Source of the DNA: Oikopleura dioica | Lineage: Eukaryota > Animalia > Chordata | Assembly: GCA_907165135.1 (NCBI GenBank) | Contig: OU015567.1 | Coordinates: 2,356,001 to 2,420,000 of the forward strand | Reading direction: 5' to 3' | Length of the DNA stretch: 64,000 nt | Shown here: positions 1-64,000 of the stretch, piece after piece | Layout: every line of letters starts with the position of its first letter | How positions within the stretch are numbered: position 1 is the first letter of the stretch | Made by a program: the position numbers and the translations under genes | Notes under the pieces: model-generated | Told to the model about the DNA's origin: nothing | What the model saw: the letters and a program-made list of their open reading frames with translations, nothing else | The model's database searches: none

Positions 1-2328
1 CTGGTTCTTCTGTGGCCTTTCCCACATTCTGCATCACAAGATGTCCATCTTGTCCAGCTAGACCATTTTGGGCAAGATTGATTTTTGCATGAGTCTCGCT
101 CTTCTAGTTTTTCTTGCTCACATCCTTTATCACCAGGCTCTCCATTCAAACAGGGTCGTTCGCGAAATCTTAGACCTTCGAAAATAACCAAAAAGAACTG
201 TGATAAACTTACCTCCTCCACAAGTCTTTGAGCATTCCGACCATTCGTACCACTCAGCTGGATGCGGGCAGCCGTTAAAAACACACTCCCTCGTTTCCTC
301 GTACTCCTCCTTGATATCACAACCATCATCTCCCGGATTCCCTCCAACACATGTCTTCTCTCTGAACTGTTTTCCCTTTCCAAGACATTGTGCTGCTTCG
401 CAAACAGACCACTGATTCCAACTCGACCAAGTCGGACAGCTTTGCGTATTACAACTCGCTAGTTCTTCAGCATCTTCTTCTTTACACATATTTTTGTCAA
501 TTATTTTTCTTTTCCAGTTCTCCGGATCGCTAGTGAAAGCCTGGCAAGCGCGATACCGATATTTCTGCCCACCACCGCAACTTTTCGAACAAAATGACCA
601 CTTGGCCCATTGGCCCCAAGGAGCCCACTGCTTCGGTTCTTCTCCTGGACATAACTGGGTATTACAGTGTTTTGCGTCTTCATCCGCAAGGGGTGGGGGA
701 GTCGGTTGGATGGGCTGAGGGGGTTGAGTTGGCTGCGCATCACTATCTTCTTCGCCTTGAGGAGTCATAATCTGTTTTGCGACTTGATTTGCTTGGATTG
801 AAGACATAAAGGAGTTTGCGTACTGCCCTCTCATGCTCACTTCTCCATTTGCTTTTGCATTGTCGAGCTGTTTTTGATACTCTTCAAGACTCAATGAGCT
901 ACAACCAATGTCACCAACTTTTCCATCGATGCATTCTCGATTTCGTTTCATATCCCCTCCACCGCAAAGGTTCGAGCAAGCTCCCCACTCTCCCCATTCC
1001 GCCCAATAAGGACAAGGTCCTGTCGCGCAAGGCTCTTCTTCGTTCTTTTCTCCGTCGCATTCAAGAGTCATATCATCTGGCGAAGAACACTCCCTGCTTC
1101 TCGATCGAGTTCCACCAAGACATGATTGGGAGCAAATTGACCACTGAGACCACTCGGTAAAATATGGGCATCGTATATTTGTAGCGCAGAACATTTCAGA
1201 TTCAACATCTCCGGTACATCCATTTTGCCCAATTTCACCATGCTCGCATGAGCGGGAGCGAGTTTTGACGCCATTCCCGCAGGTCACGGAACAATCGGTC
1301 CATTGCGTCCAGAAATTCCACCTGTTTTGAGGTTCTTTCATGCGTGATCAAAGAGAAATTTAAATAAAACGAACTTTCAAAACTTTCTACTTGTATTTTT
1401 GAGTTTTTTAAAATGAAAAATCTTTTTTTTCGTTTATTTTGTTAAACAAATATATATGATAAATTATCAAAATTTCGTTATCTGGGAGATTTGTAACCTC
1501 AACCTTGGACATGGATTCGTCGAGCAGAATTGATCTTCAACCTCTTCGCCGCGAGAACAAGTTCCACTTCCTTTATTAGATTTCTTGATTATGAAATGAG
1601 AACACTTAGGTTAGTGAGGAAAATCGGTGCGTTTTAAGCAACTCTTGTTCTGATTCTTATCAAACTGAAACCTTCCTACAGGACCGTGAAGACATTCTCT
1701 TCTTCTTACTTTCGAAATTCTTTATTCAATAAAATGAAAATTCTGTTTTTATAGCGGTGAAATTCCTCATTAAAATCGTTGACCTACCCGCATTTTTTAA
1801 CTGTCATCAGAACATTCAACGCTAAAGAAAATAAAGCCAAATCATAAAGAACATTCCTTGTGAAGCTCTCAATCCCATCGGATCTCTGCAAGTAACGGGG
1901 CAATTTGTCCAGTCCTGCCAATGTGCCCATTCTGGACAAGGCCTCAGATTGGTGCATTCTTTTGTCCGACTAGATTTGCCTTCGCACAAGTTTCTTGGAT
2001 TTTTCGCAATTTCATTCGTCTTCAAATCTTTGCAAACACGCACAGCAAGATGCACTCCTTTTCCGCAAGTTACATCGCATTGCGACCAGTACTCCCACTG
2101 CGCCCAGTTATGAGTACAGTCTTTCAAGCGCGTATTACACGGTTCCTCCTGAATTTTTCCATCTCTCGAGCAACTGTTCAAGCCAAAAATATCTCGCCTG
2201 CAATCTCTAGTTCTAGTTCTCACTCCTTTTCCGCAAAACACAGCCGAACAAGTTGACCAACTTTCCCATTCTTGCCATTCTGCTTTTGCGAATTGAAGTA
2301 AAAGAAGGAAAAAAGCTTGCATTCTCAT
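1..2328 (-). CDS. Secreted multi-thrombospondin type-1 (TSP1) repeat protein, 3' end beyond window; multi-exon
   Basis: Signal peptide MRMQAFFLLLLQFAKA followed by at least 10 WxxWxxCSxxCGxGxxxRxRxC repeats across ORFs 1822-2328 and 130-1341, small exons near 1660-1700 and 1503-1571, and a further exon running to position 1. Confidence 0.88.
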
Positions 2329-2951
2329 GAGACTTTTTCATAGTAAAATTGTTATGAAATCGAAATCGGAGCGTTTTCCAGTGCATACCGCCGCCGGGAA
2401 ACTGACAAAACGGAGAAATTCTGGAAGAATCTTGTTTCCTGCATTTTTTGGTTCAAATTTTCAAGATTTTTACTCGTTTTCATGCTTTTTGACAAATAAA
2501 TATCGTTCATTTTTCCTGCTAAACTTAAAAACACGCATAAAAGACACGATTTTAATATTTTAGAGGCAGTTTATTGACTTGTTCAAGTTGCAGCATTCAA
2601 TAAGTAACCTTTATGATTAGCGGTGACTACTAATTAGCATCATTTTCGACTTCGTTTTAGCACAAATGTTTGAACCCCGCTAATACTAACAGAGTTTCCC
2701 TGAAAGATTGTTTTTTTACCATAACAGTTTTTTTCGTTTAAATAAATACATCGTGAAAAATATATAAGAAAAGAAAATAAGGAAAAAATAAGAAACTTTT
2801 TAAAGTGTTTTTAAAGAATTACAAAAGGGATAGAACTTTGAACTTTGAGTTGAATTAGAGGACATTTAGGACTAGCAAAAAAGTGTTGAAACTTTTGTTT
2901 TTCGAAAGCTCTAGAAATCAAAAGGAGATCAAGAGCGCCAGAAAAAGGGGC

Positions 2952-5900
2952 TTAAGATTTCATCTTCTCGAGTCCGTGCGGATTGGAGGTGGTGGTGGAG
3001 ACATGGAAGAGAACGTCAGCGATTCGGTTGTGAATGGTAGGCTGCATGATTGAGCTGGAAAAGAGCTGCGCAAGCTTGCACTCGAAGAGGAGAAGGGTTG
3101 GATGAGAGGCCTCGTCTTTCGAGATCTCGGCGACGATTTCACTCGCCATTCCTTTCGTGTGGCTCGAAACGTCCTAAAAGGCGAATAAATTCTTGAAAAA
3201 GGATGAACCATTACCGGAGAAAGAGTGTCGATGAAATTGACCAATGAAGCGATCGCGTTTGGCAGTTTTAGGACAAAAGTCGTCAGCTCCGTTTCTGGCA
3301 CCAGGAGCTTGTGGAGCAGCGCTATCGACATTTCCGCCAGGATCAAATTGAAATCCTTGAAGAAAATTGTAACGACTTGATTGATAAATTAAGGCTGTTG
3401 ATTTACCTGATTGAGGTTTTCAAAGAGCAACTCGACGATTCTCTCGAGCCGGTCGAACGGGCGGGTTGATAGAATCATCCCGACGTTGTCCTCGTTCATG
3501 CCGAATTTGAGCAGTGTTTCCAGCGCAAGTCTAAAGGAAGTTTATTTCTTATCCGAGTCGTTCTCTCCCTACCTATAAGTCGACACAGGCTCCGTGACAT
3601 AATCCGTCAGCGATGGAATATCATTATCCATCGCCTTGTACGCCGCGCAGTTGAGGAAACAGGTGATGATCGGCTCTGGCGCGTCGAGCTCGCTGAGATT
3701 GAGTTCTAGCGCAACATTCGAGATGAACACGAGCGCGTCATCAGTCAGCTCCTTCATCAGTTCTTTCTTCCACGACACTTCGATCGGCGTCACGTGGGTG
3801 CTCTCAATTAGCGTAAAATCGCCGAAGAAACGCGACCAGTACTCGTCCGTTTCTACCAACCACTCTCGTGGATCCTCAGGAGTCGATTTTTCTTGGTCTT
3901 TCTTCTTGACTTCGAGTTTCGCACTTTTTGAACTTTTAGATATGTTTTCATCATTATCATTTTCGTTTTCTGTTTTTAAGTTGGCTTCTTTTTCGTCTAT
4001 TTTGCTGAGCTCATTATCATTAGTATCAGTTTTAAGTTTCTCGGCAGGTTCTTCTTTGATTTGTTTCTTCAATTCTTCTTTTTCGGTCAAGTAATTCAAG
4101 TTTTCGCATTTCGCTGGAGAAGACGGAGTCTCTGTAGTCTCCTCGGTACTCTTGGTGTCGTAAGTTTTCGTCTCCGACTGAGTTTGAGTCTCTCGATCGA
4201 GAACGCTTTCGTCCCAGAAGTATCTTTCTGGAAGGACGAATTCAGCGTGGCGTTTGCATCGTCCACGGAGGGTGCGTTCTCGCTCAAGGAAACAGGAGAC
4301 GAGTGAGATGATCTCTTCGCTCCGAGCCAGGGTCTTCCAGTTTTGAGGGTTGAAGGATAGGTTCCGCAGGATGGCGAAAAGGCAGTTCTATGATATTTTA
4401 TTCATCATTCTGAATTTTTCGTCAAATTCTTACCAGTCTGGAGGTAAGCATAATCGGTGGCTGGGCGAGATTAAGCACCGGGTCTTCGTCAATCTCGAAG
4501 AAGTCCGCCTCAGTATCGTCGTCATCAACTGCCGTCAGAGTTTCTTGAGAGAGCGAGATCTTTCGACGCTTTAGATCTGCAGCCGCATATCCCCAGCCTC
4601 CAAGTTTTTCAAGTTTCTTGAAATCTTCTTCTTGCTCAGAAGTAACTGGGATGCGTTTTTCGCCGTCTGGAAATGGAATGAAAATGATGATTCTCTGTCT
4701 ACTTTTTACCTGTTCCGAGCATGTAGTGTGTCGCTTTTTCCAATTGATAGGCGGGCTTGGTCCATTTTGGAAGAAAATCGGCGGCGACTTCTGTATCAAG
4801 AGGTAGAATAATGCTCCTGTCGAAGGAATCGTCATCATCTCCGTCTTTGATCCCTTGATCTTCCTCGTCCGGGAGAAGATGTCGCCCGAACTTTTTCTTT
4901 TTAACGCGGACCTGCTTCTTGGAGAATTTGGAGCCCAATTTGGATTGTTGAACCTAGACAAAACGCGTGAAAATGGATAATTAATTGCATTTCCCAAACC
5001 TCTTTGAAGTTGATTTTGTAGAGCTGCTCCTCCTCGGGAGTTAAGGGCTTCTGTTTAGGCTGGGCTCTGGCACGTTTGACGCCAGCTTGAGCCGCCTTTT
5101 CGGGGAAAATAGCGTTGAGGACGACGCGCAAGTGACTGGTGAGTAGGTTTAGCAGGCCTTGAAGAGTGTGTAGACGCAATTGTGGCAGTGTACAGTCATC
5201 CCGTGATAGGACGAGTAATAAATTAAGAGCAGATGATGTCTGAAAACACTTGTTAACCCACTGTTACATTGGAAGGAAAATACCTCAGCGGGTAAGCCAG
5301 ATTTGAGCGGCATCATAATATGCCTCCAGAAGTCGACTTCCATCTGGCTGCGGCTAGACGTGACCCTGTAAAAGGGCTGCGCTTCCGTTCGCTCGATGCA
5401 TCCGGCTGGCAGATTAACCTTTCTTCGCCCAGGGCGTAGTGCCTAAATTTTTCCATAGAATGCGGAAAGGGGGGAATAGAAAGATGATTTGAAAATTAAA
5501 TGACTTGATTTTTAAATATAATCACCAACATGAAGGAAGAAGAAATGGTAAAGATGACAACACCTTATGTTTTTTCATTTGTAAATTGAAAGTTGTACAA
5601 ATGACACCGATTTTCATGAGGAATCATATTTAACCTGTTCAAGTTCGGAATTGGCTGCAAAAGAATGAACCTGATGGGGGTTTTGTCGAGTTGGCGTGGC
5701 ATGAGGTTGAGAACCGGCTCCTTGCTGGGGCGGCATCGCTTGGGGATGAGCGCTTGGTCGACGGTGTGGAGCACTAGAGAGAAGAGAGCTTTATGGGATC
5801 GAAATTGTATAGAAAATACCTTGGAGAAGCACCAGTTGGAGGACCAGCAGGACGCATTGGTGGTCGATAACCTCCAGGAGGCATTGGATAAGGTCCCTGC

Positions 5901-8900
5901 CCGTAACCAGGTCTGGGAAACGGACCGGAAGGAAAGCCAGGCCTCATTCCAGGTGGAAAACCGCCCATATGAGGCGGACGTTGGCCCATTTGCGCGCCAT
6001 GCTGAGACACTTGAGGATAACCAGGTTGTCCTCCCCAGCCAGGGTACTTAAAAATCGGTTGAAAATCAAGAATCGCGATCTCAGAATCTTCATCTGACTC
6101 CTCAGAGTCGCTACTGATGATAATAGTTTCGCTTATCGTCAGGTGAGAAAAAGGGACGAGCAAACTTGTGATACGACCCGCGTTTTTCGACATTTTTTTG
6201 ATAGAGAAACTGGTTCTTTGGCATGGAAACAAAGATTCTAGAGATGATGATTTCAAAATTACCTGTCCAGGCATTCCAGGCGGCCTTGGATACGGAAATC
6301 TCGGCGGAAAGCCTCCCTGCTGCGTTGGCTGCCCAGTGGACATCACTTGCGGCGGCGGGGTCATTCCCGGATTCGAGCCAGGCGAGGCCGTGTTCCGTTC
6401 AAGCGCATTTTCATCCGCCTTCTTGCTCCTTCGCTTGTCGCGCTTTCGCGTTGTCGATTCAACGATCTTTCGAATTTCTGCCTCATCAATTTGTCTGTGC
6501 TCTCGGCGGCATTCAACCTGAAATTCAAATGAAAATCTATCTTTGGCTTTTCTCTCTTTTGATACGTCATTTCTAATCGAACGCTTTTTCTTTCTTTCTC
6601 GGTTTCCTTTAGTTCTTTGCGTTTCTCGTTTCAAATTCTTCATTTCAAGATAGTTTAGGAACTCACCTCGAAAAGGTATTTGACGTATTGTTTTTTCAGC
6701 GTGAAGCCAGCGGAAGGAGACACTTGGAAATTCAACCCTCGGACGACATCAGTCCATTCCTTCTTTTTCGTTATCTATGGAGAGCGTGATGTTAATAGAG
6801 AGACAGAGAAGCATGTCTTACCTCATTCATTCCTCCTCGTTTCTTGACGAGGTTGTAGAGTTCGAAAAGATCGAGGGGTTGCTGATTGAACATTGGCGGG
6901 CCCTTGAGTGGCTGACCCTTATCTTCATGAAACTTAATGACAAAGTCGATGAATTCACGACGCTCCGGCGACTCGGGTTGATAGAGAACGGCGAGTTTCA
7001 TCGTGGCCTTGGCCGTTGATTTACGCGCCACGGGCGTTTCTGATCCGTGTGAGCTGGCGACGCTTGGAGGACGCGGCGGTTGCGGCGAATTTACGTTATT
7101 TACAGAGTCATCGCCTAAAATGTACAGTGTCACTACAGTAAATCTGAGATCTATCGTCGTTATCAGGGTGTCTAATTTGGACGGACAAAATCGGATTGGA
7201 TAGTTGGATTGGCCTATTTTGGAAAATAGCTGGAAATTGGTTGGATCTGGCCCCGGTTTTTGTTGGATATTTCGGATTATTGGGCATTATTGGATAGTTG
7301 GGATAAATTGGAAATCGGGGCTAAAAGGGGCAAATTGGCGGCCAAAATATATTTGAATACTGGAAAATTGTAGGGCAACCAGACGAATTAGCCCTTTTGA
7401 TCAAATTTTTACCAGAAATACTCCTAAATTAACCCGAGTAATGACTACAATTAGTGGAATATGTGTACTTTTGGGTCCAAAGAGCAATTCTTAAAGTCAT
7501 TTTTTAGTTTGTTAGAGAAGAAATAAGATAATATAAACCGGAAATATTTTTGGAGAGTAAACTTTGTCGGATTTTTATCGGATCCGGATTTTTATTGGAA
7601 TCGGAAAATAATTGGAAAGTTGGCTAAATTGGGGAATTTCATAATTAGCAAATTATTGGAATATTGGGCTAAATTGGAATTGGATTGGATTTTGGCCGGA
7701 TCAAACCCGAGAAAAAATTATTGGCCGGAAAATGGCCGGCCAGACCCGGAAATTTTGTCCAATTTAGACACCCTGGTCGTTATTGATCAAACACGCTACT
7801 GATTATTTGAGCAGCTACAAGTATTTTGCTTCTGAATCTTACCTAAAGAACTGGCGGGCGACATGGGTCCATTCTCCTTTGGTTCCGTGTTTTTACTTGG
7901 AGTGCCCATTCTTGCCAAAGGTGAGCTCATCGGAGGACCGTGTTGCATCGGCATTCCAGGGCGTTGAGAAGGATGACTTGCTGGAGGAAAGCCATTCTGC
8001 GCGGGGAAGCCTGGGCGCGAAGGAAACATCCCTGGCGGTCCGCGGTAAAAAGGAGGCCTCGGGTTCATCCCTTGGGCCTGTGCCTCGCGCACTGCGGCTT
8101 GCGCGGCGGCCTGTGCGGCGGCTTGTGTGGCTGGATCGCTTGAGCCAGCGGCACTTTGCTGCGAAGACGACGAAGGAGGATTACCCTGCGCGGCGCCTGG
8201 CATTCCTGCTCCGGGGTACGGTTGACGGTAAGCTTGGTGGCCAGCGTAAGGGTGTCCGGCTTGAACTTGAGGATGATAGCCGGGGTATCCCTGAGGTGGG
8301 TAGCCAGGGCGAGGAGGGTAAGGACCGGGATAGCCGTTGCGATAGGCCGGGTGACCGTGAGGATAGGGCATTGGCTGGCCAGTGGTCGGATGGCGCATGA
8401 ATCCGTGCTGAGCAGCTCCTGGCTGTCCGGGACCGGGAGCAGAAGATGAAGGCTGCGCTGGAGCTCCTGGGCTCGGCTGGGCAAAACTCATCGGTGGCGT
8501 AGCCGCTGCCTGTTGCGATGCGGGCGGTTGCGCGGGCGAAGGCGACTGCGGCGGATGACCGTTACTCATCGGACTCTGTGGCGGAGCAGGAGAGGAGGCT
8601 GCTTGCGGCGTGGCCGGACGCGCCATCGGCGACTGCATCATGTGATTGGGAGGCATAGAAACTGTTTTCGGCGACTGAGCAGGCGGCGGTGGAGGGTTTA
8701 TAGTGGGCGAGCCGTTCTGAGCCGCAGAAGCAGGACTGGATGTCGCTGGAGACTGTGGTCGAGGCTGCCCGGGCTGCTGGGCTTGTTGTCCATGCTGGGG
8801 ATGACCGATCGGAGCTCCAGATTGACCGGGATGAGGAGCTCCAGGTTGACCAGGATGACCAGGGTAGCCCGGATGAGCTGGGCGACTTTGCATTTGCTCG

Positions 8901-9217
8901 TGGTGGGATGCGCCGTGATTGTAACTCATTGGGACCGGTCGGCTCATTCGTGGCGAGTTGAACATGTGTGCGCCCATCATGTGACCTTGATGTGGCGGAT
9001 AAGGCATTCCTGGGTGAGCGGGATAGGCGGGTCTGTTTCCGGCCGTCCATGGCTGTCCAGGATACGGAGCTAAAGGAAGTTTAGGAAAGAGTTAGATACG
9101 TTTCTTAAAAGAGCGGGAGGAAGGGCACTTACGTCGAGGGTAACCATTTGCGGGCTGCTGGAGCAGATTATTGAGTGTTGGCGCATGTTCTTTTCCACCT
9201 GGCGGAAACTGGGCGCT
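2952..9217 (-). CDS. ARID1: ARID1/osa (BAF250) SWI/SNF subunit, multi-exon; 5' end unresolved
   Basis: PTLNNLL motif (about 9170), Pro/Gly/Gln-rich region (7796-9060), ARID domain split over 6792-7133 and 6667-6777 (ERREFIDF...LDLFELYNLVKKRGG...KKEW...TLKKQYVKYLF), and BAF250_C motifs MMPLKSGLPAE, ALETLLKF..NVGMILSTRPFDRLE, AEMSIALL, FECKLAQL..IADVLFHV. Confidence 0.92.
7164..7775. mobile_element. hAT-type MITE in an ARID1 intron
   Basis: 19-bp TIR CAGGGTGTCTAATTTGGAC / GTCCAATTTAGACACCCTG with 1 mismatch; 8-bp TSD GTCGTTAT at 7156-7163 and 7776-7783. Confidence 0.9.
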
Positions 9218-10428
9218 CTAAAAAAGGATCAACGTTAAAAGTGGATTATGTAATCGACGTGTTTCTAGTAGCAGATTTTGTGACGCTTCTTTAAATGAAC
9301 GTGAAGTGGGTGTTGTTTTGGTTAAGCGATAAGAGGGCTCTCTGAGGGGCGGATTATGTAAAAATTCCGCCGTCGCACGTTGCGCCGTGTTGGCCAAGCT
9401 GCACAGAGCTAATTTATTTAACCGAGGCCCGTTCAACCCGGAATTTATGCAATTAGACTAACATCATTCTTTCGCTCAAGGGGCCAAGTTTATGCAAAGA
9501 CGAATTATGGTGAAGTAACGATTGGAATTGTGCTGTTTTAGGACAAAATAACAAACTGCTGAAACAAAAAGAAAACTATCAATATCGTCATAATTCCTAA
9601 CTAGAACGTTTCTTCAATATGAGCGAATATTTGAAAACAAATAAGTAGGTCACTTTGTTCTTGAGTTGAAATGAGGTTGAAAATTTGGTTTTGACCCTAG
9701 CTTTTCAAAATTAACCAATAAAATGGTCATTTATTAACAAAAATCGACGTAAATCGAGCGAGATAGATGATTCATCTAATAGCGAACGATGAACTAGACG
9801 CGCTTTTAATTCAATCATAAGACTTTAGTATAACTGGACGAGTTTTCAGGAAGAATATGGGAAAGATCCACCAACGAAGGAGCTTTCAAACGATTTGAGA
9901 TTGGTCTTGCCCTCGTAAAAATAACTCAGTAAAGCGTCTAAATACTTTCCCAAAATAGGAGCCCTCTGCGGAGCAAAATTGCTCAAGGGCCCCTCAGTTT
10001 TGGCATCAATTTTACAATATTATGCCTCAAACTTTTGCTCCAATGGAAAATATCAACTCTATAAATTTGTAATCATTTGAAAGCCCAATCGTATTCCTCT
10101 TGTATTTGGCTTTTAAACAGCTCAAAATTTATTATGAAGAAACAAAGTACTCGATGCTTTTATTGGAGAAATTCAGTTATCCAATAATTTATGCTCACTA
10201 ATTACATCCATCAATGAATAAGGATGAAAACACTGTTCTATTACTGTTAAACGTATTTCTTTGTTGTTAGAAGTAACAACTTGGTACACATTTTAAAAGA
10301 ATAAATTTGACCATAAATTAGGATTAACAATTAAAACCTTAATGATTATGAATCATAATTTATGGTCAATTAATTCTGTTAAAATGTGTATCAAGTTGGT
10401 AATACCAACAACAAAGAAATTCATTTAA

Positions 10429-10762
10429 GGACCCCCGTCAACAATTTTCTAAAAATCTATTTTCGGAACTTCAAAATTTTGACCCCGGAAATGGATTCTA
10501 CGGGTCAAAAAACGATTTTGAGGCTTCATTTTTTGGGGGTCTATCTCGACTCTAACACCCTCAAAATCGCGTTTGAAAATCGGACTTTTTGACGAAAAAT
10601 GACGAAAATGACCAAATTTTGGTTAAATTTTAGATTTTTATTGGTCAAAAAGGGCTTCGAACAAGTTTATATGATGAATGAAAGTTCCAGGCACACTTAG
10701 AAGTCAAAATATAGCTGTTTTGAAATTTTCGTTTTTTTAGGGAAATTGTTGACGGGGGGTCC
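10429..10762. mobile_element. MITE with GGACCCCC TIR flanked by TTAA
   Basis: TTAA|GGACCCCCGTCAACAATTT ... AAATTGTTGACGGGGGGTCC|TTAA; internal sequence is strongly similar to 33288-33626. Confidence 0.88.
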
Positions 10763-12588
10763 TTAACAATAATAGAACACGATTTTATTAATAATGATGA
10801 TAAAATTCATGCTCCATTAATATCTTGTTAGTTTTCTCAATAATCTATTTAATATGAGTTCTTTTTACTTGAAAATTAACTTAATTTGAGCCTTCTTTAT
10901 TGACAAAACGATTCTCGACCAACTTAATTAGAGCAAATTTATCCAGAAAAATGTGTACCAGCAACAAAGAGATGATCTAATAAAACAACTCAACATTCAA
11001 AGAACAAATGTTCTGTCTTCGTTCGCTGCATCAATCATCTGCTAGGCGAGTTAAATAATGTACAATTTATAGTTCACGTTTGAGCACTTAATTTTTATCC
11101 CCTCTCTGACTCGTCTGGATAATTGATGGCTGGATTAGTGAGCCAAAAGAGGCTGGGTTCATTTGCGTTCAATGAACAAACTTGCGTTGTATCGAATTAA
11201 CGACTTGTTTGACCCAATTCTGCTTGAATTATATAACTCAATAAATCAAGAGCTCATGTTCTCGTGTTCTTGCTGTCGTCTCAAGTGCTCTCTGACACGG
11301 AATTAAAATGACACAAGTGGCATTGAAAGTGTTCCTTACCAATTAAAGCTGCCCAGATTCTTGACAGTTGTGAGGGTAGCGGATAAGGTCAAGTGTCAAA
11401 ATCTTTGCTTAGCAGGTAACGATTAATGCTCCCGATTGGCGTTTTTATGGCCCTGAAAAGAAGCGACATTGTATTTTTGGTAAGAACCAATGTTTCTTGT
11501 TTCCATTCAGGGGTAAAATTCATACTGTATAACGAAAAATTATCATATTTCACAGAAAAGAATATATACTAATGATAGTAAACGTATGATAATTTATCGA
11601 TAATTAACATCATTTATGGCCTCCTTTTCTTGTTGTTGCGTCATAAAAAAGCTGTGGGAAAACTGAAAGAATCAAGCAGTATTCAAGTTCATTTCGGCTG
11701 TCGAAAAGTGAGCTTATCGGCGCGATAAGAGAGCTTCCACTTCAAACTTCGGAAGTGCTGAAATCCAAATACATGCTATCACCAATTTCTGAGCGTTTAA
11801 GTACGTCAGATATCTACACGTTTATTTGACAAAGACTTTTCCGGAGGAGACGTCTTCTCTAACCTGTTTACGAGAGGCTACCAATTCTTTGGCATTCTTT
11901 TTGTGACTCATTTTTAGCTAAACGGTCTTAAATTTGATTTGTCAAAAAAGAAAAGCCGCGGAAAGGCAGCTCAAATCAAATTTAAAGCCGCAAAAAAGAA
12001 CTTCAAAATGACTCAGAAAAGAAGAACCAAAGAATTGGTTCTCGTTCACAAGGAGGTTAAAAAGTAATGCTCCTATTACTCAGTTGTTTGGCCAAGGCTT
12101 TTCGAAGTCATTTTACTCGAAATACAGTAGCTTTGTCTACTGACATTCTGCGACAGTATGAAAAATCAAAAATTTTTTAAAACCAGATTCTCGATAATCT
12201 TTTCGCTAAAGAGCTGATTTTATTGAGCTGCGAAAAAACGCGGTGAATTGAGAAAATAGATCAATTAAGCCAGATGCTTACGTTGAGAAAAGGTCATTGA
12301 AAAACATTGACCCACATTATCCGCCGCAGACGCTCATCTTGGGACAAAATCAGTCTGGAAATTATCAATTATCGCAGTTCAACAAAGCCACAAGTTTAAA
12401 AGTTAATCCCGGATAATGATCCAACCGAAACAAGAAAAGAAATGTGAAGTTTAAATGATCTTTCGAGCCATCACTTCCGGCCGCTTTTCCGGATTGGGCA
12501 ATAATAATGTTTAAGGGCATCCAGCTTGAAAGAAAATTCGATTGCTAAAAATAGAAATAAGGGAGACCCCCTTATTTTTGAGCTTTAA

Positions 12589-13244
12589 GGACCCCCCCAT
12601 CAAGAATCGCGAAAATAGGGCATCTTAGTGAAAGTTTTTCTCCAAAACTATCTTAGCTAGACCCTTAATTTTAATTGCATCCTTTAGATCGAACCCTCTA
12701 CTGCAACCGTTCCCCTTAAGATGATCTCTCGATGCCAAATTTAAGGTTATACAGGCCGTTAAAGGTAAAGTTGCTTAGTGAACGTTTTTTTTGGGTTTTC
12801 GTTGGGGTATACCCTTAATTTTTTTTCATGGTGAAGTAAAGGCCCTAAGCTACGACCGTTTGCTTTTTGAGAGTTTTTTATCTACGAACTTAAGGAGGAC
12901 AGCCCCTTTTAAATTTTATAAGTCGAATCTAAGTCGAATTTCCAGATTTAAATTTTCAGTAATTATTGCCTAAATTGCCATGAATTACGTTTTTATACTC
13001 GTATTTATGATAGAAATAGTTTTTATGGTTGGTATACCCTTAATTACCATTAAAAAATAGCAAACTAAAGATTTTCATGAAATGTACAATGTTAATTTTC
13101 AATTTTTTAAGCCAATTTCTGCCAAAATTTTCTGTAAGATCAAAAAAATTTTCTGAATAAAAGTTGTTCCTCGTGGTCTAAACTACCCAAAAATGCAAAA
13201 AAATATTGAAAATTTTGACTTTTTTCATCTTGATGGGGGGGTCC
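12589..13244. mobile_element. MITE with GGACCCCCCC TIR flanked by TTAA (same TIR family, different internal sequence)
   Basis: TTAA|GGACCCCCCCATCAAGA ... TCTTGATGGGGGGGTCC|TTAA. Confidence 0.88.
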
Positions 13245-15404
13245 TTAACAAAAAAAAAATCGTTTCAAAGCATTTCATTTTTCGAAGAATTAACATATTG
13301 ACACCCTTATTTTGGAGTGTCATGATAAAAGATGACAATTAATCTTTTTTCCTTTAAAAATATTGTAACGATTTGATACCCTTAGCAAAAAAAAAGTATA
13401 CTTCGAAGAATGAATCTTCCAAGATTGATTTTCGAGCCAAAAATCGATTTTCCGAGAAATCCGGAAAACTTGACTCTTTAACTTTTTGACGCAAACGAAA
13501 GTCTTGAAAAAGGGGTTGATGGAACCTGCGATTACACGTTAATGGCAGCGTCGCGTCTATTACGATTGCATCTTACGGAATGCACGACCGAAATTCCGAC
13601 CTTGGGCCAGACAAGTGCACTTTTCCAGGCTAACCCACTGCCCCCATTTTGAAATAAAGGGATTGTTAAATGCACAGCCAAATACTGATAAGCGGATTTG
13701 TCTTTTAATTTCGATAAAAAGAAAATAAACAGAAAATTTCGGTGAATCAAAAACTTATCAAGTTCATAAATAAAAAGTAAAAAGTTATTTTTATTTTTGA
13801 AGAACAAAACTTAAAAACAAAAAAGCTTCAAAATATTTTTAAAACCTCAAAAAACCATTTTTCGCTGAGAAAACATTAAAATAAGAAAACAACAGAAAAT
13901 CTTGAGAAATTTTCCTTTAGAAATTTTCTCTATCAGAAAAAAAATTAAAGAGTGTGAGAGCGTTTTTAGGTCAAAACTTTAAGTTCAATTTTCGACCACT
14001 TCTTATTGATAAAATTATCTGATTTTCGGTATAATAAATGTTTTTATTTTACATTTTAATATAATCAAAAGAAAGAAAAGAAAAAACAAAGATTTTCGCG
14101 AAAAAACGCCTTCGAATTTTTCGAACAAAAACGCTCACCTTTTGAGTTTCTGCCATTTTTTCGTAAATTTTTCTTTTTTTCTATCTCTCAAAATCACTCT
14201 AGGGTACTCCTCGTTCCATTCTTTTCCAATTTTTCTCAGTTTTTTCTCTTTTCGAAATTTATTTTATGCGTTTTTTCGCTATTTAAAGCCTTTTCTTCTT
14301 AATTTTTCTTCGTTAAAAATATTCGCTGAGATTTGATCTTTCCGTTGAGCCCAAAATCGTATGGAAAAACTTAAGGGGGTAGGGCCCGTTTTTCAATAAG
14401 CGGGAGTTGCGCTCTTTTGGAGGACTTTTTCTTCTCGCAAATTTCTTTCTCAAAAGAAAAAGCCAAAACGCGCTACTCCGTCGCTGGCCGCTCAAGTCGC
14501 ACCGCGGCGAATCGAGGCGGCTCCGCGGCCGCGCAAATCCGCGTTCCCGCCCGCGCGGGCCATTTTCGCCCGCGGAAAAAGCACGATGCTGCTGGCAGGG
14601 TCGGCCGGAGAGCTGACAGCCCCTCGTTGGGGTTAGCCAAACGATTGGGGATGGGGTAGGGGCGCGAAAATGCTCGGGAGACGATTTCTACTCGGCGGAG
14701 CGTTTTGCTGCTGCCTGACAGTGGGGTGTGGTGGCCCCTCGCCCGCCGTGACTCGACGCTATTGATTAGCACCCCGATCCACCCGCCCGCCACCATTTTA
14801 ACACTTTTTTTCAATTTACACCCCCTTCCTCCCGCCCAAATCCTCCCATTTTCGACACTGAAAAAGCTGTTAAAATTCCTCATCGAATGATGCTTTTTGT
14901 TTCCCAAATTTCCACCTACTTTTCTCGCTAGAGCCTGACAAAGAGGTAGAACCGGTTCGTTTACGGTGTGATTACGGATCTACCTGACGACTGCGATTAA
15001 CTGAGCGAGCTCGGGTGAGCCACTGGCCAATGACAAGCCAGGGATTACCACACCGGCGGGCACCGCACCGCGAAGCCGATTGCACCACACCAAAGCCCTA
15101 GAGGGACCAAACCCGCCACCGCCAGATTCGATCGAACCAAAAGAAAACGCGAAATAAAACGAAAATCGCCAAAACACCGCCAATGGCAGCACGGGTCAGC
15201 GCGCCAAACACTGACCCGCCAATGCGAACATGTGACTCATTCTATCAGTTTTGGAACTTGTCCCACTTTTCTGGAATTCGATTTTGGACACTGTTTCAAC
15301 AGGCTTTTGAAATATATAAATATTTCGAAACTCAATTTTTACGCATAGTTTGAGGCTCAAAATCCTCAGCCTTTGCTCCTGACGTTTGAGCCTCAGACTC
15401 TGCG

Positions 15405-15483
15405 GAAAACCTGAGTCAGGTTCTGAAGAGCTTTTAGTGTAGCGACTTTTCATTTGAGCTCTTCAGAACCTGATTCAGGTTTT
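15405..15483. repeat. 27-bp inverted-repeat hairpin with CCTGAGTCAGG core
   Basis: AAAACCTGAGTCAGGTTCTGAAGAGCT ... AGCTCTTCAGAACCTGATTCAGGTTTT, 1 mismatch, 24-nt loop. Confidence 0.75.
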
Positions 15484-16626
15484 ATTCTCAAGAAAAGTAA
15501 CCTCATTTTCGGTCTTAAATTCGTTCTTCTGATTGAAAGAACATCTAAAAAAGGTCAATTCAATATTTAACCGCTATAAAGTTCATGGATTCTTCTGGTC
15601 ACGTGATGTCCGACCTTTATGCATACATTTGCTCAGCGAATTAATAATTTTGGACCAAGACTTTTTGTCCTTTTGATTATTATTTTGTCTTCGAGTTGAT
15701 TGAACTGACGGAAGACGCTCGAGTTGGAAGTCTTTGGACGCTCGCGAAATGTCAAGACGCTGTCAGCTTACATAATCAGTTCAACACGTTGGAAAGACGT
15801 GCTCAATCAACGGCACGTGGACACCACCTGTCCAAGATTACACCAAACACTACTGACTTAAAGGAAACCGCAATGTTAGATAATGATACTCCACCCTCTT
15901 TCTTACACAATTTTTGCTTTTTAGAAGAGTTGGTATTACTAATAAATCAAAACAATAAATCATGGATTGAAAGTGTCAAAGTTTAACGTGTCCTTGCCTC
16001 TAGAATTCGACCGGAACTAGCAACTTGGACATCGCCAGGGCTGCTGAGTTGCGGTGTCTAAAAATGATCCCCTCATTTTTGCTTGTTCGAAGTTCGAAGA
16101 AGGAAGATGCCAGGAGTGTATGTGAATGAAAAAGAGAATTCTTTTCTTGAAATCATGAAAATTTGCGGCACCTTCGTAAGTATCCGACTTGACGTTGGTT
16201 GAGACGAGTTTCACCGGCGAATTTGAAAGATTTGAGCAATTTTTTCATTGAGAAATGAGTTTAGATTCTTGTGAGCGTCATTTTTCTACTGCTCTAGGGT
16301 GGGCAAAGTCCTTATTGAAATTCAAAGATGAGGAAATTTGAACAAAAAAAATTTCGAGATCTTTTGCCGACCCTAGTTGATAGGCAAATTTCTGAAGAAA
16401 ATCCTCTACTGCTGCCTTCCCAATCTCAAAGACGTTCAAAACTCAGGCAACCGAAACTCGAAATCTTCTAGAACACCTTCTACTGCTACTCCTGACAAAT
16501 AAACAAACAAAAACGTTCTCAAGATCAGCAATTGCCGTAGATCTTGATCGAATACAGTGATTTTAGAAAGAAAGAGTATTTATTGAGTGAACAAGAATTG
16601 CGAAAATTCTTCTCTTGGGTCTTCTT

Positions 16627-17100
16627 TTAGCAAGGCTGGACATCCAACTGCTTGGCGAGCTGGAGCATGACGCAGGCGCCGCAGAACATTGACATCAAGA
16701 AATCGCTGGAAAAGAATTAGTTCGAGAATATAAAGCTTGATTCTTACTTTGCTGGGGTGCCTTCGATTCCTTGCGATTCTCGAACTCGCTTTCGCTGCTG
16801 GCACAACCAGAACTCGATGAGGCAAGGGCAGCAAATGAGCTTCAAGAAACCATTGCTTCCTCCAGAGGCGGTTTCGATCTTGTCGAAAAGACAAAGTCCA
16901 CAGAAATAGGATTTAACCAAAAGACCGCAATCGTCAAAGCATCTTTTTTCGGATAAAAATCGTCGACATAATTCATAAAAAAATAATAGTTAAAAATTAT
17001 GTAAATTCAAATTTGAATTTCTATCCGTTCATCCAGTGACGGGGGATTTCCACTGACCTCCCTGAGCAGAGACAGTTGGTTGTTCGGTTACGACGGTCAT
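16627..17100 (-). CDS. PLAC8/cornifelin family Cys-rich protein
   Basis: Spliced translation MTVVTEQP..QWKSPVTG/CFDDCG..SYFCGLC..CCPC..QRKRVRESQGIEG..NDFLMSMFCGACVMLQLAKQL matches the PLAC8 pattern; the first coding intron junction is atypical. Confidence 0.82.
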
Positions 17101-17563
17101 GACTTTAAATTTCAATGAAGAAAAAGTAAAGAATTATTTTTCGTCTTACCTGTAGGTGAGAAGAAATGCAACTGAGAGTCAAAATAGGATTTTTGCAGAA
17201 GTGAACAACAATTCTAGAGCTGATGTTTTTTTTCTTGGAATTTTTGCATTCGAGAGATTTTACTCGAAAACACCCTCAAAATAGCGCCAAAAAAGTGAAG
17301 TTAAGGAAGAAACAACCTTCTACTGTTGACAACACAATTCTAGACTCTAGAATCTAGAGATGATGTTGATTTTCTATTAATTTCGCATTCGAGAAATCTT
17401 AAATCGCTGAAATCAAGGAAGAAAGCCTCCGCCGGAACGATCTAACTTTTCGAAAACAGCGCCTCCCTCGCCTTAGCCAATAAGCGCTGTTTATTTTTAC
17501 ATTGCGCAAGGTCGCTATAATTTCAAAATCGAAAAATCTAATAATTTGTCAGAAAATTGAAGA

Positions 17564-19012
17564 ATGACTTCGTTAGAGAGCTTCAGAAACGAGTGGAAGA
17601 AAGAATTGAGCGAGAAGAAACAGACAAATGCGATAGATTTATGGCTACAGGTAAATATCAACTCGTTTTTAACCTATTTATGAAGGTTAACCATTCGTTA
17701 GGTCCAGGTTGATTGATGGCTTTAACCAAGAAAAACACTATTTTTAACTTCGTACAGAAATAGAGTACCAAAAAACAAAGTAAATTCTAGAGATCAGACC
17801 CTTCTTCCACCCTTTATCATTTCAGTTTATCTGTAAACAGGTCAATTTCTAACTGTAATTCAGGCGGAAGCATACGAAGCAGATGGTGATCTCGGGAAAG
17901 CTATCAATTTCTACAGCCGCGCAGAAAAACTCGACCCTGACGTTTTTTCGAAAGTCCGTCAGTTCCGACCTGAACGAGTCAAGCCCGTCTTTGGCGGCGA
18001 TTACGAAAAAGTTTCAAAAACAAATCTCGAAGAGGACCTCAACAAAAACCTCGAATCGCTAAAAATCTCCACCGGCGGGACAAAAAACACTGGTGCATTT
18101 TTCGACAATCCAGATTTCTTGGCACAAGTTCCAAGTCGACCAAGCCTCGTCGATTTTCCGACAGAAGTGATTGAAAAAGTCATGCGATGTTTGGCATCGA
18201 GTGGGCATTTGATTTCGATTGGGAAGCTCTCCCTTGTCTGTAAATTTCTGTACAACCAAGCTGAGGATGAAAAGCTTTGGAAAGTCGCCTGTAGGAACTT
18301 TTTTGATGAAGAAACGCTTACTGAACTTTTCAAAATTCATGGGAACTATAAGACATGCTATCTGAATACTCCTAAGGTACCGTAAAGACAGATTGAAAAA
18401 AAACAATGTTCATGATTCATCTTCAGCCAAATCTATCAGATGGAGTGTACGTCGGGAAACAAAGCTATTGGCGTGAGGGAGAGCAGCGAGGATGGACAAA
18501 TATCGCTCAACACGTGACCTACCGGAGATATTTACGATTCTATCCGGACAATCTTGTCATTGTCGTCTGCTCTGCGGAAGAACCCAAATTCATTATGCGC
18601 AAGATTTTCTCTAATGACACGGGATACAAACGCATTATCACAAATTTACCATCTCTTAGACAGGTCTGTATCCAAAAGAAAGATGTTCGAAAACTAGCAG
18701 GAGTTAAATACGGCCGATGGCATTATTTTCCAACTGAGAAGAGGATCGAAATCGATGTTTCAGAAGAGTTGCTCTCAAAAGTTGAATATACGAAGATTAT
18801 TTTTTCGCTGGAGAAAAATGGTCGACAACTAGGACCGGCTTTCGAATTATTAAAATTTGCCACTTACAAACTTCATTTCTAGCGCTCGTATTTTGAAAGC
18901 CTGTACTAAAGATTGGGTCTACTATCGCTGCACGGAAATGAAAAGTAATCAAGAGAATTCTATCGAACTGCCAGTATCTGAATTTCCCTCGCTTGAGCTT
19001 TATCGCAAATAA
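17564..19012 (+). CDS. FBXO9: F-box only protein 9 homolog, multi-exon
   Basis: N-terminal FRNEWKKEL and TPR-like AEAYEADGDLGKAINFYSRAEKLDPD, F-box LVDFPTEVIEKVMRCL..LSLVCK..LWKVAC, C-terminal DGVYVGKQSYWREGE..YRRYLRFYPD..EEP; last exon (to 19012) inferred. Confidence 0.88.
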
Positions 19013-19076
19013 ATTGAGATAAACATATAGCAACAAAAACGTCCATGGTTTGAAAATTTATTTCTTCACGGAAATC

Positions 19077-20546
19077 TCATGAAAGAAAGTACCAAGCTAC
19101 AAAGCCAAGATTTGCAAAAATTCCAATGAGTCCACCGAAAATAAGAAAATAGTCGATTCCTATCCAGCAGTCAAATTTGAAGAGTTGAGGTTGAAGAACT
19201 GTTGCAACGTGAGAACTTAACAAAAAAGTCACTGACATATTCATATTGCTAGAATGATCAACCTGTCATCGATTTCTTCGATAGAATATTCCAAGCAGCC
19301 GTCGACATAACTTTTTCTATCATCGAGTTGATATTTCGTAGCTGCAACTCTCAAGCAGCTTATGACAAGTGGTAGAACAGTGATGAAAAAGTACTGTCCC
19401 AGCATCTTCATTTCATCCTTTCCAAATTTCACTTTACTTTCTCGCTGCTCTTTGATCAAATCCTTGTATCGAAGCGTCAATCTGATGAAGCTGAAAAGCG
19501 CGAGGGAAAAAGTAACGATTGAGCTCATCAAGATCGCTGAATTTTTCGTCGTCTCAAAGCCGTCGGGGTAGAAATAGTCAGTTCCACTGAATTTGTCGAT
19601 GAAATAGTACTGTAAAATTGTCTCTGGACCATCGTCGAGCAAATATGCAATAGAAGAAACCAGCATTTTCTGCTGAATATCTTCGTAAAAGCCTTCTCTA
19701 GTATTCAACCAGATCAGCATCGTTGCAGCTGTCAAAGGAAATGCTATGATCGCGAAGATTTCATAGACAACCATTGCTGCTATCGCGGGTTTTTGAAGAT
19801 GAATATATGTCGAATCGAGTGGAAAGTCGATGAGAAGAGCATTGATGTAGGCAAAGTCGGAGATGTAGTCGATGATGAGAGAGATGAGGGGAAAGAGAAG
19901 CGATCCATAAACTCGGATTCCCATAAAAATGTACGAAAAACGAGTGCTTGCGGCTGTTTCTTCTTCCCGCTAGATTTTTTTGTGTCAAACTGGAGGAGGA
20001 TAAGTACCTGGCTTTTGATCTTCAAAACTTTCTCTTTCCCTCTTTTCATAAAGACCAAATAATAAATAACAAACAGTAGCATCAATAAGCACGCTGCCAT
20101 CATTATCCATAGAAATATCAAGAATCCATTCACGAACCCTGGAAGCTCGGATGGTTTACATGTTGTCGAGTTTCTTATATCTTTAGGAAGAGCAAGATCG
20201 TTTGTACCATTATGACATGCTTGATGATTTTTGTTACCGGAAAATTTAGAAAAAAATTACCTAAAAGTCCGATTGATGTGTCAATTGGATAATTTCCTTC
20301 AAAATATTTCGTCATTTTGTCCGATTATCTCTACTGATAAAGTGGTTTTAAAAGAAACGCAGCTTATTTGTATTTATCTCTTTTTCTCAAACAAAGTCGC
20401 CACTCATGATCGTAAAATTTCATTGTTTCTCTTTTGCCCCGGAAAAGATATTCAAGAGCATCTTGAACAAGTTCTTTTCGATGCCTTAAACTTCCTTTAA
20501 TTTTGAAACTGAACAATTTTTGCCCGAAGGCGATGCGCTTCGGCAA
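19077..20546 (-). CDS. Uncharacterised multi-pass membrane protein (XK-related-like motif), multi-exon
   Basis: Several hydrophobic helices; IIDYISDFAY and LLDDGPETILQYYF motifs in ORF 19241-19924; final exon 19077-19212 inferred; 5' end uncertain. Confidence 0.62.
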
Positions 20547-20603
20547 TGATTACAATTTTCAGTCATGTTGATTCTAGCGTAGTTTGGAGTTCATTGACTT
20601 CGA

Positions 20604-21882
20604 ATGAATAGAATCATAAGAATCAGCATTCTTGTTCCTTTATTCATTATTTTATTCATCATTTGGCGACGAAAACACGACGAAATAAGAGACCAATATA
20701 AAGAAGAAATTGATGTTAAATTTCAATATGAAGAGAATGATTTGATTAAAGACGAGTTCAGGGTTTTCAATCCTGGAATTAAATATATCAACGGATCAGG
20801 TAGAAAGCCTTTGAAATTTTGATAAAGACTCTATTTCTCAGTTCTCACCGTTTTACGAGTCAACTGGTTGTTCAAAGATTCGAACCCAAATTTTAAAAAC
20901 GGCCGTTCCGAATGGCGCAAGAACAACTCCCTCATTCTAGCGCAGCTAGACAGAAATGGGCTTGTCACGAAACTTGTCCCCTTCCAGCCCTTCGAGGATT
21001 CCTACGACTGCGAAATGGATCCTGATTGGATTGATGGAGGCCACGGTCTTCAGGATCCAAGAATTATTTCTCAGAAAAATACGCTGAAAATACTCTTCAA
21101 TGCTCGAAATCAGAACAAAGAACCTTTTCAACCGTGCTTTGGCGATATCAAACGGGGGCTTTGGATGGCAGAACTATCCAAAAACCTTGAAATCATGAAT
21201 GCAGCTAGAAAATTAAGCGAAATCAGCTTGGGAAAATGGGATATTGAAAGAAATTGGACGCCAATTGATGATGAAAACGCAGAGGAAGAGATTTTTATTT
21301 ACAGTTTTTATCCAGAACTGATTGTTGTGAACACAACAGCCTCAGAGGTTGACTTCAAAATATTTCCAACCGTTGGGAAATTCGAAGACACTTTCAGAAG
21401 CGTCGCCGAAATCGCAAAAATCGACGCTGAGGAAGCGAATAAGAAGATTTCTCTACATGGTTCTTCTCCTTTGATTAGGTTAGCCGATTGTATGAGGCAA
21501 AAGTAGGAATAAAATCTTTTTAAGATTGAACAACGAAGAATTTCTGGGAATCTTACACTGTCACTTTGCACCAGAAAATGACGATTCGCGTGTTTATATC
21601 AATTATTTCTTCAAAATGAGGATTTCCACCGACTACGAATCCTTCCAAATAACCAGCTCGGGCTTCAAACCCCTCCCGCTCGTATACGAAATCGATGAAA
21701 AATTTGAAAAATTAAATCAAGAGAAAAAGCAGTACAGAGACAACTATCTGTCGAAGAATAAGATTGTTTTTGTGTCCGATATGACAAGGGTTGATGATGA
21801 GCTTTGGATCACGTATGGAGCTGGAGATGCAGAATCAAGATTATTTATACTGCCTGTTCAAAATTTACAAAAATATATTTGA
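20604..21882 (+). CDS. Type II membrane protein with putative five-bladed beta-propeller glycosyltransferase/glycosidase domain
   Basis: N-terminal TM anchor; introns at about 20800-20841 and 21479-21525 give a continuous frame; motifs FNPGI, QDPRII, ERNWTP, HGSSPLI, GILH, YGAGD. Confidence 0.65.
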
Positions 21883-22385
21883 GATGCTCCTGACGCAGAA
21901 GGCTTTACAACAAAATTCTTTGATTTCAAGTCTTCACATGTTTTTGATGATTTGATATACGATTAGATCATAAAACTCGAACAAAGAAAAAGCTCATAAC
22001 ATTGTTTAGTCAGTCTGACTCAGGGCAAACATCGGCTCGATTTGATCGTTTATGATGAAAGAGTCGGAAGGACGACTTATTTGGCTTATTCTAGATTCTT
22101 CTTGATGAAACATCATTGTCTTGTAGATGTCGCTGTATATTTACATATATAACCGACTTTTCAGAGAATGTAGTTTCTAAGAGAAACGATTCTTGAGAGC
22201 AAAAAAAACGTATTTCTTTGGGCTTTGCCCATAGAAAGTCTTTTTAATTTTTAAAAAGTTTGAGGTAAGTAGCAGAAAAAAGTAGGACACTATCTGTCCG
22301 ACAAATTCCGAGATTTATGACCGTCTGAAAATCTTGTTGATAATACACTATTCATTTTTCAAGCTTGTCTGCGAAATTTTGATTC

Positions 22386-22914
22386 ATGCTGTTTTTAAAG
22401 AGACTTTTTCCAAAGAAAAGGAAAATCACTCCCGATGAAATGGAGAGAAGAAATGAGGCCAAAAACAGGCTAGAGAACGCAAGAGTCTTTCAGAGAAATG
22501 TCGATGAGACAACAATTGCTTCGAGATTCGCCATCGATTCAAACATACGAAAGAAGCACAATGATTCGGATATCAATTATCAGGAAAGATTTAAAATCAA
22601 TAACTTTTGCAAAATGCTTCTATTAAATCAGTTGAAAATCTATTTCGAAGACAACGCCAACGACTCTCGATTTCAAAAACTTCATCCTCTCCTACTCTGA
22701 AACTCTTCAGCATCAATCGCAAAACATGAAAGTCATCGGCAAACTTCTCAAAGAAGACCATTTCTACGAATCTGGAGATCGAAAACGCGCTGAACAAAAG
22801 AATATCGTCCAAAATATGTTTGATGGATTTCGATACACAAACCCGCTGCTCAAAAATCTCGGAACACTAAAAATTCCCATTTCTGAAGGAAACAATTTTT
22901 TGCAAACTGAATAA
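22386..22914 (+). CDS. Uncharacterised small protein, two exons
   Basis: ORFs 22386-22700 and 22726-22914 join in frame through a putative GA-AG intron at about 22584-22650. Confidence 0.45.
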
Positions 22915-23202
22915 AACAGATACAATGACAGAGAAATAAACATAAATATTCTTTTTTAATACCCAATCGAGTCAGAACTAGCTTTCAAGCAAATATTCTT
23001 CATGATTCCAACGACTTCGACCAACCACTCGATTCGCTTTTTCCAAGCTCCTTGTTTACCGCAATCAGCAATTTCTAGAGCAGAATTATTGCAAATATGA
23101 CAGAGAAATGCATACCATCTGATTCAGTGAATTTCTCGACGAATTTACTGCATTGAGCTTGAAGTCTATTGATCAGCCTGAAAAAAAGGTTGAGAAAAAG
23201 TA

Positions 23203-23275
23203 AGCCTAATGCGGGGCTCGAACCCGCGACCGTTGGATTAAGAGTCCAACGCTCTACCGACTGAGCTAACCAGGC
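23203..23275 (-). tRNA. tRNA-Lys (anticodon CTT)
   Basis: GCCTGGTTAGCTCAGTCGGTAGAGCGTTGGA-CTCTTAA-TCCAACGGTCGCGGGTTCGAGCCCCGCATTAGGC folds as a cloverleaf with A and B boxes; T-run terminator follows. Confidence 0.95.
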
Positions 23276-23327
23276 TTGCCCTGAGGCGAGTGCGCCTTTC
23301 ATACGCCCGAGGGTACTTTTCTTAGTC

Positions 23328-23775
23328 TTACTTCAAATTTGAGCTTCCAGCTCGTTGCAAACCAAGCATCATCAAATCGTCCAAATCCTCCTCATAATCG
23401 ATATAAATCTCCACATCGCTTGATTCGCTGCTAGTAGAGTCGCTAAAACTGGAATCTGCATCATCAGAACGTCGTTTTCTCGAAGCATCTGGCTCGCATT
23501 TCCCTCGCGAGTGGTGCCAAATGGCATCGTCGAGGACTTTTCCGATTCGATGCTTCATTTTCGAAGCCTTCGAGCTTGGTGGTTCACAGGAAAGAGCTAA
23601 AATAATCGATTTTTATTCGATGTTTTGGCCTTGAAGTACTGTATCTACCTGTATCAATGTAGCTGAAGCACTTCTCCTTAACATCCGCTACAATTTTCTC
23701 TAGCCCGTTCTGAGCCGACGGATTGTACTGCCCCGCTGCCAGGGAAGCAAAAACACCAAAAGTTGAGAGTCTCAT
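23328..23775 (-). CDS. Lineage-specific secreted protein with RKRR site, two exons
   Basis: Signal peptide MRLSTFGVFASLAAGQ; GT-AG intron joins to LSCEPPSSKASKMKHRIGKVLDDAIWHHSRGKC..RKRR. Confidence 0.65.
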
Positions 23776-24261
23776 TTTTGGCTCGTGTTACTTGGTTTGA
23801 TTGAAATCAGCGAGAAAAAATGCCTAGGTTTGAAAAAGGTCGCGCTATGCTCTATGCAGGAGAGTTGGAATTCAGCGGTTTGACAGCACCAGATTAACTC
23901 ACTTTAGAAAATCTGGGTTTTTTAGAAAGATCATCTAATCTTTGTTCAAAATAGCTTTATAGGTGTTATTTTCTTTGGAAAAAAATGATTTCTTACAAAT
24001 CATGGTTGAAAATCGGCGTCAAGAAAACTCCAACAAGTCCTCCTCCCAGATGAATCGGCGAAGGGTCGTCGATTTCAAAATTTTCCAAGAGGTTTTTCGA
24101 GAAGATCATAAAGAGTGCCCCTAAAATTAATTTTTTGGACGAATACGGTAATGCATGCAGAAACTAATAACAATTGACTGCTCTCCTGATAAAAACGACA
24201 GTTTAATCGATAAACAAGACATAAAAAGAACGCATAATTTTGATCAATTCTCATTATTAAA

Positions 24262-24453
24262 ATGTTCTGCCTATTATTTTCTCTTTTATACCAGACTTTC
24301 GCTCATGAACTATTGATTTCTCATTATAAGTTAGAGAAAGATTACGACCCGTGGCGGATATTCGATTCTACAATCATGGAGAACTACTTGGAATCGTTAG
24401 AACATCAGATTTTTATGCAAAAATATGTGATGGGCTACTGGCCCGAGAACTAA
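24262..24453 (+). CDS. Small putative secreted orphan peptide (63 aa)
   Basis: Single ORF with signal-like N-terminus MFCLLFSLLYQTFAH; AATAAA directly after the stop. Confidence 0.45.
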   Translation: MFCLLFSLLYQTFAHELLISHYKLEKDYDPWRIFDSTIMENYLESLEHQIFMQKYVMGYWPEN

Positions 24454-24530
24454 ATAAATACAAAAACACATTATTTTTTTCTTACCGAAAGAGCCAATAA
24501 GCAGAGAACAACTCAAATTAAAAGCTTTTA

Positions 24531-26511
24531 TTAATAGAAATAAGATAAAATCAAGAAGCAAAGGACGGAAGCTTGAGCAATTTGCCCTTCAGATTTACAG
24601 TGCTCTTCTTCCTGGTAGTTACCGACGCACATGGCAAATTCAGCGACCTCTGCAACCAAAGTCTGCTCGTTTACTCCTTCAAATCATTTTTAGCGAGAAA
24701 AATCATATAAAAAATCAAACCTGTAAGAAGATGAGCCCAAGGACCAGCCGCGAAAATTGGCACATCTTCTCCACCATGCGTTTCAGAATCGGTCTCCTGA
24801 GCTGTTGGCCATGTTCGCTCAATATCTGGAATTCTTCCATCTACTCCAACAGTGAAGTCCGCCTGCAATTTGTCTACTTTAGATAGGTATTCTAAAATAA
24901 GCTACCGTCATTGTTGAAGGAGGTTTCCGTTCGCATTGGCTGCTGGAATTTGTTTGTAGGTAGTCGTCAAATCCCGGACCGTTTCCGTAGCCGATAACAA
25001 AGACAGATTCGTTGTCATAAGTGTCGACAAAATCCGCTCCAAGGCCGAAGAGACTGGCTCCACGAGGAGCGTAGCCTCCAAAAGAGAAGACATGAGAATG
25101 ATCAGCGGAGACTGAGAGGAGTTTACATCAAAAAAGGCCCTTGCTATGAAAAGGGGACCATTCTCAAAAGAGTACAAGACACCTTTGATAAAAAAAAACT
25201 CTTCCTGATATCAGGGTCTCATTTTTGTTCGTAAGCTCGATGGCTTTTCCGACCGCTAAATCAATCATTTATCAGAATCACTTTTTCATTTTAACCTCTA
25301 TCGAAGGCAACCCATTCATGCAGCGCAAGAAATGGAGAGGCTTTATGATGACCATGGTCAATTTTTCCACCCTCGACGAAAAGATAGAATCCGTTTGGGT
25401 TCTTGCTCAGCTTCTTGATCGCAATTTCTGTCATCTTTTCAAGAGAGGGTTGATTTGTTTTCGAAACACTTATAAAAATGGTAAAAAGGGAGAAATCGTA
25501 CTCTTACCGGTCAAGATCATACTCCAAATGCCCGCTGGCAAAAAAGCCAATGAGTTTCCTTCCGTCATCGAGGTCAACTTGATCTAATTGATCTTTATCA
25601 AAAACAATATTGACGCTTTCATCATTAATCCAATCTTGCGTGAAATTTCTACCGTCGTTTCGGTCCTCCAAGTATCGCTTTCCTCCTCCAAAGATGACGT
25701 CGATATTTGGTGATGCATTGTAGAGTTGCAAGGAGATATCCTGAAGATACGATTATCTTTTTCAACGAAAGCATCTTACATCGCAGTCTCCATTGATAAG
25801 ATCTGAGTCCTCAGCCATTTTCTTATCAGAGTACCAGCTTCGATGCGCGATTTTGGAATAAGCAGCTCCTGGAGAAGCATGCTGCATGTAAGTTGTAGTT
25901 ACGATTCCTACTGATTTCCCTACAAGGTCGATTGAATAAGGACTCCGACGAAAAGGTCAGCTGAAGCATTACCTGCTCTCTTCGCCTTTTCGAGAACGCT
26001 CTCGAGCTGATTTTCGTTCACATTACTGCAGTCCCTACGCGCCACGGCCGCATTCACCCCAAGGGTTCCCGCTCTTCCCTTGACTCCGCAAAGATACGCA
26101 GTAGCAGTTCCAGCAGAATCCGGTGTCTGCTGATCGACATTGTACGTTTTTATCAAACCAGAATAGTCCAACGAGTCCATTTGAGAAACATGCGCCTCGC
26201 CGTTGTCCAAAATTCGTCCGGCGGTCACGGATGGAACTCCCATCCCGTCGCCAATAAGGAGAATGGCATTTTTCGCCTTGGACTTGTTTTGAATCTTTCG
26301 AGCGTTTTCACGAAGAGTTTTTTGTGTAAAAGACCGCCAGTATTCTGAAAATAATGTTTAAAATCATCTCGCAAAGAAAACGACCAGATGTTTCCTCAAC
26401 TTGAGGCCAAGTCTTTGTCGAATCAATTCTCGTTTCCGGATGCATTTTGGAGTCCTCATGGCCTTCTTTTGCCACGGCTAAACCGCATAAAAGAAGACCT
26501 GAAATCTTCAT
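24531..26511 (-). CDS. ALPL: Alkaline phosphatase, probably GPI-anchored, multi-exon
   Basis: [25 protein letters not shown] (catalytic Ser), [35 protein letters not shown], hydrophobic C-terminal tail; signal peptide [14 protein letters not shown]. Confidence 0.93.
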
Positions 26512-26733
26512 ATCTCTTTCTCTGATCTGTGATGCAGAAAGTTGTACCAAATAGAGCTTTTTGGAACTGAATTTGCGCAAATACAACCGGCCCGAAAGAC
26601 GTTCCACAAAAGATTTGAGCATCGTATAAATATGCAGAGAAAGTCATGAAGAGTCTTATTTTATTATTTGATCATAAAATTTGACATGAAATCATTTCAG
26701 AGCAGAGACAACGCAGCAAATTTAACTGAATAA

Positions 26734-29700
26734 CTAAAAACTTGCAATTATATCGAAAGAAGAAAAGCCATCAAAATAGACAATAATATCTTGAAGGTTA
26801 AATTTTTTTGTTTCTTGGTCGAAGAGAAAGAAATTCGGTGGTGATTTTGGGCATGGATTTTGTAAGATGCAACTATCAGAAATTGTTTCCCCAAGAATTA
26901 TTTGCCCTTGAATGAGAAACATATTTTCAAACACCGTTGTTCTGGATTGAAAGTAACTAAAACTCTTTCGGCGAAAAGAAGTATGGCCGAGATAGAACCA
27001 ATTATTTTTGTAGAGTCGCTGAATTTGAATCATATGAGTGGTAATGCCATTAAAAGAATATTCCGAACGAGTTGCAAAAATGATTCCTTCGATGTCAGGA
27101 AATGCTGTTATAAGATGATCAAAGCCACCAGCCCCGAAATCTCCTCCTAAAATAAATGCATTTAAAAAACCACGTAAAAATAATTCATACGAAAATGAGA
27201 GGGAAAGTAATTCCTTGTTTCTGACCAAGCATGACCAGCATATCCAGCCACTCCATCAAAGGAATAGAGATAAATAACACTTGAAGGGTATCGTTTTGTT
27301 ATCGTAAAAATATTCTTAATAAAGTCACACTCAATCACTCATTAAAAAGGGAAACACTCACAAAATGATTGTTGAGTTTAAGCGCAACATTTTCCGAGTA
27401 GAAGTTATTCCGATGAACTGTCCGAAAAGGTCGATTGTAGACCGTTCCAAGTGCTGCATTTTCTCCTTCAACCAACAGACTGTAACAAATATCATGGCTG
27501 TCATATACTGAGCAGAAGATAATTCTCTCTTCATCCTGCAAGACTTCATTTTTTACCACTCTCTGGTAGAATCCACTTCCACAGAGATCGCCTAAAACTA
27601 AATCGTCTCTTATTTTTATGACAGCGATCTTCTTCAGCTGTTCGTCTTTTGTGAGTTTCCAAATAATCACGTGACGGTCCACCACGTTATCGCTTACTTG
27701 TTGAATTAGATAGAAGCCCCCTTTGAACCAAACAATACACATTGACAATGTGACATTGTTGAACGAGAATTTTGGAGAGCATTTGTCAAAATTTGTTTTT
27801 CTTAAATCCTGGCTTTTTCAAATAAATAATAAGGTAAAAAGGTTTGTAGTTAAAAGCGGTCCTTGGAAAAAAAAAGTTTTATTGACGGACATCTTGTACA
27901 AAAATCTAACAGGTTCTTTTCCCCATTTAGTTTTTCGAGAACACCCAAAGAAAAGTCCGGTATATCTTCAACGCACTCGTATCCTGGACAAGGACAGCCA
28001 TCTGGACACCTGCTCTCGAAGGGACAGTCATCTTTTACTTCCATATCTGCTGCAACCATGCAAATATCTAGGCATTCTTTATTTTCTTGGTGATTGTATG
28101 ACTTCCAGGAACTGTCTATTTCTTTTGATTCAGGTGTGTATTTAAAGCGATCGTCGGCATAAGAAAAATCGCTTTCGAAGCACAAGTTTTGTGTGGGATG
28201 ACTAAGTTCGTGGGGACTAGGTTCGTGGGACTAGGTTCGTGGGTGTCTGGCTGGAAAACGTGGTTCGTGGGACTAGGTTCGTGAGTTTTTGATTTTATAT
28301 GTATATTTTTATTTGTAATGAGTAAGTGTTATTTATATGTATATATTTATTTATATATAATTGTATATATGTATTGTAATTATATGATCATATAATATAA
28401 TATTGTTATCTAAATAAAGGTTCGGGGGTTTTTGATTGGTTAGAATTTTTATTCTATAAGGAAAAAATATGTGCGACTAGGTTCGTGGGACTAGGTTCGT
28501 GGGTTTTGAAATTTTTTATAAGGAAAAGGGGGTGCGACTAGGTTCGTGGGACTAGGTTCGTGAAGACTAGGTTCGTGGGACTAGGTTAGCTTGCTAAATA
28601 ATTCCGTTATAGTTATCACCAACTCTTCTAAGGCAACCATTGTTATTCAGCGCTAACATAGAAATTCAGTTAAAGAGCCTAGCGGCTTATTTTGGGGGTG
28701 GGGGTGGGAAAGTCATTTTTTTACCATTCAACTTTACCCAATTTTACAACCCGCGAACCTAGTCCCACGAACCTAGTCTCACGAACCTAGTCTTCACGAA
28801 CCTAATCTTCACGAACCTAGTCCCACGAACCTAGTCTTCACGAACCTAGTCTTCACGAACCTAGTCCCACGAACCTAGTCTTCACGAACCTAGTCTTCAC
28901 GAACCTAGTCCCACGAACCTAGTCGCACCCCCCTTTTCCTTATAAAAAAAAATTTCAAAACCCACGAACCTAGTCCCACGAACCTAGTCGCACTCAATTG
29001 TTCCTTATAAAAAAAAAATTTCAAAACTCACGAACCTAATCCCACGAACCTTGTCGCACTCAATTGTTCCTTATTAAAAAAAATTTATAATTTTTATAAT
29101 ACTTGTAATACTTATAGAAAAATCTCTTATTTCAAAACCCACGAACCTAGCACCCCTACGAACCTAGTCCCACGAACCTAGTCGCACCACATTGTTCCTT
29201 ATAGAGAGGAAACCATACCCCATCTTGCATACTTTGGCATAACCCCCTACGAACCTAGTCCCACGAACCTAGTCCCTACGAACTTAGTCATCAATCCCCA
29301 AGTTTTCGCACAAGTTTTTTGATAGATGCGCAGTAAGGAGACACATATTTCGATTTGCTGCGTTTTTTGAAGCATCGAATGATTTTTGTACTATATTCGG
29401 GTGTCGGAGCTTGATTGGCTGATCAGGAAAGGTGAAATTTCCATAATTTATGTTCGAAAAATCAGCACAATTGTACATCTCCGAGGCGCATGCATTCCAG
29501 TCACTAATCAGGGCTCATTTTTCTCAAAATATTGCGTTCATCATAAAACTTCTTGCAGGCATCGGATTCTCTTTTCTCATTATATATCAATAACGATTAT
29601 TTCTATTTAATAAATATGAGCCCAGAACGATCAGATATACATGTCTTGAATTGCCGAACACAGAAAGAACCAACACCGGGCTTGAATCTTGTCCTTTCAA

Positions 29701-29977
29701 AATTGATAAAATTTGCCGAGAGAATCACAATAAACCAAAAAATAGATGCAGTGGAAAGATAGACTTTCAATTGTGTATTAGTGCTGAACCCATGCTCTGC
29801 CAAATTGAATGTCTTTTTGTCGTCCACTTTCTTGCTTTTTCTCGCGGTTTCTCGAAAAGGAATAAGCCATATTTTCTTCTTCTTTTGATAAAGTTTGCCG
29901 TTGCAGTCGCAATTTGCACATGTTGCGACAAACATTGAAAAAATTATTATACCTACTAAGTTGTGCTTAGACTTCAA
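26734..29977 (-). CDS. Cys-rich type II membrane protein (CPxxxxCPxGCPC family) with a coding exon interrupted by a transposon; possibly a pseudogene allele
   Basis: TM segment then CVRQFKTC, NYGNFTFPD, LCENL|CFESD, CPFESRCPDGCPCPGYEC; paralogous to 59382-62918; the frame is continuous across the insertion site once the element and one TSD are removed. Confidence 0.65.
28191..29298. mobile_element. Foldback-type non-autonomous DNA transposon with 8-bp TSD
   Basis: TSD CAAGTTTT at 28183-28190 and 29299-29306; termini G..GATGACTAAGTTCGT; modular inverted arrays of 14-15-bp ACTAGGTTCGTGGG / ACGAACCTAGTC units. Confidence 0.88.
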
Positions 29978-30827
29978 TACCGTATTGACAATACGAGCCT
30001 GGGTGATACTCTGACTTGACTTTCAAAAAATGACAAAGTATCTGCCAAAACTTTTCGCTCTTGACGGATGGGATCTTTGGTTTTGTCGTCTTTTACGCAT
30101 CAACTCTATTTTCAGCTTTCGATATTTGTCCAGTCCAAGAGTTGGAATACATCCAAAAATATCCAACCGGGACTGATTTTCGATGCAACTTCTTTGAGTA
30201 GAAAGTCCTCGGGTGGAACATTGCTGGAACTCGTGCCATTCTAGTGTGGACAATCGCCCCTTCCGTGGCTGTATTCTGGGGTCTCAAAAAAAGCTCAAAC
30301 TTCTTTGAGTCCCTGCTGTACTGTTCTGTCTGCATGCTGTTCTTTGATTGAATATATGAATTAGTCAGATTGACTGACAGGAAACAGTATACTTTTGCGT
30401 TTACTGGTGTTAAATGATGATACTGGTTTATTGAATGAACTTATGATTTACACAGAATCGAGTGGTGGCAATTAATGTACACTGTTGCAATAAAAAAAAG
30501 TATTGTTGTGGCGATGATGCTAGAATTTATGAAGTAAATCGCGGACAATACAGATTCAAGAAGCAAAAGATTCTACGGTGAGTATATACAGATCATTTCA
30601 GCTCATAAAAAAAAGATGCAAAAATCCATCACTTTTCGTCAAATGAAAAATAATTATTCAATTTAAGAAAAGTTTTGATAAATTTCTGACTCTCTAGAAT
30701 CGAGCTTTAATACCGTAATATCGCTGAAATTATACAAAAAGTTATGGCAGTAGTTTTGTTTTATATTTCATTTTGTCTTCTTTTTTATAAATTATTTTCG
30801 GCTGATTTTCGGCTTTTTGCTAATTTT

Positions 30828-33800
30828 TCAAAAGTCTGGTTCTGGAACTCGTTTTTTGTCCTTCCCGCGGCGGCGCATCATGAGCCTGTGCTGGTTCCGA
30901 TGGGAGATTTTGAAGCGAGCTGACGCCGACGGGTTAACTTTGATTTGAACTGGTTCTCCGTCGACTTGCAGTGCCAGAGTATGATTTAACTGAAAATAAT
31001 GTCAGGAAAGAGAGATAAAAAGGCAGCTAACAATAAGCTCAACTTCTGAAAATTGGCCAAGACTTTCTCCAGTTCCCTTTGCAAGATACAGATTCACGAA
31101 TTGATGATGACTGAATGCTAAAACTTCTATTTTCTCATCCGCCGTTGATGCTTTTCCTTTCGATTCATCCCATGGCTTGAACCCTCCGGAATAGCTTTTG
31201 ATGTTGAGAAGCATGACGCAACAGGCCTTTTCGATGGTTTAATAATTGGCCTATAATTTGGCCAAAATTTTGGCCTTTTCAATTGAATATCTTAAACCAC
31301 TTTTCCTTTATTCTTTCCAGTTTGGCCGTCATGTCCTCGCCGTCGCAAATAATATTGACGTGTTTGTACATTTCGCGACTGGCGCAATTGAACTTGAGAA
31401 ATTCCATCACCCCGTAGTGCGTGTAGAGGATCTTGTTCCCCAGGCGGCTGTTGAATTTGTCAGGATTTTGCTCTGAACATACACGTTGCTCTTAATCCCC
31501 ACGACAGTAAGTGCTCTTTGCTTTTATACAGTTTTAAAAAGGCGAAAGCTGCAAATGGTAATCAACGTACAAGCCATGGCCTCTTACCTCGCTCGGAATG
31601 AAATTTGAGGCAAGCTTCAGCATCAACCCCAACAGTGAAGTAATTATTCAGAACTTTCAGCGGAAGGTTAATTTCCTCATCGGCATCGATGTTCCAGCGG
31701 TCCAGAGCTGACACTTTGCCGTTTTCAACCGCCTTTGAAAGGGTAAATTCCTTTCGTTGACAAGTTAAAAAAGGTAAAATTTAAAATAAATTTTATGAAT
31801 TATAAATAATTTTAAAAACCCGGTCCTTGAGAATTTTCGATAGATCGCCGCCCGTATAGCCGCCTCCCCAATCAAACGAGCGACTCAAATCGTTGCCCGT
31901 CCCAAGAGGGAGGATGGCGACGGGCGGCTTCACAGCAAAGCCGACGTCATCGATTGTTGACATCACCCAGCCACAAGTGCCGTCGCCACCTGCACACAAG
32001 ATGCGCAGATTCGGAACGTCTCGAAAGAGCTCCAGTGCTTGCTTTGGACCGCCTGAAAAATAAATTTTTATTCATAAAAAATCATCGATGAATTTTATAA
32101 ATTATAATAAGAAGCTGGTTTTCTATACCTCATGAATAAATTAAAGGCTTATATACTGTATATATTTGTGTATAATAAAATTGCCTTTAGTCAAGTCGAA
32201 AATCTGCCTCGGATTCAACAGATATTGCATTTCAGCGAGGACGTAATGGCCCTGATTGCCGCCAGATTTAGGATTGATGAAAACCAATAAAGGCGTTTTG
32301 TCGCCAACATCTTCGGGTATTATTTCGAAATCATCTGTCAAGCGTCTTTCCACGTCGTCGCGTTCTTCCATTTCAGAATCACTTAATTTGCGAATGAGAA
32401 TTTATCTGAAGCCTTGCCGAATTTAGTGACCGTTTTTTTTACCTCTTTTTATGAATCCAACTTGGCGGCACAACGAGTTGTCGATGTTCTCCAAAGTCGC
32501 AAACGTCCTCATTCGCCAATTTCATCGCGCATTTGTAATGATAGCTTTGCTTGCACCAGGAGCACATTACAGGCGCTTCTTCTTCCGAGTGTTTCTTTTC
32601 CGTCGAGAGCATTTTCGGAAGCTTTGACTTGTCAAATTTCTCGCGGCAGTCGGGATAAGAGCAGCGGCCAGAAGCACGCGGGAGCTTTACCCACTTGTGC
32701 TCCGCTAAGCTGCTGGTCTGGTGGCCGTCGTTGAATGTAACGCGGCATTTCGGGAGAGCTAGGAGATTTGGTAAACAGAATAACATGATGATACCATTTC
32801 ACCTTGATTTTTCTTCTTACAATTCGTATGGACAGCAATTCTACAAGCATTGCACCGTTCCCTGGAGGAGCTTTTAGATTTACAATCTGGCTGCGATTTC
32901 AGATAGCAGCTTTCGTTCGACGAATCGCAGTCTGTCCACAAGTGCGCGTCTGGCTCAGCAGATTGCTACAGGTACAGTTGAATAAAACTTAAGACAAAGC
33001 GAACTTTGTGTACCTTCCAAATTGGCAGTGGATCACGTGATGGCTGAATAGGTACGGGCGCGACGCGAGAGGGCTCTGTGAATCTTCCGATGTTGTCGCC
33101 GGTCGAAAGTCGTCGACTAAAAATTATGATTAATACAGTATGTTCGATTCAGTCATTTAAAAAGCAGCTATATTTTGGCTTACACTCAATAAGAGACTTT
33201 CAATAAAATCATTTTTAAGAAAAATAATGACTACTTGGCCGAAGGTCGAATAAGGGGACCCATGCAAGAACTAAGAGGATTATTTAAGGACCCCCCCGTC
33301 AGCTTTTTTTGAAAAATAAAATTTTAGAATTTTGAAATTTTGACCCCGGAAATGGATTCTACGGGTTAAAAGACGATTTTGAGGCTTCATTTTTTGGGAG
33401 TCTATCTGGACTCCTTCACCCCCAAAATCGCATTTGAAAATTGGACTTTTCGCCGAAAATTGACGAATTTGCCCTAATTTTGGCAAAAATACTGAGTTTT
33501 CTTGGTCAAAACTTCCCCTTATAAGTTTTTCTCAGCAAGTTTAACCTTGGGACGCATTGAGAACAAAAAATATGGGGTTTATAGAAATTTCCATTTTTCG
33601 AAGGAAAAAGCTGAAGGGGGGGGGGCTTAATTCAGCAAAAAAAAAGAAAAATAATTGCTCATTACTTTTTATTTTCAAGCGATCTTCTCAAAACTTTTTT
33701 AATCCAGTGACAGGAGATGCACATTCACTCTCTATGCAAATGCTTTCGTCTCTCCAATTGCAGAAAGAAAAAAAGAAAATGAGCAGGAAAAAAAATCAAT

Positions 33801-36297
33801 CGGCCGCTTGAATGAACAAGGCCAAATTGTGCAAGGGAATATTTGCACTGCTGGACATAATCACTTTTGGCCGATAAAGAAAGAAAAAAAGAAGAAAAAA
33901 AAATCGTCACAAAAGATGGCCCTTTCTCTATTGCCTTGTGTAAATAGCTCAGAACGGAAAGATTGTTTTCAGCCCGCCCTGTAATTGTCACTCTACTGGG
34001 TATTCGATGACGACAGAATAAGGAAAAAGAAAGTGGGTAGAAGGGGAAGAAGGTTTAATTTTTGATTACTCTCGGTTGGTGTTCCATCAACTCTGTAGAC
34101 GGAAATATCCAAAAAATACAAAGCTAAGAGTAAGGGTTAGAGTATGTCAAAGAAAAAGGTTTTCGAATCAAAACTTTCCATTGGGGTTAGGGTTGTTGCT
34201 TGGGCTAGGGTCTTAAGTAACGTTTAGACTTAGTTTTGGTCGAAAAAATTAAGCAAAAACCTTTCATTATGAAAAATAGGCGCCGTGAGGGAAAAAAGCG
34301 AGAAGCGTCTTTCTCTTGCCATGGGTAGGTTTGCAATGAAGAGTTTGGAAAACGAGGAGAAAAGAAAATTAGAAAATGGTTCACCATTTGAATAATGAAA
34401 TCACGAACGAGCAACGAATCGAGCCGATTTGATCATATTCATTCTCGATATTGCTCTCTTAGAAGCTTTTCTGCTCGACCGAAGGATTATTTTTTTAGCT
34501 TTTTACCTTTCGAAACCATCATGTTTCTCAGCGGCCAAGGATAAAAATCTTATTCTCTGTTTCGCCATTTTTAATCAAAAAATCATGTTCGCTGTTTATT
34601 GAGCCCAAAAACTCAATTTCGGATACCGTCGCTCTGAGGTCAGTCATTCAATGAACGAGACCGATATTTATCGCTCTGAAACAAGCACGTAAAATAAGAG
34701 GATTACACATCGTCGTTAAAAAATATGCCCGAAAGAATTCTACAATGAAGAATCTGCGACTCGATCGAAAAGAAACATTAAGGGCGTACCAAGCTTAACT
34801 GATTCTATAGTAAGAATATCGTTTTTCATGAACTTATTAAAATGGCGATTAAATTGAGTAATAATGAATCCTTAATAAAAGACAGCAGCTTGAAATTCGA
34901 CTTGGATGGCACCGTTTATACGTACTTATTATTACTCAAGATCAGAGTTGCAAATTTGTTGAGCTGAGTGAGCTGAGCTGGCTGAGGGAGCTGAGCAGTC
35001 GCTCAGCTCAGTGATTTTCGAACATGATGAGTTCTGCTCAGCTCAGACAAGTATCATTCAGCTCAGCTAAATGATTTGAACTTAATTTTACTACTAAAAA
35101 TACAGTAAAAACAGCTCAGTTCAGCTCATCCAGCTCAGCTCAGCTCTTATTCGGCTCTGCTCAGCTCAATGACGTCTGAAAAAGGGCAGCTCAGCTCAGT
35201 GAGCTGCGTAATAGGTCAGCTCAGCTCAGAGAATTTTTCACGCAGGTCAGCTCAGCTCAGCTCAGCATAAACAAACCAAAATTTGCAACTCTGCTCAAGA
35301 TGGTCATTATTCTAGTAATTTCATGGAGAAAATAGACGATTGAGTTGACGTCATAATAAATAATGATGACCGACAATTTAATAAATTTCTTATTTTAAAT
35401 TTAAAAATTTTAGATAAACCATGTATATAAAAAATGAAACTTCTATTCCATTTTTTTTTTGAAAAATATAGTCTTTATTATATAGAGATTTCATCAATAT
35501 TTATATTCTATTGCTAAGAAAATCAGACATAATGGGTGTAGGGCGGCTACGTTACAAATAGTTAAAATTGTAACAGCGTTACAAAAATTCAAAATCAAAA
35601 TCATTGAACGAGTGGGCGCTTCGCGCCTGAATTAAAGGAAACTACACTTTGGCACACCTTATCGCTTATTCTGTCCAAAATAATAAGAATTACGGAATGG
35701 AAAATAATTTGTATTGCGAAAAAAATCTGAATTCTTGTAACGGCGTTACAAAATTGTAACGGCGTTACAAATTTGTAACGTAGCCGCCCGTCCCCCGACA
35801 TAATTTATAAAAATATAGTCTATTGAAATGCCACTTGGCCTTTTTTTCAGCAAGATATCAACTCGTCTGAGTTATTATATTTTCTGACGTGGCGTCAGTT
35901 TGATCGATTTTGCGAATTATAAATATCTTTTTTTTTTATATAAAAAGGTTATGTTGATTTCTGGCTCGTTCCTTTTTTTGAATCAAAATTGAATTTTCTC
36001 TCAAATTCGAATTTACCCTTCGATCTCGCCCAAGGGCGGACCTGCTTTGCCCTGGGGGCAAATCAATCTAATTACCACTCAGATGTAAAACCCTTAGCGT
36101 TTTCAATCGCGGCCAATTCTAAAAACTGACCTTTCATCAGCATTCTGATCCTGCTGTAGATATTTCTTCAGCGTGGCCCTCGGGTCAGGTGAAATCCGCC
36201 CCCAGGAAAAATTCGATTCCGCGCTTTCTTGCGAGCTTTTACGAGCATTGGTTCGTTCATCTGCCGACAGAGTGCGGTACTTTTCTTTTTTCTCCAT
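30828..36297 (-). CDS. DGKZ: Diacylglycerol kinase, type IV (zeta/iota-like), multi-exon
   Basis: Two atypical C1 domains ([18 protein letters not shown]; [13 protein letters not shown]), catalytic [30 protein letters not shown], accessory [17 protein letters not shown]; the first exon 36132-36297 is phase-compatible with the exon starting at about 33113. Confidence 0.88.
33288..33626. mobile_element. TTAA-flanked MITE, copy of the 10429-10762 family
   Basis: TTAA|GGACCCCCCCGTCAGC ... GCTGAAGGGGGGGGGGC|TTAA; shares internal blocks such as TTTTGACCCCGGAAATGGATTCTACGGG and GATTTTGAGGCTTCATTTTTTGGG. Confidence 0.85.
34943..35293. mobile_element. hAT-type MITE rich in (CAGCT)n
   Basis: TIR CAGAGTTGCAAATT / AATTTGCAACTCTG; 8-bp TSD CTCAAGAT at 34935-34942 and 35294-35301; GAGCT/CAGCT pentamer arrays oriented oppositely at the two ends. 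Confidence 0.9.
35534..35796. mobile_element. MITE with GG termini and 8-bp TSD
   Basis: TIR core GGGCGGCTACGTTACAAAT / ATTTGTAACGTAGCCGCCC; TSD GACATAAT at 35526-35533 and 35797-35804; internal TGTAAC-GCGTTACA palindromic subrepeats. Confidence 0.85.
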
Positions 36298-39200
36298 TTG
36301 GGCACAAAAGAGTGTCGCCCCGAGGGGCGTTTTTCTCTCGAATGAAGCGGAGGACGAAGAAAAAGATTTGGGCACTGCAATCGGCGACGAAACCCAATGT
36401 GCGTGCCCATACGTAGATGAGAAACAAGGCTTTCTCTCGGCTGCACGCTAAGCGACCGCAGATCCGAATCTTGCGATCGATCGCAAAAGACTTTTAACGC
36501 AGAAAAAAAAACTGCAGAAATATTGTTATCAACAGAATACTCCCTTTTTCAATAATTAATTCTTGAAAAAAAAATTATTTTAAAACAACCCTTTGGTTGT
36601 CAAAATATAATATTTTCTCACGTTTTTATATAGTGACACCCTTATTTTGTTTTCAATAAAAAGTCAAACCTGCAGTCTAAGATTGATTTCTCTGAAATTT
36701 GCTCCAGAAAATCGATCAAAAACTCTTCATTTTTCATTTTTTCGGATTTTAAAATCTCTAAATCATCTCGTTTTGGCGGTATTGGGACTTGAAAATTGTC
36801 AAAAGAGGATGATTCACCGGTCGGTTCCATGTTAAAATACTCATGAGTTTCGGAGCACCGCGAAATCGCTCTAAACTCAGGAAGAGAAAGAAATTTAGAA
36901 AGAAAATAAATTTGATTTTCGATAATGCAATTGCCTTGAATAGAAGAATCTGAAAAAAGGGCTGAAAACTTGCCCTTGAGCTATCATTTCACACTTTTTC
37001 TTCACTCATTCTGTATTTACAAAGTTAATCTTACACAAGAAGGCTTTGGTCATCATCATCTTCATAAAACGAAACAGTTCGTTTTCTCAGCAATTTCGCT
37101 CTTTTTGTCAAAACTGGCTTCATACTTCTTTTGAATAAAAGTCTGATACAGATTGACAAGAAGACAAATGCTTTTAAATGGACCTCGACCCACGAAAGCG
37201 CCTTTTTCTCGGATCTAGCGCGACTGTGAAGCGGGATCAGAGCAGCTTAGATGGAAGAAGATACATTTTGAAGAATAAACAACAGAAGGTTACTGGCAAA
37301 GGCGGCGAATGAAACGTTGTTTTTGATATTTTTCAAATACCCAATGGCTTATTTTTTCAAACACAAACCATCATTTTATCAAAAAGGAGCCGCACGCGGC
37401 TATTCTTTATTTAATATTTCGACGGAACGCCAGAAAGAAGGAAATTCAAAAGAAAACGAGTCAATTTTAAGAGTCGGCAAAAGCCGCGAGCGGCTTACTT
37501 GATGTTTTGAAACTCAAGTGTGGTAGCCGCCCGCGGCTTTAAGCCGTGTTTTTGAAAATTGATGTTTTCTTTCGAGTTACAAATTTAGTTCTTTTCAAAT
37601 TTCTTAAGCCGCGCGCGGCTCATTCTTCTTGTTTTTTTTTATAAAATTTCCTACCTTAGAGTTTCTTTTATTTTGACAGTAGAAGTCAAATAAGCTTGAG
37701 TTTTGTTTCTGGTCAGATTTGTCTTTAAACTCTGGTTTGGCATCTTTTTTCTCACTCTCTGTGCTTTTTTCGCAAAAGAAAATAATAAAAAAAGGAGTGG
37801 TAATTCTGGGTATAACTATGTCACACCAGATAATGCGTATCAGTTCGGCTATCGGAAGACTTAGCGGCCTCAGTAAGCTGATTTTGCTATATGGCGCTCG
37901 TAGAGCTTACTGTGACGTTTTCCCTCACGTCATGAAACTACTTTATGTACTGAGGATTATCCAAATTATTATTTTTACATTTTACACGAATTGTAAGAGA
38001 ACGTCATTTTCCGTCCTGCTTGAGCGGTCAGAATAATGTAAATAACTTTGGAGAATTTATATAAATCAGATTTTTTGTTTTTAAAAAATGTTTACGAAAA
38101 AAATGCAATAAATAATTCTTATTCTGCATATGATTGGCTAACCAATTGAATACGGAAATCTGATTGGTCGCAATTGTTCCGAGAGACAAAGTCTTTGAAA
38201 AATGATACGACTTACGCTCTTGGCCAGGAGAAAATTCTCCCGACATTCGACCTATGATTTTCTGGATTTTGAGAATTTCTTTGGTCTTCGAAATTTCTTT
38301 CACTTCGAAATCTATTTCTCGTGAATCTCATCTCTTTTCAAATTCTCTTTGTTCTTGCTTCTTTTTTTTACAAAAACGGGAGGGCTATAAAGACGCAATT
38401 TGGAACCATGTTTGTCTCTCGTAAACTCGTCTTATTTACGTTTTCACGAAAAATGTCAAATCATAATTACGTGTTTCTTCAAACACTTTTTCTGACGATT
38501 GGGGCTTTCGTTGATTATTAAGTGACTCAGATCGGAAAGTCAAATATTACGATTTTTACCTACTAACTTCGATCGAAGCTGTTACCACAGACTCATTAAA
38601 ATGTACAAGAAGATAAATTATAGGGCTTGTTTACGAATAGAACATAAAAAAGGAAGAAAAAATCTAAGAAAATTAGTCTGTCGGAAATAGAATTCGTTAG
38701 GGGAAAGAAAATCTTCATGAAATAAAGGAAGAAAATAACCAGCTCCGAAATCTGACTTTCTCAGAATGCGACAAAAAGCGAAAACTCACAAACCACATGT
38801 TGACTCGAGCAAAACAACGGAGCTTCTGATGAAAATTTCCATTCCAGCAGAGATTGAAAATGAAGAATCATCGCTTCTTGCCCGCACTAGAACTCGTGAA
38901 TCTTCATCATCATGGCATTTTCGCGTATCCTCAATTATTTCATCGAAAGATCTTTCAAAGGATTGAATTTAAGCAAAAAAACTCGTGAAAGGCGCGCTTA
39001 TTGGGAGACTGCAGTTTTTATTCAGTTCATATTTTATCTTCAACTTGACGAAAGAACCAAGCCACGTCAAAATCGACTTTTCACTAGCAAGAAATAAAAT
39101 CGTCGCCACTACAAATCATATCAAATGTCAATTTAACAGTAAAAAATTATTGTATGCTCGTCCACTTTTTTTAAAATTATGATCCTTTCCTTGACTGACC

Positions 39201-40034
39201 GATTTGATACAATGATGGTTTTGGCATTTTCGCGATTGGAGATAATGGAAGACTCTTTGCAGATGCAAGGGGGTGGTGGAGCGGTAAATTCTATTTTTCA
39301 TTGAAAAAGGCTGTTTTCAATAAAATTTACGACAGAGATACTGTCGCTCAGTGGCTTATTCTGGAACACAGGTTAGGAACCAGAGTCAGGGTACTTTGAG
39401 CAGCTCACTTTGAGCACCCTGGGTTTCGACTCAGATTCCCGATTTATGACTTTTTTCCGATTTCATTCTCCGAAAAACTATTTCAATAAATTCCTTTGGC
39501 TTCTTTTCCACTCCTTCTTTTTCCTCTCTTTGCCCATCTTCGACGTCATTGCTTATTTCGTCCATTTTCGAACGCGTTGATATTTCCTCCGCCCTGCGTG
39601 CCTTCTATTCACTGCTCTTCATTTGTAAATGAGATTTGCTAAGAGCTCGGTTTCTTCTTTATATATTTTTTCTCGATTTCTCTCTGTCAGATTTCGTCTT
39701 CTCGTTATGAAAAATTCAGCGAGAGAAAGAACGAAAAATAAATAAACGTCGAATTAATTTTTTAAATCATTTTGTCGCATTCTGAGAGACCATGAAGAGA
39801 CCCTATCAGCAAATGGTTCTTTCTTTTTGAGAATGGATGCATATATATTTTTTGAATTACTGGAATTGAGAATGATCTGTTTAATTAGTTGTAGAACGCT
39901 TCATATCGATCAGTCTTTAGTTAAACCCAGAGATATAAAAAGTCTCGAAAAGATTTATTCTTGGGCAAATGTTAGGGTTTGTTCCACCAAGAATCATGGT
40001 CCAAAAAACCTCAACCCATACCGAATTTTTTGGA

Positions 40035-40305
40035 CGACGAAGCGACAAAACTTCTGTTTTTCACGAGAATTTTGGGGATGGTGTCTGGAACCGACAAAAA
40101 AGTTTCGACAAATTTTGCGTAGGCGGCTACTCGGCTGCTGATTGGCCGGTTTGCCGAATCCAGGCTTCTGATTGGTTGAAAATTTCCACGTAAAATTTGT
40201 CGAAATATTTTTGTCGGTTCCAGACACCTCCCCGAATTTTCGACTCAAATAATTGACCAAATAGCTGCCCAATCAAAAATTGTCGGAAATTTTGTCGCTT
40301 CGTCG
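40035..40305. repeat. Nested inverted-repeat (foldback) element without a clear TSD
   Basis: Outer arms CGACGAAGCGACAAAA / TTTTGTCGCTTCGTCG; inner arms of about 52 bp (about 40067-40120 vs 40186-40238). Confidence 0.7.
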
Positions 40306-41243
40306 AAAATTCTTTGTTTTCCTTTTGATTTCTGTTATTTACTATCCAGATTTTTGTCTCTACGGTAGTTGCTTAAATTACTTCGATTCAAAAAGTTTCA
40401 CAAAATAAGCATCCATCGCTTTGAAATTAAGAATATTAATTCAAAAAAAAATCTTTCTTTTTTGATTGAAAAAAAAAATCGGTGCGATCAAATATTGATG
40501 ACGATCTAAAATTTTCAGATCGAAGAAGGAAGAGTCAGGATAAGCCATATGTTCTGACGTACCATCACATTAACATAGAAAAATATTGTCAAAATTAACA
40601 TTTTCGATTGTAAAAATTAACTGTAATTACATTTTATTTACCCCCTTCTGACCGCATTCGCTCTTCTTAGTAATGATTCTGATTCTCTGAATTCTATCTG
40701 CCTGTACTCTGCTTTTTCTGACTGTGTTATTACTGTAACAGTCGAATCTGAGTTTCTTCTTTCAGAATTCATGAAAAAACTAAGGCTTTTTTCTTTCTTT
40801 TTTTTCGAAATTCGCGCTTGAAGGAAATCTGTGGCGGGCTTGGATTAGCCTTTTGGCGCTAATTCCTTAACTCGCTTATTCTGAGATCAAGAAAGCGAAA
40901 GAATTAATTATGTATTCTTCAAGCATACTAATAAACTGACCGACCTAGTGGCGACGTTAGTTGGTAAGTACCTAAGCTCATAATTCCTCCACAACGCTGC
41001 AGATTGGAGAACTGGATTGTCGGCGGCTTTGAGAAAAGAAGATCGACGATTTTGGGTGAGTTCCCGGCGAGTCTTCGATTGAGAATTTCGACGATTTCGC
41101 GATTGAGAATTTCGCCCTTGAAAATAATTGAAAAAAAGGAAGTTTATAAATGAGTAAATAAAGAGTTTTGGGATTTTTCACAAAGCCACAAGCGGATTTT
41201 TTGTTTATTTTTTAATATTTTGAATTCAGCAATAAAATCATTA

Positions 41244-41920
41244 CCTTTTCTACTGCTACTTCCACTTCTTCTACTCGCTCTTGAGCGGATTCTCCTTGAG
41301 CTCCTCAAAGTTGCACTGCTCGGCCTGGAGGAATTTCTGCTCATCGACAGACTTTTTCGCTTTTCCTCTTCTTTTCTCCTGTTGACAGAACTTTGAAGCT
41401 TTTCTTTGAAAATTGCCACTTGGACGATTTCAGTCATCGTTAGCCCTTTTACAGCGGGGCGTTTTTCGACGATATCCGTCCATTCTTCATCTTCTGAATT
41501 CTTTCTATCACGGGGTCGAAGCCTGAAGCCTTATTTGAAAGTTTTGCATCAAATAAAAAGGTTTTAATAAAATTTATTTGAAGTTTTCACGATAAAAATT
41601 TTTCAAAAAGAAAATTACCTTAATTTTCTTCTTGATCTCCGAATAGCATTTCTTCTTGGCATTATTTTCGTCTCCATATTTCCCGATTCCTTTTTCTTTC
41701 TTTCGCTATTGCTGTGGCTGGGCGTCTATTTAAAACTCTCGTGAATTTGACGATTTGATGATTTGTCGTATTTTCTGTTTTTCTGCTCAATGGAAACAAA
41801 GAGAGCTAGCTTCGATTTTCTTTGTCTTCCTTCTTTCTCTCGCCGTTTTCGTCTCAGTCTCTGTAAAAGTCAAAAAAGAAGCTGGTTTTTAGTTGAATCG
41901 AGTCTCAAATCACGACGTCA
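41244..41920 (-). CDS. Probable coding exons of a basic low-complexity protein (separate gene or long 5' isoform of DGK)
   Basis: Open, donor-terminated segments RVLNRRPATAIAKEKK..RRSRRKLK| and SGFDPVIEKNSEDEEW..RRSGSSSRK|GT. Confidence 0.35.
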
Positions 41921-42570
41921 TGATAGTTTGTTGCCGATAGTCTAAATTGTCATGGCGGTAATTACAGCCTCGCCCGACCCACTTTCTCGTAGAGAGGTGA
42001 ATTTTTAAAATATCCAGTTTCACTAGTCTTTTTTGACTAGTGAGCTCGCGCTCGTTAAAATTATTTTATCGAAAGGTCAGAAAGTTTTTGAGATCTCTTT
42101 TGGTTGAGAATCGCCAATGATCGATAAAGATTTGCCGTTTTAAGAAGAATCTGGCACTTCAATTAATGACGTTTTCAAATCAATTAAAATGCTATTAAAA
42201 ATATATGTTTTGCAAAAACTGCGTCATGGAAGTCGTCACAGAATCCACAGTTTTCAAGAAAAGAATATGCAGTAGAAAAAAGAAAGTCTCTTGGTAAAAA
42301 ATAAGCAGGTTTTGGAAAAGAGTCAGACTCGTAGATTATCTGCTCTTGATAAATAGAGAGAGGGGCTTTTGTTTAATTGTTGGAATTTGAGCCGACTCAA
42401 CGCATTTTTTTTATTCCTATTGCTTGCTTACTCATTATGTTTTCTTCCTTGATTTCAAATCGATCAAATAAAGACACACTCATCAGTCCTGACAAGTTTC
42501 TCAGTAAGCTTTGTTTAGTCACTGACTTAAAAAAAATTTAAAAAGAGCACTCTTTTTCCTTTGTTTCTTG

Positions 42571-43767
42571 GCTTGGCAACCTGTGTAAGAAACCTGAGTC
42601 TGGATCCAAAAGAGCTGTTTTGCTGCTTTGCTTCAAAAAAGCCGAAACGCGGCTTTTCGTTGAAGCTTTTTTAAATCCTGACACAGGTTTTCTACACAGG
42701 TTTACTACACAGGTTTTCTACACAGTAAATACCTGTATTTAGCCCCAATAACCGGCGATTGAAAGAGTTCTTCCTGGTCCAAAGCCGGTTGCGATCTCAG
42801 CAGCGTTCTCATCTTTGAATCAAAACTCAGGCCGCTTCTGTTTTTTCCTCCAGAAATCTGACGTTGAATTCCCTTCCATGATTCTTTTCCGTTTTTCTTG
42901 ATCTGAAGAAGATGGCTTTTACGGAAAGACGCGATGAAGTGGTAATTGATCGAACGTCACGGATTCTATTTTTAACCGGAGCTATTTTCACTTTTTTTAG
43001 CTCGTGGAATAAAATGACCACCGTTCGGGACGTAACAGGATAAATGATGGAGTTATTTGTGACCACGTTAAAAGTTCATCTACCTACCGAGTTAGCGAGT
43101 TTTTTCGTCGTGCTTGGAACTTTTTTCATCATTTGCCTGGTTCGCCTTCTTTCTCTGTCTCGCTTTCTTTTTCACCTCTTTTTTATGTCCCTGAATATTA
43201 GCCCGTCACATTGTAGCCCGTTTTTCTGATTGAACGTTATTTATAATTTACAAGGAGCCAAAGATTGAGAAAGATTACTCTGAGCGTGAAAACGGGGCGA
43301 ATTTCTACTTCGCTGCAACTGAGACCAAAGTAGTATCGACCAAGATTATGTCTGATTTTGAGACAGGCTAATATTTTAGCGGCAGATTCGTATGATAAAA
43401 GAATACTGCTATAGATACCGCAATATGCGATTTTATTTGAAACAAGTGGATTCGATATTAGCTCCTGGAAAAAAAACCGGCTCAGAATAATAATTTGCTT
43501 GACGAGTTTAATGAGGATCTAATGGATGTTTCTTCTCAGAAAAAACTGTATATAAAAGTTCAAATGTTGCCTAAAACAGGTAAAGCAATTTGGCTCGACA
43601 ATCTGTAAAGAAAACCTGAGTCAGGGTCTGATAGATCCTTAAAGAAAAGCCGTAGAGCCCCTGAGTCAGGCTTGGCTCGAGAACCTGTGTGGAATATCTG
43701 AGTCAGGGTCTAAAATATCTCTGAGGACGAGACCCTGACTCAGGTTTTCTACACATGTTCTCGAGCC
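42571..43767. repeat. Dispersed CCTGAGTCAGG-core repeat family copies (42571-42725, 43592-43670, hairpin 43674-43767)
   Basis: 38-bp arms GGCTCGAGAACCTGTGTGGAATATCTGAGTCAGGGTCT / AGACCCTGACTCAGGTTTTCTACACATGTTCTCGAGCC; related segments at 42571-42725 and 15405-15483. Confidence 0.65.
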
Positions 43768-44826
43768 CAGTTCTTGTCTACCCTACCAAAAAGATACTAT
43801 CTTGTTTGCGTTTCCAAAAGTCATTGACGTAAAATACCAAAACCGCTTCTTGCGAATAGAATATTGAATAGTTTATTGACAGTAGATTCAAAGAAGGCAA
43901 ATAGCAAGTTGAACTCGCGGGCTATTTGGAATGAAACAAAATTTCAAACCTGGCAAGAAAATAATCGCATTGATCGTTATTTTTATCGACAGAAAAGAAC
44001 AGTTGCTTCTGATCGGGCCCCGATCATCGGAGATTTGGGAACGGCGAAAATCGATTCCTAATTGATTACTGATCCTTGCGGCTTTAAAAAAGAGTTTTTT
44101 TAGCCCAGATTTTGGTCGAAAAAGGCCCTTGCGGCTTCCAAGATGCGATATTTATAGAAGCAAGAAGCCGCACGCGGCTTTTGAGCAAGATAGAAGATCT
44201 TGATTTTGGAAAAATTTCGAATCGGAATTTCTAGTTTTTGCTGAAAAAAACAGTCTCGAATGATCAAACCAAATGCCTTGAAAAGATCAAGAAAGAGTAG
44301 GGTATATCAATTTCACTCGAGAAAGGAAGCGAAATTCTTATGCAAATATGGAAATTTCCCAATTGTTGGCCGAAATTAAAAATTGAATAAGAGCGCCGCG
44401 CGTGGGCGTCGGCAGCTGATTCCCCTCATTTCTCAGCGCTCCTCATTTTTGCCGATCGCTCGATACGCATCACTGCCACTTTTTCGTGATTAGAGAAACT
44501 TCTGCCGCTTCTATAATTTTAAAAAATTATCAAGAGAAAATCTTATTAAATTATAACTCGAGCCCGCAGGGCGAGTTTTCTTTTGCCGATGGCGCGATAA
44601 TTGATAATTTTCTCGTCTATATATTTTCAAATTTCGACGAAGCTGCTTGCGGCTTTCGAGTCAAATACAGCAACATAACAAAATCTAATCTGTACTCCGG
44701 CAATTCTCTTCACATGTTGCCGAGCCCAGACCTGTGTGTCTGTTTTAAACTTTTCCTTTTACCACTTCCTGTTTCCTTTTATTAACAAAAACGTTCCTTC
44801 AGAAATCGGTTTAAAAGTAACAGAGC

Positions 44827-47800
44827 ATGGGGAAGGGTGAAGATGCCGATCTCCGTAAGGAGGTCGAGATGAACGAGCATCAAATCACAATTGAAGAGCT
44901 CGCCCGTCAATACGACCTCAACCTTAGCTCCGGTCTCAGCGATGCCGAAGCTAAAAAGGTAAAGAGAGAGCACAGTTGATGAAACTTGGCTGTCAGCAGC
45001 TTTTCGCGTCTCTTTTCGGAAGTGATAAGCGCGGGTGATAAGTGTCAAGGGCGTGTGACCAAAATTATTTTAGGGAAAAAGAACTTGGGTTGAAAATGAC
45101 CCGAGATATCCGCAACCGGCTCGCTTGCGGGTTTTTTTCGCCGATTTTATCGTTAGACTCGATAGCCGCAAGCGGCTATCTGGCAACATTCATCGCCCCA
45201 AATGTTCATCTTTTTATAAATTATGTGAATCTAAATCAAATTTTCTAGCGACTCGAGCGCGACGGCTACAACGAGTTGACTCCACCAAAGACCACTCCCG
45301 AGTGGGTCAAGTTCTGCCGCAATCTCTTCGGTGGTTTCTCCACCCTTTTGTGGATTGGATCAATCCTCTGCTTCCTCGCTTACTCCATCGAGTGCATCAA
45401 CTCTGAGGACCCAGTCGAAGACAACCTCTACCTCGGTATCGTCCTCGCCACCGTCGTCATCGTCACTGGTGTCTTCCAGTACTACCAAGAATCCAAGTCC
45501 GACGCCATCATGGAATCCTTCAAGAATATGGTCCCCCAGCAAGCGCTCGTCTTCCGAAACGGCGAAAAGAAGAACATCACCGCTCGAGAACTCGTCCTCG
45601 GTGACATCGTCGAAGTCAAGGGTGGCGATCGAATCCCTGCTGATCTCCGAGTCATTTCCTCTTCCTCCATGAAGGTCGACAACTCCTCCCTCACCGGTGA
45701 GTCCGAGCCACAGACCCGAGACGCCGAGCAGTCCACCGTCGAAGTCCTCGAAGCCCGCAACATCGCCTTCTTCTCGACCAACTGCGTCGAAGGATCCGCT
45801 CGTGGTGTCGTCGTCCGATGCGGTGATAACACTGTCATGGGCCGAATTGCCGCTCTTGCCTCCAACGTCGACTCTGGTGACTCTCCTATTGCTCAGGGTA
45901 AGTTAGAATTATAAATTTATTTTGTTATGAGATGTCTAATGTAAATTATATGTCTCAAAACCGCAAGCGTTTTTTCGCATCTGTAATGAACCTTTTTTGT
46001 AATCAAAACACCCCAAAATTAACCAAAATTGCTGCGGTTTTTCATCGGCAGATCGATAATTTTCGCCACCTTTGCGAAAAAGAAATCGATTGAACAAGCA
46101 AAAGCGCTTCAGTTTTAGTTTGAGTGGAGTTAATATTTGAACAGCGAGCCGGCGAAAAATAATCGAAATCACGCGCAAATATCGAGCCAAGAATTTTTGT
46201 CTGTTTGCCGGTGCGGCTCTATTTGTCAAATATGAAATGCAATTCGGAAATGTAATGACGTGCTTCTTCTCTTTTAGTGTTAAAATAGAACGGGCCAGTC
46301 TCTTATGAATTTCTTATTTAGAAATCGAGCATTTCATCCACATCATTACTGGTGTCGCTGTTTTCCTCGGTGTTACCTTCTTCATCCTCGCCTTCGTCCT
46401 CGGCTACTACTGGCTCGAAGCTGTCATCTTCCTCATTGGTATCATCGTCGCCAATGTCCCAGAAGGTCTCCTCGCCACCGTCACTGTCTGCCTCACTCTT
46501 ACCGCCAAGCGAATGGCCAAGAAGAACTGCCTCGTCAAGAACCTCGAAGCTGTCGAAACCCTCGGTTCCACCTCCACCATTTGCTCCGACAAGACCGGTA
46601 CTCTTACCCAGAACCGAATGACCGTCGCCCACATGTGGTTCGACGACAAGATCCAGGAAGCTGACACCACTGAGAATCAGACCGGTGCCAACATCACCTA
46701 CAAGGACGATGCTACCTGGCGAAACCTTGGACGAGTTGCCGCCCTCTGCAACCGAGCTGTCTTCCTTGCTGGCGAAACTGGACCCATCCTCAAGCGAGAA
46801 ACCGCTGGTGATGCCTCCGAATCTGCTCTCCTCAAGTGTTGCGAAATGATGATGGGCTCCGTCGAAGGAATCCGAGCCAAGAACCCCAAGGTAAAAAAGA
46901 CAACGATTCAACCTTGAAACCATAGAAGACTCTCTTCGCTTTTACTTATTCTTCTCATAGGTTTGCGAAATCCCCTTCAACTCCACCAACAAATGGCAGC
47001 TTTCCATCCACGAGACCGAAGACACCTCCGACCAGCGATACCTCCTTGTCATGAAGGGTGCCCCAGAGCGTATTCTCGCTCGATGCTCCCGAATCATGAT
47101 CAACGGCGAAGAAATCGAAATGACCAAGGAGTGGGAGGCCAAGTTCACCACTGCTTACGAAACTCTCGGTGGTATGGGAGAGCGAGTCCTCGGTTTTGCC
47201 CATCTTTACCTCGACGCTGCCGCTTACCCCAAGGGATTCAACTTCGACACTGACGAAATGAATTTCCCCAATGGTAACCTCGAAGCCGACCCCGAATCTG
47301 GCCTCACCTTTGTTGGTCTTATGTCCATGATTGATCCTCCCCGAGCTGCTGTCCCCGACGCCGTCGCCAAGTGCCGATCTGCTGGTATCAAGGTCATCAT
47401 GGTCACTGGTGATCACCCTATCACCGCCAAGGCCATCGCCCGATCCGTCGGTATCATCTCCGAAGGCAACAAGACCGTCGATGACATCGCTGAAGAACGA
47501 GGCATCCCCGTCTCCCAGGTTAACCCACGAGAAGCCAAGGCCGCCGTTGTGCACGGTTCCGACCTCCGAGACCTTGACGATGCTGCTATCGATGATATTC
47601 TCCGACACCACTCTGAAATCGTCTTCGCCCGAACCTCGCCCCAGCAGAAACTCATCATCGTCGATGGTTGCCAGCGAGCCGGTCAGGTCGTCGCCGTCAC
47701 TGGTGATGGTGTCAACGATTCCCCTGCCCTGAAGAAGGCTGATATTGGTGTTGCCATGGGTATCGCTGGTTCTGATGTCTCCAAGCAGGCCGCTGACATG

Positions 47801-48674
47801 ATCTTGCTCGATGATAACTTTGCCTCGATCGTCACTGGTGTTGAGGAAGGTCGATTGATCTTCGACAACTTGAAGAAGTCCATCGCTTACACCTTGACCT
47901 CCAACATCCCCGAAATCACCCCTTTCCTCGTCTTCATGTGCTTCTCAGTTCCCCTCCCTCTCGGTACCGTCACCATCCTCTGCATCGATTTGGGAACTGA
48001 TCTTCTCCCCGCCATCTCTCTCGCCTATGAAGAAGCCGAATCCGACATCATGAAGCGAAACCCACGAGACAAGTTCGCCGACAAACTCGTCAACGAGCGA
48101 TTGATCTCCATGGCTTACGGTCAGATCGGTATGATCCAGGCCCTCGCCGGCTTCGTCTGCTACACCGTCATCATGATGCAGAACGGTTTCTTGCCCGAGG
48201 ATCTCATGGGACTCCGAGTCAACTGGGACGACAAGGCTGGTATGGCTCTTGAGGATTCCTATGGACAGCAGTGGGCTTACTCCCAGCGAAAGATCGTCGA
48301 ATTCACTTGCCACACTATGTTCTTCACCGCTATCGTCATTGTCCAGTGGGCCGATGTCCTCATCTGCAAGACCCGACGATTGTCGATCTTCCAGCAGGGC
48401 ATGAAGAACAAGATCCTCATCGCCGGTCTCATGGAAGAAACCCTCCTCGCCGCTTTCTTGGCTTACTGCCCAGGAACCGACGCTATGTTGAGAATGTACC
48501 CACTCGAGTGGACTTGGTGGTTCATCCCAATGGTAAGCCAATCTAGCCCTGTTGTTTGATATTAACTGTCATTTCTAGCCATTCTCCCTCATCATCTTCA
48601 CTTATGATGAAATCCGAAAGATGCTCATCCGACGAAACCCCGGCGGTTGGGTCGAAAACGAAACCTACTACTAA
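44827..48674 (+). CDS. ATP1A: Na+/K+-ATPase alpha subunit (P2C), 5 coding exons
   Basis: Exons about 44827-44958, 45249-45898, 46322-46890, 46961-48533 and 48579-48674; motifs [66 protein letters not shown]-stop. Confidence 0.97.
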
Positions 48675-49295
48675 ACAGTTTTCGAAACGGATTAGATTTA
48701 ATCATTCTCCACTGTCCTCTCTTTATTTATTCCTGAAGCCCTGGCCCTCACCTATCTTCTTATCAAAGAGGGTTCCAGGCTCTAGTGCGTACTATTTTTC
48801 CTTTTGCTAAATGTAATTTTTATATTTTGATCGTGTTTTCTCCTTGTGCTAGCTTCGGCTAAATCTTCAATAGCTTGGGATTCAAATTTGAAAATAATAA
48901 TTACGACTTTTCAACCCTCTTTTCCCGATTTTGGAAGAGCCTTTTATTTCGGCCCTGGGCGAGAAAAGAATTAAAAACACTGTAAGACGCAAAATTATTT
49001 AGAGTTATTAATCGGGACAATCACTTATCTCTCTCTCATTTGTCCCTGGGATTGGGAAATTATTTGCAATTCTCTCTTCAAGTGTTACTGTTTTTCTTCA
49101 AATAAACTCGCGGAAATTATCATAAAAAAAAACTTGAATTCAATTAGTTTTTGAGTATTTATTTATTTTTATTGAAATCATGAACTGGTAGAAGAGATTG
49201 TAGTATTGAAGTATCTTTGTTTTGAAAAGTCTAAGGCTGTTTAGTATTATACAGAGGTATTTACAGTCTTTTGAGTATAATTTCTATTTATCTGT

Positions 49296-51397
49296 CTATT
49301 CGCAGGTGTCCCGCCAACTTGGCCAATCGAGGTCCATCATTTCAAGCATGTAGTCGTCTTATTTAGAGATTAATTTCGTTATCAACGATACTTTATCGAG
49401 CTGTATCGAATTGATCCCGTTCCGAAAGGCTTGAAAAATTCACATATCCTTGTTTTAATTTCTGGGTCTATTTCGATTCCAAGCGATCTTCCTTTTTCAT
49501 CCCTAAAAAGATTACTCATCATCAGTCCTAGCCGGTCGGTGTTCTTACGTTGGACAACAAGGAAGCCCATTTGAACCTTGGAGACAAAGAATTCCTCGAT
49601 TTTGATGGAAAATGAAGTTTTTGTAGCTTATTTCTTTGCTGAGACCAAAGAAATCTTGCAACCGCTCGATTTGGCCTGCAGGATCTACGTTCAGCATCGA
49701 TCCATCAATGGTGATTATCCGGTCTTTGCCGAGTTCACGCTGCCAGTATTTTAAAAAGACGCTGAATTTTGCTGATTTAGAATTTCTATAAAAGTCAACT
49801 TACGGCCAAAGACCGTCTGCGATCATAGATGAAGCGGGCGCCCCTCGGATATTATTTTCAAGGCCTCTTCTGAATGGCGGGATGACCTTTTCAAATTTGT
49901 CTACTAAGCCGTCAATCAAAAGGTGTAATTTTTCGGGATTCTTCCAATCAGGGTATAATCGCTCGAGGTATCTGTCAAACATGTTGATGTTTTCAAGAGC
50001 AGCGCGCATAAATGATGATGTAGTTGTTCCGAAGAAATTGGTAACGCGCGACTTTTTCTGATCATTTGTTTCGCCTTTCGTGGGCTCATCGACAGATTAC
50101 TTTTTATGATCTCGTGTTTTCAAAGCCCTTTCCTGGTCTGTAAAGGTGAAGATATCTGGACAGCAATCGCTTGACATTTCGACAGACAACGAGTGCCACC
50201 TTCATGTCTGGATTAATCTGTAACATTCTTTTAGGCGCCGCAGGGCTTCGATAATAAGTGGGACTCTTTTCCAAAACATATTGGTCCTCAAAAACGCCGG
50301 CTGATTTCGACTTGATCCAATCTAAACATAAATAATGAAGGAGAACCTTGAATGAAGTCGACCAAACCTGATCCTTTGGCCCATTCGCGTGAGAAAAAAT
50401 ACGTCTCGCCGATATACATAACGTCAGGATGATCTGAGAGGAACTTTCCCAGAGCTGAGGTGCCGCACTTGTCGGCTCCTTTTTTGGGTTCAACGATTAG
50501 CCGCAGAATTTCTTAAATCTAGCTTTTAAAAGACTTCCGCTTAAATATTTTAATCACTCAAAAATGATTTTCTCATGAGTACGATTTCAACTAAATTAAT
50601 GAACCAATGCCTATGATCACAAATTTGGGAATCTTTCCCTCTTTGACATGCTTTCTTTCCACTGTTGGGTCAATTTTCTTCATGCAAACTCGATCATCCC
50701 TTGATCCAGTGTAAATTTCATATTTATTATTCGGCGATGTTCGCCCTGATGGCTTTTGATTCAAGTCTTCTTGAATGTATTCGCTTGAAGCCTCACTTTT
50801 GTAGTCGTAATCGTTCTGTACATCTGGCTGAAAACCTCTTGGAAGCTGTTCTGGCAGTGGGTTGGATAGAGAGAGGCTTTGTTTGTTGATGTTTTGGTTT
50901 TCGAATGCTTTCTTGGTAAAGGTTGGAATCAAGTGCTATCTCAAACAACTGTATGAATTGAAAACATGCTTTGTATGAAAAATAAATATTTCATGATCAA
51001 ATTGACTGTCAAACTAAATTTGCAAAGAATAATTTTTCGAAATAGTTGTACAATTGTTCCATAAAAAAATTTTTACGGCTGAAAATATATTATTTAACAG
51101 TCGAATTTTCAACAAAAAATAAATAAGCTTGGAGATATTTTATCTGACAAGTCATTCATAATTTATGAATCATAAATAAATGGAATATGCATATCTTGCT
51201 TTTCAATAATAACAAAACAAAAAGGTTCTTTTCAAAGATTTCAACCTCCTTCCCTCATACGAGATGGTAGTACTATCTTCTCTGGCGAAGCGCGTCACAC
51301 TGGTGTATAATACGACAATCCAAAGTGCAACGACGACGGTCAACGTTCGCGTAAACCCTTCCTTCTTCGCCTTTTTCTTCTTCTCATTCTTGGGCAT
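49296..51397 (-). CDS. Heparan-sulfate 3-O-sulfotransferase-like Golgi sulfotransferase, multi-exon
   Basis: Type II TM anchor (51397 start); 5'-PSB loop FVIIGADKCGTSAL..HPD..GETYFF; EKSPTYY..PKRM..NPDMKVALVVC..RLLSRYLH. Confidence 0.82.
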
Positions 51398-52822
51398 CTC
51401 TAGCTTTTAAAACCGAGATCACTGGACCATGGAATTCGGATTTTCGTGCAGTGGAGTTCAAGACTTCGATGAGGATATCGCTTGTTGCCGGAGTGCATGA
51501 AACTGCCGCTGGGCGCGACGCTACTTTCGGTGCTCTGGAAGGGGATTTTTTTAAAAGAAGGGAATTTTTCACGCGGTTTTCTCTTCTAGCACAAGATAAG
51601 CCGCTTGCCTCCCTGTCCGCAGCAGTCTCTTTATTGCCTTTAATCAAAGCCGATTTATCAAAATTATAAGATTTTACTTAGAAGAAGAAAATAAAATCCA
51701 ATTCCTTATCTGTGAAATCATTAATGATCCGCAAAAATGGAGAAAGAATGATTTTGCCGTGTTAGTATAATTATGATAATTTGTTTCACACGGATCTTTA
51801 TTTGCCTTAATTGATCTTCTTCAACGCTTTACCCTAAATTTCCACATCAATTTTAACATCTTGAAGAATGATTCTTGAGCCTTAATGTCGTCACTCTGAA
51901 TCAAGACGACTGAGTATCTTTTAATAACCAATTTGCGGCAAAATAGGATGATTTTCTTCATAAAATTGGCTGTGATCGAATAAGTCTGAAAATGAAAACG
52001 TCTTCCTGCTTAGACATCCACGTCATCACAAAACTACGCTTCCCTAAGGAAGTTCCAGATGGTCATGAACTTAATCGGCTGACCTGGTTCACCGATTTTT
52101 CACCGGGAATGATTCCAGGTGAAAAGCGTTCGCTTGGTTGAATTAACAGGTCAGAAGATCAGAATATAAAAAAACGAATGAAAGCAATGATGACCAGTCC
52201 AACTGAAAATCGAGAGAGCTTTCAATTGGAATCGTAATAACCCTAATTTATTTTTGAAAAAAAGCTCAGCTTTTGTCTGCGTAAGCAGGACGTGAACGAG
52301 ATTAATCGAGGTAATAAAGAGATGAAGCGACCGACAAATTACTATTTATTATTTGTCCAATTTTATGTGAGAGCATAGTTCATTTTTTTCCATTACATGT
52401 TTTTCTCGAAGAAAATAGCAAGACAATTTTTTCCAGGAAACTCGTTGGAGACTTTTTGATCCGTCAATCATTTTTTGTTTAAATTATTGGCAATAATTTT
52501 ATTGGAAAAGCTTTAATTAGCGCTTGAAAATCTAAAAATCATCATCAATCAAGAGTATGATGTTTTAAATTAGTATGCTTTCGATGATTTATTCGTTGGT
52601 TGCCAAAACATCATTAATAATTAAGTAGAGAATAGAAAAAGTGTCATAATACCTAAGCTCTAATTACGGAAGAGGTGAGCTCATTTACGACAATGATAGC
52701 GCTCTTTAAAAAGTCTTGATCAAAAACTTTAGTAACGACGGCAGCATAAAAACCACGGCAGAGCGTCGGAATAGCTTCAGAACTGATCTTGTCCTGAAAA
52801 AGCTGGGTCGATCAGTAAAGAG

Positions 52823-55800
52823 ATGAAGATTCTAGCTTCGCTTGCAGTCATAAGAGGGATACAGGAAAAGTTCTGAAGAAAGAGACCAAAGATAGAACAC
52901 TTTTTTTCTTGAAGAGTATTGATATCTTAGTCAAGTCATTCTCCGAACTAGAAAAGGCTCAAGAATTAACGGAAGCAACTGCTCCTGAATGGACAGGAAT
53001 ACAAGTCAACGCTCCATCTGACGATGTCAATATCGGTAATCAAGCTTATCTTACTGATTACTACCTGAGACCATCTGATGTAAGTACCTTTTTCTAGTAT
53101 CATCTTTCCTTCTTCTTAAACTGATCCCTTTGTGTAGGCGGTTGCCCTCGCTGAAGCCGGATTCACAGCTGAGAATGCTCGAATTATGACCCCCGAAGAT
53201 GGATACACTGAACCAGAAGACAACGGATCGGCTCCTCGAGGATTAACAAACTCAAACAAATGGCGGCCTCTAGTTCAAGGCGGACCCGTGACAGTCCCAT
53301 ATTATGTTCACAGCACCGCAATTAACTTTCATAGTCTGATCCAGGTGAGTTTGTTAATCTTTAAATTTTTGATTCTACAGCTTGCTTTATCCAAGCTGTC
53401 AGCTTTTCTCCCTTCGAATAGTGAATTGATATTTTTAAGACCTCTCTGGCGTCCTTGGCCAATGACCTTGCATGTTTTTCGATGCCTGAAGTCACTGACG
53501 GGGAAATCGGCTCAACATCTTACGAAAATGGAATCGTTTTCGTCGGTCACAATGACGGTTGCTACTCTGCTCTTGGTCTTGCCCCAGGTGCGCATTTTGG
53601 AACACTGGGAGTCAGTAGCATCGCCTCTTTCGGCGTTCCGTCGACTTGGCAAGTCATTGCGTTGGACCCTGGTTGTACTCCAGATAATCCGTCGACCGTC
53701 CAGCACGAAATGCTTCACGCACTGGGAGTTCTCCACGAGCACCAGCGGCCTGACAGAGATACGTATATCATCTTCGATCCTTCCGCAACCAACATGCCGA
53801 GTCAGTTTGATCTTATCTCGTCCAATCAGTGGTTTGACATGGGAAGTCCCTTGGAAATCGAGTCCGTTATGACTTATTGCTCTTTCTGCGGCGCAAATGG
53901 CAACTCTCCAGTTATGACCATCAGAGCGACTGGAGAAACTTTCAATGATCAGTACAGAGTGACAACAACTGATGCGAAGCAGTTGCAACATGCATATTGC
54001 GAACTGGACCCAGAAAACTTTCCCGGCTTCACTTACAAGGAAGCAATCAGTTGTACTTCGAATGACAAGCTCGGTTTCACCCGGGAAATTTTCACCGATC
54101 GCCTGTGTGATAATGTTCCTGACTGCGGTGGCGGAGAGGATGAAACTGGGGAACTGAATAAGTGCAATCCAAAAACGCCAAATACAAGCAATGGTTGCTG
54201 CGGCTCCATCAATTTCCCTGCACGAGGAGAGTGTGTTTCAAATGGTGAGGTTTACAACGGCAAAGATGTCTGGGAGTGCGCCAACAATGGTGTGATCGCT
54301 TATTTCAACGGAGCATGGTACGTCTTTACTGCTGATTCGTGGCCTCTTGCAGGGGGATACTCATACTGGGATTACGCAGTAAACGACAATGTATGTCCTC
54401 CCATCAACGAAGGGTGGAACAGTGGCACTATTGCTACGTGCGTTTGGGCAGGTGCGGATACCTCAGACGAATGCGACCCGGACCCTTGCGATCCAAATGC
54501 GACCTGTACAGATTTGCACGAAGACTATAGATGTGAATGTAATGAGTTTTACACGGGAGATGGTGAGACTTGCACACTTATCCCTGAGGTCGATGAATGC
54601 TCTGATGGAACTCACGAGTGTGATCCCAACGCGGTTTGTACGGATGAAAGAATCGACTTCACTTGTGAATGCGCTGATGGGTTTAAAGATAGTCACCAGG
54701 TTTTTTTGACTATATGAACATATATAAATGATGATCTGGTATTTCTCTGGCTTAGATCTTTCGACTTACCATTTATTAAAGGGCGACGCTCCAGGAAAAT
54801 CATGTGTTCCAGACGATACTTGTTGCGAAGTCATCGAAAGTAAGCTCGAACAAAAATATCTTTGAAAATATAATTTCAGTCACTATCTGGTCTGGCCCCC
54901 TCGAATGCACACAAAGCGAGACTCAGACACAATATGACCGTCCAATATGGGAATGCGAGGGAAACCAATTCTTCCTCAAATATCATCCATCCTTAAACCC
55001 TCCATTTGCTCTCTTCGATAGTGGAGGAAGTTATTATCCCAATTATATGTTTCCAGCGACTCAAGATGGATATTGTATCGACACAGAAGATCCCGTTAGC
55101 ACAAGGACAGTTTCTTTATTAAAAGAGTTCAGAACTTATTTATTTATTATTATTTATACTTATTTAGATGAACTTTACAGTAGTTTTAACAAAAAAAGCA
55201 ATTTTGGAACTTTATGAAAGTGTAACCTGTAAATTATTTCCAACACCAGAACCTTCATCAACTGAGGCTCCGACTGAGGCACCAACTGAAGCACCGACTG
55301 AAGCCCCAACTGAGGCACCAACTGAGGCTCCGACTGAAGCCCCAACTGAGGCACCAACTGAAGCACCGACTGAAGCCCCAACTGAGGCACCAACAGAGGC
55401 TCCGACTGAAGCTCCTACTGAAGCTCCGACTGAGGCACCAACTGAAGCTCCGACTGAGGCTCCGACTGAGGCTCCAACTGAAGCACCGACTGAGGCACCA
55501 ACTGAAGCCCCAACTGAGGCACCGACTGAGGCTCCAACTGAAGCTCCAACTGAGGCTCCAACTGAAGCACCGACTGAAGCCCCAACTGAAGCCCCAACTG
55601 AGGCACCAACTGAGGCTCCGACTGAAGCTCCTACTGAAGCTCCGACTGAGGCCCCAACTGAGGCACCAACGGATGCTCCAACAGATGCACCCTCAACCGA
55701 GGCTCCTACAACCAAATTTCAGACAACAGCATTTTCCACCGCCGCACCAACACGACCACCTCCAGTCTGTCTCGAAAATACGAATTTTGGTGACGTTTTC

Positions 55801-57603
55801 GTCTGGGAAATCGAAAATGGAATGGACAAACCCACACCTGAGTCAAATTTCGAGCTTGATATCAACAACTTTGCCGGTGATACTGAGGATTGCCAACGAG
55901 ATTGCGCAAACTACGCTGGCTGTTACAAGGGACGGACTCTTAAAAATAATCTTTAGTTCTATTAATTACGCGTCTTCAGAAATTTGAGAAGAGATTAATG
56001 AGTCCCATAAAAGCTTCATCACGATGTCGCCAACAACATTTGCGAGCTTCGCGGTGATGAAATTACTTTCTCAGGCGCTAATGATTTTGCGGTTACTGGT
56101 AAATCATGCGATCCCGGATATGCGTGGACAGATTACGCGGTCTCACTAGAGTTTTATTGTCTGTTCGGGACCTCCCAAACTCCGGATGATTTCCTGGCAA
56201 CACTCAATAGCAATAATCCCCCTGGTTGGACGACTTTTACAACTGTTGGATACGCGGACTCGTACAAATTTGCATTCGAAATAGCTACAGATACAACTGG
56301 ACTTCAGCCAGCAGGAGCTTATGAGATTTGGATTGCGTTTGTCGGAGAGCTTCATTTGCGATTCGAGAATTTTGACGATTCTTCTTCTCGAAAACGGCGG
56401 TTTGCTGTCCCCGAAATCGACATCGACGCATTCGTCCAAGACGTCGCCGCAAACGCTACTGCTGACTTTCAATCATCCATCGACGCCGGAGACGCTACTG
56501 TCGCTGTCACAACAGAAACCACTGTGGAAGTCGAAGTAGTTGCTCCAGTTGAAGATCCATTAGATCCAACTCAGCCACCAGCGACAACTACGACGCCTGG
56601 ACCGACTACTGCCGTTGATGATTGCGTTTTGGACCAGTTCACGGACACGATTGTCGTCTGCGACGGGGGAATTCTCGAAGTAGCTGTCCCTGTTTGCGCG
56701 ATTGTCAAGGGCGGTTTCGACCCAGCAGCTGTGTTCATGGGCGAGGACACCTGTACCGGAACCATTGTCGGTGGCGCACTCGTCTTCCTCGCAGATAACG
56801 ACGGCTGTAATGTCATGCCTACTGTCAATGATACTCACATTGTCTTCGAATCGACAATCATGACTTCCGGTGGCGGCTTTTCGAATTCCGTCATTTCTCG
56901 ACGATTTGGACTCGAAATGGACTTTTCTTGCTCCATCGAGCGAGAAGTGGTAGTTTCTATAGAAAATGGAATTGAAGTCAACGTCAATCATTTCATCGTC
57001 GATCTTGGTGAGAAGCTGGGAACGTTTGAAACATCAATGGGCGTTTTTACCGACGACACGTTTACAACTCCGATCTCGTATGTACAAATAAGTAGCTTTG
57101 AAATTAGTTTTCAGATATTTCTCAAAAACTTATTCTTATCTAGAATGAACCATACATTCAACGTTCCAGATATGGTCTACATCGGCATCTCTCTCGACAA
57201 CTCCGACTCTCTGGCAGTCTCTCTTGACACTTGCACGGCTTATGTCGAGTCTGACACTTCAAGATCAGCAGGATACGATCTCATCGCTTCTGGTTGCGCT
57301 GTCGATCCAACAACGAACATATTGGCTGTCAATACTGGCCCTTTTGGTAAGAGAATACAACTGCCTCCGAGTTGAAGGCTTAAACTTATTTTTAATTTCA
57401 TTTCAGCCGATTTCGAATTTGAAAGCTTTCAATTCGTTGACAGCAGCGATCCGATCATTATTGAGTGCGACATCGTCATTTGCGATCCTGACCAGAGCGA
57501 TTGCATAACCTGCGCTAGCAGAAAAAGACGAAATGCAATGCCGAATCTCAATTCTTTCACAGCAAGCGTTACCATCAACACGCAAAATAAAAGCAACCCC
57601 TAA
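52823..57603 (+). CDS. Secreted modular astacin metalloprotease: astacin, LDLa, EGF x2, TEAP mucin repeat, PAN-like, ZP domain
   Basis: HEMLHALGVLHEHQRPDRD zinc motif, Met-turn SVMTY, LCDNVPDCGGGEDE, DECDPDPCDPNATC and DECSDGTHECDPNAVC, 34x TEAP, ZP-like Cys pattern to IIECDIVIC, RKRR sites; exons join in frame throughout. Confidence 0.85.
55261..55692 (+). repeat. Coding 12-bp tandem repeat (TEAP)34(TDAP)2
   Basis: ACT GAR GCN CCN units with variation only at synonymous positions. Confidence 0.95.
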
Positions 57604-57942
57604 GCACGCAAAATTATTATAAACTACAATAAATACGTGAGAGTTCAAATCATTCTTTATCTTCTTTTTTAATAAAGATTTTCGCAAGAATATTTTCTTT
57701 ATGTTCATAGAATAGAATCAATTATCGTGATTTCAAGTCAGAGAAAGTAAGAACAATATATTTTGAACTTTGGTTCTATACCCAAACTTATCAGTTTCAA
57801 GTGGACCATCAAAAAATAAGATCGGCTCCAATACTCTCCGATGAAAAATCACATAAATTATTGAGAGATCGCAGTTAGTTTTTTTAAATATTGAATGAAA
57901 GATTCGATATAAATTAAACTTACACGTCCTGATTCAAAGAAG

Positions 57943-58329
57943 ATGTTTCTCATTCTTTTTCTCTTCTTTTCACGGTCTTTTTCGGATAGAGTTTTCTACC
58001 ACAAACCTCTCAAACAATTCTACAACCTCTTGCAGTCGGCGAAAAACAGTACCCTCGAAAACCATGCACCTGTAGCTATTCCAAAGTATCTACAGGCTCT
58101 TGATCTTTACAGTCAACTCTTTCCAGGAAAATTTCGAATGGTAACTTCCTCCACTTGTTTTGATTCTTTCTCCTTTTAGTTCCTCATCAACAGGAGGGTA
58201 AAGCTTGCCGCTACGAAAAGGTCACTTTGTCGAAACTTTCTGCTTTATGGGTTTTATGATTTTTATGAACATTACTGCTACCAACCTGAATTGGGACTCG
58301 TAGAAAACCCTGACACCCCCAATAAATAA
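57943..58329 (+). CDS. Small secreted prepro-peptide-like protein (115 aa), two exons
   Basis: Signal peptide; GT-AG intron 58141-58179; KR followed by SLCRNFLLYGFYDFYEHYCYQPELG; stop overlaps AATAAA. Confidence 0.6.
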
Positions 58330-58489
58330 TAAGAAATTCAAAATTGCTTGAAAGTTTTTTCTATTTTATTGTTACAGAAAATCTGGAGATTGCACTAGTA
58401 AAGTAAGTCGTTTTCTAAGAGTTTAAAGTAAATCAAAGTTGGAAGATGAATCGGAAGATAGTATTAATACAGTCACAAAGCTGTAGCTC

Positions 58490-58747
58490 TTACTGCTGGC
58501 CAGCAAAAGCCTGAACCTTCATAATGATTTCGAAAATTGCCGAGCCGCAGACAACGAAGATGAAGAGAGCGAGGAGGTAGGGTCCGACGGGAGCTTTGTT
58601 TTCGTTCGTCTCTTTCTGGGCAGAAGAAATGGTTATGGGAAGGAAAGATGTTGAAAGGCTTACCAAGCTAGTGGGGACGTTTCCGCGCTTGAGAACCTTC
58701 TTTTCGTTGATTTGATTTGCAACTCGCATTCGTGCTCCTCCAGCCAT
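58490..58747 (-). CDS. SERP1: Stress-associated ER protein SERP1/RAMP4
   Basis: RMRVANQ..KRGNVP and KAPVGPYLLALFIFVVCGSAIFEII; one short intron (about 58620-58661). Confidence 0.93.
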   Translation of the reverse strand: MAGGARMRVANQINEKKVLKRGNVPTSLVSLSTSFLPITISSAQKETNENKAPVGPYLLALFIFVVCGSAIFEIIMKVQAFAGQQ

Positions 58748-58752
58748 TTTGT

Positions 58753-58760
58753 CTGAAAAT
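58753..58760 (-). promoter_or_regulatory. Splice acceptor 5 nt upstream of the SERP1 ATG (candidate SL trans-splice site)
   Basis: ATTTTCAG|ACAAAATG. Confidence 0.45.
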
Positions 58761-59381
58761 TTTGATGGGTTCGGAAAAAAAAGTCCTCTATGATATCAAT
58801 AAAAAGTTTCTTCAAATAGAGGTTTTCACTATTATAGACACTGGTAATCTTTAATTTTAGAAAGGAACTAGGCAGAAAATCGGGCTGTAAATAGCAAAAT
58901 TTGAAGTTATAGCAAGCTGATTTACCTTTGTTGATAGATTTCTCTTGAAAAATTCGAAAAACTTTGTTTGTGAAAGTTGGCAAATTTGAATGATCTCAAA
59001 CAGCGGACCACCGCGCTTCGTGGCTAACCGTCAAGTGCGCCATCTCATTGGCCAGTTGGCGCTTTTGCGGAGGCAAGGTGCGACCGACATGTTCCAGGTC
59101 ACTGTTTTTTTATGGCATCCGATTGGAATCAACCGCCAATCTGAAAATAACGGAGCGTGAAATCGGGGTCAATAGCATTTTCTTTACAAAGCATTAAATG
59201 GGGGGAATCAGGCTAACTGTTGCAGTTTTGTTGAATCCTTCAAGGAATGTATTACTGTAGTTATTCTCCTTCTCATCAAAAATAAGCTTGAAATATTCTT
59301 CCTCGGAGTTGGAAAAAAGAATAATATCGCCGTTTGATTCTATTTTTGGCTCATTTCTTTCTCATCAAATAGCTTTCCTAC

Positions 59382-62300
59382 TTATGATGAGCCCGTTTCT
59401 ACACCAGTAAGATCTTTCATTACTGGTCGATTTAAATTACTTTTGTAAGGTTTGTATTCATAGCTGAAATCAGTTTCCATTTTTGAGACTTGAAGAAAGC
59501 GGCCGTGGCTGTATCTGTAGAGAATAATGAAATAATTTGCTCGAGTCCAAATTGCATAGTGATCATTGAGAGATTCACATTTTTTTCTCGGGAATTTACA
59601 TCCTCTTTCGAATTCTCGATGTCGGAAAATTGCAACAAAAAGAATACCCTTACGATCTTTTTTTGGCATAATTTTTGCTATAAAATGTAGAAGATAAAAC
59701 TATGTAGTACATTAACTGATGTAATTTCTGAATTTGCCATTCCTGGAATTGGATAGAAATCATTCAAATGAGTATCATAAGCAAAATGCTCAAGAAATAA
59801 TGATTCTCCATAAGCGTAATCCTTAAGCTCCGCAAATGTCTTGTTTCTAAATTCGTACTCCCATTGGGGGTCTTCGAATGTCCAAGAGCTCCAGTCTATA
59901 TCTGGCGACTCCATTGTGGTGAACTCTATGTTTCTTGAGACGAGATTCAGGTTCAAAATAGTAAGCTTTTTCTCCATGATAAACATACGTCTTCTCATAC
60001 CGTGTCCGATTGTCGTATATTGTTCCCGACGAGCTTTGCCCTTTGCTTCGAAAATACTTTTTTGTCCCCGTTGTTTTAAGTCCATGAAATAGCATGTTGA
60101 CGGATATTTCATCGTTCCACTTCGAAAACAAATATTTTAGGGGACCCCGTATTAGTACTAACTGTATTACCCAAACACGTTATTGATGAGTACAACATGT
60201 ATTCACCAAAACTGTTTGGCTAACGCAGTTTTGATTGATCAAGAATGTAAGAAATTGGGCGCTCCGCGCCCGTTATATATAGAGAATAGAAGAAAATATG
60301 ATTTTATGGGAACATTGATCAACCAAAACTTTATTAGCCAAACAGTTTTGGTTAATACATGTTGTACTCATCAATAACGTGTTTGGCTAATACAGTTTGT
60401 ACTTATGCGTCGGCCCCTATTATATTAAAAAAATTAAAAAAAATAAAAAAATAAATTTTTTTCAGAGTAGACAGTAATGTCTACTGGGTAACCCTCATTC
60501 TCCCAGAACCGTCATCTGCCCAGACCCTCATTCTCCCAGGACCTTCATCTGCCCAGCCTGGGAAAATGAAGGTTCTGGGCAGATGAAGGTCTGGGAGAAT
60601 AAAGCTTTCAATTCCGTGGGCGAATTACGCTGAGCGTTGAATGGCTGAGACAGGCCGCGTAGATTTTCGAGTCAAAAATATTTTTCAAGGTCAGAAACAA
60701 CCGTTTTTACTTCGGATTCTGACTTCGTCAAAATTTCATAAAATGCTACAAATTGGAAGTTTTTGGCTGTAAATCTACGACAACAAATATGGGGAAAATT
60801 TATGGGCACTGGTCTTGGTTCTTATTCAAGTGTTTGTTCGTGTTTCGGTCAGTGTCCGATAATTTGAGCTCAAGCTAAACCTCAAGGAAACAAAGCTTGA
60901 GAACTCAAGTTTATAATTTGAGTTTTGAGAACTCAAAAATCTCGAAACCCTTATTTTTTTCGGCAATTAATTTTCTATACTAATAAATTGAAACCTTAGG
61001 AATCGATCGCCTGAGCAAGTCCAGCAGAACTCCTTCGGAAAACTGCGCCTCGCAGTCTTGAGTCTAGTAGACCTGCTCGACAACTCATAATTCTCGTGAA
61101 TTCATATTGAAAAGAACATATGAATTATCATTTTATTCAGCTTTATTTTTAATTAACATGATTAAAATTTTTTTCAGAATATTTTTGCAGAAAAAATGAA
61201 AAATCTAAAAAATGAGCTTCATTCTCCCAGAACCTTCATCTGCCCAGAAGCTTCATTCTCCCAGGCTGGGCAGATGAAGGTCCTGGGAGAATGAGGGTCT
61301 GGGCAGATGAAGGTTCTGGGAGAATGAGGGTTACCCAGACATTACGTACCAAAACCAAAATTTATCGTCATAGACACCAGCGACACTTAGACTCATATGT
61401 GAATACCAGTTAAAAACCCCGGAAAAGCCATTACGTCGAAGAAACAATTTATGGTCCGTGTCTTTGCAGAGCGATCACTCTGAGAAATTCAACTGAGTCG
61501 GACTGAACTATAACTTATATTATATAAAGGGAATATTTCTCATATTTTCTTAGATTTTTTTAAATCGCCGTTCCGAATTCTTGAAATTCCGTGCTACCTG
61601 AACGAAGTACAAATGTTCTTAGATGACCATCGATTAAATAGTTTTCTCCGTTATAGAATAGCGGTTTCATTTGTAAATCGAAATTATCAGCTTAAAAATA
61701 ATGAAGATAATACAAAGAGAAGAAGAATTTACTCGAAATAATAAGATTATTAGTATTCTTTGGCAAATGAATCAAATCTGTTACTACCGCATGGTAACCC
61801 ATCGCAACAAGTATAACTCTTCTGTAAACTTTTAATTTCTGCTTCGACTTCATATCAAAAGAAACAAGTCGAGATAGATGACGATATTTTGGTACTACTG
61901 GGGTAAACTGATCGGCTTCTCTTTCTGGTTCCTTGGTCAGTGGAGCATTCTTTTTGAGTTCAAACAGTGGATCTGTTTCATTGTAATACCATCCAAAGGT
62001 CATCTCTCGTGTTTCTACACTTTCACATTCGAAAAACGGACAAGGACAACCATGAGGGCAGGTCTTTTCAAACGGGCAAACTCCATCAATTTCTCCACCA
62101 TCACTTAACAAAGCTCTGCACAAAGTTTGACATTTCAAAACATCTTCTTCGTGAATTTTCGGACATAGATCAGCACAAATTTTCGAATCTAAAAAAATCA
62201 ACTTGTGAACAAATTGAATCTTTACCATAAAAAGCAAGCCTTTTGCAACGCTTCAAATTTATTTTCTGTTCTTCCTCGGTATATGTCCTATTATCAATAA

Positions 62301-62918
62301 TCTCTTTCTCCTTGATAACAATCATTTCTCCCGAAGGAAAGTCAAAATCCCCAAATTCTTGCATGCAACGTTTGAACCTCGGATAACATTCATTGAATGA
62401 AAAGTCAATCATACAATCTTTGTAGCTTCTCCCACAACTCAACGTTTTGAACGTCAGCGTTGGCCCAAGCTTTTCAAGGCCGGCATAATTCGTAGCGAGA
62501 ATAATCGTCTGCCAGAATAAAAATCCGAAAAAAACGTAGGTATATTTCTGCTTGTCTGTTGATGATCCGCTAGAATAGAGTAAGAACGAGACTAAGGATC
62601 GTTATCTTACTGAGGTTTGAGTTCGAATTTTGCGACGTCATGATAACGGTAGAGTGGTTTTGATTTCTCTGGAACCAGGATTGCATTTCCTTCTAGCCTC
62701 CGCAAGACGCCAGTACAATGGCATTCCATGCACTACAAGAATATTTGAAAAGTAAAATAGAGAGTCTCAACCTGAATTTTCTCCTGATCCCTCATTTCAA
62801 CGAAGAAAATAAGATTTGGTTTTGGTTTGTACGGAACGCAACGTAAAAAAGGCGCCTCGGAAATGCCAAAAAGTGAACTTTGACAAGTCTGATCTTTCAA
62901 GCTCCGTTTCGACGCCAA
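59382..62918 (-). CDS. Cys-rich type II membrane protein (CPxxxxCPxGCPC family), paralog of 26734-29977
   Basis: TM YVFFGFLFWQTIILA, SCGRSYKDC, EFGDFDFPSG, ICADLC, CPFEKTCPHGCPCPFFEC; C-terminal exons 59382-60128 linked across a TE-containing intron; ends uncertain. Confidence 0.55.
60140..60417. mobile_element. TA-flanked MITE with long (about 90 bp) TIRs
   Basis: TA|GGGGACCCCGTATTAGTACTAACTGTATTACCCAAACACGTTATTGATGAGTACAACATG ... CATGTTGTACTCATCAATAACGTGTTTGGCTAATACAGTTTGTACTTATGCGTCGGCCCC|TA. Confidence 0.88.
60477..61342. mobile_element. TA-flanked foldback-type element with 16-bp subterminal repeats
   Basis: TA|ATGTCT..GGGTAACCCTCATTCTCCCAG ... CTGGGAGAATGAGGGTTACCCAGACAT|TA; alternating TCATTCTCCCAG/TCATCTGCCCAG units in both orientations at each end. 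Confidence 0.85.
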
Positions 62919-64000
62919 CCTTGCTATTACATTGCATTTTTTCTCAACAAGTTGGAGGGTTCGTCAAGAGTTTGCACTCCGAATGTCGTATAATTTTCCA
63001 TTACGTAAAGATCGTCTTGAATAGCAGACGAACTATTTGATCAGTTTTACGTCCTGATAGATCAGATTTATGGCCCAATAAAAGGTCTATTCCTTATATG
63101 GAAAACGAAGCTAAGTGGGAGTATCAATTCGGATGGAATTTTTCACCGCCATTTGAGTTCAATTTTCTATCTAGCTAGTCACAAAATTTCATTGACTTCA
63201 AATAGCTCTGGCTCCGGAAGGACACATCGGGAGACGGTATCCTGTTCTTTTCAGACTCTCGCATTGTCTCAGTTTTTCAATGGATTGCGTCGAAGCCTCC
63301 TGGGAATAGAAGTGCTCAAACTTTAGAAATCTCCGGGGTGAAGAAATCACAGATTAGCTTAGGTCGTCTGTGCTTGTGAAAGGTGTAGAAGGCATTGACG
63401 TAGAAGCGGGAGAATATTTCCGTTGGAATAATGGAGCTTATCCGCCACAGCTGTTGCCACCTTGCTAATCCATCTCAGTGAAGGCAGACTACTAGTTACT
63501 AGACTTTCGCTGATATCAGGCAAGTTTAAACTTCCCTCAAATATTGGTTCGCTCAAGCTTCGAAAGAAGCTTCGAGAACAGTGTAAGATGTTTCTCGAAA
63601 AACAAATGGTCTCTCAAGTTTAAAATATTGCTCTGCTCTGTCTCATTGCTCAAATATCGCTCTTATCTCTGTCGAATGAGAAGCTATTCTTGAATTTTTT
63701 CAATCTTCGTCAATCCTACCATTTTCGATACACACTGCTACGGTCACCAACTATCGATTAAAGACTATAAAAATTATATCGAATATCTATATTAAATCGA
63801 ATAAAGATTTATAGTCTTACATTATATTATTTTTCTTCGTCGTTTCTGTTTTTTAGTTGTCATCGTCTTCAGGAGGCAAAAATGTGTATGTAACATACAG
63901 TATGTTCGATTGAATAAGGCAATTTTTGACTATGCGATCTCCTTACTTTTCTCGCCAAGACGAGGATTATGAAATTCAAATAAGAATCGCCCTCGATTTC

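What the first reader, a model, noticed from the sequence alone, without database searches (positions are those of the whole stretch)
20604..21882. Candidate horizontally acquired beta-propeller glycosyltransferase/glycosidase with a Golgi-type anchor
Seen: an N-terminal TM anchor then FNPGI..RVN, LQDPRII, ERNWTPI, IYSFYP, LHGSSPLI, GILH..YINYFF and ITYGAGD. Known: an ordered EDPR / EKNW / GG(T/S) / H / YG..D motif series characterises five-bladed propeller enzymes such as fungal beta-1,2-mannosyltransferases (GT91/Bmt) and GH130-like proteins of bacteria and large DNA viruses, and I do not recall it as a standard chordate family. Inference: a lineage-specific glycan-building enzyme, now with introns, possibly for the mucous house.
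Basis: partly seen in the sequence, partly recalled or inferred. Interest (0 to 1): 0.7.

Follow-up and report, generated by a model that had tools for sequence, protein, structure and literature searches.

The report
Membrane-anchored GH130-like propeller enzyme gene
This is a real, intact three-exon Oikopleura dioica gene for a membrane-anchored enzyme whose fold and catalytic aspartate match bacterial beta-mannoside enzymes (GH130), from a tiny unnamed family with no other named animal member, so it may be a lineage-specific or horizontally acquired glycan enzyme.

Summary
Window 20604-21882 (+) is a three-exon gene with introns of 42 and 46 nt.

The public Okinawa model g4514 confirms both junctions. 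It then wrongly splices away the conserved last 30 codons into the next gene.

The window's exons hit no Pfam family. Six of seven homologues hit only GH130, all just below threshold. AlphaFold models match GH130 mannoside phosphorylases and hydrolases best (Z 25 for a homologue, 17 for the window's own protein). GT108 and GH43/62 score lower.

The GH130 proton-donor Asp (QDPR, D137) and three sugar-site residues are conserved. The phosphate-binding Arg appears lost.

The family is tiny: 22 hits among 1.84 billion representatives. O. dioica is the only named source. The rest are marine metagenome and metatranscriptome sequences. No bacterial, phage or viral sequence relatives were found, although the closest predicted structures are giant-virus glycan-enzyme modules.

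Most likely it is an inverting beta-glycosyl transferase, or less likely a glycosidase, working in the secretory pathway. GT91 membership, horizontal transfer and a role in the house remain untested.

The parts
20604..20799 (+). Exon 1 (residues 1-65 plus the first base of codon 66): start codon, signal anchor, stem region, and the first propeller strand with FNPG (N56 at 20769-20771)
   Evidence: It is identical to P0032 residues 1-65.
20613..20666 (+). Hydrophobic signal anchor, about I4-W21, with R3/R6 before it and RRKH after it
   Evidence: Read directly from the sequence. AlphaFold models a helix at residues 3-35. Homologues P0033, P0027, P0036, P0006 and P0010 have an equivalent N-terminal anchor.
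20800..20841 (+). Intron 1, 42 nt, GTAGAA...TCTCAG, containing in-frame stop codons
   Evidence: The junction is confirmed by P0032. An intron lies at the same place in the Atlantic-type orthologue L144.
20842..21478 (+). Exon 2 (residues 66-278), covering propeller blades I to IV
   Evidence: It is single-copy in the genome.
21006..21047 (+). Family-specific invariant block DCEMDPDWIDGGHG (D121-G134) just before the catalytic motif. C122 and C164 are the two invariant cysteines.
   Evidence: Invariant columns. GH130 alignment A3 has no counterpart to this block.
21051..21062 (+). QDPR (Q136-R139). D137 is the inferred proton donor, equivalent to UhgbMP D104 and BfMGP D131.
   Evidence: In five homologues the sub-threshold Pfam GH130 hit lands on this motif. 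hhalign aligns it with the GH130 YDPR motif. The residue's role comes from PMC7660257, with numbering checked.
21246..21257 (+). ERNW (E201-W204). R202 is the inferred equivalent of UhgbMP R150 / BT3780 K199 at the +1 subsite (Lys in homologue P0006).
   Evidence: Invariant E, N and W and a nearly invariant R. The equivalence is inferred from motif order and spacing, not from a residue-level superposition.
21479..21524 (+). Intron 2, 46 nt, GTTAGC...TTTAAG, phase 2
   Evidence: The junction is confirmed by P0032. The intron is absent from the Atlantic-type orthologue.
21525..21882 (+). Exon 3 (residues 278-396 plus the TGA stop), covering blades IV and V. It includes H289/H291 (21556-21564) and YGAGD (Y375-D379, 21814-21828).
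   Evidence: Homologues all end with the YGAGDAxxR strand. hhalign aligns it with the GH130 YYGxAD(T) motif.

Best explanation
The gene encodes a 396-aa single-pass (type II-like) membrane protein.

Shown:
- It has a short N-terminal tail, an anchor of about 18 residues, a disordered stem of about 30 residues, and a luminal or extracellular catalytic domain.
- That domain is a five-bladed beta-propeller of the GH130/GT108 superfamily.
- The protein belongs to a small family that Pfam does not capture. Okinawa and Atlantic-type O. dioica each keep it intact as a single copy at a syntenic locus.

Inferred:
- It works like GH130/GT108 enzymes, by inverting transfer of a beta-linked hexose, mannose by analogy.
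- D137 (QDPR) is the proton donor. N56, R71, R202 and D379 form the sugar subsites.
- The phosphate-clamping Arg of the phosphorylases appears replaced by Ser, and the domain faces the secretory lumen.
- For these reasons it most likely uses an activated sugar donor to build a glycan (a glycosyltransferase) rather than carrying out phosphorolysis.
- The acceptor glycan is unknown. Secreted glycoproteins or house material are candidates only.
For: Gene model.

Constraint: the orthologue in an Atlantic-type O. dioica contig is 60-69% identical, with dN 0.19-0.31, saturated dS and no stop codons. Its upstream neighbour is syntenic.

Fold:
- The AF2 model of homologue P0033 has pLDDT 83 and pTM 0.80. 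Its 43 best Foldseek PDB hits are all GH130 or Leishmania MTP.
- VIA-align gives Z 25.4-21.4 for GH130 (rmsd 3.2-4.2 over 275-293 residues), 18.7-19.7 for GT108 and at most 18.8 for GH43/62/117.
- The window's own protein (residues 1-366, pLDDT 78) gives the same order: Z 17.3-15.2, then 14.3-13.8, then at most 13.4.

Sequence link:
- Six of seven homologues hit PF04041 as their best or only Pfam hit. P0002 scores 25.9 bits against a cut-off of 26 (E 6e-6), and P0010 scores 21.9 bits on the C-terminal motif.
- hhalign against a Bacteroides GH130 alignment is collinear over 279 columns with E 0.002, against P 0.22 for a reversed control.

Residue roles: Li et al. 2020 (PMC7660257), with UhgbMP numbering verified.

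Transferase lean:
- The nearest predicted structures are giant-virus proteins in which the propeller is fused to GT2, LicD/FKTN, fucosyltransferase or pyruvyl-transferase modules.
- GH130 and GT108 contain true GDP-Man transferases (PMC12814180; PMC10913872).
- An anchor, a stem and two invariant cysteines fit a luminal enzyme.
Against: - The window's own exons hit no Pfam or NCBIfam family and no PDB sequence.
- The hhalign probability is only 13%, so homology rests mainly on predicted structure.
- The mapping of R202, S220 and H289/H291 onto R150, R168 and H231 rests on motif order and spacing. No residue-level superposition could be made.
- Active-site residues alone do not predict transferase versus phosphorylase activity in GT108.
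- Bacterial GH130 members with signal peptides are hydrolases, which favours the glycosidase rival.
- There is no expression or localisation evidence for this gene.
- From general knowledge, not tested here: animals are not known to import GDP-mannose into the Golgi, so the sugar or the donor may differ.
Confidence: 0.5

Rival explanations
1. It is a luminal or secreted inverting beta-glycosidase, like the GH130 beta-1,2-mannosidases BT3780 and BACOVA_03624. It would trim a glycan rather than build one.
For: - In GH130, a signal peptide together with loss of the Arg/His phosphate pair marks the hydrolases (PMC7660257).
- Here the Arg168 equivalent appears to be Ser220, and the protein enters the secretory pathway.
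- The hydrolase structures 3qc2 and 5a7v score Z 21-22.
- The best sub-profile hhalign hit is to the hydrolase-type Bacteroides sequences (E 0.013).
Against: - No conserved second carboxylate could be placed at the position of the hydrolase base (E227 in BT3780). The only invariant acids outside QDPR are in the family-specific DCE..PD..D block and in E201.
- The nearest predicted structures sit in glycan-synthesis fusions.
Confidence: 0.27
2. It is a classical GH130-type glycoside phosphorylase that uses inorganic phosphate.
For: The top structural matches are phosphorylases. R202/N203 resemble the GH130 (N/Q)RN motif.
Against: - The phosphate-binding Arg168 equivalent is not Arg in any family member, as inferred from spacing.
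- Known phosphorylases lack signal peptides and are cytoplasmic. This protein carries a conserved signal anchor.
Confidence: 0.05
3. On origin: the gene entered the larvacean lineage by horizontal transfer from a giant virus or a bacterium, and later gained introns.
For: - O. dioica is the only named organism among all hits in 5.8 and 1.84 billion-protein libraries. No ascidian, vertebrate or other animal appears.
- Canonical GH130 is absent from this genome.
- The best Foldseek E-values are to Nucleocytoviricota proteins, 7e-17 to 1e-14, against 3e-12 for PDB GH130. The nearest ESM Atlas clusters are mostly viral: 9 of the 10 rows shown, the tenth bacterial.
- There are precedents: Leishmania GT108 was acquired from bacteria, and tunicate CesA and GH6 were also acquired.
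Against: - No donor was found. Motif-plus-tblastn scans of 185,579 prokaryotic species genomes and 2.9 million viral contigs found no relative, nor did a phage tblastn.
- The family profile does not even detect Bacteroides GH130.
- The other family members are eukaryotic: intron-rich Tara contigs and transcripts. An old, patchily retained eukaryotic family fits equally well.
- GC content is like the flanks.
Confidence: 0.4
4. It is a catalytically dead propeller used as a lectin or structural protein.
For: No activity has been shown. The middle of the active-site mapping is uncertain.
Against: The GH130 proton-donor Asp-Pro-Arg, the first-blade Asn and Arg, and the last-blade Asp are invariant across about 28-60% identical homologues. 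Non-synonymous change is far below saturated synonymous change.
Confidence: 0.05

Closest known systems
CAZy GH130 / Pfam PF04041 (beta-mannoside phosphorylases, beta-1,2-mannosidases and dual phosphorylase/transferases, e.g. UhgbMP 4UDG, BfMGP 4KMI, RaMP1 5AY9, Teth514_1788 9GPH, BT3780 5A7V)
   Same: - The same five-bladed propeller, and the best structural match (Z 25.4-21.4).
- The same motif order: FNxA, strand-2 Arg, (Y/E/Q)DPR, RN, blade-IV His, YGxxD.
- A conserved proton-donor Asp.
   Different: - Sequence identity is only 10-16%. The window's exons hit no Pfam model, and homologues fall just under the PF04041 cut-off.
- The protein is eukaryotic, membrane-anchored and luminal.
- It has an invariant DCE..PDW.DGGHG insertion and a helical insert in blade V.
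- The phosphate Arg168 equivalent is absent.
CAZy GT108 (Leishmania mannosyltransferase/phosphorylases MTP1-4, e.g. 6Q4W, 6Q4X, 6Q50)
   Same: A GH130-like propeller that acts as a true GDP-Man-dependent inverting transferase in a eukaryote, acquired horizontally. Structural match Z 18.7-19.7.
   Different: It is a weaker match than GH130. The MTPs are soluble cytosolic enzymes without an anchor. No sequence-level hit was found.
Giant-virus GH130-like propeller domains (e.g. Pithovirus LCPAC304 A0A481ZAU4, Indivirus A0A1V0SDN7; the 'VSC_11007'-type proteins of bioRxiv 10.64898/2026.08.04.742344)
   Same: - The best Foldseek E-values of all libraries, 7e-17 to 1e-14.
- They are also invisible to sequence annotation.
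- They are often fused to glycosyltransferase modules.
   Different: The similarity is seen only between predicted structures (12-17% identity for the giant-virus rows). The family's signature motifs were not found in 2.9 million viral contigs. The viral proteins are multi-domain and lack this anchor-and-stem architecture.
[quoted passage not shown]
   Same: Type II Golgi topology and, by the present inference, beta-glycosyl transfer.
   Different: At E<=1 the Pfam hits of the homologues were GH130, CagD and HHH_2, no glycosyltransferase model among them. The GT91 fold is described as unknown and predicted novel.

Membership tests
GH130 (Pfam PF04041) | Score at or above the Pfam gathering threshold (26 bits) | tested here: not met
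   The window's exons give no hit. The best homologue, P0002, scores 25.9 bits and the others 14-22 bits. A PF04041 scan of the whole genome finds nothing.
GH130 (Pfam PF04041) | Five-bladed beta-propeller closest to solved GH130 structures | tested here: met
   Z 25.4-21.4 for homologue P0033 and 17.3-15.2 for the window protein's residues 1-366. Both are above GT108 and GH43/62. Both are predicted models.
GH130 (Pfam PF04041) | Catalytic proton-donor Asp in the (Y/E)DPR motif (UhgbMP D104) | tested here: met
   QDPR is invariant, D137 in the window protein. It is aligned to the GH130 DPR motif by Pfam partial hits and by hhalign.
GH130 phosphorylase subfamilies | Phosphate-binding Arg/His pair (UhgbMP R168/H231) | tested here: inconclusive
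   By spacing from R202, the Arg position is Y219/S220, with no Arg in any member. A conserved His pair, H289/H291, lies on the matching blade-IV strand, but its register is unresolved. No residue-level superposition was available.
GH130 hydrolase subfamily (BT3780-like) | A second carboxylate acting as general base (E227 in BT3780), together with a signal peptide | tested here: inconclusive
   A secretory anchor is present. No conserved acid could be placed at the equivalent position.
GT108 | Closest structural and sequence similarity to the Leishmania MTPs and their bacterial relatives | tested here: not met
   Z 18.7-19.7, lower than for GH130. There is no sequence hit.
GT91 (Bmt) | Sequence similarity to fungal Bmt proteins | not testable with these tools
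   No glycosyltransferase family appeared among the Pfam hits at E<=1. No GT91 sequence or structure was on hand for direct comparison, and its fold is unknown in the literature held.

The most novel reading that the evidence does not exclude
A giant-virus- or bacterium-derived GH130-like propeller was captured by the larvacean lineage, gained a Golgi anchor and introns, and now makes a beta-linked (mannose-type) glycan not otherwise known in chordates, possibly for the filter house. It would be a second transferred glycan enzyme beside cellulose synthase, and the first membrane-anchored, secretory-pathway transferase of this fold.
Probability: 0.15. Interest if true: 0.8.

Novelty: new variant of a known kind. 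Interest (0 to 1): 0.55.

Why it matters
GH130/GT108 propellers are known as bacterial cytoplasmic or periplasmic mannoside enzymes and as cytosolic Leishmania enzymes. An anchored, luminal version in a chordate would extend the fold to the animal secretory pathway.

It would also give larvaceans a glycan activity absent from other animals, and it offers a testable case of gene origin (transfer versus patchy retention).

On the practical side, the family is missed by Pfam, and the gene is mis-modelled in both public O. dioica annotations.

Tried and rejected
- Pfam and NCBIfam scans of the three exons gave nothing meaningful.
- PDB sequence searches gave nothing for GH130, whether with exons, a homologue or the family profile.
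- Motif-plus-tblastn scans of bacterial/archaeal genomes and of viral contigs found no relatives. The first attempts failed because the alignment held partial rows.
- A phage tblastn found no match.
- The family profile run against three Bacteroides genomes that carry GH130 found no hit.
- Sub-profile hhalign runs were weak (E 0.013-0.11), against a reversed control at 0.22.
- I tried to name the organisms behind the environmental homologues. The neighbouring genes are uninformative. There is no recognisable leader on the transcript contig. Intron positions are not shared with O. dioica.
- Literature searches for the accession numbers, and for Oikopleura together with giant viruses, found nothing relevant.
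No RNA evidence was obtained and read laying was not used.
- No joined spliced protein was ever submitted. Exons were searched apart by reference. The public protein P0032:1-366 stood in for exons 1-3, and the last 30 residues were covered by the exon 3 reference.

Full report
**1. The observation**

The region holds three collinear open frames on the + strand. The sequence shows two short GT..AG introns, at 20800-20841 (42 nt) and 21479-21524 (46 nt). Each contains stop codons in the incoming reading frame or shifts it. Joining at these sites gives 1191 coding bases, or 396 codons plus TGA at 21880-21882.

The genome is 64.28 Mb in 19 contigs. The protein database returned the public model Oidioi.mRNA.OKI2018_I69.chr2.g4514 of Oikopleura dioica (P0032). 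Its residues 1-65, 67-277 and 279-366 are identical to the three exon translations. Its residues 66 and 278 match the two split codons. Both junctions are therefore independently annotated.

The N-terminus is a hydrophobic stretch (about I4-W21) flanked by basic residues.

I did not submit a joined spliced sequence to any tool. Exons were searched apart by reference, and P0032:1-366 served as the public reference for the joined part.

**2. The public model is wrong at the 3' end**

P0032 leaves exon 3 at 21789|21790 and continues in a downstream frame, near 22395 by the matching residues at 22401. This drops the last 30 codons (VDDELWITYGAGDAESRLFILPVQNLQKYI).

All homologues end with exactly this YGAGDAxxR strand. 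That includes the Atlantic-type O. dioica protein (CBY31716.1 = P0024; P0001). The strand corresponds to the last GH130 motif. The true gene therefore ends at 21882, and g4514 fuses two genes.

**3. The gene is resident and under constraint**

- It is single-copy in this genome, and GC content matches the flanks.
- A marine metagenome contig (L144) carries the Atlantic-type orthologue, 98% identical to CBY31716.1.
- Its upstream neighbour matches the window's upstream gene (19517-19945) at 83% identity. Its downstream region does not match.
- The orthologues are 60% (exon 2) and 69% (exon 3) identical, with dN 0.31 and 0.19, saturated synonymous sites and no stops.
- Intron 2 is absent from L144, where exons 2 and 3 are contiguous. 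Intron 1 is present there.

**4. Family**

The window's exons hit nothing in Pfam, NCBIfam or PDB by sequence.

An exhaustive phmmer of exon 2 against 1.84 billion cluster representatives gave only 22 hits at E<=1e-3. At least three of those are repeat artefacts. A word-seeded profile search of 5.8 billion proteins gave 38 hits. A search seeded with P0012 added one more, P0061. O. dioica is the only named source.

The remaining hits fall into two groups:

- Group 1 is 41-52% identical to the O. dioica proteins. It comes from Tara Oceans metatranscriptome and metagenome sequences. The genomic copy of one member has at least seven introns, none at the O. dioica positions.
- Group 2 is 28-35% identical (P0006, P0010, P0012, P0013, P0007, P0061). 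It lies on AT-rich contigs where the genes look intron-less. One gene sits next to an SLC22-like transporter whose nearest clusters are eukaryotic. One member is on a transcript contig with an AATAAA signal.

A tree groups O. dioica with group 1 (support 95/96). Group 2 and P0006 are distant. I could not name any of the environmental organisms.

**5. Fold**

An AlphaFold model of homologue P0033 has mean pLDDT 83 and pTM 0.80. It shows an N-terminal helix, a disordered stem and an all-beta domain.

- Its 43 best Foldseek matches in the PDB are all GH130 enzymes or Leishmania MTPs.
- VIA-align gives Z 25.4-21.4 for GH130 (275-293 residues aligned, rmsd 3.2-4.2).
- It gives Z 18.7-19.7 for GT108, and at most 18.8 for GH43, GH62 and GH117.

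The window's own protein (residues 1-366, pLDDT 78) gives the same ranking: Z 17.3-15.2, then 14.3-13.8, then at most 13.4. These Z scores are lower partly because the last two strands are missing from that reference.

**6. Sequence link to GH130**

Six of seven homologues hit PF04041 as their best or only Pfam family, all below the 26-bit cut-off.

- P0002 scores 25.9 bits (E 6e-6).
- Five of the hits align the GGHGxQDPR region to profile positions 90-123.
- The P0010 hit aligns the C-terminal YGxGD strand to positions 267-317.

To get a residue-level comparison I fetched nine GH130 genes from three Bacteroidales genomes and compared profiles. hhalign is collinear over 279 columns with E 0.002 and probability 13%. 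A reversed control gives P 0.22. The family profile does not detect these GH130 genes by HMMER.

So the family is a very distant relative, not a Pfam-level member.

**7. Active site**

Li et al. 2020 (PMC7660257) give the key residues of UhgbMP: proton donor D104, phosphate pair R168/H231, and +1 subsite R59, Y103, R150 and D304. I verified the numbering on a 4UDG alignment.

| UhgbMP residue | Window protein | Basis |
|---|---|---|
| N44 | N56 | motif order |
| R59 | R71 | motif order |
| Y103-D104 | Q136-D137 | Pfam partial hits and hhalign |
| R150 | R202 (Lys in P0006, as in beta-1,2 enzymes) | motif order and spacing |
| R168 | Y219/S220, no Arg in any member | spacing from R202 |
| H231 | H289 or H291 | same strand, register unresolved |
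| D304 | D379 | hhalign |

The end anchors agree with the reported structural ranges. Model residue 366 aligns to UhgbMP residue 289, which puts F360 opposite F283. The middle of the mapping is inference.

The residue before the catalytic Asp is Gln. The same paper treats Gln as isosteric with the Glu of the beta-1,2/1,3 enzymes.

The family also has features that GH130 lacks. These are an invariant DCE..PDW.DGGHG block before QDPR, two invariant cysteines (C122, C164), and an invariant KNN(S/T)L sequon-like motif.

**8. Mechanism**

Shown: the fold, the conserved proton-donor motif and the secretory anchor.

Inferred: inverting chemistry as in GH130/GT108, acting in the lumen.

- A phosphorylase is unlikely, given the topology and the missing Arg.
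- Between transferase and hydrolase I lean to transferase, about 0.5 against 0.27. The architecture is that of Golgi transferases. GH130 and GT108 include true GDP-Man transferases.
- The nearest predicted structures are giant-virus proteins. There the propeller is fused to GT2, LicD/FKTN, fucosyltransferase, pyruvyl-transferase or HtrL modules. A 2026 preprint describes such viral propellers.
- Against this lean, secreted bacterial GH130s are hydrolases, and active-site residues alone do not decide donor use in GT108.

**9. Origin**

The distribution is strikingly patchy, and canonical GH130 is absent from the genome. But no donor lineage was found. The other family members look eukaryotic. 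Horizontal transfer and an old, mostly lost eukaryotic family are about equally likely on present evidence.

**10. Verdict**

It defines a new, uncharacterised, membrane-anchored branch of the GH130-like superfamily in a chordate. GT91 membership, horizontal transfer and a house function remain open.

Noticed in passing
window 21790-22914: The public model g4514 (P0032, 516 aa) splices from 21789 into the downstream frame, near 22395 by the matching residues at 22401. This skips the conserved last 30 codons and the stop of this gene, so two genes are fused in the annotation. The downstream gene (an ORF from ATG 22386, with further exons to about 22914) is itself uncharacterised.
   Followed up: partly
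window 21479-21524 versus L144:1933-1937: Intron 2 (46 nt) is present in this Okinawa-type genome but absent from the Atlantic-type O. dioica orthologue. This is an intron gain or loss between cryptic lineages.
   Followed up: partly
L144:1225-1297: In the Atlantic-type orthologue, the intron 1 donor reads ATCAG|GAGCTG. This appears to be a non-canonical GA donor. It may explain why the Norwegian model CBY31716.1 lacks the FNPG..RxNW segment.
   Followed up: no
window 19241-19945 (- strand): The upstream neighbour, a multi-pass membrane protein (227-aa ORF), is 83% identical and syntenic in the Atlantic-type contig. The downstream side is not conserved.
   Followed up: partly
L004, L006, L142, L143: A distant branch of the family (P0010, P0012, P0061; 28-35% identical) lies on AT-rich contigs where the genes look intron-less. 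The organisms are unidentified. One gene sits beside an SLC22-like transporter.
   Followed up: partly
G000:C2:10519517-10519744 (L003): A weak match to exon 3 (E 0.014, 28% identity, three in-frame stops). It could be chance or a decayed fragment.
   Followed up: no
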